A DNA stretch of 63,733 nucleotides, the filler included. It is 9 parts of 9 records of this genome, joined end to end, with 100 filler letters (N's around TTAATTAATTAA, not from the genome) between each part and the next. Parts side by side here need not be neighbours in the genome. Positions count along the whole stretch, not along the records: positions 52,332 to 58,165 come from SRR7504441_6152; 8 more parts are not named here. One strand, 5' to 3'. The notes beneath the pieces are model-generated. The model was not told where the DNA came from. It saw only the letters and a list, made by a program, of their open reading frames with translations, and did not search any database. Below are positions 1 through 63,733 of this stretch, piece after piece. Each line of letters starts with the position of its first letter. The stretch's first letter is position 1. The position numbers and the translations under genes are program-made.

Positions 1-2
1 TC

Positions 3-2102
3 TCATCGTCTCACGCACCACCCAGCAACTCCAAAGGGCATCGGTTCTTCTCTCATGTCTACCAGGAGGCCCTCGAGAAGCTGCACGATCGCGTCAAGCT
101 GCTCCAGCAAGAAGGCTCAGAGGTGGTACTGCAGAAAATCCAGGAGGGTGTAGTTGATGCGGCAGGAGACGTGCTCGAGCAGGATGTTGGCAGCGGTCTT
201 GGGAATACAGCCAAAAGGCTCGCCTTGGGCAAAGGCAAAAAGGCTACCTATGCTGCAGAAAAGAAAGAGAAAGCAGGCAACACAACCGCAGCTCCTGCTG
301 CTGTTCAGGCAAAAGCAGACCCAACAGATGCAGATGTCGCCGACCCATGGTCCCTTGGCTGCAGAAATGTGTCTCAGGACTGGGTTCAAATGACTTGCCC
401 GTGTTTCGAGATGTTTCACTGGAAGCGGATGGTTGTAGACGAGTTCACCTACCTGGATCGGCAAGATAGCGAGATCGTGCGGCTGGTCCAGTCCACCTAC
501 CGCTGGTTCCTGAGTGGCACCCCGCCAACTGCCAACTTTGCTGATGTCAAGGGCATGGCCACTCTGATGGGCGTCCATCTTGGCGTCGACGAGGCGGCAG
601 TGTCCGACTCCAAGCAGTTCAAACAGCTGCAGCGCGAAATGACTGCATCAGAGAGGTTCCAGGCCCGGATGGAAGTGCGAACGGCTGCGTGGCACTCAAG
701 GAGGCACCGACTAGCACAGGGCTTCCTGGATCGATTCATGAGACAAAACATTGCAGAGATAGATGAGATCATCGCAGAGGATCATCTGCAACTGATTGAG
801 CTCACTGCGGCAGAGCAAGCTGTGTATCTGGAGCTGGACCACCACCTGCAAGCAATGGAGATGAAGGCCAAGAAAAGTGTCAAATCGAAGGCCTCTTCCG
901 GTGAAGGCGACCGAGAATCTCGATTGCGTGAAGCCCTGGGAGCAAGCGCGTCTCCTGAAGAGGCGCTGCTGAAGCGCTGCAGCCACTATGATCTGGAGTG
1001 CGCGTCTGTTTCAGCCGAAGCAGCATGCGATCAAATAATCAAGACCAGGCAAAGCCAGCTTGAAGCATGCGAGGAAGAGCTCTTCGAGAAGATTGACCAG
1101 GGAACTGTGATGAGGGACAATCTGGTGGCCCTGGATCCGAGCGAATTCGGCTCCGATCGGTTCTCTGACTGGCTCAGTGGCCTGAGTAAGCCGAGCAAGG
1201 AAGGATGTGGAGATATGGAGGCTCTCACAAAACTCCGGGACATTGTGCGCTTAGCTGTACCCGAGCAGAAACCGCCTTCCAAGGGTATCGGGTCTGGTAT
1301 CACTGATAGCAGCCAAAAACTAGCTGGTGCCAGGCTGAACCTTAGGGAGCATGTGCACTTGCTGAGGAGGCTGGAGAAGGAGCTTGTAGGTAGGGTGCGC
1401 TCGCTTCGGTACTTTCAAGCTGTCCGGGCAATCCAGGCCTGCTCGGAGGAGCCGGTCAAGGCAACATGTGTAGCTTGCGGGACTCAAATGAATTCTGATT
1501 CGGAATGGGCGGTCATGTCTTGCTGCGGACACCAAGGCCGCATGCAGTGCCTAGCCCCAGCGGCTGCGGCACAAGAGTGCCCAGCTGAAGGCTGTGGAGC
1601 TGCTGCTCGTGCCTCCTCAGTGATTGCAGCATCCTCCCTTGCAGGCCCAGAGAAAGCGGTTACCAGCAAGTTTGGGAGTAAGCTAGGCAGCATTGTGAGT
1701 TGCATCAAGCAAATACCTGAAAACGAGAGGATCTTAGTATTTGTGCAGTTTCCGGATCTGGCTCAAGCTGTCATCGCTGCACTCAGAGACAGCTCAGTAG
1801 TAGTTGCCGAAGTGAAGGGCAGCGTGGTGCAAAAGACAAAGGTGATGGACTCTATGCAAGCTGACGGTGGACCGCGTGTACTGCTGCTCAATCTGGCCGA
1901 CGAGTCCGCGTCTGGAGCCAACCTGACCCTTTGTAACCATGCAATATTTGTCCATGCTATGCTGGCTGAGAGTCAAGAACACTACACTGCGTGTGAAACT
2001 CAGGCCATAGGACGCATCCGACGCTACGGCCAGTCAAAAGTGGTGCACTTATGGCGGTTCATTGTGCAGAATACAATCGACCAGAAGATTTTCGACGAGT
2101 GA
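3..2102 (+). CDS. DNMT5: DNMT5-type DNA methyltransferase, C-terminal SNF2 ATPase/RING-like region (5'-truncated by the window edge)
   Basis: Frame is open from nt 3. SNF2 motifs VVDEFTY, LSGTPP and QAIGRIRRYGQ; Cys-rich RING-like insert; segments recalled as DNMT5-specific (LGVD, WH.RRH..AQ.FLD.F.RQNIAEIDEI, ESASGANLT..NHAIFVH). The methyltransferase domain is not in the window. Confidence 0.7.
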   Translation, partial: SSSHAPPSNSKGHRFFSHVYQEALEKLHDRVKLLQQEGSEVVLQKIQEGVVDAAGDVLEQDVGSGLGNTAKRLALGKGKKATYAAEKKEKAGNTTAAPAAVQAKADPTDADVADPWSLGCRNVSQDWVQMTCPCFEMFHWKRMVVDEFTYLDRQDSEIVRLVQSTYRWFLSGTPPTANFADVKGMATLMGVHLGVDEAAVSDSKQFKQLQREMTASERFQARMEVRTAAWHSRRHRLAQGFLDRFMRQNIAEIDEIIAEDHLQLIELTAAEQAVYLELDHHLQAMEMKAKKSVKSKASSGEGDRESRLREALGASASPEEALLKRCSHYDLECASVSAEAACDQIIKTRQSQLEACEEELFEKIDQGTVMRDNLVALDPSEFGSDRFSDWLSGLSKPSKEGCGDMEALTKLRDIVRLAVPEQKPPSKGIGSGITDSSQKLAGARLNLREHVHLLRRLEKELVGRVRSLRYFQAVRAIQACSEEPVKATCVACGTQMNSDSEWAVMSCCGHQGRMQCLAPAAAAQECPAEGCGAAARASSVIAASSLAGPEKAVTSKFGSKLGSIVSCIKQIPENERILVFVQFPDLAQAVIAALRDSSVVVAEVKGSVVQKTKVMDSMQADGGPRVLLLNLADESASGANLTLCNHAIFVHAMLAESQEHYTACETQAIGRIRRYGQSKVVHLWRFIVQNTIDQKIFDE

Positions 2103-2373
2103 GTGCCATGCTAGGACTAAGCTAGTATAGCTGTGGCCTTGCTGAGAATTGAGTGTCGCAGGCGCAATCGTGCGTGGGATGATGGCATGAAAAGCTAGCT
2201 CTGGCCGCTGTATTGATGTTCACTGCACGCAAGGTTGCATAGAAAGATGGCTGAGTATGAGAGACGCCCGCATGCTCACTATCCTCATGTAATCCTCATG
2301 ACTGACGCGTGTATCAGATTAGTATCAGATGGTATTCAAGTACTTGCACGAGTATGTGAACATGACATTGTAA

Positions 2374-2400
2374 GTACTCGTACTCGTACTCGTACTCGTA
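2374..2400. repeat. (GTACTC)4 microsatellite
   Basis: gtactcgtactcgtactcgtactcgta read directly. Confidence 0.9.
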
Positions 2401-2653
2401 GCGACAATCAGCACTCTTGTAAAATAAAAAGAATCCAATCAAGATGTTAGCAGGGCTCTGTTGCATACTAGACTTTCCTGCTCAAAGATCCGCACAAAGA
2501 TGATAAAAGCTTCATTAGATTCTTTATTATAGCTAGAATTTGTACGCAATGTTACACCAAATCGTAACCAAATCGCCCGAGCTGAGCTCCAACAGAGCTC
2601 TCACACTTTCGATCCTGCCACATGCTCTGGCCAGCGTTCAGAAAAACAGCGGA

Positions 2654-2890
2654 CTAGCGACTCGGTTGCTCTTTCGGGGCCGGCGCAGCCTGCTTTGGGA
2701 CAGCTGCTGCAGGCTTCTTGGGTGCCGGCACAGCCTTCTTGGATGCAGCCACAGTTTTGTACTTATTCATCGGCGGCAGTCCCTCCTGGAGGTGCTCGAT
2801 GATATCGCAGGTCTTGGCATCCGTCCCCTGGGGCTTGCCCTTCGAGCAGAAGTGACCCTCGAGATTCTTGACATAGCTCACAAACCGCTC
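2654..2890 (-). CDS. 3' fragment of an unknown protein with a K/P/A-rich tail
   Basis: Reads ...FVSYVKNLEGHFCSKG...PAPKKPAAAVPKQAAPAPKEQPSR*. AATAAA lies downstream; no start codon found. Confidence 0.35.
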   Translation of the reverse strand, partial: ERFVSYVKNLEGHFCSKGKPQGTDAKTCDIIEHLQEGLPPMNKYKTVAASKKAVPAPKKPAAAVPKQAAPAPKEQPSR

Positions 2891-2896
2891 AGGCAC

Positions 2897-3403
2897 TGCA
2901 CGTTCTGGTGCAATTTCTTCTTCATGTTTGGCACATTTCTGAGCGCTGGCCTTCACGGCCTAATGTTCCTCCCGATCAACGAAATGCAGGAACTTGTCTT
3001 TTGGTTGCAATGTGGATCTGATGTGTTGATGATGAGCTTTGCCTTAATGTTCTTTGGAAGTATTCTGCTCATTGTCTCAGTGGTAATCGCAGGTTTGAAC
3101 ATATATGACTCTAGGCCAGCGACTATCAACCTGGTTGGTCTGTCGGTTGGTATCGTGTTTCTTCTGTACGTCCTGATTATGGCAGTGATTGCGTTGCGTG
3201 CTTCACATGATGCCATACGCAAGAAGTTCTTTGACGAATACTGTCAGCAGCAAGGAGACCGCGAGGGTCATCTCAAAGATGAAAGAAAAGCGCTCGCAAA
3301 GGAAACCTTGGCATGGGAAGCTCCTGTTGCAGCACTTGTGCAGGCCCTGCGGCAACCCTGCCAGAAATCGGAAGCCTCCCCGAGTGCCAAGTACGTGGAT
3401 TAA
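2897..3403 (+). CDS. 3' fragment of a multi-pass membrane protein
   Basis: Three hydrophobic helices followed by a polar tail. The 5' part of the track ORF is only the antisense of the 2654-2890 fragment. Confidence 0.4.
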   Translation, partial: CTFWCNFFFMFGTFLSAGLHGLMFLPINEMQELVFWLQCGSDVLMMSFALMFFGSILLIVSVVIAGLNIYDSRPATINLVGLSVGIVFLLYVLIMAVIALRASHDAIRKKFFDEYCQQQGDREGHLKDERKALAKETLAWEAPVAALVQALRQPCQKSEASPSAKYVD

Positions 3404-3679
3404 TGCCGTGCAACGTGCCCACGTTGAAATACTGTTGAAATAATTAGTTCAGTCAGCTGTCTCTACCATCCGCATTCTCATCGTTTAATTCGCGCTTGTC
3501 CTCATCGATGAAGGCGAGGGGGCGGCCCTTTCTTTGCTGCTCCGCAGCCAACGCGACGCCGTCAACCCGACACATATTGTATTATTAATTAGAGCAATGC
3601 GCACGCGGTTCTTGCCGCCACCGGCTGCCAGCCCAGGGTAATTAATCTAGAGTAAGTGAGCGTACTGGTACATGAAAAG

Positions 3680-5573
3680 TCACGCACTCACTACGTTGTT
3701 GTTTTCGATGGTGATGTCCGTCGCCCCCGGCATCATCGCCACGATGTCGTCCATCGACTTGCACGCCTTGCACACAAAGGTGTTGTGCGACAGGGTGAGG
3801 TTGGACAGCTCCATGGGACCCTCGTAGAAGGACGGCAGCAGCAGGAACTCAAGCTCCTCCTGGTTGGTGTTGGAGAAGTGGTTGCCTTCAATGCGGGAGT
3901 CTGAGGACTTGAACCGACCGAACAGACCTGTGGAGTAGCTGAAGTTGCTGTTGCGGATCACGGCGCCCCGCGCCCGCGCTCGCTCCATCTCCACCATGTA
4001 CGGCACCGCAAGGCCCGCGTGCGGCGATGTGGGTGGGGCGCTGGCGAGTGAAATCTCGTACACGGTGGCTCTGAAGTGCTGCACTGGGTAGTGCTGCCCG
4101 TTGAACGAGCTGAACTTGTACGGCGCTTGGCTCACAGCAGAGTAGAGACCGTCGGCCTGCTTGCCCAGTGTGCTGTTGATGCTGGCATCCAGCTCCTGCG
4201 GCCAGGCCGACACCGTGCTATCGCCCAGGAAACCCATGCCCACTGGGTCGTAGAATCGCAGCTTGTCGCCTGGAGCCAGTCGCCGTAGAGGCTCCGAAGT
4301 GCCGTAGTAGAGGTTGGTGATGCCGTCGGTGGCCTGATCAGACGTGTGCGGGTGCACCAGGGTGATGCTGGCTCCGCTATCGGAGGTGTTCTTCACCCCC
4401 ATCACCATCATCACCGTGTTCTGCACATTCCAGTAGTCATCCAACAGGTGCGAAATCGTGCAGCCGTCAATGAGGGGCCCGTGATCCACGTCTTCACCTT
4501 GCAGCCACACGAATCAGGGCTGGCGAGGGCCAGGAGGAGGAGTCACTGTGTATGCCATCCGCGTTGACAGAGATGAGGCGTCCGGGGCCGGGCACGATGC
4601 TGACATTGAGGTAGCTGTGGGCACCGTGACCGTCGATCTCAGCGACGGCCATGTAGCCAGAGGCCCTGACAGTCAGGGACGGTGAGGGCGGGTGAGGGCG
4701 ATGTTCCGGGTCAGGATTTCGAGTTAGGGTTAGGGTTAGGGTTAGGGTATTGGTGAGCATCCAGGTTAGGGTGTGGGCGACGCGTAAGGTATAGTCTGTC
4801 GTCAGTCTGGTGGTATGGGTGTCGACCTGATGGCCACGTCCTGAGTGGTAACCCTGGTGGAGTTCGCGACCCCATAGCTGTACCCCAGCCACACCGTCGC
4901 CACAAAGTTATCCCCCACTGCCAGCTTGCATCTGCTGCTGGTCGGGTACTGGAAGGTTCGATTTCCGAGCGCCACAATGCTGCTCGAGTCAAACGAACCC
5001 TGGCATTTCGGTTTGTCTGACTCGGCGTCCCCACCGAAATACCAGACGATGGGCGCATTCACGGCGTCTGCCCCCACCGACCAGTAGTCTGGCAACTCCG
5101 TCAGGGAATCCTCGGGCACGGTGTACACAAACGATTTCCCGGAGATGCCGGTGACGGCGCCTCGGATGTACCTGATGCACAAGCCACAGGTGAGCGGCAG
5201 AGCAGGTCACGGTGGGCTCTTACGGGGTCGGGTTGCGATCCAGGATGAAGCCTTTGAAGGTCACGTCTGTGCTGTCTTTGATGCGCACGGCACCGTTGTA
5301 GCCCCAGTTCCACAGTGTGGAGTCGGTTTCCGACCGAATGGTGAGGCCCGTGGCCCCCTCGATCAGCAGCGTCTTGTTGCCCAGCTGATAATCGCCGTGC
5401 ACCACCAGCTCCTTGTCACCACGGGCGATGGCGGCGTTGACGTCCGCTTGCAGCTGGTCGGCATCGCCGAGAGCGGGCCCCGAGGACGAGGGCAGGCCCT
5501 GCACCGTCGTCATCAGCGTAGTAGCAGCGACAGCGACGCAGAGCAGTGTGTGCACGGTAGTGGCGGGCTGCAT
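3680..5573 (-). CDS. Secreted parallel beta-helix glycoside hydrolase, GH110-like; 4 exons
   Basis: Signal peptide. Introns 5172-5223, 4666-4826 and 4498-4546 join four track ORFs in frame. Motif NADGIHS...GPLIDGC...DDYWNV and beta-helix-like repeats (IRNSNF, IEGNHF). Confidence 0.65.
4724..4771 (+). repeat. Intronic telomere-type repeat (TTAGGG)4 plus one more unit
   Basis: TTAGGG x4 at 4724-4747 and a fifth unit at 4766-4771, inside intron 4666-4826. Confidence 0.9.
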
Positions 5574-5737
5574 GAGTTCTTGGCACGGTGGAAGGCGCGG
5601 GCCTGCTGACTCCGCCGGTGTGGTCGAGGAGGTTACAACGACACGACGACATGCATATGCATGACTATGGACTCGTAAAGTTCGGATTTTGCCACATTGC
5701 CACTATGAATGAAAAGAGTTGTTGATTTATTTGCAAT

Positions 5738-7129
5738 TCACTTGGTTGTCGGGCACGCATCTGCGTGAGCATCCAGGGCTAGATCTGCCATCTGAACAGC
5801 ACCCTCCATCCAACACTGCCAGTCCGAGGCGTTGCTATTGGCATAGAACACCGGAGCACCGTCGCCACATGGTCGGAGCAGCTCTCCCCGCAGCTTTGGC
5901 ACATCCACCCCTGGCAGCCACCACGAGGCCGCATGATCCCACGCTCGAAACACTGCATGCTCCGGCGCAGGCACCCGGCCCCGCTCGCCATAGTGGCTAA
6001 TGGAGAGATCATCCAGCAACGCCTCTACCACCGCCTCGATCCCGCCCTCCTCCTCAAGCGCGGCCAGCGCCTGTGTCGGCGGCGCGTCGCCCGCAGTGTA
6101 CACCAGCAGCGTGTCCGAGTCCCAATAAAACACGAGCCTGGCCCGGGTGGTGGTAATGGACCTCCCTGTAGTTAACCCAAAGTCCCGCTCCCACCAGGGC
6201 TCAGCCCAGGTGAGGAAGCACTTGGTGCACTTGGCGTTGAGCACCGCAGCGTTAGCCCGCGCCGCCAATCCAGCCTTAAGTCCGCTGATCTCGTTCCAAT
6301 GGCACAGAGGTGCGGTGAGGAACACAGCGTCGGCAGTGAGAGCACTCCCGTCACCAAACCCGAGCGTGGCCGGCCCGGCAGGCCCGGAAGTCTCTACCGA
6401 GACTAGCTCCTTGCCGAACTGCACCGGAGTGTCCCCGGCCATCCGGCTCACCACAGACTGCCAGCCCTGCGCCAGCTGGTGGTGTGTCGGGCCAGCAGAG
6501 GCCAGGCACCGGTTGGCCTCGCGCCAGCACGCCGCCGAGATCGGCCCGACATCGTCGTACCCGAGCTGCGCGTGCCACGCCCGCTGGTCCAGGGAGGCAT
6601 CCCCAAACTCCTTCCAAACGCCGTTGACGTCCATCTGGTGCAGAGCCTGCTCGTACACATCCAGCGCCGCATCCCCGGGGTGCCGCGCGTCGTGCCGCGC
6701 CAGCAAGACATCGAACGCGTCGGCCGGCAGCTCCCCGGACGGAGTTCGCGCCTGCGTCTCGGCGTCGAAGAAGAAGGTCGCCGGGCCGGACAGCGGCCGT
6801 GGGTCCAAGACGAAGTCAAGCTCATCGCAGAGCGCCGCCATCCGCCTGTGGGCGTGGGGAAATATTCGCATGCCACCGAGCTCCTCCACGTACTGCGGAC
6901 TCGGGGCGCCGGCGTCGATCGCTGTGGAGGACATCAGCCGACCGCCCACCCGGTCGGCCCGCTCCACGATACCCAGCCGGAGCTCGGGCCGGGCCTGGGA
7001 GAGCCGGTGGGCTATGTACGCTCCTGAGAACCCACAGCCGACGATGGCCACGTCCAGGCTCGCCGCGGTGCTCATCATCCGCCCCAGTCCGGGGCCAGAG
7101 CGCAGCCCGGCGCTCCTCGCGAGACTCAT
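5738..7129 (-). CDS. Flavin-dependent amine/L-amino-acid oxidase (MAO family), intronless, possible mitochondrial presequence
   Basis: VAIVGCGFSG, E.ADRVGGRL, ELGGMRI and C-terminal WMEGAV motifs. Likely start MSLARSAGLRS at 7129. Confidence 0.85.
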   Translation of the reverse strand: MSLARSAGLRSGPGLGRMMSTAASLDVAIVGCGFSGAYIAHRLSQARPELRLGIVERADRVGGRLMSSTAIDAGAPSPQYVEELGGMRIFPHAHRRMAALCDELDFVLDPRPLSGPATFFFDAETQARTPSGELPADAFDVLLARHDARHPGDAALDVYEQALHQMDVNGVWKEFGDASLDQRAWHAQLGYDDVGPISAACWREANRCLASAGPTHHQLAQGWQSVVSRMAGDTPVQFGKELVSVETSGPAGPATLGFGDGSALTADAVFLTAPLCHWNEISGLKAGLAARANAAVLNAKCTKCFLTWAEPWWERDFGLTTGRSITTTRARLVFYWDSDTLLVYTAGDAPPTQALAALEEEGGIEAVVEALLDDLSISHYGERGRVPAPEHAVFRAWDHAASWWLPGVDVPKLRGELLRPCGDGAPVFYANSNASDWQCWMEGAVQMADLALDAHADACPTTK

Positions 7130-7225
7130 CGGAGTGGCCGAGTGGGGCCCTGCCGTGTAACGGAATCTGACCGGCCGCGAGGCCTTCACCCACGCCTGGT
7201 TGCCAGGGAAGGGGGGGGGCGCGAG

Positions 7226-7764
7226 ATGACGGCCCCGAGCGAGTACCTGAGCGGGCTGTGCCGGCGGTGCGGGCAGCGTGCTGGCCCGGGCGAGCCTGGT
7301 GGCAGCATCCCGGGGGTGATTGCGATCTTCGTCAACCACCACCAGGGCCCGGAGCTGTTGCGCGGTGCCCCGCCCCGGCGACCGCACACCGAGCGGCTGG
7401 CAGCGGTGGCCGAGGAGCGGGACTCCGAGCGGCTGTCCGAGCAGCGCACTGACCTGGCGGCCGCGGTGGGGATAGCAACAGACCAGGCAGGGCGCGCTGG
7501 TGGCCGGGGCGAGCCTGGGGGTCAGCTTTCCAAGATTGATATGAAGAACCGGTCGCTGGTGGCGTTTTGTAACGGGGTGAACGTGGTGCACCTGAATCAC
7601 CATCCGCTGGTGCTCACGTTTGTGGCGGAGGAGGTGGGGCCGGCCGTGTGCGCGGGCCGATCGGGTGGTAGGATGCGGCGATCGGCTTGATCTTGGAGAT
7701 GGCGGACGAAGTGCGGCAGGTGCTGGAGCCGATGAGGACCTTTGGCAACACCTGCTTCGAGTAA
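7226..7764 (+). CDS. LAMTOR3: Ragulator complex subunit LAMTOR3 (MP1); 5 exons
   Basis: Introns 7267-7305, 7365-7403, 7487-7525 (GC-AG) and 7634-7671. The spliced protein reads ATDQLSKIDMKNRSLVAF...VVHLNHHPLVLTFVA...IGLILEM, matching the family pattern. Confidence 0.8.
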
Positions 7765-8024
7765 CACGGCTTTCGTAAACCCAATCAGGGAGAGGAATGG
7801 ATTTAAATAAAAAACAGTGTCGCACGACCGGTCGTTTACGACGTGACGATGTTTGCCGTATGAGTACTATACGCACGCCGTACCAGGCACCGCCCAGGAT
7901 GCGAGCGGACCTACTAAAGCGAGAGTTAGACCAAGAATCTATCCAATGATGTATATAGTTTGATAAAGACGCCGCAACAAGCTCGACACCCTTACCCCTA
8001 TCTATGGATCGACGAGTGCCTAGA

Positions 8025-8885
8025 CTACACGACCAGCCGGTAGGTAATGTACCGGCCAGCCGTCTCACTAGCCCTTTCAATCTTGACCACCTGCAGACCC
8101 CACTCTCAGCCTTTGCAGGCACACGGACTCACGTCTCCTCGATTCAGCCCGTAGTACCGGGACACCGGATCCTTGTGCTGAATCCTGGGCAGCTGGGTCT
8201 CCTTCAGCTTATACTTACGCAGCAGCGCCCTGCGGCCCACCCTCAGCCCCGCTCTGGCAGCGCGGGCCACTTCTTCTCGTCTTTAGTCAGCTGCTGGTGC
8301 GTCGGGACAAGAACATGCTCTGTGATATTGACCAGCAGCTCCTTCTCCAGGAATTGCTCGACCTGCCCCCCGTCGCCCCGCCGACCCAGCCGGCCGCGCA
8401 CCCGGTACCCCTGGCTCGTGTTAGTGTTCTGGAGCGCCTGCTTGGCGAAGGGCGTGAGCTTCCCCCGGACTATAATCATCGCCTTGGTCACGCCCTGCGA
8501 CTTCATCTTCTCCAGGCACCTGCCCGGCCCAGTCGGACCGGCCCAGCCCGGGGCCCACTTCCGGATCGGCTTGACTCCGACGTTGTCCTCCTCCATAAAG
8601 AAGACAAACAGCTTGCTCGCGTGGTCCTCCCCGTGCCGGTGCAGCATCGCCAGCTGCTCCCGCCTGCCTGCGCTCGCCCGGGCGCCGGGCTCCGGGGCGT
8701 ACGACGGCGCGTTGCCGTATTGCTCCTTGAAGGCGCTCAGGGACTTGTTGAGTTCGTCCGAGGAGATGAGGTATCCTCGGTCGGCGAGCATCTTGGTGAC
8801 CGTCTTCCGCACCCGGAACAGCCGGCTCACCTGCCCCCCGGATCGGAGCACGCGCCGGGGCCCGGCCCACCTCGTCCTCGGCCAT
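8025..8885 (-). CDS. RPB5: RNA polymerase I/II/III shared subunit RPB5; 7 exons
   Basis: Introns 8831-8870, 8664-8702, 8520-8558, 8363-8401, 8230-8270 and 8091-8132. Motifs [37 protein letters not shown] and [11 protein letters not shown]. Confidence 0.95.
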
Positions 8886-9006
8886 GGCTCACTCCACACC
8901 CCGCCTGCTCAGCCCCTGGTTGCACCAGCGCGCCCGAGTGCCGTTCGGTTGTTGGTGAGGGTTGTTGAGCAGGTTGTTGGGCTCCGCATCCTTGGTTGGG
9001 GACCGG

Positions 9007-10416
9007 ATGGAGGCACGGCTACTCAACGCGGGCTTCGATGTCCCCGGTGAGCCGCTCGTGGAGAAGGACAAGAAGGACCCGAACTCGTTCGACTGCGACG
9101 AGGTGATCGAGCAGGTCGGCTTCGGCTCCTTCCAGATCTGGCTCGGGCTGCTCGCCGGGGCGCTCTTCGCCACCGACGCCATCCAGATGACCATGCTCTC
9201 ATTCACCACCTCCGCCGCCCGGTGCACCTTCGGACTCAACGTCTCCGAGGGCGCGCTCATCGCGTCGGCCTGCTTTGGGGGCAACCTAATCGGTTCCTAT
9301 TGGTGCGGCGCGCTGGCGGACAAGTACGGCCGCCGGCTGATCTTCCTCGGAGCCGCGGCTTGCCAGCTGGTGTTTGCTGTGCTGAGCGCCCTGGCCACCT
9401 CGTACGAGCTGTTGCTGGCCGCACAATTCCTTGTCGGGTTTGGCATTGGGGCAGTGCCGGTGGCGTTTACGCTCTATGCTGAGTTTGTGCCGGTAGAGAG
9501 CCGGGGCCGCCGATTGGTCTCCTTGCAGATCTCGTGGACCATCGGCTGTGTGGCCGAGGCCGGCTTGGCTTGGTTAGTGGTGCCCACGCTAGGCTGGCGC
9601 TGGCTGGTGCTCCTGTCTGCTGCTCCGTGCCTGCTTCTTCTACTTGCAGCACCCTGGCTCCCTGAATCTCCCAAATGGCAGGCGGCGCATGGGAGGCAGG
9701 AGGAGGCCTTCGCGACCTTGCAGAGAGTCGGTAACGCCAACGGGATCGACCGTTTGGTATGTGGCAAGCCGTCACAACTCCGCGTGGCGCCAGAGCCTGA
9801 AAATGACGTCTCTTTGCTCGATCTATTTCGGGACGGCTACGCTCGGCTCACCGTGGTTGTATGGGCGCTCTGGATTCTGGGCACGCTGCTATACTATGCG
9901 GCCATCCTGCTAGCGACGGAGGTCCGGGAGCTGGCTGGAGAGACCGAGGATCCGTGCTTCGCTCTGCAGAGAGAAGACTACGTGATGGCTGCTGTAACGG
10001 CCACAGCCGAGCTGCCGGCGTTCGTTGCTGCTGTTTATATGGTCGACTCGCTCGGCCGGCCGCATACCATTGCAATCTCGTTCTTAGTGATGGCGATCGC
10101 TCTGGTGGCGGTGCTGTTGTGTGCGGGCGAGATGTGGGCAGAGACAGTGTGCCTCTTCGGGGCTCGCGCGGCGGTCATGTGCGGCTGCCTGGCCTTCTAC
10201 ATAGGGACGGGAGAGCTTTACCCTACCAAGATGCGCACCACTGGGCTGGGGACAGCGAATGCGGTAGCCAGGCTGGGTGGGTTTGCTGCTCCGTTCATCG
10301 CGTCTGTTTTGTTGGACACTTCGAGAGTGGCCAGTTTGCTGGCACTTGGTGCGATCTCGCTGGTCACCGCGTGGGTGGGGCTCAAACTTCCTGAGACTAG
10401 TGGCACGCTAGAGTAA
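9007..10416 (+). CDS. MFS transporter, SVOP/organic-cation type; intronless
   Basis: IEQVGFGSFQ, GALADKYGRR, AEFVP...RG, LPESPKW, ELYPT.MR.TG.G and LPETSG motifs; about 12 TM helices. Confidence 0.9.
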   Translation: MEARLLNAGFDVPGEPLVEKDKKDPNSFDCDEVIEQVGFGSFQIWLGLLAGALFATDAIQMTMLSFTTSAARCTFGLNVSEGALIASACFGGNLIGSYWCGALADKYGRRLIFLGAAACQLVFAVLSALATSYELLLAAQFLVGFGIGAVPVAFTLYAEFVPVESRGRRLVSLQISWTIGCVAEAGLAWLVVPTLGWRWLVLLSAAPCLLLLLAAPWLPESPKWQAAHGRQEEAFATLQRVGNANGIDRLVCGKPSQLRVAPEPENDVSLLDLFRDGYARLTVVVWALWILGTLLYYAAILLATEVRELAGETEDPCFALQREDYVMAAVTATAELPAFVAAVYMVDSLGRPHTIAISFLVMAIALVAVLLCAGEMWAETVCLFGARAAVMCGCLAFYIGTGELYPTKMRTTGLGTANAVARLGGFAAPFIASVLLDTSRVASLLALGAISLVTAWVGLKLPETSGTLE

Positions 10417-10540
10417 GCACGAGAAGCTTTTTGTCAACGATTCTTGTAGAACTTTAACACAGGACATAAAACCTGAGATAACAATTGTATACACTGTATA
10501 CACTGTACTGTGTATAGGTATACAATGTAGAGTGCTCATG

Positions 10541-10819
10541 CTATAACTTGTATCGCGGTTTGTCAGGCTCGGCCAAGCCTACGGTTTCTAACAAAGATCT
10601 ACCGAGCGCCGAGCCCCTACTGCTACCTCTACTTCCACGCTTGCGGGCACTACATCGGCAGAAGAGCATCTTGCACTGCTCACAGCGCCTGTCCGGCATG
10701 GTCAGGCAGGGCACACACTGCCTGCTGGGCACCCGCTCGGCGCCAGCTGTGTGGACATGCGGAACTCGCCAAGCGAGGGGCTCGCGGGCGGGGGACTAGG
10801 GTACACCGGGCCTACTTTC
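10541..10819 (-). CDS. 3' end of an unknown gene (truncated by the contig edge)
   Basis: An open frame from the contig end joins RCEQCKMLFCRC...PRYKL* through a GT-AG intron of about 44 nt. Confidence 0.4.
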
Positions 10820-10919
10820 NNNNNNNNNNNNNNNNNNNNNNNNNNNNNNNNNNNNNNNNNNNNTTAATTAATTAANNNNNNNNNNNNNNNNNNNNNNNNN
10901 NNNNNNNNNNNNNNNNNNN
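10820..10919. other. Artificial contig linker N44-TTAATTAATTAA-N44
   Basis: The same 100-nt spacer, with stops in all six frames, occurs eight times. Confidence 0.97.
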
Positions 10920-13168
10920 CCACGATCACCCTTGAGACCATTACGACCACCAACGCCTTGCGGACCAGGAGCACCAGGATCACCCTTCTGTCCCTGCTTA
11001 CCCATCTCTCCACGCTCGCCACGAGGTCCCATTGGCCCAGTCGGACCGCCAGCCCTAGGTCCAGCAGCACCACGGCTGCCCTTTGGACCTTGGATGCCCT
11101 GGGGACCCTGAGGTCCGGTAGCACCGCCGCCGCGCGGACCCTTGGGACCACGGTTGCCAGTGTCACCCTTGGGACCTTGGATACCCTGCTGACCACGGGG
11201 ACCAGTGCGTCCTTCAGCTCCCTTCTCGCCCTTGAGACCCTGCGGCCCGGGGGGTCCAGCAACACCACGGACGCCTTGGGGGCCACGGTCGCCACGAGGT
11301 CCCTTCACACCAGCCTCTCCGTTCTTGCCGTTCTTGCCAGACTGGCCAGCGACACCGGGAGGACCGGCAGGTCCGATGGGACCAGGGTCACCCTTCACGC
11401 CTTGGGGTCCAGGATTGCCCTTGACACCAGTTGGGCCCTGCTTTCCTTCGACGCCCTGGGGCCCGGTCTTGCCGCGAAGACCGATGGGACCAGCCGGACC
11501 AGTCGCTCCAGGGGGGCCGCGCATGCCAGCAGGGCCTTGTTCGCCTTGCTTGCCTCGCAGACCGACTGGACCAGCAGCGCCAACCGGACCAAAGGGTCCT
11601 TGCTTACCCATCGGCCCAAGGCTGCCAGGAATACCAGGAAGACCTTGAATACCCATTTTGCCAGTCTTACCAGAGTCGCCACGCAGACCTTGCATACCAC
11701 GAGGGCCCATCAGACCAGGTGCTCCACGAACTCCAGTGTCTCCCTTCATACCACGCTCGCCTCCAGGGCCGGGGGGACCAGTCGGACCCTTGTCGCCTTG
11801 CGGACCCTTGTCACCAGACGGACCCTTGGGACCGAGAGGACCGGTAAGTCCAGGAACACCAGGATCGCCCTTGTCGCCCTTGGGACCCTTGAGACCCATG
11901 CGACCAGTAGCACCAATAGCTCCGGGTTCGCCCTTCGGTCCGATGGGACCGCGCTCGCCGACGGGACCACGTGGACCAGGCTCGCCTTGCTCGCCCTTGG
12001 GACCACGATCTCCAGCAATGCCAGGACGACCCTCAGCGCCTGTGTCTCCCTTGTCGCCCTTGTTACCACGAGGACCAGTGTCGCCAGGAGGACCACGAGC
12101 ACCAACCGGGCCCTGATCTCCCTTGGGACCGGCCGGACCAGCTGGGCCCGGCTTTCCGTTGTTGCCATCTTCGCCCTTGGGGCCACGCGGACCCATCATG
12201 CCGACAGGACCAGCAGGACCAGCGTCTCCCTTGTCACCCTTGGGACCAGTAAGACCGGGAGGACCGCGAAGAGTGCTAGGCCGCCCGTTCTCACCAGGAT
12301 CACCAGCCATACCACGGTCGCCCTTGGGACCGGGAGGACCAGCATCACCACGGGGCCCCTTGGGACCAGCCTGGCCGTTCAGCCCATTGACACCGTCTTT
12401 GCCTGAGGATGCCGCGGGCCTGTTTGCGACAGACAAGAGCTTCGTCACCATAGCGCTATCCGAGATTTTGCTAAGCTCTCCAGCATTCTTTGCAAGACCA
12501 CCAAGGTTGGTGGCAGCTGCGCTTGAGCTCATGCCAGAAAGCAAGACCTGCAGGGCAAAATAGACGTGAGCAGTGTGTCGTTCGCGCAGAACCGAGCGCC
12601 GCATGCACGCGATGGGCACCCATGCATGTCGACAGCTAACTAGAGGGCAAACAGCACAGATTTGGCAAGCTTATCTCAAGCTATCTCGACTGGGGTGGAT
12701 GGCACCTTGAGCTTTTGCGAGTTCTCCGGGCTCATTAGATATTGGAGGTTTGACAGATCAGTAGGGGCGCCCATGCTTTCACCGACATCGCCGTGCTTCT
12801 CCAGTCCTGCGGGCATCCGGCTCAGCACAGGTGTGCGCGGGTAGCAGAGCAGAGGCGGGAAAGGGGGGTTGCGAGGTGGGTCAGCCGAGGCTGAGCGACG
12901 AGGGGTCTACAATCACTCGGGAGGCCACTCGGTTGCCCGTCCCTCACTGCGCGCGGGTCGCACGGCGGACAGGGACACGGCCTGGCTCCCAAGCCGAAGA
13001 TGAGCTGTGGGGGGTGGGCAACCCGCCGATTGCACGGGTGGGAAGGGGAGGACGGCGCGGGGTGGTGAGCTCACCAGTCGCTTCGGCGTCGCCCACGCCA
13101 AACACGGTCATGAACACCGCCACGGCCATCGCCAGTGCAATGCCCATAGGCACGCGCCGCTGCGCCAT
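10920..13168 (-). CDS. Secreted collagen-like protein with about 160 or more Gly-X-Y triplets (3'-truncated)
   Basis: Exon 1 (13168-13075) encodes a signal peptide. Introns 12807-13074 and 12548-12705 splice in frame. The Gly-X-Y run goes from about 12403 to the contig end. Confidence 0.85.
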
Positions 13169-13501
13169 TGCCTCACCAAGATTGATGATCTTGATCTCGA
13201 TCTAGGGGGGGGGGGTCTCGAAAGCTGAAAAAAAAGAGTGCGGCCAGGGAGCGACGGAGCGACTTGAGCAGCGCAGAGGCAGCCGGATGCTCCAGTCTTT
13301 TGCCAGCACGCGAGCGTGCCTTCTAGTGGGCACCTCGCAACACACGGCCCAACCAAGGTTCTGTGCACAATTGATGTCATGTTTGCATCGCCGCCGCATG
13401 GCCTCGTATCGCCCATGATCGCCCGTGTTAGACCTCGGACCGTACGAACTCGTACTGCTACTGACCGGCGAAGGCGCGGCAGCGATTGATTGCAAAAGAA
13501 G

Positions 13502-14487
13502 ATGGCTCTGCGTGCTCGGCCAATCAACACAGAGTCGCCGTGCCGGACCCCGCTCAAGGAGGCTGCCGGGTGCGTCTCGCCCGCACCGTCCGCCCCGACC
13601 CCAGTTGCGCTCGGGCTGATTGCTTACGGCACCAGCAGATTCTCCGTGAGCACGCCGCAGAATGAGGAGGCGGCTCTCCAGAGGAAAGACGCCACGATCG
13701 CCGAGTTGCGAGAACGGTGACGTCCCCGCCGGGCCAGCCGAGCGAGCGGTGGGTGCCAGGCTGGAGGCCGAGCAGACAAGGCGAGAGCGGGCTGAGGACA
13801 AGCTTCGGTCCAACCAGGCCGAGGTGGCCAAGGCCCAGAGCCAAGTGTCCGAGCTCCAGGAGGAACTCAACCAGCTCCGACGCAGGGACGCGGTCGGCTG
13901 CTCTGGCCAGGGCGTTGTGTGACTGCGTTACGCAGGCGAGTGATCAGATCCTGGAGGAGACTCGCGAGCGGCTGGGCGTCACCGATCGGGCGATGGCGAG
14001 CATGCGGTCAGAGCTATTGGACGGGATGGACGCTCGCGAGCGGGCGGAGACGCTCCAGCTTCAGGTACCCACTGATCGCTCACGCAGACGGGCCGCTGAG
14101 CTCTGGCTGGTTTCTTTCTCAGATGGAAACGGAGAGGGCGGCTGTCGAAAAGATGCTAGAGGAGATGAACGTTGTTGAGCCAAAGCTTGGCGCGAGCGCT
14201 GCGGCCGGGGAGGAGCTGGAGGCGATGAAGAAACAGCTCCGACAGAAGGACGCGATAATCTACCAGCTGCGCAGGACTGTGGCGGAGGGCCGACGCAAGG
14301 TAGCTCTGCCCGTTTCGGGCCTGCGCTGACTCTTGCTCGATCGCAGGGGACTATCAGCTCAGTAGAGCCCGCAGAAGCGCCTGAGGAGCACGTCATCCAC
14401 ATCCCCGAGGGCTTCAACATGCCAGCGTTCCAGCCCACCCAGAGCGTGTTTGCCGTTAGACAAGTCGTTCACGCGCCGGTGGCATGA
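13502..14487 (+). CDS. Coiled-coil protein of unknown function; about 6 exons
   Basis: Five GT-AG introns join heptad-rich exons (LEAEQTRRERAEDKLR..., LEAMKKQLRQKDAIIYQLRR) in frame. Confidence 0.65.
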
Positions 14488-14778
14488 AACCACTCAGGCA
14501 AGATTCGTTGTGATTCAGCTCCACGTTTAGCTGGATTAGAACATGCATGCACGGTATGTGCTACACAAAGCCCTACGGCGTGTTGTAAACTATTGATGGT
14601 GATTCGACTTTTATGTTACAACTAATCACTTGTAAGCGCAGAGTTTTTGAACAAGTCCTTCAGAATCGTTTGGTAAAAGAATTGAGATCCTGCGCTCATG
14701 AATTGAAAGAGAGAACACAAAAGATACGTAGTTGCGCTGTTGCGCTTTTTTGCTTTTTTTGGCATTTTTTGTTTTTGC

Positions 14779-16341
14779 TCAGCTTCTTGTCCGATTGCCT
14801 GGCTTCTTGCTCGGAACCATGAAGTCCCACAGCTGAATCGAGTCCACAATCCGCGTCGAGTCCTCGCCTGCGACTTGCCTCAATTCGGGGAATTTCTCCT
14901 CCTCGCCATCCCTGCCAATGCTCAGCCTGGCGCCGCCAGGGATGGCTACTTATATCTGTGCGAGTAGAAGCACGAGGTCCCAAACGGGCAGACGCCCTCC
15001 CCGAAGTTGAAGTGCTTGCAAGGCTTTTGCCTCATGGCCTGTTTGTAATCCTCAATCACGATCATCTTCTCTTCCTCGTCCTCAATCCAGACGTTGCTCG
15101 GCACAACAAAGTACGAAACAGCCCGGCAGATAGGGCACGACCGCACCACCTCCGACTCGTCGCCGCCGCCTGCAGCAGGCTCGCCGGGTGCGGCCAGGCT
15201 TGAGACCTTGGCGCCACTTTCGGATGCACTCTAGACAGAAAGCGTGGTTGCAGCCCTCCAGCAGCCCAAACCGCCGACTTGCCACAGGCCTGTAACCCTG
15301 ATCAGCCCGGGCCCAGCCCGTGGCTCGACCTGTTGGCCCCGGTGACGTCCTCTAGGCAAACCGCACACTCCACACCGACGCTGCGCATCTCCTGGCCTTG
15401 CCTTCAGGCTGGGCTGTAGGCTGCATGGGCACCTTGCTTTTGGCAACATGCCTGCGATTGCGCGAGGCGCCACACTGGGCCAAATGCTCCTCCTGTTGCT
15501 TGCCGTCGGTCGGGTGAAGCGCGTTCTTGCCGCAGATAGGGCATGGGTCGCCATGCAGATATGGACAATTGGGCCGCTGGCAGCGACCCGCCTTGTCGAA
15601 CGGACAGAGCTTTTGGGCCATCGGGTTAGGCTGACAAGGCTGGCACTGCTCCTGAGGCGGCTCGGCCCACCCTTCTTCTACCCAGCCGTCCTCACCCCAC
15701 TGCTGCTCCTCCTCGCCCCATTGCTGTTCATCCTCGCCCCATTGCTGCTGCCCGTCATCGCCCCATTGTTGCTGCCCGTCACCACCCCATTGTTGCTGCC
15801 CGTCATCGCCCCACTGGCCCTGGTCGTACTGCCCATCGCCCCACTCCTGGTTCCCGTTGCCCACGCCGTATTGGGGTTCGCCCTCGCCGGTCCATTCCTC
15901 CTCCGGCCACTGCTCGCTCGGCCACTCCTCCTCCGCCTGCCAGTTGTCCGGCTCCTCCTCCTTCGGCGGCTCCTGGCTGATCGGCTGCGACCAGTTGTGC
16001 AGACGAGACACGTTGGCGTTCGGCTTGGTCTCCTGCCCCCCCCCGGTCCGCCGGTCGGCCCATGGCAGCTCGCACCCGCGGGGCCTGCGGGGGCGGCGGC
16101 TCCGGGGCTTTGGTGTCGGGGCGGATGTGGTCGTATCTACACTTGTCCCCGTAGGCGCAATGGCCGGCTAGGTAGTATTTGCACACCTGAAACCGAGGTC
16201 GGGGGGCAGGAGGGGGGGGCGCACCATATCGGGCTTGGACTCGGACAGTTCATGCGAGAAAGGGCAGGCGTCGCCCTTCTTGCACGCGCCATGCAGGTAG
16301 TACTTGCACTGCAACGCCTTGGTCCCTCCCTCCTCCCACAT
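14779..16341 (-). CDS. MKRN: Makorin-type RNA-binding RING E3 ligase with a WG-repeat insert
   Basis: C3H fingers (CKYYLHGACKKGDACPFSH), Cys-His motif (HGDPCPICGKNALHP), RING (CAVCLE...RRFGLLEGCNHAFCLECIRKWR...CPICR), last C3H finger (CPFGTSCFYSH) and LWDF tail; about 6 short introns. Confidence 0.92.
15665..15848 (-). repeat. 21-24-nt coding tandem repeat encoding QQQWG(D/G/E)DG units
   Basis: ccccattgytgctgcccgtcaycr-type units read directly on the + strand. Confidence 0.85.
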
Positions 16342-16463
16342 CCGGTTCAGCCCAGGGAGGTCATCCGTCCCAAAGAGCAGCTCAGCGGCGCGTGGTGTCC
16401 GTTGTAGATCTCGCCCAACGGACAAAACACAGACCAACTCACCCAACCCAAGGAAGGCGGCCA

Positions 16464-16808
16464 ATGCAAGCGGCATTGCGGCGGGCGGCCCTGTCCCGGC
16501 CGGCGCAGGTGCACACTCGGGGGAGGATATGGCGGGGGGAACTGAGCCGGGCGGGGCGCAGGCGGCGATGGCGCGTCAGGCCAGCTCGAGCGGCGGCGGG
16601 GGCTTTCACCCGCACGGGCCTGCTCCGGACTCTTGGCAGATGCGGGCGGCCACCAGCATGTCGACGATTATGTGGCTCTGGATCTTCTACCGGGGCTACC
16701 ATGACGGCAAGGCCCTACTGGTCCCCCCCCTCCCCCCCCCCTTTCGGCGGACGGTCCCTGACTGGGTGCGGGCAGGGGATTGAGCATCCCTGGGACGCCC
16801 ACCACTGA
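16464..16808 (+). CDS. NDUFB2: Complex I accessory subunit NDUFB2 (AGGG); 3 exons
   Basis: Presequence MQAALRRAALSRPAQ, then GGGGFH...MWLWIFYRGYHDG.ALLGIEHPWD after removing two introns. Confidence 0.8.
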   Translation: MQAALRRAALSRPAQVHTRGRIWRGELSRAGRRRRWRVRPARAAAGAFTRTGLLRTLGRCGRPPACRRLCGSGSSTGATMTARPYWSPPSPPPFGGRSLTGCGQGIEHPWDAHH

Positions 16809-17128
16809 CCACCGAAAACCAACGGAAACCCCGCCGTCTTCTTATGAGCGCCGGCGCGAGGAGCGGGTAGGGCCGTGCCATGCTTAGAATGGCGCCTTGT
16901 TCGCAACAAGTCTCGCGATTAATACTCTTGATTATTGCGCGGGCCGAGCGTCGTGATTCGTATCGCATACTTGGAGAGCTCGAGCTAGAGAGGTTTGCAA
17001 GCGGCGTCTATCATGAATCGATGTATCTAGCACACCGACTTGCTACCGGCGGCTTGAGCACTACATCGTATGGCATTGTATTAAATAAATTAAACATGCG
17101 AGTCGTAAGTAACTCGTAAGGCGAGTCG

Positions 17129-18714
17129 CTAGAGAATCTCCTCATTGTGCTCTTGCACGTGCTGCAACGTCCGCCATAGCGCCTCGCTCTGCTCCTGCAG
17201 CTTGCGCTGCCCCCCACAGCTCGGCGTTGGCACGGCCTGCCGACACCTCATTGTGCTGGGACTCCAATCGCAGAGTCTCCCACACAGAGGTCTTCAAATC
17301 ATGAACCTGCCACCCAGTCGAACCCGCCCTAACTGCGGGCACCTCAGTCTTAAACAGCTCCTCCCGCTGGTCGTTCATGTGCTTGAACGCGCCCACTTGC
17401 TGGGCCATGGTCTCTTTGCTGTCCTTATGCTCGTACAGCAGCTGCTCGTGCTTGGATGCCATGACCGAATTGTTCTGCTCCAACTGAGCCGACAGCTGCC
17501 CGAGCTCATCTGCCCCACCTCACTCCCCCCCCGGCACCCCATGACCTGCCAGCGCAGCGTTTGCTGCCTTGCTGTCCTTCTCAGCCGCCAGCCCCGCAGA
17601 GACAAGCTCGTCTATCTTCGCATCCACCGCCGGAAGCACTGCTACTCCCTCGGCCACAGCCTGCTGCAGCCGGCTGCATTCGCTCTCCAAACGGTCCAGA
17701 ATCTGCTGCTCGGCCGCCTCCCGCTCGCTCTGTGCCTGCTGAACAAAACCTGCCCACACTCATTAGCAGCCACAAGCATTGCGGCGCCTTCGGATCGCTT
17801 GAGCGCCTCCCGACACCATTTGGCCATCGCTGACTGGAATTTGCGCCCGGAGCTGGCCAGTCGCTCGTCCAGCATCCGCTCAAGCCTGGCTGCCTCAACG
17901 TGGGCCATCCTGCCCGCGAGCTGTTCCAGCTGCTCACTCACGCCCGGCTGCACTCCGCTGCCCTCCGTCTGCCGCCCAGCCGCAACCAGCCCGTCCACCC
18001 GCTCGGCCTCGCGGGCTATCCTTGCGTCCACCTCTGCCAGTAGTCTACGCTCATGCTCGTCCTGTCCCTCAACCTGGCCTCGCACTTTGCTCATTACTAT
18101 AGAGCAGCTGTCCATCCTATGCTCGAGTTCCCGGTCCAGTCGGCTGCTCTCACTCTCCATCCGAGCCTCCATCCGGGCCTCCAGTCGGTCCCGGGCCGCC
18201 TGGTGCTCCTCCAGCTGCCGGTCTACCTTTGCCATCTGGTACGGAACCCCGGCGATCCCCTCGGCCAGCGCATGCTCCAGCCGGGCGCTCTCGGCCCCAA
18301 TCTTGGCCTCCAGCCGCTTCTCGGCCTCCTGCCGCTCCTGTCGCTCCTTGAGCAGCCCCGCGTTGAACTTGTGGCTCAGCTGCTTGCCCACCCGCTGGAT
18401 GAGCTCCCTCTGCTCCCCGCCCGCTCCGTCTGCCCCTCAGGTTGAGCGGAGCCCAGCGGGCCGAGGCACCGCCGGAGGGTGGGCCGCTCCCCCCGCCGAG
18501 CTGCTGCTCGAGCTTGTGGATCCGGCGCGCGTTGGCCTGGATGAGCTCCTGCTGCTCCACGATCTGCCCCAGCGGCTCTGCCCGGGCGGCAGGCCGTGCT
18601 CACCAGCTTCTGGAGCCCAGCGAACTGGTCTGTGTACGACTGGGCTAGCTGACGCCCCACCGCCTGCTCTATCCCCTCGAGCACCGCCCCGTCCAGTCCC
18701 CCCTGCTCACCCAT
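17129..18714 (-). CDS. Coiled-coil protein of unknown function; multi-exon
   Basis: E/Q/R/L-rich exons joined by GT-AG introns of about 40 nt. Confidence 0.6.
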
Positions 18715-18742
18715 CCACCTGCTGTGCTGCCGTGTCCAGGCG

Positions 18743-19570
18743 ATGGACGAGTTGCTGCAGGAGCACCTTGCGGCCGGGCGGGTGTACGAGGCGCACCAAG
18801 TATACCGGACCCAGTTCTCGCGCAAGAAGAACCGCAAGAAGTATGACCAGGCCCGCGAGGGCGCGGTGGCCGGCTGCCTGCAGCTACTGGCGCTCGGAGA
18901 GGCCGACTGCGCCACTGACCTGGGCAAGCAGTTGGTCGAGATGTACACCGAGGCCAAGCTGCCCGCCGAGCCCGAGTGGCTCGACCCGTTAGTCCAAGTG
19001 CTCGCCGCCTATCCGCCGGGGCACGCCACGGCCCAGACCACGCTGGGCAAGCTCTGCATCCGATGGTCCGCCGCCAACGGAGACTTCGCCGAGGGAGCGC
19101 CGGAGCTGCACAACGCGCTCGCGGCGAGCCTGGCCGGGCAGGGCGAGTTTGGCCAGGCGCAGGGCCATTTTCTCAAGGGGGACCGGCCGGCGGAGCTGGG
19201 CAAGGTGCTGATGGCTTGGGCGAAGCAAGGGAACAACTCTGAGCTCGATCTGTTCGTGGCCCGGGCCGTGCTCGGGTACTTGGCGCTCAAGAACTGCCGA
19301 GACGCCAACCTGCTGTTCGCCGACCTCTCGGAGCAGGTGGGCGAGCTGAGTCCGCTGCTCAATTTCATCAAGTTTTTGCTGCTTTGCGTGACGAGAGACG
19401 CGGCGCCGCTTTTCGAGGAGCTGTGCCGGCGGTACAAGCCGTCGCTGGATCGGGACCCGGCGTTTGCGAGCTATTTGCAGGTGATAGGGAAGCTTTATTT
19501 TAATATTCAGCCACCGCAGAACCCTATGCAAGCCATGATGCAGAATCTAATGGGCGGGATGATGGGCTGA
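18743..19570 (+). CDS. GET4: Golgi-to-ER traffic protein 4 (GET4/TRC35)
   Basis: YEAHQ.YRT, G.PELH, ELDLFVARAVL.YL, PLLNFIKFLL, Y.PSL.RDP and IG..YF.I motifs. Confidence 0.92.
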   Translation: MDELLQEHLAAGRVYEAHQVYRTQFSRKKNRKKYDQAREGAVAGCLQLLALGEADCATDLGKQLVEMYTEAKLPAEPEWLDPLVQVLAAYPPGHATAQTTLGKLCIRWSAANGDFAEGAPELHNALAASLAGQGEFGQAQGHFLKGDRPAELGKVLMAWAKQGNNSELDLFVARAVLGYLALKNCRDANLLFADLSEQVGELSPLLNFIKFLLLCVTRDAAPLFEELCRRYKPSLDRDPAFASYLQVIGKLYFNIQPPQNPMQAMMQNLMGGMMG

Positions 19571-19788
19571 TCAACGCTCATTCCTGACGGATGTTAGATA
19601 GTTGTATCGCACATGCGGAGGCCGTTTTATTAAAAACACTGCTGTTCCTGTTATCAGTCTTGGATTTTCAAATTTTATTCTGGATAGGTCCGATTTTAAG
19701 ATCGAATCACAATGCCGATTCTACGTACGTATGTACGAGTATTCAGTTAATATTTGTTAATATCCGGGACTTATTTTGTGGCCAGCGC

Positions 19789-20550
19789 TTAGATTGTCTC
19801 GCAGGATGCGGCTACAGAGCTCAGCGTGGCCAGCAACGGCAGCGCCTGCGCCACCAGTTCCGGACTCTTGTAGCTGCTGTCTACGGATACTGGTTCTGGA
19901 CTGCCCGCAGACTCACCCTCATCGGGTCGCAGTTCTTCGACATTGGAGAACTCTGCGTGGAGAACCCTGCGACCGGCCTGACCAGAGAGAGCCTTCCGCG
20001 TCGGGTACTTGCCCTCGCTCATCGCCACCAAAGCGTGCTCCTTGACCGCCTCCGGCTTGCCGTCCAGTTGCTGGAGAAACCTCTGCCACTCCGTGGTCCG
20101 CCTACGGGCTAGTCGGGCTGTCCGTTGCTCGGGCGTCTCGGCCAGACGCTGCTCGCGCTCCCGGGCCCGCCGCTTGGCCAGTCTGTCCTCCCGTGACTGC
20201 CCGCCGGCCTCACGCTCCTTCCTCCGATTCTCCCGTTCCCTCTCGCGCCGAAGCTTGAGCCGGGCCGTATACAGCTGCGGGTCCTCAGCTCGCAGACGCT
20301 CGCGCGCCTGCCGGTCTCTAACCAGCCGGGCGTCGTCTGTGGGCCGGTACGGGGCCAGTTGGACGAGGACGGCCGGTGGCTGCGAGCTCAGATGCGGATA
20401 GCCCGGGAGCAGGAAGCCTACTGGCGGCGGATAGCTCATGACCACCGGCAGCGGGCACGGCCGCTTGGGCTGCGGGAGCGCACTCGGGCCGTCCTCGGGC
20501 GCGTGCCGGGCGACCAGCTTGCGCTTCTTGATGGGGAGCGAGCTCGCCAT
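19789..20550 (-). CDS. Hypothetical nuclear protein with an STPR-like basic helix
   Basis: NLS-like PIKKRK near the N-terminus; R/E-rich helix containing AETPEQRTARLARRR. Confidence 0.55.
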   Translation of the reverse strand: MASSLPIKKRKLVARHAPEDGPSALPQPKRPCPLPVVMSYPPPVGFLLPGYPHLSSQPPAVLVQLAPYRPTDDARLVRDRQARERLRAEDPQLYTARLKLRRERERENRRKEREAGGQSREDRLAKRRAREREQRLAETPEQRTARLARRRTTEWQRFLQQLDGKPEAVKEHALVAMSEGKYPTRKALSGQAGRRVLHAEFSNVEELRPDEGESAGSPEPVSVDSSYKSPELVAQALPLLATLSSVAASCETI

Positions 20551-20624
20551 GTTGTCGTACGAACACGGGCGGCCGCACGAACTCATCATCAAACTTGCGG
20601 TCGCACGAGAGCGGGGCAGCTGCA

Positions 20625-20980
20625 ATGAAGTGCACAGTGACCGGGCTGGTCCACAAGACCCGGCTGAACGGGCTGGCGGGTGAGGTGCTGGGGAAAGACC
20701 CGGGCGGCGCCGGCCGCTGGCTGGTGCGCATGCCGGACGGGAGCACGCACAGGCTCCGTGCGCGCAACGTGCAGGTCGAGGAGCCGGCGGGGGGCAGCCG
20801 CAAGAAGCGGAAGGGGGACGAGAAGCAGGCGAGCCGGGCCAAGAGGATCTGGCGGGAGGCGGCGCAGCTGGGCGACACGCACAGCACCACCTTCGCCAAC
20901 GGCTTTCACACGTACGACGTCGACCCTTTGGACCACGCCGAGACAGACACGCGGGCCTACGCGCACATCGTGCCTTTACT
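20625..20980 (+). CDS. N-terminus of a protein with an SH3-like module and a possible adenine-methyltransferase leader (3'-truncated)
   Basis: V.GL.....LNG..G.V....GRW.V module, then DPLDHAET..AY.HI.PL at the contig end. Confidence 0.45.
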
Positions 20981-21080
20981 NNNNNNNNNNNNNNNNNNNN
21001 NNNNNNNNNNNNNNNNNNNNNNNNTTAATTAATTAANNNNNNNNNNNNNNNNNNNNNNNNNNNNNNNNNNNNNNNNNNNN
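20981..21080. other. Artificial contig linker
   Basis: N44-TTAATTAATTAA-N44. Confidence 0.97.
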
Positions 21081-21161
21081 CGATTGGTCTACTACAGAGC
21101 CATCGAAGCAGCGGAACTCCTGAACAACCGCCAGGGTTATCTCGCCGCCACACACAGGGCC

Positions 21162-22776
21162 ATGCCCGCTTGTCAAGAATGCGGCTGTCAGTTCGATAAC
21201 CCGATGCTCCTCCGGCAGCACCGCAAGTGCTGCCCCCCACCCCCGCCCCCGCCCGACGACGCCGGTCCGCTCCCCCGCCGGGCCCCGCCCATCCGGTGTG
21301 TCAGAGCTGGTGGCCGAGAGCCTCTACTGCACAGCCCCGGCCGACCCGACCCCGCCGGCGGAACGCCCCACCCCGCGGCGCCGGCCAATCGCCCGGGTGC
21401 TCCCGACCGGCAGCCCCATGCAGCGCCGCCAACGCGACCGGCGCATCCAGGCCGACGTGACTCCCGGCGGCCGACTGTCGCGACCGGCGGGGCAGGTGCG
21501 CTGGGGCCGGAACAAGGCAACGGTGGAGATCAACCCGTGAGTCGGCCGGGATAGGCTGGGCCGAGCCCGGGGGCAGATGTGCGCAGCTGCCGCAGCTGCT
21601 CGAGCAGCTCGGGAGAGTGGAGGGCCTGCCCGAGCAGCCTCGGCTGGTCTGCAACGGCACATTGCTCCCTGCAGGCCAACGGCTGAGCTCCGTGCTCCAT
21701 CCGAGCAGCTGGTGCGCGCCTGCCTGTGTGGCTCTGAGCTGGGAGGTACAGCCGCGCCAAGCTGAGGCTGATAGAGCAGCCAGCCGGTCCGTGCAACGAG
21801 CGGGTGACGCTCAGTGTCCGGTGGGCCGCGGCCCGGGGCTGGGCGAGTGTGCGGATAGGTCTTTGGACAAGTGGAGCTGCACGCTGCGGGCCCGCCCGGC
21901 TGACCTGGTGCCTGGAGCCTACAGGGGCCTGTGCCAGCCAGGGGACAGATCAAGAGTTTGTATCGAAGGATCTTAGGCCGGAGGACCAGCGACCCAGTGG
22001 GTTGATGCCATGGCAGGAGCGAGTAGTGGGCGCAGGTGGACGCGTGGACGCTGCACCTGCCTGGGCTGCCGCTGCTGCACAAGGAGCATACGCTGGCCGA
22101 TTACGGTAGCCCTGCTCCGATGGCGGCACGAGTCGGCCCAGGGATCACTGACAACGAGCTGCTGTACTGGCTGCCCACCTCGCACCCCGAGGTGCTCCCT
22201 GGCCAGTCAGCTCTGACCCGGTGCAGGCTTCTAGGAGGATGCATGCCATAGCCCCGGCCAGCCGCCCGACAAGGCCTCCAAAGCCACTCCGTCGCGGTTT
22301 CCTGCTGAGCCGGCCCTCGGTCTCCGGTATCTGCCTGGTAAATTTGCTGGCGCGAGGAGCTGGCGGGCGCAGATGTACCAGCAGAGGAGCCGGAGGCGGC
22401 AGAGGAGGCCGAGTCGGTTGTGGAAGCGCTGTATTCAGGGGTATTCAATTCTCCACAGCTGGCTGTGCCTGAGACATCAGCGGACGCCTTGCTAGCGGAT
22501 GCGGGCGGGAGGGCGGGCAGCAAGCGGCGTAAACACAAGCGGCCGCGCTGCCAGGTGTGTGGGGCGGCGCTGTCGATGGCGGCTTGTGCGATGAGGCAGT
22601 GCAAGTGCAATGGGAGCTTTTGCTCGGAGCATCGACTGCCAGGTAGCCAGATTGCCTGATTGTGGAGTCAGCTCACTCACTCCTTGGGGGCAGAGCAACA
22701 CCAATGCGTGCTGGACTATAAATCAGGCACGCAGCTGCCCCAACCGGTGGTTCCGCCCAAGGTTTTCCCCATCTGA
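21162..22776 (+). CDS. Ubiquitin-like plus AN1 zinc-finger protein (ZFAND4-like architecture); multi-exon
   Basis: N-terminal C..C.F...L.QH knuckle; Ubl-like RLVCNG..L and TLADYGI.D (after intron 22106-22141); AN1 finger RCQVC...CKC.G.FC.EHRLPEQH.C..DYK. Middle exons are approximate. Confidence 0.6.
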
Positions 22777-22897
22777 TTAAAATCATGATTATAGTGACTA
22801 TGATTGCACTATTGCAATTGGTCGTGTTTATCGCCGGAACGTCCCATTCTATTCGAATAAACCGGAACTATTATACTAAGAAAGCTGTTCTAATGGC

Positions 22898-24480
22898 CTA
22901 ACATAATGTTTTCCGTTGGGTCCTTGGTAACCACACTGGAAGGTCCGGAATTGGATGGATTTGCTTTGGTGTGATACTATTTCTAGCAGACGCGGCTGCA
23001 ACAAGAGCAAAAGAATCAAGAATTACAAAACCAGGCACAAAGATGCTTTTGCTTACCGTACGGAACATTCTTTTGCCACTTCTCTAATCGTATTGATGGA
23101 CCTTGCCTCTTATCGATGTCCCCTGCCGACGTGAAGGCTCAATGAGTTGAGCAAAGCACAAGGCACCGAAAGGCGGAGTGCGGTGCCATGCGTCGTATGG
23201 CCACACCTCCTTTGGCTGTCACACAGCAGGTTAGTTGGCCTGGCCAGTGTGCTCGCGCAACCTTAAGTCCTACCCAACCAGGTGCTGTCTGACGGAGTTC
23301 ATCGTGCCGCTCCTTCTGTTGCTGTCCAGGCCACTCAGCCTGTTAGAGGCTTGCCAAAGCCAAACCCTGCTCAGCCGCATTTGGAACCCGAGTCTTGATT
23401 CCTGATGACACGCGCAACACTCAGCACTGTTCAAGCGGCCTTGGTGCTCACTGGAGTGCGGGGTGGCATCTGGCCCAGATCTCGCTCCACCTTTCGAAGT
23501 TCCTCAGCAATTTCAGCTCTGGCCTCCCTGTGCCAACTGTGAGTCACGGCAAGATACAAGCTGACCTGAGCTCCTCCTCAACTGCCGGATCTATGGAGCG
23601 CGTTCCTCCGAGAGATTTCACCGTCTGCCATTACAGTCGGCCAGGCCAAGCAAGACTAGGGCCTGGTCTGCCTCGCTACACACGCGCTCGACTCGTGTGC
23701 CAAGAGGCGTTCCACACTTGCGTTTCCTGTCTCGCGCTGAGCAGGCAGCGCCCACAGAGCAGACCACTGGCGGCGCTCTTGATCCAGCTTATCGGCCCTT
23801 AGGTTGGTGAGAGCCATCGAGCCCCGCACTGTTGACGGTGCAGTGCTCCCACGGTAACCTGCATGCCCAGTCAGCAGTGCGCCGGGCGGCCAATCGCCTG
23901 CAAGGTTGCCCAGCCGGTTTGTTGTGTCAAAGAACTGATTGGGGGTTCCAAAGAATTGGTCCCGGTACATGAAGTCGGGCTCCTTGGCCGTCATCTCCGG
24001 CGGCGACATGTAGGACGTGTCCTCCGGCGGGTCGTACTTCGGGCGCGGCTTCCTGCCAGGCCCTCATCAGCCAGTACTGGCGCCGCCAGGGGACCCTGGA
24101 CGGGCCATTGCCGCCACATGCTGACCAATATTGGCACGCAGCAGCTCTGCCGCTGGGTAACGCCGGCACAGCAAGGCCGGCACCGCGGTTTTGAGGCATG
24201 CCATAGTGGTGCGGCAGCGGATCCACACCAGGCCGGACCACACCCGTCTCGGCGCAGTACTGCTTCAGCTCCGCTCGCTTCTGAGAGCCGGCGCCCAGCC
24301 GGTTGAACGTGATGGAGCTGCAGCCGCTGCTGAGCCCACGGCCCTGCCAGGGGGGCACCGAGCGTCGCCGGGCCGCTCGCCGTGGCGGAGGTTCCACTTG
24401 GCGATGGCCTTGTCCTCGCGCTGGATGTTCTCAAAGAGCACCAGCGGCTCCTCCTTGCACCGCGCCATCCCGCCCGGCAT
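22898..24480 (-). CDS. Intron-rich hypothetical protein
   Basis: A chain of about 10 short GT-AG introns gives a continuous frame from MPGGMARCKEEP to ...RTQRKTLC*. No domain recognised. Confidence 0.5.
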
Positions 24481-24569
24481 GGCTATCCTGGCTGACCGCG
24501 GGGTGTCACAGCGCTCAAGATAGGCCTTCACTAAGGATAAAATAACGGAATAGTAACGGCCGCGGCAAA

Positions 24570-25473
24570 ATGCTGGCCGCAGTCTGTACGTCCGTCCCTG
24601 GAAAGGGCCGGGGGCTGGTGGCGGGCCGGGCGGTGGGACTGGGCCAGCCGGTGCTGCGCGAGCTGCCCATCGGGTGGGCTCCGATCGACCGGCCGCCGCC
24701 TGGGCTGGACCCCTCCTGCTTCGACCGGCTGATCGGGCTGAGCCGCTCGGGCGGGCTGCGGTTCCCGCTGCTCTCAGCCGCGCTGGTGCGGGCCAGCCTG
24801 GTGGCCCCGGGCGGGTTCGATCAGTTTTGGTCGGGAGTGGCCGAGCTGTGCAGGGCGCGGGTGGAGGCGATCCCGCCGGTGGCTGCCGAGACAGGCGACG
24901 CTAAGGGGGGGGCAGGCTTGGCGGGAGGCGCACCAGGCGGTGCAGGAGGGGTGCGAGGCACAGTTCGGGGCCGGGGCGCTGTTCGAGTCTCGGCTGGGGC
25001 TCGAGTGGTTCGTTCAGCTGCAAGGCGCTCGGGCCCAGCTGGGCATAAGACGAGTCGGGTGCGGCCAGGCGCGCTGCACCTAAACGTGATGCGACTGGAG
25101 GCGCCGGCGCCGATCGGCCAGGTGAGCACGGCGGTGCGGCATGGTGTGAGGGTGTGCTGAGCAGGTGTCGGCGCTGTTTCTAGAGGGTTCTATGCTCAAT
25201 CATGAATGTGCGCCGAACTTAGAGGTACACACTCTGCCGCACCAAGACGGCTGGCTTGCCGAGTTCCGGACCACGCGGGCAGTAGCACCGGGCGAAGAGC
25301 TGAGTATCGAGTAGCGACGCACTGGGTTCCATCTTGAATGATTCTTGCTGGGCAGATATGACCGGAGGAGGGAAGGCGAGTCGCAGACGGATTTGCGAGA
25401 ACGGCTTAGGAGTAACTATGGCTTCGAGTGCCGGTGTAGTGTGTGTATGCCTAGTTCGGATAAACCAGTCTAG
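24570..25473 (+). CDS. SMYD-like SET-domain methyltransferase; 5 exons
   Basis: GKGRGLVA, SMLNHECAPN, GEELSIEY and post-SET YGFECRCSVC; includes GC-AG intron 25025-25068. Confidence 0.8.
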
Positions 25474-25486
25474 TGCGCCGGGCGCG

Positions 25487-25891
25487 TCACTTGGTGATCA
25501 CGTACACTTTGCGAATGGTCTCGGTAACCTCCCAGGTGCCGGCCCATCCGGTGGGCAGTGTGTGCCACGAGCCGGGCTCCAACCGGTGCTCGGTGCCGTC
25601 CTGGTCGGTGATAGTGGCCTTGCCCGAGATTATAAACACCGTCTCGGTCGACGTCCGCGCCGGCACCGGGAACTTGCCTTTCTGGCACTCCCACAGACCG
25701 GCGGCCAGCTTCTCGCCGGCCCGGGGCACCAGCCCGTCAAAAGCGAGCGCCGAGAAGTGCGGTCCGCCCGGGACGCGCTCACCCTTCGGGCTCAGTGTGG
25801 CAGATGGCCAGGTCGCGATCCCAGGCCGCGTGGCTAGCATATACCCTGCAACCCCGCCGACAGCAAGACCGCCGAGTGCCGAAGACAACAT
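25487..25891 (-). CDS. Cupin_3/EutQ-like cupin with an N-terminal hydrophobic segment
   Basis: GLWECQKGKF, ETVFIISG.ATITD.DG and LP.GW.GTWEV.ETIRKVYV. Confidence 0.85.
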   Translation of the reverse strand: MLSSALGGLAVGGVAGYMLATRPGIATWPSATLSPKGERVPGGPHFSALAFDGLVPRAGEKLAAGLWECQKGKFPVPARTSTETVFIISGKATITDQDGTEHRLEPGSWHTLPTGWAGTWEVTETIRKVYVITK

Positions 25892-25915
25892 TGCTCCCAA
25901 GCAATAATAACGGAC

Positions 25916-26869
25916 ATGCCGGTTCTGGCAGAGCTGCGGGTGTATCCGGTCAAGTCGTGCGGCCCGGTGCAGCTCACCCGGGCCTGGGCCACAGCGTCGG
26001 GGCTGGGCCTGTCCCCGGATCGGCCGATCGACCGGCAGTGGTGCGTGGTGGACGGCGAGGGGCTGGTGCAGGACATCCGAGTGATCCCGGCCCTGGCCAC
26101 CATCCGCGTCCAGCTGGGCCCGTCATGGCTCGAGCTCCGGGACTCGCTCCGGCCGGACGCGCCGCCCCTCCGGCTCCCGCTCGAGCCCGACAGCCAGCCC
26201 GGAATCACTGTGCTCGACAGGCACGCCAACAAATGGTTTGGGACCCCGCTGCGCGCCCAGTGCTGCGGACAAGCCGCCGCCGACTGGATCACCGGGTTCG
26301 TATCGCGGCATGGGCCCCGGTTCGCCAGAGGCCAGCCGATGCGTATTGCGCGGTACCTGGGTGGCCGGTCCGTGTTCAAGCACTTCGGGGGGAAGAGCCC
26401 TTTGGCGCGGGTGGCCGAGCGGCAGGACTCGGCCGGGTTTGCCGACGGGGCCGCGTTCCATCTGCTCTCGACTGCGAGCCTGGACGATCTGGCCGGCCGA
26501 GTGGGCAGCCGGCAGCGGGCGGCAGCTGAGCGGTTCCGTGCGAACTTGATTGTGTCGGGAGGCGAGGCTTATGACGAAGACAGGTGGCACCGTGTGCAGA
26601 TCGGTGACGCGGTCTTCCGGCGGCTGGGCCCTTGCGCTAGGTGTGTGATCCCGACGACCGACCCGGCGACTGGCGAGCGGGACGAGGATGCTGAGCCGCG
26701 AGAGACTCTCAAGAGCTTCCGGTCGATGCCATACGGAGATGGCGAGCATGGGGGGCCGACTTTTGGGGTGTGGTATGCCGGGGGCGGGGGGGAGCTGCGG
26801 GTTGGACAGCCGCTGGCCATCGTCGAGGAGGCCGAGTGGCACATGCCGCCGCGCCCGAGCAAACTGTGA
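25916..26869 (+). CDS. MOSC-domain molybdoenzyme (mARC/YcbX-like)
   Basis: YPVKSC, DRQW, FADG, RFRANL.V.G, EDRW and C.RC..PT.DP.TG motifs. Confidence 0.9.
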   Translation: MPVLAELRVYPVKSCGPVQLTRAWATASGLGLSPDRPIDRQWCVVDGEGLVQDIRVIPALATIRVQLGPSWLELRDSLRPDAPPLRLPLEPDSQPGITVLDRHANKWFGTPLRAQCCGQAAADWITGFVSRHGPRFARGQPMRIARYLGGRSVFKHFGGKSPLARVAERQDSAGFADGAAFHLLSTASLDDLAGRVGSRQRAAAERFRANLIVSGGEAYDEDRWHRVQIGDAVFRRLGPCARCVIPTTDPATGERDEDAEPRETLKSFRSMPYGDGEHGGPTFGVWYAGGGGELRVGQPLAIVEEAEWHMPPRPSKL

Positions 26870-27074
26870 TTCAATCACTCAATGAGACATTGGGGTTCCG
26901 GTTCAGTGATCACAACTACTTGATAGTAACATTTTAATTACCCCATGGGAGCCGGGGAGCGTGGCCCAGGAGTGACTGTCCCGACTCTTTGAAACTTGGA
27001 ACTAGCTTACTGATAAGTACTAGTATTAAAATTGCGCGGTTGCGTGCTTCGAAGCCATTTTTTAGTTCAGTGGA

Positions 27075-27651
27075 GTATTTACTAATGACCAACGATATTA
27101 CAACGATTGCGGCCCGCACCTGGGGAAGCACACTTGCTGCCTGCACAGTGACATCAGCACTTGCTCGTCTGCGTGCTTGGGCTTGAGGATGAAATCCTTG
27201 ACGGAAGGCAGCTGCACCAACGCTGCTGAGTGCCGTTAAGACGGTTGGCGCACCTCATCTTCAGTCACAAAGATACAGAAGCACCGTGCTCGATCATCAA
27301 TTTGAGCACTTTGGGCCCATGCGCCATCCAGTCATCGGTCCGCACCACCCTAATCGTCAATTCGGGCACTTTGGACCCCGCCGCGCCCACTTTACACATC
27401 TGCATCAGCGCGATCTCGGCCATCAGAAGGCTCTGAGGATTACTGCTCCCCGAGGGCATCAGCATAAAGTAAATCCACTCCTGAACCGCCCCCGACTGCC
27501 TCTGCACACTCTGTGGAAGGAACGGGCACTCCATCCGGGTGTCTACCACCGCCAGAACCTTCTTGCCCACAATCCGGCCGTCTGGCTGGACCCCTTCGCC
27601 CGCTCGAGCTGCAGAGCACCTCACCACCAGGCCCGCCGAAAGCGCATGCAA
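27075..27651 (-). pseudogene. Possible gene remnant flanked by direct repeats
   Basis: Coding-like GC-rich sequence with no clean start or spliced frame, lying between two copies of a 51-nt repeat. Confidence 0.25.
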
Positions 27652-27731
27652 CTAGTATATATAGTACCATGCGGTAATGTTATTGAATCAGCTATTATTG
27701 AAGATGCGCGGGTGCTTTCTTCGAAGCCATT

Positions 27732-29129
27732 TCATAGTTCAGTGGAAACTGCCGATGGTTGACGTGCAATTAGCGCCAACAAACTTACCAAGCCGATCGC
27801 TGCTACGACCACACGCCAATCGCATAGACCGACAACATTACACACGTGCAGCCGAGCCTCCACAGCCAGCGAATGCAGCCGCTTCTGCCCCGGCGATCGT
27901 ATATGGCGCATCAGCTCTGGCCTGGCACCAGGGAGCCTCCGCCAGCCGAGCGCCGAGTCCAGTAAGCCAGTCTCTATCTGATCGCACAGCGCCGCAGCAA
28001 CCTTGGCGTGCCCCTTGGCGCCCCAGTGCTCGAGCACCCCCCCGTCCTCCGGCCATTTGAGCCCAATCGAGTCCAGCTTGGCCACGGATATTAGCCGGTC
28101 GTCGGACTGAGCGCAGTACTCCCGGACAGCCTCCTGCGTGTACTCGGCTAGGGTGTGCTTGCCTTGGTCGGCGGCAATGTACATCGGTGTGTCCAGCGAA
28201 TAGATCACCACCAGCAAGCACGCAGTGCGCCGGGTGGCCCTGATACGCTGCAGTAGCGAAACGTACGCCGACACGAATTGCTGCTTGCTCGGGGGAGTCC
28301 TCCCTCCAAACAAATCGTTGCCCCCACAGGCCACTAGAACGAGTTGCGGCTGCCATGACCCCGGCTTGAAGACTGAGCTCGGGTCGGCTGCTACCGCCCG
28401 GCTGTAGACAGCTTCCATCCCGACGTGTGCCGCCGGGTCGCTGCTGGGTGGATCGCAGTTGGCGGCGTTGACGGCCACGCCGATCCCGGACCAGGCCACC
28501 ATCGACGGTTCAGCCCCGAGCATGCGGGCCAGGATGTAGCCCCATGTGTTGAGCACGTTCTGGGTGTGGTGTCGCATCCCGAACAGCACCGCCCGCAGCC
28601 CGATCTCCGACGCGGTGCCGTGGTTGCCAAACCCAGCCGCATCCGAGTCGCCCACGATCTCAATCCGGCGGCTCTCACCGGCAGGGCTGGCACAGAGCTC
28701 CCAGCCGGGGCTCACCTGGAGCCGGTGCAGCACGGCCGGGACGGTGGCCAGGCGGGGTGGGCACAGCTCGGACGGGGGGCACAGCTGGATCAGGCACGAT
28801 TCTGTCCGTTTGACCAGCCAGACTGTGGTCGGCCCGTCGGCGTCCGGAAGCGGCAGCCGGTGCTCGGCCGGGCGGCCGGTGGTCTGGATGGCCGACTGGA
28901 CCCGGTGGCCGATCACGGCGTCAAAGTACCGCCCGCCCGATACGGTGAGCTGCAGCTCCGGCGGCGGGTGCGGGCCGGGGCCCCCAGCCGGGCGGACCGT
29001 CAGCTCGATTCCGGCCTGGAAGTCGAGCGTCAGCCCGCCGTCGGGGCTCGGGGCCCAGCGATCGCCGACCACCCGCAGCAGCTCCATGCGCAGCAGCTCC
29101 GCCGCCCCGCCGCCGCGCGAGCCCTCCAT
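27732..29129 (-). CDS. SGNH hydrolase, carbohydrate esterase family 2-like, with a C-terminal TM anchor
   Basis: VKRTES, RRIEIVGDS...GFG, AWSGIG, GGND and EHWG.KGH motifs. Confidence 0.8.
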   Translation of the reverse strand: MEGSRGGGAAELLRMELLRVVGDRWAPSPDGGLTLDFQAGIELTVRPAGGPGPHPPPELQLTVSGGRYFDAVIGHRVQSAIQTTGRPAEHRLPLPDADGPTTVWLVKRTESCLIQLCPPSELCPPRLATVPAVLHRLQVSPGWELCASPAGESRRIEIVGDSDAAGFGNHGTASEIGLRAVLFGMRHHTQNVLNTWGYILARMLGAEPSMVAWSGIGVAVNAANCDPPSSDPAAHVGMEAVYSRAVAADPSSVFKPGSWQPQLVLVACGGNDLFGGRTPPSKQQFVSAYVSLLQRIRATRRTACLLVVIYSLDTPMYIAADQGKHTLAEYTQEAVREYCAQSDDRLISVAKLDSIGLKWPEDGGVLEHWGAKGHAKVAAALCDQIETGLLDSALGWRRLPGARPELMRHIRSPGQKRLHSLAVEARLHVCNVVGLCDWRVVVAAIGLVSLLALIARQPSAVSTEL

Positions 29130-29390
29130 CAGCCGATTCAGCCCGCCTCAGAAGGTCGTTGTTGTTGTCTCAGAAGTGCCCGCCAGCAAGAGTACAGCGT
29201 AGCTCGTCGTCAAGGCCGCGAGGACGGTAGTCTGGCCTTTCCACACAGTTGGAGTCGTCGCTTCTCAAATAATGGTGCTGCCCAAAACAGGACACCCACC
29301 TGCCTGTGAGTCAAACCTTGTTGCTCCGACTCTATGCTCTCCTCGGCGACGTGCAGCTTGGCTGCGGCCTAACTAAGACCTTTAACACTA

Positions 29391-29490
29391 NNNNNNNNNN
29401 NNNNNNNNNNNNNNNNNNNNNNNNNNNNNNNNNNTTAATTAATTAANNNNNNNNNNNNNNNNNNNNNNNNNNNNNNNNNNNNNNNNNNNN
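29391..29490. other. Artificial contig linker
   Basis: N44-TTAATTAATTAA-N44. Confidence 0.97.
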
Positions 29491-29590
29491 CGTCCGTGGC
29501 CGGCTCCGCCACGGCCAGCTTACAGCTGCACGCCCTCGTTTGGCCGGAGTAACCGCACACATCTCGAGCGTAGCGGCCTCACGCAGCTGA

Positions 29591-31678
29591 ATGTGGTCGC
29601 ACGATGGGCGTGAGCTGCCGGCTGAGCGTGTGCTGCACGATGGGCGTGACATGCCGGCGGCTCTGGTAAAGCGGGCCTCGTTCTACCTCGGGCCAGGCGC
29701 GTCGCAGCGCGTGGAGGCCCTGGCAGCCGACCCGGACGACCAGCCGGCCGGGTTCAGCCTGGAGAGCTGCCTGGACGCGACGGCCGCCCTGCAGTGCGTG
29801 GCCAAGTTCCCGTCCACGCCGCACCTGTTCGACGCGGCCAGCTGGCTCGGCGGGCCGGGGGCGCTCGGGCAGGGCGACACGCTGCTCAAGGAGCCGACGG
29901 CCCGGGCGCGATTCCTCGGGGGCGAGCTGGCCAGGGCCGAGGAGAAGCTGGACGGGGCCAATCTGGCTGTGTTCTTCGAGCCTGGTAACGGCAAGTGCCC
30001 CGGGCACGGGCTGCCCCGGCCGAGCTACAAGAACCGGGGCAAGAGCGTGTGTAGCACCAGCTCGGCGCAGTATGGTGGGTCGGCCGGCAAGGGGCTCGAC
30101 GCCTGGATGGACGTCCGGCACTGCACGCTGTGGCGGCTGCTCGGGTGGCGGTACATGCTGTTCGGCGAGTGGTGTTATCTGGTGCACTCGGTGCGCTACA
30201 CGGGGCTGCCCGATTACTTTGTCGCGTTTGATGTGTATGACCGTGTTGAGGGCAAGTACCTGAGCGCTGATAGGAGGGAGGCAATGCTCGCCGGCTCGGG
30301 GATCGCCACGGTGCCACATATAGCCACCGACCGCTGGTCGGAGCACTCAATTCGGGAGCTGATCTACGGCGAATCCGGGGCGGGCGCCCGCTGCTCGGCG
30401 TGCAACCTTGGAGTGCCAGTAGAGGGCGTGTATCTGCGGGTGGACCGGGATGGCTGGCTCGAGAGCAGAGCCAAAGTGGTCCGGCACGACTTCATCCAGG
30501 GTATAGAAGACAACGGCCGGTGGGAGAGGCAGAAGCCGGTATTCCAGCTGCGGGAGACCAGCGGATGGGGATGGTTCAATGGAACTCGTTGCTGCGGGAC
30601 ATCGGATGTGTTCCACGCGCCGCCCGAGTTGGAGCCAGGCTATTCGCCTGAGCTGGACGGGTCGCCCGCGGAGGCTGAAGGGGTCGAACTGGAGCAGCCC
30701 GAGCCGGCGGCGCCTGCAGCTGCAGAGGATACGGAAGTTCGAGTCTCGCGGAAGGGCAAGCGGGCTGGTCCAGGCTGGAAGCTGCTCATTCTGGTGGGCG
30801 TGCAGGGGTGCGCCGGAGCCAAGTCTGGCGGCCGAGCCCGGGGCAGGTGCGGGAAGAGCAGCTTCGCGGATGCACTGTGCCAGGCGCACGGGGGCTGGGT
30901 CCGGGTGTGTCAGGACGAGGACGACGGGAGCCGTTACCTTACTGAACGGCACCTGGGGACGGCTGCAAGGCAAGGGCACCCTATGGTGCTCGACCGGTGC
31001 AACTTTTCGGCGTCGGACCGGAAAGAGTGGATGAAAGTGGCGATGGTGACTCCGAGGGAGACGGCGGTTGTGTTCTTTGATTTCCCTCCGGAGCTCTGCA
31101 AATTGAGAGTAATGATGCGTCGAGCGCACCCCACCATACCGTTCGGTGCAGCCCAGTCCGGGTGGGTGTGATGCGCGAGGCAGGTAAGGGGGGCCGGATT
31201 GTGGACTCCACTCAAAAGAAGATGGAGCCGCCTGCTAGTCGAGAAGGGTTTGGTGACTTGTTCGTGGTCAAATCAACCGACGATGCGCATCGGTGCCTCG
31301 CTGTGCCGCCGAGTAGGGATCCCGGCGAGCAGGTTGCTCGCGGCGTGGGGCGCGTCCAAGCCTCGGTTCGGCCCGTGGTCGCAGGCTGCCGAGATTCTGG
31401 CCCAGTTCACAATCAGTCAGCTTGACAAGCCGAGCATTCGCATCCCTTTCCACGCAGCGTGCCGCTTTGGTTTGGAGGCTGTGGAGTGGGAAGGCTGTGT
31501 CGAGCCGGCCGTGTTTGCTGGGGCCTTGATCCAGTTTGTCTGCTCCAATCTAGTCGACACGATCTCGGAAGAGCAGGTCGCACAGTTTGTCGGGTGCACG
31601 GTCGCTGAGCTGAGCGCCTGCTCGGAGGAGCATGTGCTACCGATGGCCTACGAGATATCGCAGCACTTGTGGGGCTGA
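29591..31678 (+). CDS. ATP-dependent RNA ligase fused to a polynucleotide-kinase-type P-loop domain and a helical C-terminal domain
   Basis: Ligase motifs KFP.TPHL, EEKLDGAN, FGEW, AFDV, EGVY.R and AKVV. Removing intron 30808-30846 restores Walker A GVQGCGKS, followed by VCQD, LDRCN, HPTI and EGF. Two more short introns lead to the stop at 31678. Confidence 0.82.
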
Positions 31679-31833
31679 TTAAACGTGCTAATGCCCCGTA
31701 TATCTTACGTCGGAAACAAACTCCGTGTACTTATTACAAGCCGCGTGAAACCGTACATGTACGACATGCGGACATGTAACCCGCGGTAAACCGGCCGGAT
31801 TGGTGCTAAATTTGGTGCCTCATCGAATCACGC

Positions 31834-33510
31834 ATGCCCAGCCGGGACCCCCCGACGCGATGGGCGTCAGTGGTGGAGCTGACCACTGGGCTCGGGGAGG
31901 AGGAGCAGCAGGAGCCGGAGCTGCTGGCCGCGTTGGCCGAGCTGGCCACCTGCCTGGCCGCCCGGCGCAAGGGTCCGGCCCGGCCCGAGGAGCTGCGGCT
32001 GCTCGCGGCGCTCCCCCGGCTGTTCACCCGGTCCGAGCCGGCATTCCTGGGCTGCTGCAGAGTGCTCATCAACCTCTGCCGCGACCGGGCCGGCCACTTT
32101 GGCATCGGACCGTCCCCGGACGCGCCGAGCCTCTCTGCCGATTCAGTGCGGCCCGGGCTGCGCGAGGCTGTGGAGCAGTTGCTGCAGGGGATGCACCGCT
32201 GGTCCCGGACGGCGCAGTCGGCCAAGTTTGGGTGCTGGGCGCTGGGCGCGGTGGTCAACGGTAGCCGCGAGCTGCAGGAGGCCGCCGGGGAGCCCGCGGT
32301 GCAGTTGTGCGTGCAGGCGGCCCGAGTGCACGCCTGCGCCGAGCCTGTCTGCCTGCACGCTGTGCTGGCGCTGGCCAACTTGGTCAGCCAGCATCCGGCC
32401 AACGGGCAGGCTGCCGCTGAGCAGGGAGGGATCAAGTTGAGTGCCGGGCTGGCGAGGCGGCACAAGAGCAGGCCGGAGCTGCAGACGCATGCGATGCGGG
32501 TGATCGTGCACCTGGCGCATGCGGCTGCAGGGCTGGTGGAGGAGCCGGAGGCCGCTGCTGGGCTGGAGGCGGCGCTGGAGGCTATGAATCGTTGGCTGGA
32601 GCATCAGCACGTCCAGGAGTGGGGCCTGCGGGCGGTGCATGCGCTCTGGGCAGCCAGCGAGATGAAGGCACCAGAGCCGTCCGTGATCATCGAGTGCGTA
32701 GCTGGGGCAATGGCGACAGTGCCATCGGTCGGAGTCGCTGAGGTGGGGTGCTACGTGCTAGCACAGGCCGCACGGCTGCCGTGCCGGCTCGACGAGGCGG
32801 TGGAAGCGTGCTGTGCTGCTCTCCATACTCACTCAGAGTCTCCCGCAGTGGTGCGGATGGCCTGGGCCGCGCTCTGCGCCGTGTCTGTGCATTCGCCGGC
32901 CGCGTTCGGGCTGGTTCGCAACCGGCTGCTGATGGGGCTGGCTGGCCCGCTTGCAAAATGGCCGGATGAGATTGACCTGCAGAGTGCAGGAATGAGCCTG
33001 CTGGCTGCGTGCTGTGTGCCCGGTCGGCAGCCGCTGGACGAGACGATGTTGCCGCACCTGGCGGACCTAGCAGCGGCCGGGATGCGCAGGTGGGCGGACC
33101 AGCCTAAGATCCAGATCAGCGGCAGCCTGGCGCTGGCGAATGCGAGCGGGGTGGCTCGGATAGACCGGGGTTGCCTGGTGGCGCTGCAGCCTCTGCTGCA
33201 AGTGGTCGAAGTCAGGGGACAAGCCCTCCGAGCGGTGCTAAATATTCTGGGCGCCGAGGAGGAGAAGAAGGCTAAGCGGTCAGCCCCGCCACCCAAGCTG
33301 GTTAGCGCGGTGCTGCGGTGCTTGCCCAGCTGCTCAGGCGAACACGAGCTGCTGACTCAGGCAGCCTCGGTGCTGGGAAGCATCGCGCTCCGGGCGCCAA
33401 AGGCGGCCAAGAACATCGGGCCGGTGCTGCAGGACTCATTAGGGGATACAATGCAGTGCCGAAAGGGAGGGTTTGGGGCGAAGGTCCGCCAGTCGGTGGC
33501 GAGATCGTGA
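31834..33510 (+). CDS. Armadillo-like repeat protein, possibly spliced to an EF-hand ending at 33608
   Basis: Repeated ..VQ..GC.AL helical units. An EF-hand-like VTDDEVNMLLRQFDKSADEKVSLKEY lies in another frame just downstream. Confidence 0.65.
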   Translation: MPSRDPPTRWASVVELTTGLGEEEQQEPELLAALAELATCLAARRKGPARPEELRLLAALPRLFTRSEPAFLGCCRVLINLCRDRAGHFGIGPSPDAPSLSADSVRPGLREAVEQLLQGMHRWSRTAQSAKFGCWALGAVVNGSRELQEAAGEPAVQLCVQAARVHACAEPVCLHAVLALANLVSQHPANGQAAAEQGGIKLSAGLARRHKSRPELQTHAMRVIVHLAHAAAGLVEEPEAAAGLEAALEAMNRWLEHQHVQEWGLRAVHALWAASEMKAPEPSVIIECVAGAMATVPSVGVAEVGCYVLAQAARLPCRLDEAVEACCAALHTHSESPAVVRMAWAALCAVSVHSPAAFGLVRNRLLMGLAGPLAKWPDEIDLQSAGMSLLAACCVPGRQPLDETMLPHLADLAAAGMRRWADQPKIQISGSLALANASGVARIDRGCLVALQPLLQVVEVRGQALRAVLNILGAEEEKKAKRSAPPPKLVSAVLRCLPSCSGEHELLTQAASVLGSIALRAPKAAKNIGPVLQDSLGDTMQCRKGGFGAKVRQSVARS

Positions 33511-33853
33511 CTGATGATGAGGTCAATATGCTCCTTCGGCAATTCGATAAGTCTGCGGATGAAAAGGTGTCGTTGAAAGAGTACGTGTTTGCACTTTCCG
33601 GGCCATGACTTTGAATGATATACGAAATAAACCACTATAAGTAAGTCTTGTATTGTGTGCGCCCGGAGACTTATCTACCAAAATGTAACTATACCGTACA
33701 AACTTGTACCGAACCGTTTAGATCTTTATGTCACAGAAAAATAAGTTTACGTGACATTCCCGCAAGTCAATGGCAAGTCATCCTAAGTCCGACTTAGTGT
33801 ACTGGTACCGTTGTTCGATGAGGTACGTAGCCTCTGGCTTACCAACCCTGTTA

Positions 33854-34618
33854 CTATGTATTAGCGCCAGCTTCCCTAGTTCTCGCTGCAGCACATGCCT
33901 GTAGCCGTGACGTTAATTGTGGCCCGAGCACCCCTGCCTCAGCGGGGAAATCAGGGACGCCACATCCAGCCAGCCCGGCCTGTGCGTCAGCCCAACCATA
34001 CTTCACACCCGCATCCCGGAAGCATTGCTCAAACCCTGCAGCGCAGCACACCGCAAAGAAGAGCGCCTTGCTCCGGGGTGTAGGAAAGCGCTTCTCATCA
34101 AAGCCGTGCGCCAGACGTGGCCAGGACTCGGCGGTTGGCCACTTTCCATCATAGCCCCATTGAGCACCCATCTTATCGGCCACCATCTCCACCACGGCAG
34201 CGTCCGGAGGCACGCCATTGCGCCGCCACAGGCCCAGATCCGGGCCGTCGTAGTACTCTGTGTGGTGATCCATCCGCTCCACGTGATGCTTGACGGACTC
34301 CGCCCAGAGCTCCGGCGGGCAGGTCACTGGAAACCATCGCGGCAGCGCGGTCCGCCCGACGAGCCGCCCGAGGACGTGCGCTTTGAGGTTTGGCTCGTAC
34401 CACCTCCGTGCGTACGGGAGGTATTCGGACAGAGGAAGGAATTTGACCCAGTCGTGAAAGACCAGCCGGTGCCAAGGGACCCGGAGCCCGGAGCCGGCCA
34501 GCATTCGGTTGAGGTGCAGTCCCATCATCAGCACCCCGAACTTGTGCCACAGCAGCGTCGGCAGGTAGATGAAGCAGGCGATCAGTAGACCGAGCAGCTC
34601 CCTGGCGGCGGCGAGCAT
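33854..34618 (-). CDS. DUF5662-like HD-domain protein
   Basis: HK..V...HDW.KF.P.SEY.PYA...HH....DHH.EY...EMVAD.MGA pattern; intronless. Confidence 0.6.
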   Translation of the reverse strand: MLAAARELLGLLIACFIYLPTLLWHKFGVLMMGLHLNRMLAGSGLRVPWHRLVFHDWVKFLPLSEYLPYARRWYEPNLKAHVLGRLVGRTALPRWFPVTCPPELWAESVKHHVERMDHHTEYYDGPDLGLWRRNGVPPDAAVVEMVADKMGAQWGYDGKWPTAESWPRLAHGFDEKRFPTPRSKALFFAVCCAAGFEQCFRDAGVKYGWADAQAGLAGCGVPDFPAEAGVLGPQLTSRLQACAAARTREAGANT

Positions 34619-34818
34619 GCGCCAGAACTCGAGAGCGTGCTCGTGGCAGATCGGTGCGGAGAGTCGGTTAGAAGTAACGGACGCGTTAAGAACTACAGTA
34701 TTTTGAAGAGCTCTAGATACGCGGGCTAGTATGAGCGGCATAAGCACAAAATCATCAAAAATGGCTACCGTATCCCGCGCCCCCCGCGCCGATCAGCGCC
34801 GCCTGTATATCGGTGTGG

Positions 34819-34918
34819 NNNNNNNNNNNNNNNNNNNNNNNNNNNNNNNNNNNNNNNNNNNNTTAATTAATTAANNNNNNNNNNNNNNNNNNNNNNNNNN
34901 NNNNNNNNNNNNNNNNNN
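34819..34918. other. Artificial contig linker
   Basis: N44-TTAATTAATTAA-N44. Confidence 0.97.
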
Positions 34919-35193
34919 TCTCGGGCAGACTGAAGCGCTCCCTTATGGGCTGTGAGACATGATGGTATTTGTCGAATATTTGTCGAAGGCGAGTTTGGCA
35001 TGAGTAACCCCCTAAGAAAAATAGGTTTCTAGATATCAATAAACGACTTTAACCCTCTAGACACGAATCGAAATGCGTTGTATTTTGACAATTAATAGAC
35101 AATTAATATTGTCAATGATTCATGCAATGCATTCACCGGCAATGTATACAAGACATTGTAGTTAATACGATCAACACAGGTGGTCGTGGCTTG

Positions 35194-36612
35194 CTATTGT
35201 ACCGCGCACTGTTCGCTCGCGCCTCCGCTGGTAGCAAACCAGCTAGCACTCGCCTCGTCCGGCTCACCCGAAGCAGTGAGCAGTTCAACAAACTCCTCAA
35301 ATCCAACTGCTCTGTCGATCGATCGCAGTCGCTCGAGCGTGTGGCCCCTTTGCTCCGAGGGCACGCCGAGCTTCGCAAAGACCTTGGCCACCTCCGTCGG
35401 CTCGACCGTACCCGAGTTGTCCAAGTCAAGTGCCTCAAACCCCTCCACCAGCTGCTGGCCCCTAGCTGACCCTCCACCCAACCCAGCTGCCGAGAGCGCC
35501 GCCTCAGTCGCCACTGCCGCATGCGCCGCTGCTGTCCACAGCTCCGCAAGTCTCCGGCATTGTTGCAGCAATTTATCTTGGGCGGCCATTATTTGAGTGC
35601 TCAGCTCAGGCAGCTGGCTAGGGCTCCGGTGGCAGAGTGCCGTGACATCGAGACTCAGCTTCGTGCATGCCCCATGAGGCGCAGCCCGAATGCTTAGCAG
35701 CCCGGCCAGCAGCGGCCGGAGCCTGCACTCGCCGGCAACACGCGCGGTCGCGTCGGCGGATCGGACCGAGAATTGAACGGTCCATCCGTCTGCAGGGTTA
35801 ACTTCAAAGCTATTTACGACCTCCAGCAAGTCCCCACCCAGCCTGAACTGGACCACCCGGGCCAGCCGGCCGTTTGTGGCGTGCGTGGCCATCAGTCGGT
35901 ATCCTCCAACCATCCGACTCAGCTTCTGATGCCCGAGTCCGGCGTATAGCAGCCAATGACCGTCTGCTGGAGCCATCGCCAGAGTCAGATCCGCAACCTT
36001 GTGCCGCCCGCTGGACAGCCCCAGCCGCTCTGCGTCCCTCAGCGCCGCGCCCGCCCTCTCGGGTTGGCGGACAGCGAGCGTGCTTGGGCTGGGGAGGGAC
36101 TCGGCGCCTTGTTCCGGTAGGTGGAGCTGCTCCGAGCTAATTGGGCTCCACTGCTTGCCTAGGGATGCCACCAGCGCGGCCAGCCAGTCTCGCTCCGCGG
36201 CAGATTCAAACTCGAACAGCCGGAGCGGGCCGCGGCCGCTGGCCTCGATGGACAATCCGAGCTGGGACAATCCGAGGCAGCACCGGCGCACCGCCTTGAG
36301 CCGTTGAAGCTCGAACGTCACGGTGGCCGGGGCGTCGATGAGGGTGCTCCGGAACAGCAGCGCGTCGCTAGCGACCCAGAGGTACCCCGGGCACACCAGC
36401 CCGTCCAGAAGCCCGGCGCATCCGCTGACCATCAGCACCTTGGGCAGCGGCGGCTTGCGGTCGGCCAGCAGGGAGAACTCGCGAGGGAGTGTCGGGTGCT
36501 CGGCGCAGCGAGCGGCGCGCTGAAGCGCTGCGTTCAGGTCGACCGACTTGGGGTGGTGTCGGAAGAACCCCAGACCCGCCCCGGGCCTGTCCTTCGACCC
36601 GCCGCAGCCCAT
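35194..36612 (-). CDS. N-acylated GRAM/PH-like plus EF-hand protein
   Basis: MGCGGSK start; GRAM-like G.LWV..DALLFRS; EF-hand DLDNSGTVEPTE; ends CAVQ if unspliced. Confidence 0.6.
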   Translation of the reverse strand: MGCGGSKDRPGAGLGFFRHHPKSVDLNAALQRAARCAEHPTLPREFSLLADRKPPLPKVLMVSGCAGLLDGLVCPGYLWVASDALLFRSTLIDAPATVTFELQRLKAVRRCCLGLSQLGLSIEASGRGPLRLFEFESAAERDWLAALVASLGKQWSPISSEQLHLPEQGAESLPSPSTLAVRQPERAGAALRDAERLGLSSGRHKVADLTLAMAPADGHWLLYAGLGHQKLSRMVGGYRLMATHATNGRLARVVQFRLGGDLLEVVNSFEVNPADGWTVQFSVRSADATARVAGECRLRPLLAGLLSIRAAPHGACTKLSLDVTALCHRSPSQLPELSTQIMAAQDKLLQQCRRLAELWTAAAHAAVATEAALSAAGLGGGSARGQQLVEGFEALDLDNSGTVEPTEVAKVFAKLGVPSEQRGHTLERLRSIDRAVGFEEFVELLTASGEPDEASASWFATSGGASEQCAVQ

Positions 36613-36682
36613 ACTGGGCACGCGCGCTAACAGTTTTTCTGGCCGCGCAATCACCGATGGCGTCTGGTCTGTCGGGCGGCTA

Positions 36683-38446
36683 ATGCCCGAGGCCAGGCCC
36701 GGCCGGGACCGGCCAGTGGCGGCGCGGCGGCGGAGCCCCCGGCCGGATGGACCCAGGCCCGGCCCGGCTGGTCCGCGCTGGCCTGGGCAGCCGGGCGGCG
36801 GCAGCGTGTTTCGTCCGCCGTCCGGCGGGCCGATCATCGATCCCTCGAGCGGACAGGGCTGCTGCACCGGCTGGCTAGCCCCGCTGGGAGTGGCCGTCCT
36901 CGTGTGCGCTGCGGGGCTGATCGTGCTCCAGACCCGCCGGACGGCCGGTGTTGACCGGTTTAGGCTGTTGGCGTTCTACTTCGATTGGGTATTCTCGTGC
37001 CTGGTCGGAGTGACCTGGGCCGAGATGCTGGTGATCGTGGCGCCGGACCAGTACACCACCTGGTGGGTGACGCTGGTCTACTTCCTGGCCGGCACAGCCT
37101 GCTACCCAGGGCTGGCTATCCTGATGGAGCTCAGGTTTCAGCATCACTGGGCGGTCCTCAGGGAGGGCGGCACCAAGCGGGCCCGGTTCAAGGCTGGACT
37201 CAACATGCTGCTCCGGGCTTCGTTCGAGATGGCCAATTCCGTTGCGCACTCGCTGCTTCTGATGGTGCTGTATGTGAATTACCTGGCGGACGTGGCACCG
37301 AGTCTGGACGGCACGATGCTGCTATTCTGGCTGGGTGCCTCGATGCCTGGCCAAACCGACCACCGGCGGGCAGGGATCAGTCTGGCCGTTACGCTGCTGG
37401 TGGCCGGGCTCAGGTGGCTGCTGATGCGAGGTGGCTGGGCGAGGGCCTCGGTTTGGGTCATCGTGTGCAGGCGCAGAGGCAGCCGGGCGGAGGGTAAGCA
37501 GCGAGGAAGGCGGCAGCCTGTGGTCCCGGCTGGCCGACGGGAGGGCCGGCTGGGGGTACCTAGAGCACTTTTGCGGCATCAGCAAAGGCTCGTTCAATAC
37601 CACTGTGGGGTTTGTCTGGAATTACTTTTTCTATCGAGTGTGTGAGGTTTTAATCACTGATGACTCGTCTGACTTTTGGCGGTACTATGGACACCGGACG
37701 CTCGGTGCGTCCGGCTCTGGTTCGGCTGATGGGCCGGCAGTTGGGCTTGTCGTGTTTCCAATGCTGGCAGTGCTGTGTCCCTGGCAGCCAGACAGTGGGT
37801 CGGGCGAGCAGCTCGGAGCTCTGAAAACCGAGCTGGGCCAACTCTTCTGGATGATCCCTCTGACCACTCTTGCGTACGTGCTGGCCGACTTTGTGTACTA
37901 CTTAGCACTCGATCTGATTGCACTGAGCAGCAGCTCGGCGTGGGGCCAGCTCTGGTTGTGCAGCCTGACCGTCGCCAGCTGCCTGGCCGTCCCACTGTGG
38001 GTCCAGCTGCTAGGCGGTGCCGATAGGGCTATGCACAGAGCTTAGTCGGGGTGTCAGGCTGGGAGCCAGGCGAGGGCGGCTGGTGGTGGGTCACTCGATT
38101 GAGGCGATTCGGCGTGGAGCTTTCGTGCTGGTCCGCATCGTTCAACGTGTGGTACGCCTGGTGGGTATTGATCTGCGACATCTCAGACAAACTGGCCTCC
38201 GACGCCATAGGCTACCGGCTGCTGCTGGCAGCAGGCTGCTCGCTTGCTCCGGCTGGAGTGATCCTGCTGGCCTGGCTGCTCCGGTCGTACTGGATGCGTG
38301 GGGCGCGGCTGGGTCAACCGTTGCTTGAGGACCGTGGAACTACGTTCAGCTTTGTGTCCGAGGAGCCGCGGGCCACTCTGCCTGAGAGATCTGTCAACAC
38401 GCCGAAGTACCAGCCGCCCGCCTCCGATGCGAGGCAGACCACGTGA
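36683..38446 (+). CDS. Multi-pass membrane protein of unknown function; about 5 exons
   Basis: Hydrophobic exons joined in frame by 36-41-nt GT-AG introns (e.g. 37335-37373). Confidence 0.6.
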
Positions 38447-38702
38447 CGTTGGACGCAATACGAGTACGTACGTAATTAAAAGTGACACGGTGATACTCGT
38501 ATTCTAATCAATGGATCGACCGGCCTATCCGGGAAAGATTACCGAAAGATCGTTTTGATTTCTCCGTAAAGCGTCAGTTATGGTGTCATGTGGTGGGGCC
38601 GACTTTAATCGATGTAATCACACTTCGTAAAGCGTTAGTTTGCACCTGAATCCGAGCTGATTGATCAGTGCGATTCACCCAGCCACAAGGTCCGTATGGA
38701 CA

Positions 38703-38802
38703 NNNNNNNNNNNNNNNNNNNNNNNNNNNNNNNNNNNNNNNNNNNNTTAATTAATTAANNNNNNNNNNNNNNNNNNNNNNNNNNNNNNNNNNNNNNNNNN
38801 NN
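38703..38802. other. Artificial contig linker
   Basis: N44-TTAATTAATTAA-N44. Confidence 0.97.
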
Positions 38803-39126
38803 ATCGAGCCGACCGGAAACCGGCGGCTAACACCGGCTCTGAGAGAATGTATCGCCCATCGACAGTAAATTGTACCAAAACTGTACTTTTATTGAATGTA
38901 GGCCTCCTCCGGAAGTCGGTTGTAGAAGTCTAGTTGCTTCTGATTGCTTTGTTCGTGAATATTTATAAAAACGAAATACCAAATCAAACCACGGGTATCA
39001 ATGATAAGTAAATGTTGAAGAGTCGGCCGAGTAGTCAAAACAAGCATAATGTCATACGCTACTGATGGAATCAATAGCTACTATCCCGTGCATCTACTGA
39101 GCAAGTCTGGGCGGCTGGAGCTCAAC

Positions 39127-40254
39127 TCAGGCTTGCTTGGCCGTGGCGAATCCGACGCGGTCGGCTTCGGCATCCCAAACTGTGTAAAACTTGCGCAGGA
39201 ACGGATCGCCCAGGATCCAGATCGGCACCCCCGCGTTCACGCCCTCGATCCCGAGCTGGCACTGGACTGCACCGTTCTCGTCCTCGCCCTTAAGCACATA
39301 GAACTCTGGCTCGAGCTCAAAATCGTGCCCCCCGATAGAGAAAGTGATGGTCGGCAGGGTGTGCAGGTTGGAGCAGTCGGCCGACACGTTCCCGATCGGC
39401 CCGGTGAGCTTGCTGACTGCGCTGACAGGCCCGGCCAGCACAGAGGTGCCGGTGTCGACGACCATCTCACAGCCGGTGAGCCAGTTGCAGGCTTTGGTGG
39501 AGGCGCCGCCCACCTTGATGTCTGATGCTGACACCAGCCAGTATGGCAGCAGCTTGGCCGCCTTGGCCACCGGGATGTAACTGAAATCGCCAGTGTAGAG
39601 CGAAGGGTCAGTCCCTCCGAGGACAAGTGTGCTGCCAGCCGACTGGTTGGACGAGAGGAAGAAGGAGAAGATGTTGTGCTCGATCTGCTTCTGGTCGACC
39701 AGCTTCTGCATCGGCATAGCCACCTGGTCCACCGCCGCCTTGGCCGGACCCATCCCCAGGATGCCGTCAAACGGCGCCGCCCCGAACACATCAGCGGCCT
39801 CCGTGGTCACTTCTCCAAAATCAAACCCAGTGATCTTGGCTCCGCCCAGCCCGACCGTGTCGGTGCTCAGGAAGCCGTTGCAGCTGCCAGTGCCGTACTG
39901 GAGCATGAAGGCCTTGCCGTTCTTGGCGTAGCTGCTGGAGGCGGTCGAGTCGTACAGCGTACCGTTCTTCTTGCAGTTGGAGCAACTCTTGGAGGGCACC
40001 CACAGGTTGGAGGAGCCGGTGTCGTATATCACCTTGAACTTCTGGCTCGGGGTGCCGATATCGACCTCGCCGAAATACTCGGCGTCCTGAACATCGGTGA
40101 GCGGCACCGACGGGTCTGAACCGAACAGCGCCAGCCGGTCGGCCCGGCGGGCGGAGGCCTCGTGCATCTGGCGGATGGTCTTGGGCTGGTGGCTCAGCGG
40201 GACCGAGATGATACCCATCGCCAGTGGCAGCGCGAGAAGGAGGAGGAGCTTCAT
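39127..40254 (-). CDS. Secreted pepsin-family (A1) aspartic protease, cathepsin D/E-like
   Basis: Signal peptide and propeptide; catalytic DTGSSNLWVP and DTGTS; FDGILG; WILGDPFLRKFYTVWD. Confidence 0.95.
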   Translation of the reverse strand: MKLLLLLALPLAMGIISVPLSHQPKTIRQMHEASARRADRLALFGSDPSVPLTDVQDAEYFGEVDIGTPSQKFKVIYDTGSSNLWVPSKSCSNCKKNGTLYDSTASSSYAKNGKAFMLQYGTGSCNGFLSTDTVGLGGAKITGFDFGEVTTEAADVFGAAPFDGILGMGPAKAAVDQVAMPMQKLVDQKQIEHNIFSFFLSSNQSAGSTLVLGGTDPSLYTGDFSYIPVAKAAKLLPYWLVSASDIKVGGASTKACNWLTGCEMVVDTGTSVLAGPVSAVSKLTGPIGNVSADCSNLHTLPTITFSIGGHDFELEPEFYVLKGEDENGAVQCQLGIEGVNAGVPIWILGDPFLRKFYTVWDAEADRVGFATAKQA

Positions 40255-40326
40255 GCTTGCGTGGCCTTCGGGCTTCGGACGAGCGAATGGTCATATAATT
40301 TAACGGATCGATCTCACCCGTGCGGA

Positions 40327-42904
40327 ATGTTGAGAACGGGCCCTCAAGGGCAGCTGCTCGGCCGGGCCACGGCGGCTCGGCCGGCCGCGCTGCCCGAGCC
40401 CGGGGCCGATGCGGGGCGGGAGCTGGCCGCTTTGGCCCGGGGGCTGCGCCAGGAGTTGATCGGGGCCGGGCTGGACACGGTGGCAGTGCGCACCGACGTG
40501 GCTCGGCTGCTTTACAGGCAGGGCGGCGACGACTGTCCGGACGGCCCGATCGTCCCGGGCAACAGCCAGCTGATCGAGCTGATCGGAGTGGTCGACGACG
40601 CAATGGCCGGACCGGCTCGAGAGCTGGCCGACCGAGTGGAGGCGATCCCGGGCGGCCGGGCCCGGCTGGCGCTGGCGGAGGTTCGGAACATCCCGGCGCA
40701 GGGCCGGGTGCAAATGCACGACTCGTACGTGCGGACGTACAGCCGCAGGAGCGCGTCGACGAGCGGGGTGGAGTGGGGGAGGGCGGACGAGGCGACCAAG
40801 CAGCGGCTGGTGGAGCTGTGCGAGAAGCGGGTGCCCAAGCTGCTTGAGCTGGCCGGCTGGGGCTGGGCCGAGCTGGCTGTGCTGGCGGCCGAGGAAGGCT
40901 GGTACCCGGGGAGTGAGCTCCGGAAGGAAGAGGTCGGATGCGTGTTGCACATAGTCGGCCGGCTGCCTGACTCCGTGGGGCGGAAGCTGAGAGATTTGAC
41001 CGACAGCGTCACACACAGCCTGGGGCTCGCCATGAGCCTAGACGTCCAGCTCTGGAAGTGCCCTTCGCGAGGAAAGCTAGCCACCGATGATCAAACCAGT
41101 CCTTCTCAGCTCGACCCAGCCTTTTGTGGTCTTCGTCAACGCCGTAATCAAGCTGGCCTAACTCTCGAATGCAGCCAGTGCGGCGGGCCAGCCGAGGGGA
41201 GGCTCGGCTGCCTGCACTGCGAGCTGGACCAACCAATGTGCGCCGGCTGTGCCACGCTCGCGGCCCACAACCCAAGCCACCTGGCGGTCTGGACTGGGTT
41301 GGCAGCTGATCCCGGTCTCAACCTGTGGTGGGCTTTCAACTGTGGGTCTCCGATAGCCAAGGGCCCCGCCGCGGCCGGACATTTCCCTATGAGTCAGTGT
41401 GGCCGGTGCGGGTGCATCGACTGGGAAGGCGTGTTGTGGCGGGATCAGCGCAAGGTGAAGAGTACCGTGTGTCAGCAGTGCTTTGAGCCCTCACCGGACG
41501 AGAGCTGGGTGCGTCAGTCGGTGCACGGCGGCAGCGAGCCTCTGGTGTGGCCCGTGCCTGCTTGCCGCTGGCTGTGCACCCGTTCCGATCCGCGGCTGCT
41601 TACTAGCACTCACAATTACGAGATCCTCTCGCAGGTCCCGCCTGACCCTAGCCATTCTTGAGTGCAGGCAGGGCAACCCTAACCGAGCAGTGTGGAACTC
41701 CGCTGAAGGGTTTGTGCCGCTCTTTCCGCTCCCGCCCGAGCTCCAGCCCAAGACCCAGTGGAGCACTAAGGCGACTGCCAGCTACGCGTGCCACTAAGTG
41801 CCTGGCAGGCGGCGCAGGCCGACAAGACCTGGGGCGAGCAAGTGGTCGAATACCTCCAGTCGACGCCCGCGCCCGAGCCGCTCAAGCCAGCTGCGGTCTG
41901 CTCGGTGCGGCTAACCAGAATCTCCAATGACCAGCCTGCTCGCAGGTGGCCGCAGCGGTGCAGTTACACTCTCCTACAATCGCTCTGCTGCCACACTTTC
42001 TGAGCGACGAAGAGTGCGACGCCCTTATTCGGCATGGGATCAGCCGAGGCTGGCCGCGGTACTGAGCCAGATCGGCAGCTCTGATCGGCGGCTAGGTGTG
42101 GCGGGCTCTCACTGACGATAGGGCATTGCGAGTGGCCACCCATGTCGCGTGAGATTGGGCTGATTTCTCGCATCGAGAAGCGAGCCGGTGCTATCCGCTG
42201 CGAACTCGCCCTGAGCTGGCGCTTGCAGCCGATCTTGTCGGGATCGCTAGTCATGCGCAAGACGGCGGAGTCAAGCTTCAGTACACAGGCCCCACGGCCG
42301 AGGACACACCGTCGATGCCGACCGGTGTCCATCTGGACACCAACAAGCGGAACTGGCGGGTGGTCACGGTGCTCGTGTACTTGAATGACGTCGAATCGGG
42401 CGGCGAGACTGTGTTTCCTTGTGCGGGTGATCACGTCTCACCCGCCGCAGAGGATGCTGCATGTAGACTGCTGGCGAACGGCGTGCAGCACAGCCAGGAT
42501 CAGGTGCCTCCGTCGCTCCGATCCGACATCAACGCGCTCAATGCTGCAGCAGAGGCGGCGGCGGCTGGTGATGGCGGTTTCAAGGTGCAGCACTGCGCTG
42601 CTCTCGGCTGAGCCGGGTGCAGGTGAAGCCACAGAAGGGCTTGGCGTGCGTGTTTTATTCGAGGCTGCCGTCGGGGTGTGTGGACCCTCTCTCGTTCCAC
42701 GGCGGGGCTGCGGTCCGGGCTGGCAGCAAGTGGACGTTGCAGTTCTTCAAGGAAATGCCGCGGGAAGCAGAGAGTAATGCTGACGAGCTGCAAAGTGATG
42801 CTGACGACTGTGCGATGGTAGCCTTCATGGCTGATCTGCACCCGCTAGTTACTAAGGTGGCTAGTGGTGACCACCAGATGTCACAGAGCTGCAACCTCGC
42901 CTGA
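40327..42904 (+). CDS. ZZ-like zinc fingers plus a prolyl-4-hydroxylase-like 2OG-Fe(II) dioxygenase; about 7 exons
   Basis: C..C...C..C...C..C...H...H finger; short introns (including GC-AG 41771-41808) lead to FLSDEEC..LI, HLD, TVLVYLNDVESGGETVFP and HGG..V..GSKW. Confidence 0.7.
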
Positions 42905-43090
42905 GAATTGAAGAGCTCTTCATCGAATCATACGGGTATAGTTGAAAAGTAGTTGAAAAGAAACTACCAAGTACGTTTGAAATGAGTATAGTTGAAATAG
43001 ATTAAAATTATGTTCGAAAAATAATTACTGTATTTAGTAACTTGTTCGGCCTCGCAGACATTTCTGAGCAGTCTCCACAACCTCAGTGTG

Positions 43091-44207
43091 ATGACGGGCC
43101 ACGTCAAACGCCTCCGGTCTTCAAGGCTTTGTTCAGGTGACGCATGGAGCTCATCGGGAGTCCCCCCGGCGCGGGCTGACCCAGGCGGGGATCGCGTCGC
43201 TGGGCGGATCAGGCTCGGCAAGTCGTTGCCCAAGATCACTGGTGAGCCCCCCCCGCGATCCATTCCGGCCATGCCGGGTGACCACCCCCAGCTGGGCAGG
43301 CGGGTCTCGAGAGATGCGAGCAGCCCAGGTGTGCCGCGGTTGCCGCCGGCGCGCTCAGTGCCCGGCAGTACCACGCCTGGTCCAGTCTGGACTTGGCCGG
43401 TTCGCCCCGCTCCAGCCGGTTCAAGAAGAACATCTGGGGGATCGGGGTGGCTTCGGCCGCGGTGACCTATCAGCTGCTACCCGGCTGACTGGCCGGCAGA
43501 TCTCGGTGGTGATTTGCGCCCACGGCACCAGCTGCCAGTGGCACGCCACGCTGATGGGACTTAGTTTCGTGCTGTTCCATAGCCAAGGGCTGATGTCCGG
43601 GATTCTACTCGAGACTCAGGCCCAGCGCACAGCGATCCGAGCCGCTTGCCAGGCCTGAAAGCCAAACCCGTTGCCGCCTGACACGTGCGGCAGGCGGTGC
43701 ACGCGGGGCTGATGCTGGCGGCACTGGCAGTTGGGGCGGCGCAGCTTGTCTGGTGAGCCGGCGGGCGGCAGGGCAGAGCTGGCAGCAGGCTGGAGAGCGA
43801 GCAAAGTATAGCCGAAGACGGCTGGCAGCAGCTGTATGTTGGGTGCTTGCGCAGCGCTCGGCCGGGTCGGTCAGGGTTGGGGGCAGACACCTGTGCCTGG
43901 GCGTGGCCACGCTGTGCGCGGCCGTCTTTGAGGTGGTTATTACACAGGCGTTGTGGCTGATCTGTGCCGCATTGCAGATTGTTGCGGATGCTCGGCACCA
44001 GGGGCGGACGGAGGTGCTCTGTGCAGAGCTCTGGCAGGTCGGAGCTCTGGACAGGTGTTCCCCAGCCCCGGAATTAGCTTCGCGACGCATCTTCTCTCGA
44101 TTGCAACAACTGTATCTGGTCTATTCATGTGTGTGCATTCGTGGCTGCATACATTTGCTAGCGCGACACTGGTGTTATTGACGATGCTCCGAGTGTGTAT
44201 GTTTTAA
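43091..44207 (+). CDS. Cytochrome b561-like membrane protein; about 9 exons, start uncertain
   Basis: The spliced frame gives WHATLMGLSF...SQG, VHAGLM and HLCLGVAT (three heme-ligand-like His residues); includes GC-AG intron 43653-43693. Confidence 0.5.
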
Positions 44208-44267
44208 TAAACCCTTAAATCAAGTCGGCGTATTAACAGAAGTGGCTGCGGTCGCACCTTGCACGGT

Positions 44268-45449
44268 TTATTTGGCGTTTATGGCCGGCGTGAGAGTGTT
44301 GCAGTCCACCGAGAAGTTGCCGCCTTGGTATTCCCGGTGAAACACGCCATCGGCCGATTCAGTTGCCGGGCCTAGCGCACTCCCCCAGCGGTGGGTGTAC
44401 AGCGCCTTGGTGTCATTCCAGCGCCAGTCCTTACTTAGCCAGTAATCACCTGTTGACCAGCCAAAATAGTCTGAATGGCCACCTGGTCGAGCCGATTGTG
44501 TCAGCATGAACAGCGCAAACGCCAGCTTCAGACTGGTCTGCGGAGCAGCCGGGTAGCTGCCCCCGTGGGCGCTCAGGGCCACCCCACGGTGCTGAGTCTC
44601 TTCAACAGCCGTCTTGACGAGGTTGGTACACATGGTGGCTCCCTTGGGCAGCGGCGAGAACACCCCCCAGTACTCGTGGTAACGTACAAACGGGGCGGCC
44701 GGCGGGGCCATCAGGGCGTCCATCACCGCATCCAGCGGCACAGGGCAGAGCCCGATATTGTCCGAGATGGGCGCGGCTCCAGCGAATCCGTTCTTGAGAG
44801 AGAGGATCAGCCTCTTGCCTTTAGCGGCGAGCAGCTGGGCCGCCCGGCGGTAGGCGGCCACAGAGCCGTTGGAGTAGTCGTACCGGTCCTGGGTGGTGTT
44901 GAGCCCGTGCTGCCCCCGGCACTGCACCGCATCCCCTTCGTCAACGAACACGCCATCCACCGCCGGCTCGTCTGCCCACGGCCGGATCACCTTGTCAACG
45001 AAGAAATCTCGGGCGGCCGGATTGCGCCAGTCCCAGGTGTACCCATCGCCATTGGCGCAGGTCCCCCCGAGCCGCCGGCCGGGCGCCGCAGGCAGGAACA
45101 GCGATCGGTCGGCGATTGCTGGGAGCTGCCAGTCGTAAAAAGTTAGAGCGCTCTGGGCGTTGGCCCCGTAGGCGACTGTGCTGGCCGACGGGGCAACCTT
45201 GCGGACCGCCTGGATCTGGCCGCGCAGCGCGGCCTCCTCGTGGTGGCAGTGGCTTGCAGCGTTGCCCTGTTGCCAGCCGAAGTACACCGAGGCGTACTTG
45301 GCCTCTAGCAGATGCTGGCCGTCCGTCTCGGGACCGCTGACGTTAGCCCCGAACCAGACCGACGGGAACCGGTCGGGGTCGAAGTCCCACTTGCCGGCCG
45401 AGCCGAGCCCCGCCCCCAGCAGCAGCAGGTTAATGCTCTTCATCAACAT
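44268..45449 (-). CDS. Secreted putative glycoside hydrolase (GHL15-like TIM barrel)
   Basis: Signal peptide; WDWRNP..R, DGVFVDE, LA.ALF.L...YF and G.ALGPA....GVFHREY....SVDC. Confidence 0.55.
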   Translation of the reverse strand: MLMKSINLLLLGAGLGSAGKWDFDPDRFPSVWFGANVSGPETDGQHLLEAKYASVYFGWQQGNAASHCHHEEAALRGQIQAVRKVAPSASTVAYGANAQSALTFYDWQLPAIADRSLFLPAAPGRRLGGTCANGDGYTWDWRNPAARDFFVDKVIRPWADEPAVDGVFVDEGDAVQCRGQHGLNTTQDRYDYSNGSVAAYRRAAQLLAAKGKRLILSLKNGFAGAAPISDNIGLCPVPLDAVMDALMAPPAAPFVRYHEYWGVFSPLPKGATMCTNLVKTAVEETQHRGVALSAHGGSYPAAPQTSLKLAFALFMLTQSARPGGHSDYFGWSTGDYWLSKDWRWNDTKALYTHRWGSALGPATESADGVFHREYQGGNFSVDCNTLTPAINAK

Positions 45450-45493
45450 GCTCAAGTGCAGTGCCGTTAATCAACGGCAAGCGACACCGCACC

Positions 45494-46702
45494 ATGGGTC
45501 CGTGGCTGCTGCTGTGGCTGGCAGTACCAGTCCAGGCCATCACGCCGATGCCGTTGACCGTGCTCGACCCAGCCGAGACCGACGGCGGGCTCTGCCTCGA
45601 CGGGAGCCCTCCGGGGTACTACTTCGCGCCGGGATCGGACAGCAACTCCTGGCTGCTCTATATGCAGGGCGGCGCCTGGTGCACCTCGCCGGCCGACTGC
45701 CTGGGCCGGTCCACGGGGCACCTGGGCAGCTCCACGGCGTTTGCGCCACAGCTCGGGTACGGTGGCATGATGGATCAGGATCCACTGGCCAACCCAGTGT
45801 TTAGCAAGTTCAATCGAGCGATCCTGGCCTATTGCGATGGCGGATCGTTCGTTGGCGACGCGGCCGAGCCGCTGGTGCCTGCGGGGAGCAACGCCACGCT
45901 TTATTTCCGGGGGCGCCGGGTGCTCAGGGCGCTGCTGCGGCATCTTGTGCAGCACCGGGGGCTCGGGGCGGCCTCTCAGGGGACAGAGGTTCTGCTCGGC
46001 GGGGGGAGCGCCGGCGGGCTGGCGGCGGTGCTCGCGGCGGACTGGGTGGGCGCGCTGCTCCAGGGCTGGGGGCTGCGCCTGCGCAAGTTCCGGGCGCTGC
46101 CTGTGTCCGGGTTCTTTCTCGACCATCCTGTGGATCCGGGCGACACACTGGCATTTGGGCTGCAGATGCAGCAGATGTGCGCGCTGCACAACTGCACTGT
46201 GTCGCCCGACTGCGCGCGCAACCTGTCGGCTGGCGAGCGGTGGCGTTGCGTGCTTGCAAATTATTCCTACGCGGCCGCTCGTACTCCGATGTTCTTGCTC
46301 CAGTCCTCAGCAGACCTCTACCAGCTGTTCGCCATCGCCCGGCTGGGCGGCTGGGACAGCGGCTGTCTCAATCGCGGGATTCAGTTTGCCAACTGCTCGG
46401 CCAGTCAGCTCAGCCAGGTGGTCGAGTATCAGCAGTCGTTCATGAGCACTCTGCGCGCGTCGCCAAAGTTTGGGCGAGCAGGCGAGGGCGGGTTCGTGAC
46501 GAGTTGCCTCGAGCACGTCGCGGCCCAGAGCTCGGCGCCGTTCAATAACTACTCTATCGGCGGCCAGTCGGAGCGGCGGGCGTTGGAGCGCTGGTGGCTG
46601 GCGGACGGGACGGAGCCTGCGGCAGAGCACTGGAGCCTCCCGTGCACGTTGAGCAGAGGGGTGCCTCACCAGTGCAACCCGACATGCTTTGTGCTCGCAT
46701 AA
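45494..46702 (+). CDS. Secreted pectin acetylesterase/Notum-family carboxylesterase
   Basis: CLDGSPPGYYF, GGAWC, LGSS, YCDGGSF.G, LYFRG, GGSAGG and C-terminal CNPTC. Confidence 0.9.
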   Translation: MGPWLLLWLAVPVQAITPMPLTVLDPAETDGGLCLDGSPPGYYFAPGSDSNSWLLYMQGGAWCTSPADCLGRSTGHLGSSTAFAPQLGYGGMMDQDPLANPVFSKFNRAILAYCDGGSFVGDAAEPLVPAGSNATLYFRGRRVLRALLRHLVQHRGLGAASQGTEVLLGGGSAGGLAAVLAADWVGALLQGWGLRLRKFRALPVSGFFLDHPVDPGDTLAFGLQMQQMCALHNCTVSPDCARNLSAGERWRCVLANYSYAAARTPMFLLQSSADLYQLFAIARLGGWDSGCLNRGIQFANCSASQLSQVVEYQQSFMSTLRASPKFGRAGEGGFVTSCLEHVAAQSSAPFNNYSIGGQSERRALERWWLADGTEPAAEHWSLPCTLSRGVPHQCNPTCFVLA

Positions 46703-46900
46703 CTATATGGTGTATGGCAATAGTCTATAGTGTATGACTAACTAGTGCCCTATACTCGTATAGTGCATTAGTTGACTATACAATAGCATAACAATAGCAT
46801 GTCAGATTAAAATCACTTAATTACCTCTATTGCGGTTTGAATCACAACTCTGACTATATTGTCATATCATGCGCGTATAACTATGTACATCAAGTACTTA

Positions 46901-48115
46901 TTACTTCCACCCTCCGTACTCGGCCAAGCAGTTGTGCCCCAACGCAATCGCTTTCTCTATCCAACGCTTTGCCTCACCCAGCTCGCCCTCTGCCTCGAGC
47001 CTGTTAGCCTCCTCCATCGCCGCCATCGCCTCGTCCGATGGCCGGCTCACCGGCGGACACTCCCCGATCAACAGTCGCCGTTCCTCGGGAGCGTCTTGCA
47101 GGCTCCGGACCGGCTCACTGTCGAGGCTGCCCCGGGCCTGGAACTCGTGCGGCCAATGCGTGCCGCCCACGTCCCTGCAGTAAGCCCGCTGCCGGTCCCG
47201 GATGCAGATGTCCGTTGCCCAGGCCCGTGGGACCATGCAGGTGTAGCAAACCGCCCGGAGCAGCCTGTCCGGCCGGTGCTGTGTCCCCGCCAGAGCGGGT
47301 GTGTTGGCGTGGATCTGTCGCGAGTCCCACAAAATCAGATCCCCGGCCGCAGCGCAGACCAGCACCACGTTGCTATCGGCCAGCACATCCTCGGAGGGCA
47401 GGTGTGATAGCGGCACGAAGTCGCCCTGCACGCTCTGCACTCGAGAGCACAGCGCGTCATGCCTGTGTAGCGATCTCGGAACCACCACAAGCGAGCCCGA
47501 GCTCTGGTCCGCGTCCATTATCGTGACCAGTCCCTGCACGCAGTGCCGGCCTTGCTTGCCCCGGCCCGGCGGGTAGCTGTTCTGGTCCAGATGCAGCCAG
47601 CCGCCGCTCGTTTTAAGCTCCGGCCGTTCCCCGAACGGCCTGAAGACGTTGATGGCATCAAAGCTGGAGATCAGTTCGGCAGTCGACACACCCCAAAGCT
47701 CGGCGAAGGCTCGCACCACATTCGGGTGCGACCGCACGTACCAGGCGAACTCGGAGTGCGGGGCCCCGGCCAGGGCCATGATCCCGGTGCGGGCGTCGCC
47801 TGCGAAGTTGCCCGGCCAGCTCTCAGTCTGGTCCCGGCGCATCCCACTGGCCTCCAGGTGCTCCCACAGCAGATCCTCCGCCCGGGACACCTCCGACGGC
47901 CCGAGCACTCCCGCCAGCACCGCGTAGCCCTCCTCAGATAGGTGGGCCTGCCAGCCGGCGCTGTCGGTCAGCGCGAACCGGGCGGTCGGCGGCGAGAGCG
48001 CAACGGGCGGCTCGGCTGGGGGGTGTGGGCCGCGCCGCAGGGCGTGATTGCGCCGGGTCTCCATCTCAGGTGACCATTGGCTCTCCAGCCGGGCCACGCG
48101 CTCTGCAAAGGACAT
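46901..48115 (-). CDS. Phytanoyl-CoA dioxygenase (PhyH)-family 2OG-Fe(II) enzyme
   Basis: EEGYAV, WLHLDQN, VQGLV, VVP.S, AGDLILWDSR.IH and Y.CM.PR. Confidence 0.85.
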   Translation of the reverse strand: MSFAERVARLESQWSPEMETRRNHALRRGPHPPAEPPVALSPPTARFALTDSAGWQAHLSEEGYAVLAGVLGPSEVSRAEDLLWEHLEASGMRRDQTESWPGNFAGDARTGIMALAGAPHSEFAWYVRSHPNVVRAFAELWGVSTAELISSFDAINVFRPFGERPELKTSGGWLHLDQNSYPPGRGKQGRHCVQGLVTIMDADQSSGSLVVVPRSLHRHDALCSRVQSVQGDFVPLSHLPSEDVLADSNVVLVCAAAGDLILWDSRQIHANTPALAGTQHRPDRLLRAVCYTCMVPRAWATDICIRDRQRAYCRDVGGTHWPHEFQARGSLDSEPVRSLQDAPEERRLLIGECPPVSRPSDEAMAAMEEANRLEAEGELGEAKRWIEKAIALGHNCLAEYGGWK

Positions 48116-48174
48116 GCTGGCTGCAGTGCCTGCTGGTGGTTCAGGCCGTTATAATTAAGATTTATTAGATAATG

Positions 48175-48274
48175 NNNNNNNNNNNNNNNNNNNNNNNNNN
48201 NNNNNNNNNNNNNNNNNNTTAATTAATTAANNNNNNNNNNNNNNNNNNNNNNNNNNNNNNNNNNNNNNNNNNNN
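48175..48274. other. Artificial contig linker
   Basis: N44-TTAATTAATTAA-N44. Confidence 0.97.
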
Positions 48275-50499
48275 GGTGCAATCATAGTTTCGTCCACAGG
48301 GCTGCTGCCATGATCGGACACCTTGCACAGTTTGGCAGCACTCGGCCCTTCCTGGTCGGTCCCAGAGGGCTTGGCATATGGCTGGTCATTTCCATCCTCA
48401 GAGTCTAACGCAAAGCTGCCTGCTGGAGAATCTGGCCCGGGTTCGGACTTGTCAGAAGGAGTCACTTGTTTACGCTTTCTTGTGATCACAGTCAACTGTG
48501 TTGGGTCTGACGCCTCTTCCGTGTCAGAAGGAGCACCGCGACAGACCCTTGTGGACTGCGGGGCCTGCTTAACCGTGTCTGCATGCCGCTTACGTTTCCG
48601 TTGGATGCTCCTATCGTTGCTTGAACCTGCTAGTTCACAGAGTGGCAGATCATCATCGTCATCCTCGTCGTCCACCTCATCACTGTCTTGTTCCTCTTTC
48701 ACAGGAGCGGGGTCGTACCACTCTGCACACAACAGCATATAAGTGAGATTGTTCAGAATTCAGTCGCACCAGTGTCATCATTGCGGGCAGTCTCGTCCTT
48801 GATATCCTTGGCACCCGCAACTGTGTGGGGACAGTCCTTGAGCACCTGAGGAACGCCATCCTTTGCTTCCTGCAGGGCACAGCGATGGGTGGCAGGCATT
48901 CAGGCAAGCACACCTGGCCCAAGGGGTAGATTATCTTGACCTTTCCTTGTTGAGTTGGCTCGCACACTTTACATCTAAAGTATTTCGCAACCGCACTGTT
49001 TGGCCCTGCCCTCAATGTGTTTTGGCCATAGCTTTTGAAGTTCCTGAGATCAATGCTTGAATCGCTCAGGGTCAAATGCCGCGGTGTAGCTTGTCGGCTC
49101 TCGTGGTTTGCTAGCTTGGGCTGTGGGGCTGCTGGAAGCTTATCACTCATGGCCTCATCGGACGCAGCTTTAGCTTCTTCGAGAGCAGCTTCGAGAGTCA
49201 AATCACTAGACTTGAGCCGGATCGACTTCTTTGCATTGTTGTATTTGCTGCCGCTCTTTGTCTCAAACACACCGAGTGAGACAATGCTGCTATCTTTGAG
49301 CTGTGCGTAGAAGCACTGGGCTTCCTCATCCCACCGGAGCACTGCCTCCTCGTCCTTACACACGATAACGTCACCATCACAGCTGCTCATCAAGTGCCAG
49401 GGTGTCGCTAGCTTGCGGCGCTTTGCAACCTTTGGCTGTGGCGCTGTGGGAGCGATCATTGGCTCCAGCGGCTGCGGGAGCGCCCTAGCTACTGTACCCT
49501 CCTGTCTGATGGATACAGCTGTCTCGTTCTCATCCAAGCGGCAGCCGCCGCCCTGAATCGCCTGGAAGTGCAAAACTGAGCTGGTTACACTCCATTTCTC
49601 CAATGGATCCTGTGACAAGCGTCTCAGCACAAACCTTGCCAAGCTTTGGAGGCCACCTTTGGTTTCACGGTCACGTGCGAATTGAGCGTGATGCTGGCCA
49701 CGACTCCGATACTCGTGGTGCCTTCGGGGTTGACAATCTCAATCTCCTGGCCCGTCTTGAGATTCTTCTCTGTCTCGAGATGATCGCTTAACAACTGCAC
49801 CCGCGCTCTCACAAGCGCCCTAAACCAACTGGCTGCCTGTTTCACGTCAATGTGCCCTGTTAGCTCCTCGTAGACGTCATATAATTTCATATTCTTCCTA
49901 TCCGTGAGTGATGACTGGTACCTGCCCCAAATCTCAGGTGTTGGCCCTATCAACAAGCGCTATGCGCACCTCCCGCGGCGAGCCTCGTCGACTGTATACG
50001 CCCACTCCAAGTGTTTGCGCATCCACTCAACGGGCAGCTTGTGCGTGTCAGCCAGGTAATCCCAGAGCGCATCTACCTTCTCTTCCCTCTCTGTGCCCGC
50101 CGGCCTCTCTGTGCCCGCCGGCCTCTCTGCGCCCTTTGCCACCTCTGTAGCCCTCTCTGCCTGGCAGTGGACGCAGAACCAGTCGCCCTCGGGGACTGCG
50201 GCCAGCGGCGGCCGCAGGCAGCTCTGATGATAGCCCGCATGACACCCGTCGCACAGCAGCATTTCCGATTCGTTGTCGGCGCGGTCGCAGACTACGCACG
50301 CTTGGTCATCTGACGGTTCTGGCGGCTCCAGCCGCTGCTGCGGGCGGTCCTCTAGCTTCTTGAATATCCTCTCCTCGTTTTGGATCTTTCGCTCCTCCCG
50401 AGATAGCGACCCCTGCCCCACAGCCGCTCAGTGCCCGCGTACCAGCCGCAGAACGTGGCGGCCGAACAGCCAGCCGGCGGGCGAGCAACCGACCTGCAT
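48275..50499 (-). CDS. PHD-finger chromatin protein with a SAND-like segment (3'-truncated, start uncertain)
   Basis: PHD finger CVVC...MLLCDGC..GYH..CL.PPL..VPEGDWFC..C; SAND-like FETKSGSKYNNAKKSIR; acidic and NLS-like tail; 44-48-nt introns join the track ORFs. Confidence 0.7.
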
Positions 50500-50914
50500 C
50501 GCGCGCTCGAGTCCTGGCGCGATCACGGCGAAAGCCTGTCTCTCCGCACAACCAATTGGCGCCCCGGTTGGGTGCACATCGCGCGCCCGACCGGCATCAG
50601 TGCATGTACCAATTGGCCACCAATTGGAGCTTTCTGTTCACATCGTCCGACAGTCCGACTAGATCTATAATTAATTGCATAGGCTCCGGACAAAAGCCTG
50701 AGGCCTCGAGCCTCGAATCCAAGCATTTTCCAATCCTTATTATTTCAGCACGTTTAATAACATACTTAGAACTATATTTGAATAACTTATGATGTAGCTT
50801 TTAGCCGCGCTTCCGGGTCGTAATGAAGTCGCTTGGTGGAATCGCAAGTGGATCCGCAACATTGATGAAGTGTTCGTCCGGTTGAAATAAGTTCGATCCA
50901 GCAGTAGGACCCGC

Positions 50915-52090
50915 TTACTCAGTGCACGGGTTGCAGGTCGGGACGTAATCGCAATACTTGACCACCGCACGCAGGCAATCTCCTCCGTGCAGCGCTTCGA
51001 TCGCCTGAACCGTCCCGGCCACCCCGTCGAACCGGTGGGTGATGAAGTGGTCCACCACCAGCTCCCCCTTGCTCATCTTGGTGCACAGCATCGGGATCGC
51101 GTCCCTGGTCTTCCAGCCGCCGAATGCAGTCCCGCACAGCCGCCGGCCCGTGATGAACTGAAACGGGCGAGTGGAAATCTCGTGCCCGGCCGCGGCCACC
51201 CCGATGATGCAGCTCTCGCCCCATCCGCGGTGGGCCGCCTCGAGCGCCGAGCGCATCACGTTGGTGTTGCCTGTGCAGTCAAACGTGTAGTCGTACCCGT
51301 GCCCGGTAGGCGAGGTGCGGACTAGAACTTTCTGGATGGGCTCATCGCCAAAGTCCTTGGGGTTGAGGCATTCGGTGCACCCGAGCTGCTTGGCCATATC
51401 GAACTTCTTGGGGTTGATGTCGATGCCTACAATGTGCGAGGCACCCACCGCCTTGGCTGCCTGCACCACAGCAAATCCGACGGCTCCAAGACCAAACACG
51501 GCCACGCTGCTAAACGGTTCGACCTTGGTGGTGTTCCACACCGCGCCCAGCCCGGTCGAGACGCCGCAGCCGAACAGGCAGGCCTTCTCGGGCACAGTCT
51601 CCGGGTCGATTTTGGCGACCGAGATTTCGGCCAGAACCGAGTACTCGGAGAAGGTGGAGCAGCCCATGAAGTGGTAGATGGTGCTGCCGTCGCTCTTCAG
51701 CGTGAACCGGGAGGTGCCGTCCGGCATCACGCCGGCGCCCTGTGAGGACCTGATCTTGGGGCAGAGGTTGGTCTTGGGCGAGATGCAAAAGATGCACTGC
51801 GGGCCCTTGCACTGCGGGGTGTACCCAGGGACTACCAGGTCGCCGACCGCGACGGAGGTGACCCCCTCGCCGACTGACTCCACCACGGCAGTGGCCTCGT
51901 GCCCCAGGATAGAAGGGAAGAGCCCCTCCGGGTCCTGGCCCGAGAGCGTGTAGATGTCGGTGTGGCAGAGCGCGTTGCACAGGACTTTGACACGGACCTC
52001 GCCGGCCTTGGGAGGGGCCACCAGGATAGTCTCCTCGCGCAGGTCGTCCACCCCGAAGGCGACCATGGCCTTGCACTCGATCGGCTCCAT
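50915..52090 (-). CDS. ADH5: Class III alcohol dehydrogenase (S-hydroxymethylglutathione dehydrogenase/GSNOR)
   Basis: CHTD.YTLSG.DPEG.FP.ILGHE, SPKTNLC, HFMGCSTFSEY, ALEAAHRGWGES and EISTRPFQ; intronless. Confidence 0.95.
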   Translation of the reverse strand: MEPIECKAMVAFGVDDLREETILVAPPKAGEVRVKVLCNALCHTDIYTLSGQDPEGLFPSILGHEATAVVESVGEGVTSVAVGDLVVPGYTPQCKGPQCIFCISPKTNLCPKIRSSQGAGVMPDGTSRFTLKSDGSTIYHFMGCSTFSEYSVLAEISVAKIDPETVPEKACLFGCGVSTGLGAVWNTTKVEPFSSVAVFGLGAVGFAVVQAAKAVGASHIVGIDINPKKFDMAKQLGCTECLNPKDFGDEPIQKVLVRTSPTGHGYDYTFDCTGNTNVMRSALEAAHRGWGESCIIGVAAAGHEISTRPFQFITGRRLCGTAFGGWKTRDAIPMLCTKMSKGELVVDHFITHRFDGVAGTVQAIEALHGGDCLRAVVKYCDYVPTCNPCTE

Positions 52091-52231
52091 CTTGGCTGTT
52101 TGTTTGGCCAAGGGTGCGTCCGAGAGATACACGCGCACGTCCCGTCGCCCTCCGAAAAAAAAATCTGGAACCCGCTGCGCGAAATATTTGGTTCGCCACT
52201 GTAGTAGGCTGTGCAGACTGCTTGGTGCATG

Positions 52232-52331
52232 NNNNNNNNNNNNNNNNNNNNNNNNNNNNNNNNNNNNNNNNNNNNTTAATTAATTAANNNNNNNNNNNNN
52301 NNNNNNNNNNNNNNNNNNNNNNNNNNNNNNN
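52232..52331. other. Artificial contig linker
   Basis: N44-TTAATTAATTAA-N44. Confidence 0.97.
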
Positions 52332-52745
52332 AAGCCGAAGCGGATCTCAAAGCCCAAAATCCGGCGGCAACCCAGCTCTAGTGATACTGTATGATTGCAC
52401 ACGACCTGTAGATCTAGTTCGGACGTCGGCTGATGAGAAGCTTATGCGGAGCTCAGTAGAAGTGTTACCCGCGTACTTAGAATGCTTAGTAGCATTCTCA
52501 GTAGCTACTCAGCTCCTTGTTGCTTGCCTCGCACACGATCTTCAATCTCATCTTCATAAAGACTTTAATAATAAAGACTTAATAAAGACTCAGTACAGAC
52601 TTAGTACAGACTTCGTATGCATAAAGGATTTAGCATGCATACCATCAAGATACCACCGGAGGAGATAAATGTACTTACGCGTATGTAGCTAGCTTATAAT
52701 CATGTAGTGCTAGGCCTAGTGCCATGCCTAATGCCCTGAATAAGC

Positions 52746-55714
52746 CTACCGGGCCGAGACAATCTCGTGGCCGTCAATCATGTCTAAATCAGAATTGCGA
52801 GCAAACTTGTAATCTGCAACGAGCTCCACCCCGGCGGGGACTTTGCTCAGCGCCGCCACTTCGACCACTGGGTATGGCAATGTTTTCTTGCTTGGTTTCA
52901 GTTTAAACTCCACATTCGGCCTAGTAGATACGCCATGAAATGAATTGATGAACCTAGTTTCGTTGCCATGTAGCTGAGCATCTATTATGAGCCCCTTGGA
53001 CCGATCGTAATCCAACTCGTAGCGTGAATTTCCTTGCCTTGAGGTTGTATCAGCGACACGCCGAACCAGACCTGTGTATTGGCCTATGATGTCGTCTTTC
53101 TTCCAGCCTTGTGCTGCAAAAAGCCCAAACTCCACTTGGCTATTCTGACCAAATGCTGGATGGCCTTGCTTCACAGGCCTGATCTCAACTCCTTTCATCA
53201 GCACCGGCCGATTCACCAGTTTCTGAATAGCCTCAGCACCGCTCCACATCAGCATCGGTGTGAACAGCACTTCCTCGGGCCAAAACTTTGGCGAAACAAT
53301 CTGTTCGTCATAGTCCTCTTCGTTGATCTCCTCATCCTCAGCTGAAGAAGGCGGTTTCCACCCCTCAAGCAATTGTGTTTCTCGTGCCTGACGCCTGCTA
53401 GGTTCTCGCGGCAGCGTCGTTGGGGTCTGTACCCCTCTCTGCTCGGACCTACAGGCATTTCGCTGGGCACGCGCATTGGTCGCCTCTTGACGTGCCCTCT
53501 CCCGTTCGGCCTGCTGGCGCTCGGCATGAAGGCGCGAGGCTTGCTGACGCCAGAACTGGGCATCCTTTGAGCAGCGCCTAGCTGAAGGTGGAGCTTTTCG
53601 AGGTCGAGGCTTGGCGCGTTTGGGTGGCGGTGGCATGTCTTCGTCGGATTGGTCGCAATTTCCGAAGATGGCAGAGGAGTATGCAACGCTATCGCACGCT
53701 AACTGGCAAGTTGTGCCGGGTTTTAGCTCGCAAAACCACTCGGATTGCTCGTTCTGGTACCTTGAAAACATTGCTTGATCGACAATTCTCCACTTTTCGC
53801 ACCTATCACACTGTAGCCAGTTGTCATCAACTTCCTCTCCAACCGCCAGCATGTTGTCAAGACGCTGGAGTGCAGCGCCTTGCTCACGAATCCTCTGCAA
53901 GTCTTGACTGTGCTGGCGGCCCGCTATAGTCGATCTCTGCACTCCGAGCTCTGCCAGCACGTTCTGTGATTCATTGGTTGTAGCGTAACTCTCCATTTTT
54001 GTTGGCAGTTGCTTCCGAAGGCTGGCCATTGTCACTGTCTCTTTGTAACTCTGCTTGTTATGTGTCGGTTTGCCATTGGTAGTCTCGATCACCCCCACCA
54101 CCCCTTGCAAGCACTCATGATCCTCTAACATGGTTCCGAGTCGGTGGTATGGCATTATTAGTCTCGGGATGCCATCCCCCTTGCGGTTGTAAAAGAGCAG
54201 CCCGCGAACGTCTGATAGCTCAGTCGTTTCTTGCTGCACGGTTACACAGTCCACGTGGCAAATCCTCTTCAGTGATACCTTAGATTCCCGCCTTTCTATT
54301 TCCTTGACGTTTGCCTCAGTGTAATACACATCGGCTCTGGTTCCTTGGCTGCTCTCGTGCACATTCTCGACTCGTGCATGGTAGTACTTCTTGTGGGGCC
54401 GCCACCACACATCCACTGCATACAGCAGGCTCACAGCCCTATCATCGCAGCAACGCACCGCTCAGCCCTTTCCGCAACTCTTCTGGTGTTACCTGCCGCC
54501 TCTCTTCTGGTTTCACTGTGACCTGCCTACCCTCAACCCGACCCGCTGCCCACCAATACCAGGTTCACCCCAAAAGACACCTGGGCAGTCGGGACTGGAG
54601 CGTCGCAGCGATCACATCTCTTAACTCCGTTGCATACACGGATGCTAGTACCACCACACACCCCATCACGTTCGACGTCCTCCTCGCATCTGAATGTCAA
54701 GGACGGCTTAAAGCTCACAACTTTCTTGAGTAACGTCAGCGCATTCACCGGCTCTACGGGCACCCCGCTGATTCGAATCTGAGTTGTTGGATTCAAGTAC
54801 AATATCTTACAATAAGCTCGGAGGGACCGCTTCCATTGAGACGAGAGAGGCGCATGCACTGCATTATCGGTCGGGACCTCAACTTCGGTCAGCCTCAGGT
54901 CGCCAGGCTCATCAAGCTCCCACGCATCGTGCAATGCACTCACCAGCACCATGGTGCCAGACCTAGCTGTGCCTAATTTGTCATCCACCAGTCCGAGCAG
55001 GGCCGCCTCAGTCTTCAGGCCAGAGTACCGCAGCACGTACCCGAGATCCCGATCCCACCGTTGCTGCCCATGGTGAATCACTGGCTGATAACCATTGGCG
55101 CCACGGGTCCAGGCCGTCTCCGGAAGGTAAATCTCGTTCGCATCTGCACCGCACTCAGGGTTGCACGCAGCAGGCACGCACTCCACTCTCCCAAGAATGT
55201 CTGCGACAGCAGCATGCAGCGCAGATGAGGTGCCTGTTTCGTTATCACCAGCGCGTCTTTGCCCACCCGCATCGAGCTGCTCTTGAAGCCGTTCCCGTGC
55301 TCTCCAATCTTATCCAGCCCTTTCTCGCACTGGCCGAAGCTGCACATCTTGTGCAGTTGCTCCCTATCCATCCCGGCACCGTCGTCCGTGAACAGCAGCG
55401 CGCCACCCGGCTGGCCGTCGAGCCGGACGTGCTCGATCCACACCGAGCCGGCCGCCGCATCCTGCGCGTTGTCGATCAGCTCCGCCACCGCCCCCAGCAC
55501 CTGCCCCCGGGTGAGCCCCGGCTGTGTACATGCCCGGGACCCATGTGTGCGAGGTCGAGTTGCTGTGCAGGAACTTTGGGTGGATCCCGGCGGTGCGCAG
55601 GTTGCTCAGGCCGTCCCGGGTACCTTGCCAGTCGCTGCTGGAGGCCGCGTCGGACGCTGCAGGGTTGCACCCAGCAGGCAACCGCCAGGGCATCTTGGCT
55701 GTAGCCATTGGCAT
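52746..55714 (-). CDS. MORC: MORC-family GHKL ATPase with a Tudor-like insert, CW zinc finger and C-terminal SET domain; 5 exons
   Basis: Introns 55501-55540, 55144-55181, 54523-54559 and 54416-54458 give one frame. MORC motifs HPKFLHSNSTSH.W, AELIDNA.D, DDG.GM, IG.HGNGFKS.SMRVG, SLRAYC.ILY and PTHNKQ; CW finger WLQCDRCEKWR...WFC; SET motifs GLFA, IDA...GNETRFIN and ELVADY. Confidence 0.85.
54523..54559 (-). repeat. 37-nt intron, copy A of a duplicated intron
   Basis: GTATTGGTGGGCAGCGGGTCGGGTTGAGGGTAGGCAG; 36/37 identical to 56797-56833. Confidence 0.9.
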
Positions 55715-55790
55715 CTTCTCATCAGAGGGGCGGATCTTTCCGTTGTTCCGTTGTGGTTGTGTAACCGACGCGGCCAGCCCGTGGCTCGCA

Positions 55791-58102
55791 ATGTCCCAAT
55801 TGCGCAACACGCGGCTTCATCTGGCCCAAGAGCTCCGGCAGCACCGCCCGTCGCAGCCGCCCACCCCTCGGGGCTTGACCAGGAGGGAGCGCGACCTCGC
55901 CCAGCGGAGGGAGCTGCTTGACTCGGCCTGGGCGGCCCCTCGAGAGCCTGAGAGGCACCGACTGTACGACTCCACCCCTCAGCCCGCCCCAAGAGGATTC
56001 GAGACCCCGCGACAGTACGATCCCGCCCCCAGAGGCTTCGAGACCCCGCGGCAGTACGACCCAGTCCCTCAGCCCGCTAGTGCCGATTTGCTCAGCACAG
56101 TGGAGCGCGAGAGAGGCGACGCCTTTGAGGCTGAATGCGCGTCGCTCCGGCGGGCGCAGCATAAAACCGTGCAGGAGTCCACGGGGCTGGTCAAGCAGCT
56201 GCAGGCGCCGGGCGGCCGGGCTGTCGGCGCCGAGTGCGGGGGCAGGCCCAGCTCGAGGCCCAGAGTCAAGTGGCTTCGCTGCTCGAGGACAGGGCCGAGA
56301 ACGCCGAGACTCGGCTGGCAGAGGCCCAACGGTCGGGCGCGGGGTTGGCCGAGACAGCGCAGGAGCTGCGCATGACGATCGACCAGCTGCACAGCCGAGA
56401 GACGGGTTGGCGCTCCCAGATGGAGGCCGCTGAGATGCGAGCTGCGAGGCTGGAGCATGCGCTGGGCGCAACCAAGGCCGAGCTGGCGGAGGCGGTAACC
56501 GACCTGGTTGCCTGGCGGTCAGTTGGGGGCAGTTGAAGCTAGGCGAGCTGGCCCGGGAGCACGAGTCCAAGGCGCGGGAGGCGGCCTCGGAGGAGCGGAC
56601 GAGCCGCGATATGGAGATGAGTAGGACAGAAGCTCTCCAGCGCCAGCTGGCCAAGGCAACGGCCCCATGGTCAGGCCTGACCTGTGCACAGATGCAGCGC
56701 GAGATGTCCGAGCTGAACCGGGACCGCGCCGGCTCGGATCAGCTCCACGCGCTGATTAGTCAGTTGGAGGTTGGGCTTTCTGACGAGAGGCACAAGGTAT
56801 TGGTGGGCGGCGGGTCGGGTTGAGGGTAGGCAGGTTGAAGCGGCCTTGTCTCGAGGGTCGCAGCTCGAGCTGCAGCTGGACAACGAGCGCTCGCACGCCA
56901 AGCGCGAGTCTGAACGGGCTGACTGCAGCTCGCAGGAGCTAGAGCACACGAAGCAGCTGCACATGAGCACTGTGGCCAAGCTCAGAAGCGAGATGGGCGA
57001 GATGCAGGCTACCATCGCCCGGAAGGACACGCAGGGCAGCCACGAGACTGGGCTGCTTAAGGACGAGATCGTACAGATGACACGGGCTCTTCACGCGCTC
57101 GAGAGCACCAATGAGGATCTACAGGCCAAGCTCGGGTACGCGCTGGCTGATGGTGAGGCGAGCCAGACAGAGGTGGCCAAGTTGTCTCAGCACCTGGCCG
57201 AGGCGGTGGACGAGCTGAACGAAGCCCGGTACAAGCTGCAGGGCGGCAAGCTGGATCAGGTGCCTCACACTGGGCACGGGCTGCTCGATCTCGTTGGAGA
57301 GAGGCTGGTCCAGAGGCAGCTGACGGGGGAGGAGCACGATGAGCTCGCCCGGTGCCACAAGCGGTGCAGCGAACTCGACAGCGAGCTCGCGAGGCTCCGA
57401 CCGGAGCTGGCTCAGATGCGGCTCCGTTCTGACCGGGCGGATCGCGAGAAGAGCGATGTTGCTCAGCTGCGATATGAGCTGGAAGCGGCGCAGCAGGCTT
57501 TGGAGCGAAGCTTGCAAGAGAGGGATCGGTTGCTCCGCGAGTTGGATCGAATGGCCGAGCAGAGCAGACGGCCGGTGGCACAGGACAAGAGCCCACTGGC
57601 GAGGCTGCTAGCGTTGCGGATGCTGCTGCAAGGCTGGAGATGGCGTGGGAAGCGCCGGCTATATGAGAGGTTTGCTCTCTGGAAAGAGATCTGGGCGTTG
57701 GGCAGGGAAGATGCTACGAGGGTAGCCTGCGCAACCAGGCTGATGAGGAGCTATGCAATGGTGTTGCTCGGGCCACAAGCTTTGGCGTTTGCACAGATGA
57801 GAGTCAACTACATGCTCGAGTCGAGCCTCAGGTCCGTCAAAAGCAAGAAGGTGCAAAGCAAGAAGGTGCAAGTCGACATCCACAACACCCCCCGCTCCAC
57901 TCCCCGAGGCAGGCAGGCAGCACCAGCTTCGTCATTCAGCCATGCAAACGTCGATTCTGCCATCGCAGATCACCATGCCAGGCAAAGGGCATATTCGAGC
58001 ACGACTCGAACGAGCAAAACTGTCACGGTGCCTGATGGCTTTTCGTCATTCCGACAGCGCTCGTCGTCAGCCGAGAGGCGCCACTTTTCATGGGACCAAT
58101 AG
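55791..58102 (+). CDS. Long coiled-coil protein with an N-terminal 13-aa duplication (PAPRGFETPRQYD x2); multi-exon
   Basis: Heptad-rich exons joined by introns including 56205-56245 (GC-AG) and 56797-56833. Confidence 0.65.
56797..56833 (+). repeat. 37-nt intron, copy B of a duplicated intron
   Basis: GTATTGGTGGGCGGCGGGTCGGGTTGAGGGTAGGCAG; contains an in-frame TGA, so it must be spliced. Confidence 0.9.
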
Positions 58103-58165
58103 GCCTGCAATTGGTGTGCCGCATGCAATCATTATTTACAATAAAGCCTAGATTTACAATAAAGC

Positions 58166-58265
58166 NNNNNNNNNNNNNNNNNNNNNNNNNNNNNNNNNNN
58201 NNNNNNNNNTTAATTAATTAANNNNNNNNNNNNNNNNNNNNNNNNNNNNNNNNNNNNNNNNNNNN
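58166..58265. other. Artificial contig linker
   Basis: N44-TTAATTAATTAA-N44. Confidence 0.97.
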
Positions 58266-58571
58266 CAGCAGCTCCAGGCAGCCAACTACACTGGCCCGAT
58301 GCCCAGCATGGTTACCACGACGATCCAGTCGGTCACCGATGCAAGCAGCAGCGGCAGCAGCAGCAGCAATGAGTACCTGATCGCGGTGGCCATCGTTGTC
58401 GCCGCAGTTCTGGTGCTAGTGGCGGTGCTGGTCGTGAGTGCGCTGGTGTACATGTACAAGCTGAACAAGAACGAGGCCCCAGCCACACAAGCCGGTGCTG
58501 ATGCTGCCCCACCTGCGATGGGAACTGTGGGGGTTTCGATGAACCCGATGCACGAGAAGGCCCAGTGCTGA
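58266..58571 (+). CDS. C-terminus of a single-pass membrane protein (5'-truncated)
   Basis: S/T-rich stalk, TM helix, basic stop-transfer segment and short tail. Confidence 0.6.
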   Translation, partial: QQLQAANYTGPMPSMVTTTIQSVTDASSSGSSSSNEYLIAVAIVVAAVLVLVAVLVVSALVYMYKLNKNEAPATQAGADAAPPAMGTVGVSMNPMHEKAQC

Positions 58572-58905
58572 GTACATGAAGCCGAGATAGATCTCACCAA
58601 TTTGAACACGGCAACTTTGATCGAGATCCAAATTGAATATTACGACGTATTGCATGCGGTACATGCATATGATTGAACAAATTGAACAATAAACACATTT
58701 CAATGCGATTTCAATTTTTAAAACTTGTGATAGTGCCTGTATTATTTCTACATACATGTAGTGCTAGTGCTGACATAAACTTGTACCATGTCATGATTGT
58801 ATCATGATTGTACAATATATTTATAATCATTCTTGAAATACTAGCGATCGATAGTGCCGGCTACAGTGTAACGATTGTGCAGGTGTGCAGCATTGAGGAT
58901 CCTAG

Positions 58906-59853
58906 CTAGCTGCCTAGTGTTTGGAGGGGAGTCCAGACCGCGTGCTCGGCCAGCTCGGTCATCGTCACACTCCGCAGGCCTTTCGCTTGCAGCCCAACCA
59001 GCAGCAGCCGCATCAGTTCAAACTCCCACTCTCTGAAACCCTTCTCCGGCATATGCATCACCAGGATCGAGCCGTGCGTCGCCCCCCGCAGCATGCAGCT
59101 GGCCAGGAACCCCGGATGTGGAATATACGGGTCGTTGGCGTAGCAGTCGATCATCACGTGCGCCATCTTGTTCCGCTCGACCGCCTCGAGCATCCCTGGG
59201 GACACATTCCCCGACGGCGCACGGAACCACCTCACTGGTTTGCCGGGGCAAAGGCTCTGGATATCCCTGTTGGTCTGCTTTAGCGCCGCCTCAAACTGGT
59301 CCAGCGGGTCTAGATCGTACTCGCGGTCTTCCGGTAGGTGGTTGGCCAGCTCGTGACCGTCCGCCACCACTTGCTCGATCTCAGGCCGGCGCCAGCCCTC
59401 CGAGTAGCCCGAGGTCATGAAGAAAGTGGCCCGGGCCGCGTGCTCGGCCAGCAGCGCGCGCACGTTGCCGATCAGCGAGTGGGCTTGGCCTTGCCGGCAG
59501 AAGCAATCGTCCACCGTGAGCGCCACCAGCCCCTCCACCCCTGGGTGCTGCCGCACGTCGAAGTAGCACAGGTTGGGCGGCGGGTAGAGCACGGGCATCA
59601 GCCGCCGGCCCAGGTGGCTCAGCAGCCACCACTTGATCATGTCGAGCCGGCACCAGAACCAGGACACTTCGCTGGCCAGCGCCGGGTCGCAGTCTTTGCA
59701 CCAGGCCCGGCGCGGCTTGTCCGCGGTCACGGCCGACATCCGGCCCTTGAGCCTGTTACGGAGCGACAGCAGGCTCAGCCCAGCTCCGCGCCCGCAGAAC
59801 AGCGAGAGCGCCGCCACCGAGAGACCCGCCACACCCCAGGCTTTGGCCGACAT
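58906..59853 (-). CDS. Polysaccharide deacetylase (CE4/NodB homology)
   Basis: VALTVDD, ATFF, GHELANH, WFRAPSG and GSILVMH motifs. Confidence 0.88.
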   Translation of the reverse strand: MSAKAWGVAGLSVAALSLFCGRGAGLSLLSLRNRLKGRMSAVTADKPRRAWCKDCDPALASEVSWFWCRLDMIKWWLLSHLGRRLMPVLYPPPNLCYFDVRQHPGVEGLVALTVDDCFCRQGQAHSLIGNVRALLAEHAARATFFMTSGYSEGWRRPEIEQVVADGHELANHLPEDREYDLDPLDQFEAALKQTNRDIQSLCPGKPVRWFRAPSGNVSPGMLEAVERNKMAHVMIDCYANDPYIPHPGFLASCMLRGATHGSILVMHMPEKGFREWEFELMRLLLVGLQAKGLRSVTMTELAEHAVWTPLQTLGS

Positions 59854-59954
59854 GCTGCTGGAGTTCAGCCGTTGCACCGCGCCAGGAGTCACGACAGGCT
59901 GGTGGCTGACGGGGCGGCTGGTTGGAGCTGGAGGGCCTTACTCAGCGGCGTGTG

Positions 59955-61808
59955 ATGGCAGGGGAGACGGGGCAGGAGGCGCTGCTGGGGGCGTGGCGGT
60001 GCGTAGAAACCAGCGGGCTGAACGCGTACCTCAAGGCGCTCAAGGTCAACTTCCTCAAGCGGAAGGTGGCCTGCGCCTTTAAGCCGAAGGTCCGGTGGGA
60101 GCTGACCGACCGTGCGGTGCTCCGGAGCACGGCCCCGTCCCCGCTAGGCGAGCGGGTGGAGGAGCATCCGGTCGGCGAGGAGATCCTCGAGAAGGATCCA
60201 AACGGCAAACGCTGGGCCCGCACCAGCGTCTGGCAGGGCAGCCGGCTGGTCACCACCGCCCGCGACCCAACCGGCAAGGCCAAGGACATCGTGACCGAGC
60301 GCTGGGTGCGGGAGGACGGCCGGCTGATCCAGCTCTGCACGCAGGGCGCTGTAAGCTTCGAGCGGGTCTTTCAGCGCAAGACAACCAAGCCGCCGCCACC
60401 ACCCCCCGCACCGCCCGGCTGGCAGGCTCCGCTGCTTTTGCGGGTGGGGTTCCCGGAGCTCACCGTGCGGCAGTGGCGGGCAGTGGCGCTTAATATGTGC
60501 CTCGAGCTAATCGGCGCGTATGGTGCCATAATTGGACTCTTCTCGCTCGCTTCTGCCCAGCCCAGCCTGAGCCTGCCTGAGGATGGGCTTTCCTACGTGG
60601 CATCGCTCACCGGGCTGGCCGGGGTGCTCTGGGGGCTGATGGCCGATGCATATGGTCGGCGGGCCTTCTTCCGTTACGGCTTGCCGCTGGCAGCGCTCAC
60701 CGAGTTGCTCAATGGAGGTGCGTTCAGCACCTGGTCGCTCGTGGCACTCTCCCTGCTCAAGGCAATGTGCCCGCGTCCACCTGGGACAGAATACCTCGTA
60801 GAGGAGCTTGGACCGACTGGCCGGGGCGCTGTGGCTGCCCTGGTCGGGCTCGGGGCTGGGCTCGGGGCGGCGGTTGGGATTGGGCTCTGGACTCTGGTAG
60901 GCAGCTACAGCTGGGGCTGGCGGGTGCTCTCTGTGCTCAAGAGCATGCCGTTATTCTACCTGTCCGCTCGGGTCTGGAGCTCGCGTGACGATTTGATCCC
61001 TGAGAGTCTCTGCTTCGCCCCCGAGTCAAAGGGCGGGCTCGCCAGGCTCGGCAGACCGATCCGCTCGCTGCTTATGGACGGCGAGAGCCGCTATACTCTG
61101 CTGGTCTGGGCACTGTACAGCGTGCTAGTCCAGCTGGTGCACAGCAGGCTCCAGCAGTATCTGTTTGTGCATCTGACAGACGACTGCAGCTATTCAGGAT
61201 CGAACACCAGCCTGCTCGCACTGATCGGCGGGCTAGTGGGCCTCCCAGTCATGCTGGCTGCGGGGGTCATGTCGGACAAAATCGGCCGGGTCCCAGTGGC
61301 CCAGGTCTGCTGGCTGGTTGGTGGGCTGAGCTATTCGCTCCTCTACTCGGCCCCTTGTGGTAGCCCACAGCTGATGGCCGGACTTGTGCTCGTGGTGGCT
61401 GTGGCACAGTTCAGCAGGATTTGTGTCACCACCGCAGTAGCCAACGAGCTGTGGCGCACCGAGCATAGGTGTCTGGCGGGGGCGCTGGTCGGGATGCTCA
61501 GTACAATGGCCACCTCGGCCGGGTTGTTGTTCTTCACTAAGCTCGAGGCAATGACGGGCCACAGAGAGGCCGAAGTGATCCTTGGGCTCATGGTGAGTGT
61601 GCTGCTTCCGGTGGCCTGGTGCTTTGTGCCAGAGACGGCCGGCCGTAAGATGAACAGCCTGCGCCACCAGCCCGGGCAGGAAGAGATCGCTCTGGAGCCG
61701 ATTGTCCCGCCCGAAGGTCAGCAGCTCAACAAGCCGCCGAGCTATGGCTCGCTCGATCACGGCCCGATCCCGGATACAAGCCCGGCTAAGCCCGAGCCCA
61801 CTGAATAA
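59955..61808 (+). CDS. Fatty-acid-binding-protein-like domain fused to an MFS transporter; single exon
   Basis: N-terminal G.W......LNAYLKAL.V....RK.A...KP...R.F.R beta-barrel pattern; polyproline linker; MFS motifs GLMADAYGRR, SDKIGR and VPETAG. Confidence 0.75.
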   Translation: MAGETGQEALLGAWRCVETSGLNAYLKALKVNFLKRKVACAFKPKVRWELTDRAVLRSTAPSPLGERVEEHPVGEEILEKDPNGKRWARTSVWQGSRLVTTARDPTGKAKDIVTERWVREDGRLIQLCTQGAVSFERVFQRKTTKPPPPPPAPPGWQAPLLLRVGFPELTVRQWRAVALNMCLELIGAYGAIIGLFSLASAQPSLSLPEDGLSYVASLTGLAGVLWGLMADAYGRRAFFRYGLPLAALTELLNGGAFSTWSLVALSLLKAMCPRPPGTEYLVEELGPTGRGAVAALVGLGAGLGAAVGIGLWTLVGSYSWGWRVLSVLKSMPLFYLSARVWSSRDDLIPESLCFAPESKGGLARLGRPIRSLLMDGESRYTLLVWALYSVLVQLVHSRLQQYLFVHLTDDCSYSGSNTSLLALIGGLVGLPVMLAAGVMSDKIGRVPVAQVCWLVGGLSYSLLYSAPCGSPQLMAGLVLVVAVAQFSRICVTTAVANELWRTEHRCLAGALVGMLSTMATSAGLLFFTKLEAMTGHREAEVILGLMVSVLLPVAWCFVPETAGRKMNSLRHQPGQEEIALEPIVPPEGQQLNKPPSYGSLDHGPIPDTSPAKPEPTE

Positions 61809-62041
61809 GCATGTACATGTACGCTTGCCAAGCGCATGCATGTATGCATTGACGACGTGTCACTTTAAGTCTATCGTGAACGATGAATTTAGACGCAGCC
61901 ACAAGCTTGATATCCGAACCTCCGAACGAGGGCTTGGCGTTTACTTAGCGTTAATTGCAGTAAAGCTTTAATATTCTCATTTTATGCCTCGTGCATTTCG
62001 GACCGGCTGCGACATGATCGCATAATGGTGCACTCATAGAT

Positions 62042-63427
62042 CTATAGCTTTGCCGGCACTTGGTTGGCCAGACCAGGCGGAGGCTTGAAGCAGCGGTGGT
62101 GCTTCTCCAACATTCCGCCGATTGCGATCCCGAGCCGGTCCTCGTACTCTGCAGTGACAATCTGCACCCCCACCGGCATACCGTCGCTGGTCTCGCCGGC
62201 CGGAACCACGGTGCTCGGTAGGTTGGCCATGATGACCAGCCCCGCCCACTGCACCCAACTGAGATACGGCTCCTGCTCGCCATTCACTGTAATCTCTCGG
62301 CTAGCTACAGGCTCCGAGTGGTCGTGCAGTAACGCCGCTGTGGGCGCCACTGGGCAGAGCAATGCATCAAACCTCTCAAAGAAGCTCGCCCACTGCTGCC
62401 GTATCTTATTCCGTCTATGCTCGTTCTTGAGATAGGCCCCGTGGCTGAGCGGTGCATTGATCCCAGCCATTTCGGCCTGCAGTAGCACAGTGTAGCACTC
62501 CAGCGCCTGATCAACGTCCAGGTCTGGCAGACACCCCCATTCCACCGTCGCGCCCACCCTCGCCAGAGACCGCCCGGCGGACTCGACCGCCGCAGAGATT
62601 TCGTCGTCGGTCAGCAGTGCTTGGTGTCTAGAGCACACAGCGATTCTGAGCCGATCGGGCGTCAGAGCGCGGGGCGGTGGCAGCTTGAGTTGCCAGCCGC
62701 GGGCCATGGCCGCAGCTGGGCCAGACAGCACGTCCAGCATGAGCGCCAGGTCTTCGCAGCATCTGGCCATCGGTCCGCACACAAACAGATTGCTATTTAC
62801 GCTCACAAACGGGGCCGGCGGCACGTGCCCTGCGCTGTCGATCACCCCGAGTGTCGGTTTGAGTCCCATCACGCCACAGCAGTGCGCCGGGCCGCGTATG
62901 CTCCCACCAATGTCGCTGCCTACTTCGACCGGCGTGAAGCCGGCGGCCAGCGCGCCGGCCGACCCGCCTGACGATCCGCCGGGCGAGCGGCGGATATCCC
63001 AAGGGTTGTTGCTGCACCCGTAGATTGAGTTGTAGCTCTGCATGTCCCCGGCGAGCACCGGCAGATTGGTCTTCCCGATGATTATGGCTCCCGCGGACAG
63101 CAGCCTTGCTACCACCGCCGAGTGCTCCCTGGGGCGGTGCGTGCTCAGCCGAGGCCAGCCACAGGTCGTGAGCTCCCCGGCCAGGCCAAAGCACTCCTTG
63201 ACGGTCATTGGCACTCCATGCAGCGGCCCCCACAGCTCGCCCCTGGCCCGGGCGGCGTCGGCGTCACGGGCCCGGGCCCGGGCGGCCTGGAACCGCCGCT
63301 GCACCACCAGGTTGTAAGCCGGGTCTAGTCGCTCGATCCTGCCGCAGAAGTACTCGACACAGCCCGCCGCGCTCAGCTCGCCCTCGCGAATCCGCGCCGC
63401 CAGCTCCGACGCGGAGAGCCACTCCAT
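62042..63427 (-). CDS. Amidase-signature family enzyme
   Basis: GPLHGVP.TVKE, GKTN.P, GGSSGGS and GSDIGGSIR.PA motifs; intronless. Confidence 0.93.
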   Translation of the reverse strand: MEWLSASELAARIREGELSAAGCVEYFCGRIERLDPAYNLVVQRRFQAARARARDADAARARGELWGPLHGVPMTVKECFGLAGELTTCGWPRLSTHRPREHSAVVARLLSAGAIIIGKTNLPVLAGDMQSYNSIYGCSNNPWDIRRSPGGSSGGSAGALAAGFTPVEVGSDIGGSIRGPAHCCGVMGLKPTLGVIDSAGHVPPAPFVSVNSNLFVCGPMARCCEDLALMLDVLSGPAAAMARGWQLKLPPPRALTPDRLRIAVCSRHQALLTDDEISAAVESAGRSLARVGATVEWGCLPDLDVDQALECYTVLLQAEMAGINAPLSHGAYLKNEHRRNKIRQQWASFFERFDALLCPVAPTAALLHDHSEPVASREITVNGEQEPYLSWVQWAGLVIMANLPSTVVPAGETSDGMPVGVQIVTAEYEDRLGIAIGGMLEKHHRCFKPPPGLANQVPAKL

Positions 63428-63733
63428 CGGCCAGCGGGCTGGCGGTAGCACGCGTTGGCAGACTGTTACATGTATGGCCTAAACGCTAGTCTATTTACAG
63501 TAGCGATACTGTACACCGTCCTCCCCGGCTGTACACACTTACGATACAAGGCCGGGCCGCGCAGCGGCCCCTGGCCGGCCGCGCAGCGGCCCGGACCGCG
63601 CGCTGGCCGGCCGTCGGGACCTCACGGGCCTCCCGGCCCCGACTGGTCCCGGATTGGGACCGCCCGGCCCGCGGGGCTTGCTCGATCGCCAGCTCGGACC
63701 GCTCCGAGCGGCCGGCCCCAACCTCACCGACCA

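Follow-up and report, generated by a model that had tools for sequence, protein, structure and literature searches.

MORC ATPases and SET methyltransferases repeatedly cooperate, as HUSH, MORC2 and SETDB1 do in mammals and MORC6 and SUVH2/9 do in plants. In humans, the clamp (MORC), the methyl-lysine reader and the SET writer act on one target but are separate proteins; in Arabidopsis, a MORC ATPase is functionally linked to a SET protein, but the link is non-covalent, and the SUVH proteins, with their SRA, pre-SET and post-SET regions, belong to another SET subfamily. According to the accessible text of PMC3898904 and PMC4865133, SUVH2/9 act with MORC6, and that of PMC11879086 states that coiled coil 1 of MORC2 binds DNA and that the CW finger of MORC3/4 binds H3K4me3. 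The partner list in the accessible part of PMC2292703 comprises Bromo, BAM, PHDX/ZfCW and TAM/MBD, SET not being among them, and no description of a MORC-SET fusion was found in the accessible literature, including PMC2292703 and PMC6048995.

Here we describe a gene of an uncultured GC-rich marine eukaryote, called the MORC-SET gene below, whose predicted product carries a MORC ATPase, a CW finger and a SET domain in one polypeptide. What is new is a probably Tudor-like insert in its S5 domain; the core MORC-CW-SET fusion pre-exists in a few green algae and is apparently undescribed. We consider, with a probability of about 0.55, that reading, clamping and writing are coupled in cis in this protein, the likely outcome being self-reinforcing repression.

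Gene structure

The window, namely the whole stretch of 63,733 nt analysed here, consists of nine contigs with N-TTAATTAATTAA-N linkers between them, and the true context of the MORC-SET gene is only the contig at 52332-58165 (SRR7504441_6152, 5.8 kb). The gene lies at 55714-52746 (-) and is composed of five exons and four GT..AG introns of 37-43 nt, the spliced model predicting a product of 936 aa (Table 1). When 30 of the 104 long frames of the window were scanned with Pfam, only ordinary eukaryotic enzymes were found, and Rfam gave 0 matches in the window at gathering scores.

Table 1. Features of the MORC-SET gene and its contig (positions along the window)
Feature	Position	Strand	Remarks
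Exon 1	55541..55714	(-)	aa 1-58; first in-frame ATG and MORC N-terminal motif, end ...SHTW
Intron 1	55501..55540	(-)	40 nt, GT..AG; required to link two frames; alignment backs junction
Exon 2	55182..55500	(-)	aa 59-165; GHKL Bergerat fold core
Intron 2	55144..55181	(-)	38 nt, GT..AG
Exon 3	54560..55143	(-)	aa 165-359; remaining GHKL, S5 first half, Cys cluster (nt 54605-54688)
Intron 3	54523..54559	(-)	37 nt, GT..AG; present/absent among variants
Exon 4	54459..54522	(-)	64 nt, aa 360-381; linker and first strand of Tudor-like barrel
Intron 4	54416..54458	(-)	43 nt, GT..AG; junction confirmed by P0012
Tudor-like beta-barrel (probable), exon 5 part	54258..54415	(-)	aa ~381-433; weak Pfam, model of relative, P0012 alignment
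S5 second half	53985..54227	(-)	aa ~444-524; Morc6_S5 profile 66-138
CW-type zinc finger	53676..53822	(-)	aa 579-627; zf-CW, MORC3 alignment
Long predicted helix	53439..53567	(-)	aa 664-706; basic, Glu/Arg-rich linker
Pre-SET extension and SET domain	52749..53297	(-)	aa 754-936; Pfam, Foldseek, ASH1L/MLL1 alignments
Stop codon	52746-52748	(-)	
Second copy of 37-nt intron	56797-56833	(+)	in divergent coiled-coil neighbour gene

All four splice junctions are consistent with homologues or with an intron-less variant. Exon 1 is preceded by an in-frame stop, and the spacing across the spliced SHTW/VLGAVAEL junction matches that of Mesostigma P0165/P0079 in the alignment; with intron 2 spliced out, six residues lie between the stretches aligned to MORC2 ..135 and 142... 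The relative P0012 (55% identical) is collinear with the exon 4 stretch (...FGFNLVSVKPEVRIAVQKSELREGLSVDVLW) and crosses the site of intron 3 with no alignment gap. Intron 3 is absent from the metagenome contig X1 record 5, in which 54522 is joined to 54564 with 4 other letters and VNL/VT is still encoded; the same contig retains intron 4, two variant differences lying inside it. The second copy of intron 3 on the contig is near-identical to the first, and its excision links ...DERHK to VEAALSRG... across two frames of the coiled-coil gene.

As the initial annotation had proposed, the Tudor-like stretch, the end of S5, the CW finger and the SET domain lie in a single exon, within a 571-codon open frame at 52746-54461 (-). 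Furthermore, the metagenome contig X1 record 3 (834 nt, 16 differences) runs gapless over 53081-53914, and hence over the stretch 53300-53700 that had been singled out as in need of support; since this variant contig bridges the CW finger to the SET domain, a chimera between the two is excluded. X2 record 10 spans 53522-54123, and metagenome contig cover is missing at 55257-55451 and 55842-56036. Among the coding population differences listed, 21 of 28 are synonymous, and five of the seven non-synonymous ones fall in the linker at aa 711-737. Judged by its sequence, 55714-52746 (-) is one real, selectively constrained gene.

MORC ATPase core and CW finger

The Pfam profile HATPase_c_3 matched the frame 55078-55605 (-) with an E value of 2.9e-16 (60.2 bits vs a cut-off of 25), and the GHKL motifs were recognized as E65/N69 (N-box), D98-G-A-G101 and G127-N-G-F-K131. 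In a phmmer search of the PDB, the GHKL part of exon 2 hit MORC3, MORC2 and MORC4 at 5.2e-20, 1.1e-19 and 1.4e-19, respectively, with the motifs aligned in MORC3. The S5 domain comes directly after GHKL and is collinear with those of MORC2 and MORC3, being interrupted by an insert: positions 2-56 of the Morc6_S5 profile matched the frame 54533-55309 (-) (E 0.017; 15.6 bits, alone below the cut-off of 26.2), and positions 66-138 matched the frame 52746-54461 (-) (E 1.2e-9; 38.8 bits vs 26.2). The second half of S5 also matched MORC3 (1.1e-6) and MORC2 (5.8e-5). The spliced GHKL and S5 frame read in the initial annotation is hence borne out by both profiles, and the ATPase part of the predicted protein is classed as a MORC3-like GHKL plus S5 module.

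The CW finger directly follows the S5 domain and scored above threshold with zf-CW (E 1e-8; 35.5 bits vs a cut-off of 27.5), its pLDDT in the AlphaFold2 model being 85-95. The residues W580, C583, C586, W589, W607, C609 and C617/C621 constitute the finger, in which the Trp and Cys residues align with those of the MORC3 CW; because the aligned Trp residues are kept, docking on methylated H3K4 is probable. Further downstream, DSSP on the AlphaFold2 model gave a helix at frame residues 299-341 (pLDDT 87-94), at which charged stretches of P0027, P0045, P0079 and P0001 (see below) align. GHKL, S5 and the directly following CW finger are arranged collinearly with MORC3, but the MORC-SET protein differs from MORC3/MORC4 in having a ~115-residue insert in S5 and a C-terminal SET domain and in lacking the animal C-terminal region.

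An insert in the S5 domain

Two elements, a five-Cys cluster and a small beta-barrel, make up the insert of ~115 residues. In alignments with MORC2, exon 3 covers residues 142-278 and the 571-codon frame picks up again at residue 357; the Cys cluster and the Tudor-like stretch thus occupy the ~80-residue gap of MORC2 (279-356), which we take to be its coiled coil 1. The insertion site accordingly coincides with that of MORC2, about where it had been placed from the sequence alone, whereas the insert of MORC2 is a DNA-binding coiled coil and not a Cys cluster with a barrel. In the 936-aa model, the cluster (C317-x9-C327-x7-C335-x5-C341-x2-C344) sits immediately before SFGVNL, again as first described. 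It is absent from P0012, and both of the two variant differences listed for it are synonymous. We also considered the cluster as an unspliced intron of 96 nt, bounded by GT..AG and in frame, and this was weakly rejected, given that the cluster is kept in X1 record 5 and that the listed differences are synonymous.

As for the barrel, the three variant differences listed are all synonymous, and the aromatic residues W385, Y391, Y392 and Y412 are conserved in P0012. The best Pfam match of the stretch was MUM1-like PWWP (17 bits vs a cut-off of 27.7; E 0.0096), a profile that matched neither P0012 nor P0167, and no Tudor/Royal-family profile came above threshold in the stretch. When the MORC-SET protein's own frame was modelled with AlphaFold2, pLDDT was <50 over the Tudor-like stretch, and residues 1-85 were left with no confident model; the model of P0012 (mean pLDDT 42) has four strands in the barrel, as against the five of the SH3-like Royal-family fold, with pLDDT of 58-68 there. 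The best structural matches of this low-confidence P0012 barrel were TDRD3, SMN, SHH1, TIP60 and MRG15 (Z 8.8-8.1), including the Tudor domains of TDRD3 (Z 8.8; 60 aligned, rmsd 2.8) and SMN (Z 8.3; 56/56, rmsd 1.9), and most of the 50 rows were Tudor, chromo-barrel, PWWP or related barrels; the Tudor and chromo-barrel matches extend over Z 8.8-7, where Z 7-8 is common for models without clear matches. An Atlas search with the barrel gave scores of 0.81-0.89, which are below 0.9 and hence leads only. The initial claim of a Tudor-like domain inside S5 thus holds for its location, in that the stretch interrupts the two Morc6_S5 pieces, but is weak for its identity, given the sub-threshold Pfam score and the low pLDDT of the protein's own model; we regard the inserted barrel as probably Tudor-like, the evidence being weak to moderate. 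Among the matches listed, the Tudor-like insert occurs only in the MORC-SET gene and in one close metagenome relative.

SET domain

The C-terminal domain is confidently predicted to have a SET fold. Its Pfam score exceeds the cut-off (38.2 bits vs 22.4; E 1.5e-8 in the frame and 2.1e-9 alone). Both the CW finger and the SET domain after it stand as initially assigned, and Foldseek with the model retrieved the ASH1L SET with SAM at 1.6e-10 and ASH1L, NSD, G9a and SETD2 at E values of 1e-10 to 1e-9. A pre-SET extension with the motifs P..WP and GVEIR..HP precedes the domain, which has N871, S872, H874, E911 and Y916. The variant motif RFINSFHG and the absence of a Cys-rich post-SET, both pointed out before, are present in the 936-aa model. 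The domain is also not SETDB1-like, having no pre-SET/post-SET Zn clusters.

In plants, SUVH2/9 employ SET as a non-catalytic module. The SET domain examined here might similarly serve for binding or scaffolding, in which case we would be dealing with a MORC clamp that has several readers and recruits other writers; we take this reading seriously but hold it to be clearly less likely than the one with an active SET domain. In its favour, Asn871 of the NH pair is kept but Ser872 stands in place of the His, and four residues without counterpart in ASH1L and MLL1 come next; of the two Gly usually paired at the N-terminal side, the first is not conserved, a post-SET is absent, and SUVH2/9 act with MORC6 in Arabidopsis (accessible text of PMC3898904 and PMC4865133). 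These features are to be weighed against a confident SET fold that conserves Asn in RFIN as well as Glu and Tyr in ELxxDY. Where ASH1L and MLL1 have ELTYDY, the protein has E911-L-V-A-D-Y916, catalytic Tyr included, and the 24-row subfamily alignment shows little or no variation at N117, E147 and Y152 of the SET stretch. The position of the NH-pair His is D, H or S in relatives, and the variant motif is kept family-wide, which suggests a functional pocket.

Alternatively, the protein could be an active reader-writer of euchromatin or repair, with the CW finger reading H3K4me and the SET domain writing H3K4 or H3K36 at active or damaged sites. The nearest solved SETs by sequence are ASH1L (H3K36) and MLL1 (H3K4), DYKF being identical to MLL1 there, and the CW finger is similar to that of MORC3, which binds H3K4me3. 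We nonetheless think this improbable: in the profile search against solved SETs, MLL1 (7e-18), G9a (9e-18) and EZH2 (~1e-16) scored similarly and substrates were not discriminated, the accessible parts of the literature portray MORC proteins as silencers or compactors, and the Chromo and BAH domains fused to sister SETs suggest a logic of the heterochromatin type.

A family of MORC-CW-SET proteins

We then scanned with Pfam 28 matches picked among the 150 listed, of 384. Among the matches listed, three of the 28 have HATPase_c_3, Morc6_S5, zf-CW and SET in the same order, a charged helix preceding SET: P0027 (Cymbomonas tetramitiformis KAK3262191.1), P0079 (Mesostigma viride Mv12362, likewise P0165/P0166) and P0045 (a metagenome cluster of 17). 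P0001 is N-truncated (S5-CW-CW-MBD-SET) and has an extra MBD and a second CW. The motifs P..WP, GVEIR..HP, RFxN(D/H/S)(Y/F)xG..PN and E(L/F)x.DY are shared by the family. Rather than being a one-off, the fusion thus defines a family that is small and already in existence, though without a name in the sources, and the MORC-SET protein is, on domain order and motifs, a member of this MORC-CW-SET family of Cymbomonas, Mesostigma and marine metagenomes. The initial annotation took the architecture to be unfamiliar and named its wide occurrence elsewhere as a refutation; this objection holds in part, since the architecture already exists in Cymbomonas, Mesostigma and metagenomes, but no published description was found. 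The relatives P0027, P0045, P0079 and P0001 differ in length (1272-1507 aa), in a PHD-like Cys/His finger between helix and SET, which is absent from the MORC-SET protein, and in having neither the Tudor-like insert nor the Cys cluster, their identity over the big frame being 21-24%.

The ATPase part is closer, among the matches listed, to SET-less MORC-CW proteins (P0106, 2e-42; Tetraselmis P0093, 7e-37) than to P0027/P0045 (~1e-20), so that more than one fusion event is possible. In SET phylogeny, the protein was left unplaced in a polytomy by both FastTree (234 rows) and IQ-TREE quick (72 rows, near-identical members of the P0045 cluster left out). A clade of the five MORC-SET rows alone was disfavoured (p-AU 0.033), and one of the MORC-SET rows with P0148 and P0011, a group chosen after viewing the tree, gave p-AU 0.49 (delta lnL 0.89). 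Elsewhere in the same SET subfamily, the fusion partners are Chromo, BAH or CW+PHD readers, which fits a reader-writer use of the subfamily; the Chromo-SET and BAH-SET proteins (e.g., Tisochrysis lutea P0071) share the pre-SET extension and the reader-writer fusion with the MORC-SET protein but have no MORC ATPase. A homologue search with the 571-aa frame gave no match at near lengths, its word index being coarse at such divergence; a profile search among proteins of 2639-5000 aa gave no match, and an Atlas search with a 555-aa frame no usable one. A separate search of metagenome contigs for related loci gave a single one (L001), which was discarded because it matched by chance over 26 residues and contained neither a MORC nor a SET frame.

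The single-polypeptide architecture originally proposed is backed by the Pfam domains, the gapless X1 record 3 and the gene model. A mis-assembled contig or read-through of adjacent MORC-CW and SET genes is very unlikely, since, even though the contig is short, comes from a pseudomolecule of joined contigs and has a low-complexity, fast-evolving linker at 53300-53700, the frame is open for 571 codons, the variant contig crosses 53081-53914 gapless and the domain order is identical in three other full-length clusters and one truncated cluster.

Possible function and implications

In the reading that we prefer, namely repression by a protein that reads, clamps and writes in cis, ATP binding would dimerise the GHKL heads and clamp or compact DNA, as in other MORCs, and the CW finger would probably dock on methylated H3K4. 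The inserted barrel, probably a Tudor-type reader, may engage a methyl mark or nucleic acid as a second point of contact beside the ATPase, and the tethered SET domain, if it transfers methyl groups as its sequence leads us to infer, would methylate a lysine of nucleosomes close by. The three activities of reading, clamping and writing would thereby be coupled in cis, most likely resulting in self-reinforcing repression of repeats or foreign DNA. The read-write-clamp silencing role put forward in the initial annotation would follow by analogy; its comparison with MORC2/3, separate readers and SETDB1 is a fair one, HUSH-MORC2-SETDB1 likewise comprising clamp, reader and writer.

More speculatively, and with a good deal less confidence, MORC-CW-SET proteins might be old, overlooked one-polypeptide heterochromatin machines of green algae and related plankton, in which a DNA clamp driven by ATP is equipped with a histone methyltransferase of its own and performs in cis the work of the HUSH-MORC2-SETDB1 or MORC-SUVH complexes. 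At the S5 insertion site, the DNA-binding arm would in this lineage have given way to a Tudor barrel that reads methyl marks, making closure of the clamp dependent on mark recognition, and the 37-nt mini-intron would be mobile and still polymorphic in the sea.

The weight of the finding is tempered because the core fusion is already in public algal proteomes, unannotated. A natural covalent fusion is nonetheless "Rosetta stone" evidence that both activities would be exerted on the same substrate, and it provides a small experimental system, since reader input, the ATPase cycle and methyl transfer could all be dissected within one recombinant protein. The barrel at the site of the MORC2 DNA-binding arm, furthermore, suggests that this site serves the MORC ATPase module generally as a regulatory port.

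A MORC-type ATPase and a SET domain in one gene

When the minus strand of the MORC-SET locus was scanned from stop to stop, we noticed three overlapping open frames, in which Pfam matched HATPase_c_3 (E 2.9e-16), zf-CW (E 1e-8) and SET (E 1.5e-8; 2.1e-9 if scanned alone) together with a Morc6_S5 match split between two frames (Table). As the initial annotation held, the CW-SET fusion is independent of splicing, since both domains lie inside the 571-codon frame. The gene model has five exons and four GT..AG introns (40, 38, 37 and 43 nt) and gives 936 residues with no internal stops, and all four junctions are backed by outside evidence: namely, the spacing at the junction between SHTW and VLGAVAEL is that of the Mesostigma homologue in an alignment, joining exons 2 and 3 puts six residues between the segments that align to MORC2 up to residue 135 and from residue 142, and the close metagenome relative P0012 (55% identity over frame residues 15-93) reads straight through both junctions flanking the 64-nt exon 4.

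A chimera between CW and SET was also considered. The contig of the gene has words in common with the contigs of four metagenome runs, marine or aquatic and each from a different study; these contigs were guessed to be DNA. One of them, X1 record 3 (834 nt, 16 differences), takes in the SET start, the entire linker and the CW finger, and this gap-free bridge from CW to SET means that the fusion is not a chimera; X2 record 10 runs from CW to S5. At the MORC-SET locus, both the gene and the fusion are real. X1 may be the sample that the window came from, but the X1 contigs differ from the window and hence represent a variant. Among the 40 of 75 differences to the metagenome contigs that were listed, 28 are coding (21 synonymous and 7 non-synonymous), and five of these seven fall in the linker (aa 711-737). 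The gene is under selection.

Because eight linkers interrupt it, the window is nine short contigs (3.8-10.8 kb each) strung together and not a single chromosome stretch, and gene order across the linkers is meaningless. The introns seen on the MORC-SET contig are all 37-43 nt, and the genome is very compact.

Table. Positions of features in the window
Feature	Position	Strand	Remark
Linkers (eight)	10820-10919, 20981-21080, 29391-29490, 34819-34918, 38703-38802, 48175-48274, 52232-52331, 58166-58265		100 nt, N44-TTAATTAATTAA-N44
MORC-SET contig	52332-58165		5834 nt, 58.5% G+C
571-codon frame	52746-54461	-	Tudor-like stretch, second S5 half (profile 66-138), CW finger, linker, SET
Frame with first S5 piece	54533-55309	-	Morc6_S5 profile 2-56
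Five-Cys cluster	54605-54688	-	C317...C344, C-x9-C-x7-C-x5-C-x2-C
X1 record 3	53081-53914		
X2 record 10	53522-54123		
37-nt GT..AG intron, copy 1	54523-54559	-	36/37 identical to copy 2
37-nt GT..AG intron, copy 2	56797-56833	+	
Start codons, MORC-SET (-) and coiled-coil (+) genes	55714-55790		only about 75 nt apart
Coiled-coil neighbour gene	about 55790-58102	+	several frames
39-nt tandem copies (three)	55932-56060		62-100% alike; 5' coding part of coiled-coil gene; encode repeated PRGFETPRQYD-type peptide
SNF2-related frame (Pfam)	3-2099	+	other contig
Flavin amine oxidase C-terminal frame (Pfam)	5741-8128	-	other contig; 796 codons, long N-terminal extension
RNA ligase + AAA_33 frame (Pfam)	29591-31168	+	other contig
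Zinc-type (class III-like) alcohol dehydrogenase-like frame	50915-52231	-	judged by eye; ends at contig edge before linker; not a true neighbour of the MORC-SET gene

The two copies of the 37-nt intron sit in divergently transcribed neighbour genes, each sense to its host. Copy 1 is exactly missing from one variant metagenome contig, in which the next intron, 64 nt away, is retained. The pattern resembles that of a tiny mobile "introner", or else of an intron that was recently gained or lost and is still polymorphic in the sea.

Domains and the insert within S5

Exon 2 has matches of about 1e-19 to MORC3, MORC2 and MORC4, and its N-box, DxGxG and GNGFK motifs line up with theirs. For the CW finger and the second half of S5, the matches are to MORC3 and MORC2, and the Trp and Cys residues of the finger align with those of the MORC3 CW. 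According to the text of PMC11879086, the MORC3 CW binds H3K4me3, whereas that of MORC2 shows no binding to histone tails.

The SET domain was modelled with confidence (pLDDT mostly 85-98), and the model matches structures of ASH1L, NSD, G9a and SETD2 at 1e-10 to 1e-9. The variant motif and the lack of a post-SET region, both proposed initially, are seen in alignments to ASH1L and MLL1, where RFIN has kept its Asn and ELxxDY is present, Tyr included, and the His after the Asn is replaced by Ser, followed by a 4-residue insertion. This variant motif is a family trait and not local decay.

Within S5, the exon 3 alignment reaches MORC2 residue 278 and the big frame picks up at residue 357, so that about 115 residues stand against about 80 in MORC2, which we take to be its DNA-binding coiled coil 1. 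The insert is composed of two parts, a five-Cys cluster and a stretch of some 60 residues that resembles a barrel. In MORC2, coiled coil 1 is described in the text of PMC11879086 as binding DNA and sitting on the periphery. The cluster had no family match and is missing even from P0012, the closest relative; a small Zn knuckle, acquired very recently, is one possibility.

The barrel stretch is common only to the window protein, P0012 and P0167 among 288 sequences compared, and the reader-like insert in the ATPase module is lineage-specific. The insert noted initially in S5 is present. Pfam gave the barrel a sub-threshold PWWP-type match, and the window protein's own stretch folded with a pLDDT below 50. 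Atlas neighbours, which serve as leads only, were first a KIF2A-like domain (0.89) and also the Tudor_3, Agenet, Tudor-knot and Spin families (0.81-0.84). In an AlphaFold2 model, the P0012 barrel has four strands (pLDDT 58-68), and its best structural matches are the Tudor domains of TDRD3 (Z 8.8) and SMN (Z 8.3; 56/56 residues, rmsd 1.9), followed by SHH1 SAWADEE, TIP60 and MRG15. On this evidence, the barrel is probably Tudor-like.

A small MORC-CW-SET family

In a full HMMER scan of the 571-aa frame against 1.84 billion representatives, we found 384 matches at E <= 1e-3, of which 30 reached 1e-10 or lower; no match came down to 1e-30. The best was P0001, an N-truncated S5-CW-CW-MBD-SET protein. 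When 28 relatives chosen from the 150 of 384 matches listed were examined with Pfam, the complete four-domain series, identically ordered, was seen in three: P0027 (Cymbomonas tetramitiformis KAK3262191.1; 1507 aa), P0079 (Mesostigma viride; 1426 aa, plus two other isoforms) and P0045 (1272 aa), which stands for 17 clustered metagenome proteins. GHKL and this SET occur together in nine of 287 collected proteins, all from these three clusters. Family members have in common a charged helix, two motifs before the SET domain (P..WP and GVEIR..HP) and the variant form of the SET motif. The window protein belongs to this small family; it lacks the PHD-like finger of its relatives, none of which has its S5 insert. 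The SET subfamily is broad (fungi, pelagophytes, haptophytes, a diatom, Picozoa and Mesostigma), and its members are frequently joined to Chromo, BAH or CW+PHD readers.

Full-text literature searches turned up no account of a MORC-SET fusion, and as far as these searches show the family is undescribed in print. The most relevant papers were PMC2292703, which gives Bromo, BAM, ZfCW and TAM/MBD as MORC partners, and PMC6048995, a green-plant MORC survey; passages of the two do not mention such a fusion, on which the figures and supplements of both could also bear.

SET trees did not resolve the place of the window protein. Five MORC-SET rows as one clade gave p-AU 0.033 in the AU test, and the same clade with the Mesostigma CW-PHD-SET protein P0148 and the fragment P0011, a group picked after seeing the tree, gave 0.49. 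The ATPase part is nearer to SET-less MORC-CW proteins, among them a Tetraselmis protein, than it is to either P0027 or P0045. The sequences are compatible with a single origin of the fusion.

In conclusion, the window protein has a GHKL-S5-CW-SET architecture. By analogy with the known MORC, CW and SET families, it would couple reading, clamping and writing, and the outcome would be repressive.

Follow-up and report, generated by a model that had tools for sequence, protein, structure and literature searches.

The origin of new spliceosomal introns is a long-standing open question, and cases in which both a source intron and an allele with the empty site can be identified are few (PMC3443670; PMC3488318). 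The locus described here raises this question in a narrow form: how did the same 37-nt intron come to lie in two genes that are neighbours but unrelated, in an uncultured marine eukaryote? The DNA analysed (hereafter the window) is 63.7 kb long and consists of nine concatenated contigs of metagenome type. An earlier note on this DNA had reported the two copies, one in a MORC gene and one in a coiled-coil gene, with 36 of 37 bases alike; both positions and match were reproduced, as was the divergent arrangement of the hosts, whose start codons lie 76 bp apart. The genes and introns concerned are the following.

52746..55714, minus strand: MORC-CW-SET gene, five exons, with HATPase_c_3, Morc6_S5, zf-CW and SET domains; spliced ORF of 936 aa
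55501-55540, 55144-55181, 54523-54559 and 54416-54458, minus strand: introns of the MORC-CW-SET gene, of 40, 38, 37 and 43 nt
54523..54559, minus strand: 37-nt intron copy, third intron of the MORC-CW-SET gene, phase 0; polymorphic, exactly absent in a related strain
55715..55790, no strand: 76-bp spacer between the divergent start codons, presumed to be a shared promoter
55791..58102, plus strand: orphan coiled-coil-like gene, product rich in A/R/L/E/Q, four exons; spliced ORF of 731 aa
56205-56245, 56495-56532 and 56797-56833, plus strand: introns of the orphan gene, of 41 (GC-AG), 38 and 37 nt
56797..56833, plus strand: 37-nt intron copy, third intron of the orphan coiled-coil-like gene, phase 0; probable donor

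When the whole window was searched with the 37-mer at up to three mismatches, two matches were found, the copy at 56797-56833 (plus strand) with no mismatch to the query and that at 54523-54559 (minus strand) with one, while 100 dinucleotide-preserving shuffles gave a mean of 0.00 matches and none of them had two or more. Moreover, a k-mer scan identified this intron pair as the longest non-trivial exact repeat of the window, at 26 nt with the exonic GT counted in. The common sequence is bounded by a G before and a GT after the 37 nt. That the similarity stops at the junctions, with only this G/GT context in common (the slash marking the junction), is confirmed by the 150-nt sense-oriented flanks, whose local alignment scores of 10 and 11 are at the level of shuffles (means 10.0 and 10.1) and were equalled or beaten by 279 and 182 of 500 shuffles, respectively. 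With identity confined to the stretch between the splice junctions, and with unrelated flanks, the copied unit is the intron itself. Segmental duplication or paralogy is contradicted by flank scores no better than those of shuffles. Nor is the intron a tandem copy of adjacent exon sequence, as expected if an AGGT-containing segment had been duplicated in tandem, for the copies lie in different genes, in opposite orientations on the DNA and with 2.2 kb between them.

Both copies have the character of ordinary introns. They are of the GT...AG type, beginning with GT and ending with CAG, and both contain a TTGAG some 13 nt before the 3' end, a position occupied by CTGAG or CTCAC in several of the other predicted introns; by inspection, TTGAG is a putative branch-point-like motif. 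The 936-aa and 731-aa ORFs are open only after removal of the 37-nt copies together with the other 37-43-nt GT/GC-AG introns: a stop codon follows 8 codons on if the MORC copy is left in and 9 codons on for the copy in the coiled-coil-like gene. The claim that both copies are in sense orientation, in phase 0 and needed for the frame thus holds. Boundaries, branch-point-like motif and frame restoration together point to U2-type spliceosomal introns, which are presumably spliced out. In the MORC-CW-SET gene, the 40-nt intron falls exactly between the stretches that align to residues 3-24 and 25-131 of human MORC3, no residue being lost or added, and this alignment, exact to the residue, validates that intron. 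In addition, of the coding differences listed between the MORC gene of the window and that of a related strain (X1), 23 of 30 are synonymous, and they are found on both sides of the intron; this predominance indicates that the gene is under purifying selection, and hence that the 37 nt must leave the message. No Pfam family was found in the 731-aa orphan protein, and no relatives of it were found in the public collections scanned. We consider it very probable that the two segments are real copied introns.

In length, the copies (37 nt) are close to the five other introns of both genes (38-43 nt). The predicted folds are weak, with minimum free energies of -2.8 and -2.9 kcal/mol, weaker than those of 197 and 186 of 200 shuffles, and neither end complementarity nor folding against these 200 shuffles revealed a terminal inverted repeat (TIR) or a hairpin in either copy. 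The lack of TIRs asserted previously was thus upheld, the ends of the copies not being complementary. The pair is unusual for the window in base composition (G 54-57%, C 11%) and in one further feature.

56805..56826, plus strand: canonical G-quadruplex motif with four G3 runs, inside the intron on the sense strand; also present at 54530-54551 (minus strand) in the MORC copy

Such a motif occurs in 3 of the 88 predicted short introns of the window, two of the three being this pair; the whole window holds 17 G-quadruplex loci on both strands.

Further evidence comes from contigs of runs X1 and X4. One X1 contig (record 5, 931 nt), which differs from the window at 7 of 408 nt and at 13 of 519 nt (identity about 98%), is missing precisely the 37 nt of the MORC copy: 54522 is joined to 54564, with 4 letters replacing 54560-54563. 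The reading frame of this allele is open across the same MORC junction. The 43-nt MORC intron, 64 nt from the missing copy, is retained in this contig, and the two other introns of the coiled-coil gene are retained in a second X1 contig (record 6); X1 is therefore genomic DNA. By arithmetic on the depth table, record 5 accounts for all of the X1 depth in the bin of the MORC copy. Conversely, a contig of X4 (record 22) passes through the MORC copy ungapped and extends 30 letters past the intron, one letter short of the 31 required by the bridging rule applied. The MORC intron is thus a presence/absence polymorphism between strains, and since X1 is without the copy and X4 has it, the position is not old and fixed. 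These two contigs strengthen the case for intron copying made in the earlier note.

The same contigs bear on whether an error of metagenome assembly might have produced one of the copies or placed the two genes side by side. The window is made of joined contigs of metagenome type, and neither the copy in the coiled-coil gene nor the intergenic link is bridged among the run contigs listed: the MORC and orphan genes were seen side by side only in the contig of the window itself, none of the run contigs shown crosses 55842-56036, and after 55691 one X1 contig diverges from the window. However, the flanks of each copy are unique on either side and, when joined, restore a long ORF, a repeat-induced misjoin would sit at the repeat instead of yielding two complete, framed copies, and the independent X4 contig passes through the MORC copy while the X1 contig sets its exact limits. 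An artefact of this kind is extremely improbable.

A polymorphic intron may reflect gain in one lineage or loss in the other. Loss is generally commoner than gain, with two accepted mechanisms (PMC3443670), and short direct repeats flank the MORC intron, so that both positions might be older and kept alike by gene conversion or selection, the X1 lineage having lost its MORC intron precisely, either through cDNA or by deletion between the flanking G-GT repeats. Yet conversion of 37-nt tracts without flanking homology is implausible, and the 36/37 match would still need copying, hence two events in a short time. Retention in X1 of the 43-nt intron only 64 nt away is atypical for cDNA-mediated loss, and deletion between GGT repeats would leave G/GT, whereas X1 has T/GT. 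This scenario appears very improbable. Parsimony favours a single gain over a gain with subsequent precise loss, and we regard gain of the MORC copy as likely. The copies differ at 1 of 37 nt, and a copy older than the strain split should show about 2 differences; with a probability of about 0.4 for one or fewer (by arithmetic), this single difference does not date the copy relative to the split.

The junction itself differs between the two alleles.

54560..54563, minus strand: last two codons before the MORC intron, AAC CTG in the window and AAT CTT in X1; both changes at third positions and synonymous

With these codon changes next to the junction, the empty site of X1 reads T/GT. The proposal that GGT is a 3-bp target site duplication (TSD) is consequently not supported, GT being at most common to both ends. 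Indeed, the bases repeated at the intron ends are splice-site bases only (G-GT ... G-GT), a pattern which is called ambiguous as a TSD in the account of Gozashti et al. 2022 (PMC9860276).

The two substitutions also raise the question of DNA-level repair, in which a double-strand break or stalled fork in the MORC gene would have been mended by template switching or templated end-joining, with about 37-40 nt copied from the nearby gene, inverted and guided by 1-2 nt of microhomology, the insert being kept by selection only because a whole sense-oriented intron happened to be copied. In template-switch or templated-insertion repair, templates are typically nearby and often inverted; here donor and copy are separated by 2.2 kb in cis and have opposite orientations on the DNA. 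The G and GT common to the junctions may represent microhomology, the G-quadruplex motif of the donor could stall replication, and two extra substitutions within 4 nt of the junction would be expected of error-prone repair: at the 2.2% divergence of the contig, at least two of four positions would differ with a probability of about 0.003, a value calculated post hoc. Nevertheless, these substitutions are synonymous and could represent ordinary polymorphism or selection for G at position -1. Moreover, both limits of the copied tract are those of the intron, within an ambiguity of 1-2 nt, while a random templated copy would usually bring extra exon bases, exact copies being a small minority of viable events in a rough count of in-frame alternatives. 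We therefore hold this route to be quite unlikely. Intron gains in double-strand-break repair, with short flanking repeats, have been proposed for Daphnia pulex populations (Li et al. 2009, as reported in PMC3488318 and PMC3443670). Our locus resembles those gains, as presented in these reviews, in the presence/absence of an intron within natural populations and in the short direct repeats that bound the new intron; it differs in that the reviews describe the Daphnia introns as without identifiable source, whereas here an exact copy of the source intron lies 2.2 kb away.

Copy number bears on another possibility, which the earlier note had set beside local transfer between co-transcribed genes: the two copies might be members of an introner family, very short and TIR-less, that is dispersed in many further copies through the genome, adjacency being due to chance or local hopping. 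Introners and introner-like elements are described from Micromonas, Aureococcus, dinoflagellates and fungi, and in that survey near-identical introns in unrelated genes are their signature, commonest in aquatic protists, with some families lacking TIRs and TSDs and still identical from end to end (Gozashti et al. 2022, PMC9860276). The present pair shares the near-identity in unrelated genes and the marine protist host. Presence/absence between close strains is also typical of active families, and the odd composition and rare G-quadruplex motif (3/88) are what a distinct family might show. Against this, only two copies were found in the nine contigs, both within 2.3 kb, and no third copy was found in the window at up to 12 mismatches. 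Public collections gave no hits either, which has no bearing on this point, the organism itself being absent from them. Among the 88 predicted short introns of the window there is no second similar pair, the best other pair reaching a normalised score of 0.44 vs 0.95 for the 37-nt pair; the suggestion that copying is the source of the genome's introns of roughly 39 nt thus finds no support in this set. The operational definition of an introner family given in that survey is at least four similar introns (PMC9860276), and the count here is two, in 63.7 kb, a small sample of the genome. The element has neither TIR nor hairpin, its TSD is ambiguous, with an empty site (T/GT) unlike GGT, and at 37 nt it does not exceed the ordinary introns of the window in length. 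In fungi, low-copy duplicated introns have normal length, whereas high-copy introner-like elements reach about double that length and have more structure, according to the summary of Collemare et al. 2013 (PMC3609843). Membership in a dispersed family is, in our opinion, unlikely, and we lean slightly towards a local, low-copy event.

Those low-copy duplicates, termed LCI by van der Burgt et al. 2012 and read in the same summary (PMC3609843) as low-frequency intron transposition, alongside same-gene intron duplications (SGD), are among the closest likenesses. As in the LCI described there, the pair is near-identical (36/37) and in very few copies, with unrelated flanks and hosts (MORC and orphan), ordinary length and folding energy and no stable fold. 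Unlike them, it comes from an uncultured marine eukaryote with introns of about 40 nt, its copy number was counted in 63.7 kb only, donor and recipient are adjacent and divergently transcribed, and natural strains differ in whether they have one of the copies. For intron transposition by reverse splicing, indirect cases have been described in Oikopleura and Mycosphaerella, with 14 events listed in Table 1 of PMC3443670, and two transposition events were captured with a yeast reporter (Lee & Stevens 2016, as cited in PMC10996645); a variant of the model involves R-loops (Simmons et al. 2015, PMC4540971). In those cases as in ours, an intron already present elsewhere turns up again, in sense orientation and with its exact limits, at a site formerly free of introns that resembles a spliced junction (GT after G or T). 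Our case differs in that it is known from DNA sequence alone, and the closeness of donor and recipient is absent from the published descriptions cited here for those cases.

Taken together, we give about an even chance to the interpretation that the MORC intron is a recent gain, in which the neighbour's intron was copied whole by low-copy intron transposition, a spliceosome-defined route being the likeliest. The transfer probably ran from the coiled-coil gene to MORC. In such a transposition, the 37-nt intron would be excised from the transcript of the coiled-coil-like gene, 2.2 kb from the MORC site, and reverse-spliced at a site with G or T before GT in the nascent transcript of MORC, which would then be reverse-transcribed and recombine; alternatively, its direct target might be DNA, namely the non-template strand displaced in an R-loop. 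Once in place, the intron would be spliced as its parent is. Mediation by the spliceosome is proposed tentatively, just short of an even balance, and sense-strand G-skew at the MORC site (0.2-0.3), within about one standard deviation of the gene mean, gives the R-loop variant no support. The more specific picture, a local snapshot of a G-quadruplex-bearing intron reverse-spliced into the nascent RNA or R-loop DNA of the divergent neighbour that shares its presumed 76-bp promoter region, with filled and empty alleles still segregating in the sea, is possible but doubtful.

To conclude, this locus offers donor, recipient and empty site within about 2% divergence, probably a rare fresh trace of intron gain by copying. 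Since the introns of the hosts are near minimal size, the copied unit comprises hardly more than the splice signals. The divergent adjacency leads to a testable prediction of locality, through co-transcriptional transfer or template switching in cis, which genome-wide introner surveys have left unaddressed. More local pairs across the genome, if found, would bear directly on reverse-splicing and R-loop models (PMC4540971; PMC10996645). If local transposition is the true explanation, closeness at a shared transcription site helps determine where new introns land.

A search of the window with the 37-nt sequence, allowing up to 3 mismatches, returned two places: an exact one at 56797-56833 (+), the predicted third intron of an orphan coiled-coil-like gene, and one with 1 mismatch at 54523-54559 (-), the predicted third intron of a MORC-CW-SET gene. 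The near-identity reported in the earlier note therefore stands, at 36/37 bases. In 100 dinucleotide-preserving shuffles of the window the mean number of matches was 0.00, and two matches occurred in none of them. A third copy was not found in the 63.7 kb by a relaxed ungapped scan to 14 mismatches, where the single further match (22239-22275, 13 mismatches) is noise. By a k-mer scan, no other non-trivial exact repeat in the window is as long as that of the pair (26 nt, with the exonic GT counted in). The copies share G/37 nt/GT and their identity ends there. Indeed, their sense-oriented 150-nt flanks gave alignment scores of 10 and 11 against shuffle means of 10.0 and 10.1, equalled or beaten by 279/500 and 182/500 shuffles, in agreement with the earlier claim that the likeness stops at the junctions. 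Since the flanks align no better than shuffles, segmental duplication and paralogy of the two loci are both ruled out. A tandem AGGT duplication was also ruled out, the copies being 2.2 kb apart and inverted, as was a TIR or hairpin element, the 37-nt intron being unstructured and, as noted earlier, devoid of terminal inverted repeats. A match of 36/37 between unrelated flanks requires a copying event under any scenario.

The window is composite, and its contigs are joined as follows.

Joints between contigs in the window
10820-10919, 20981-21080, 29391-29490, 34819-34918, 38703-38802, 48175-48274, 52232-52331, 58166-58265: eight identical linkers

Each linker is a 12-nt motif carrying stop codons in every frame, flanked on both sides by 44 N. 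Eight linkers imply nine artificially joined contigs, a concatenated bin from an uncultured organism, so that neither distance nor adjacency has any meaning across a linker; both intron copies lie on one contig, 52332-58165. The GC content is 61%, an atlas search with an aspartyl protease returned 'Eukaryota' only, with mixed phyla, and scans of the window for Rfam families and tRNAs found 0. Elsewhere, a long collagen-like Gly-X-Y coding repeat at 10922-12670 (-) has direct-repeat families of 33-79 nt and a 583-aa open frame truncated by the contig end. Telomere-like repeats of the TTAGGG type form a short internal run at 4723-4748 (+), accompanied by G-quadruplex motifs at 4676-4698 and 4727-4747.

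The minus-strand host gene (52746..55714) has the Pfam domains HATPase_c_3, Morc6_S5, zf-CW and SET, and removal of introns of 40, 38, 37 and 43 nt leaves a single 936-aa ORF. Exon 1 ends in a stretch that aligns with human MORC3 residues 3-24, and exon 2 opens with one that aligns with residues 25-131, with no gap and no surplus; this exact alignment across the 40-nt intron indicates that the MORC gene genuinely contains GT-AG introns of about 40 nt. To our knowledge, the fusion of a MORC GHKL ATPase and S5 domain to a CW zinc finger and a C-terminal SET domain has not been described. The plus-strand host gene (55791..58102), once introns of 41 (GC-AG), 38 and 37 nt are removed, encodes a 731-aa orphan product rich in A, R, L, E and Q, in which no Pfam family was found. 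The apparent GC donor of its first intron, 56205-56245 (+), 41 nt, is the sole frame-keeping solution found there, and its exon 1 carries a tandem 39-nt duplication (55983-56060 (+), 90% identical) encoding a repeated 13-residue unit. Both 37-nt segments are in phase 0 and, if either is kept, a stop follows 8-9 codons on, which bears out the earlier statement that the frame needs their removal. The hosts are divergent, with start codons 76 bp apart, again as the earlier note had it. Protein searches returned 0 matches for the MORC middle ORF and 0 for the coiled-coil ORF at 'near' and 'shorter' lengths, and thus identified no additional alleles or outgroups.

Contigs of four sequencing runs, labelled marine or aquatic metagenomes, were aligned to 52332-58165. 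Record 5 of run X1 (931 nt, depth 5.07) covers 54115-54522 with 7 differences and 54564-55082 with 13, the two parts being joined by four letters that replace 54560-54563; exactly 37 nt are absent and two junction-adjacent bases differ. The MORC junction reads AAC CTG/intron/GTC in the window and AAT CTT/GTC in X1, both changes being synonymous. All X1 depth in the bin of the MORC copy is explained arithmetically by this record. It retains the 43-nt MORC intron, 64 nt downstream, and record 6 of the same run (56039-56597, gapless) has the neighbour's 41- and 38-nt introns; X1 is therefore genomic DNA and not spliced RNA. In run X4, record 22 (204 nt, 54386-54589, 2 differences, gapless) runs through the MORC intron, reaching 30 letters past it, one below the 31-letter bridging rule applied in the alignment. 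The comparison of presence and absence that the earlier note had suggested thus yields, in the run contigs, an allele exactly without the MORC copy in X1 and one with it in X4. The coiled-coil copy is spanned by no contig piece among those listed; X1 depth in the two bins around it is 0.64 and 1.28, and these pieces show neither a joint nor a loose end there. Of the best-supported MORC coding differences listed for X1 against the window, 23/30 are synonymous, and the intron has synonymous changes on either side. By this sequence comparison the gene is under purifying selection, which argues for removal of the 37 nt from the message.

Other features were noted along 52332-58165. Five of the 7 listed MORC replacements cluster in 53342-53470 (-), where 8 listed X1 differences fall within about 115 nt; our home-made gene finder called this segment an in-frame 129-nt intron, but it may instead code for a basic linker that evolves fast. 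Contigs of runs X1, X2 and X3 share a back-joint (52505 to 52474, with an identical 17-letter spacer; depth up to 25 in X3), which resembles a small repeat or a rearrangement on the downstream side of MORC, commoner than the remaining contig. An X1 contig tracks the window to 55691, in the first MORC exon, and then continues with about 50 letters unlike it. The MORC 5' end or promoter region (55691; 55715-55790) is thus different in the related strain of run X1, and adjacency of the two genes is claimed for the window only.

That the MORC copy was gained rather than lost is, in our judgement, fairly likely, since copying after the split from X1 needs one event while earlier copying needs a second, an exact loss. 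Such a loss from an older copy is the less favoured reading: it would have spared an intron 64 nt away, and would have left T/GT instead of G/GT. Divergence between X1 and the window at third positions and in the neighbouring intron is roughly 5-6% by our estimate; an older copy predicts about 2 differences in 37 nt and 1 is seen (P(<=1) ~0.4), so divergence is not decisive. We infer that copying would have run from the coiled-coil gene to MORC, solely because the MORC copy is the polymorphic one.

Both copies might instead belong to a dispersed introner family. Introns were predicted with a home-made finder, whose first pass was noisy and whose second pass weighted intron lengths by a prior centred on 40 nt; the mode of 38-41 nt for short introns across the window is therefore partly circular. 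For the two copies the finder set donors 6 and 9 nt off the 37-nt limits (in-frame alternatives, giving 31- and 46-nt introns), and the limits of the copied unit were taken from the X1 empty site. The 88 predicted short introns form 3,828 pairs, with a best normalised score of 0.44 (mean 0.02, sd 0.12); the 36/37 match would score 0.95 by arithmetic. This comparison rules out chance likeness from common intron constraints, and no other similar pair was found among the 88. The earlier suggestion that such copying is the source of the genome's introns of about 39 nt is accordingly unsupported in the window. A canonical sense-strand G-quadruplex motif is present in both copies and in 3/88 predicted introns, 2 of the 3 being the pair, which is unusually C-poor (11%). 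An introner family is operationally at least 4 introns in the account of Gozashti et al. (PMC9860276), where a repeat of splice-site bases, the sole flanking 'repeat' of our copies, is described as ambiguous as a target-site duplication. The earlier proposal of GGT as a 3-bp duplication does not fit the empty site, which reads T/GT. With no third copy in 63.7 kb (a small sample), no other similar predicted pair, and an unstructured, TIR-less element not longer than ordinary introns of the window, we consider a dispersed family unlikely. A 24-nt intron core had 0 matches in metagenome_contigs and 0 in viral_contigs, a 22-nt core had 0 in genome_contigs, and 28 pattern matches to the MORC C-terminal ORF in metagenome_contigs gave 0 confirmed relatives; because the source organism is itself absent from these collections, such blanks are uninformative on copy number. 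Adjacency of the only two copies in the window is expected under local transfer, whereas two copies placed at random among about 25 genes would, by our estimate, be neighbours roughly 1 time in 10. In fungi, near-identical introns in few copies (LCI), with ordinary length and folding energy, are a recognised class, unlike long, structured, high-copy introner-like elements, according to PMC3609843; by analogy, the present pair may for now be filed with the former.

The copied unit coincides with the intron at both ends, which favours a process able to 'know' intron limits, be it the spliceosome or an element ending at splice sites; a random DNA copy fits these exact limits less well. The main mechanistic rival, in which templated repair or template switching copied an inverted sequence lying nearby, would explain the two junction-adjacent substitutions (P ~0.003, post hoc) and explains the exact boundaries less well; we hold it to be quite improbable. 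Two routes have been published: reverse splicing into mRNA with subsequent reverse transcription and recombination (PMC3443670), and reverse splicing straight into the DNA strand that an R-loop displaces (Simmons et al. 2015, PMC4540971), the latter favoured in PMC10996645. By either route the new intron would lie in sense orientation as a matter of course, and a target that shares the 76-bp promoter region could be favoured. Speculatively, the G-quadruplex motif or C-poverty might make the excised intron more stable or help R-loops to form. Sense-strand G-skew at the MORC site (0.18-0.34, against a gene mean of 0.13, sd 0.16) is within about 1 sd of that mean and is thus uninformative on R-loop proneness.

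To conclude, the kind of event is already known as intron duplication or transposition, with 14 indirect cases in Oikopleura and Mycosphaerella (PMC3443670) and two laboratory events in yeast, as cited in PMC10996645. In contrast to these cases, the present intron is near-minimal in size, its probable donor and recipient are divergent neighbours, and alleles with and without it occur side by side in natural populations.
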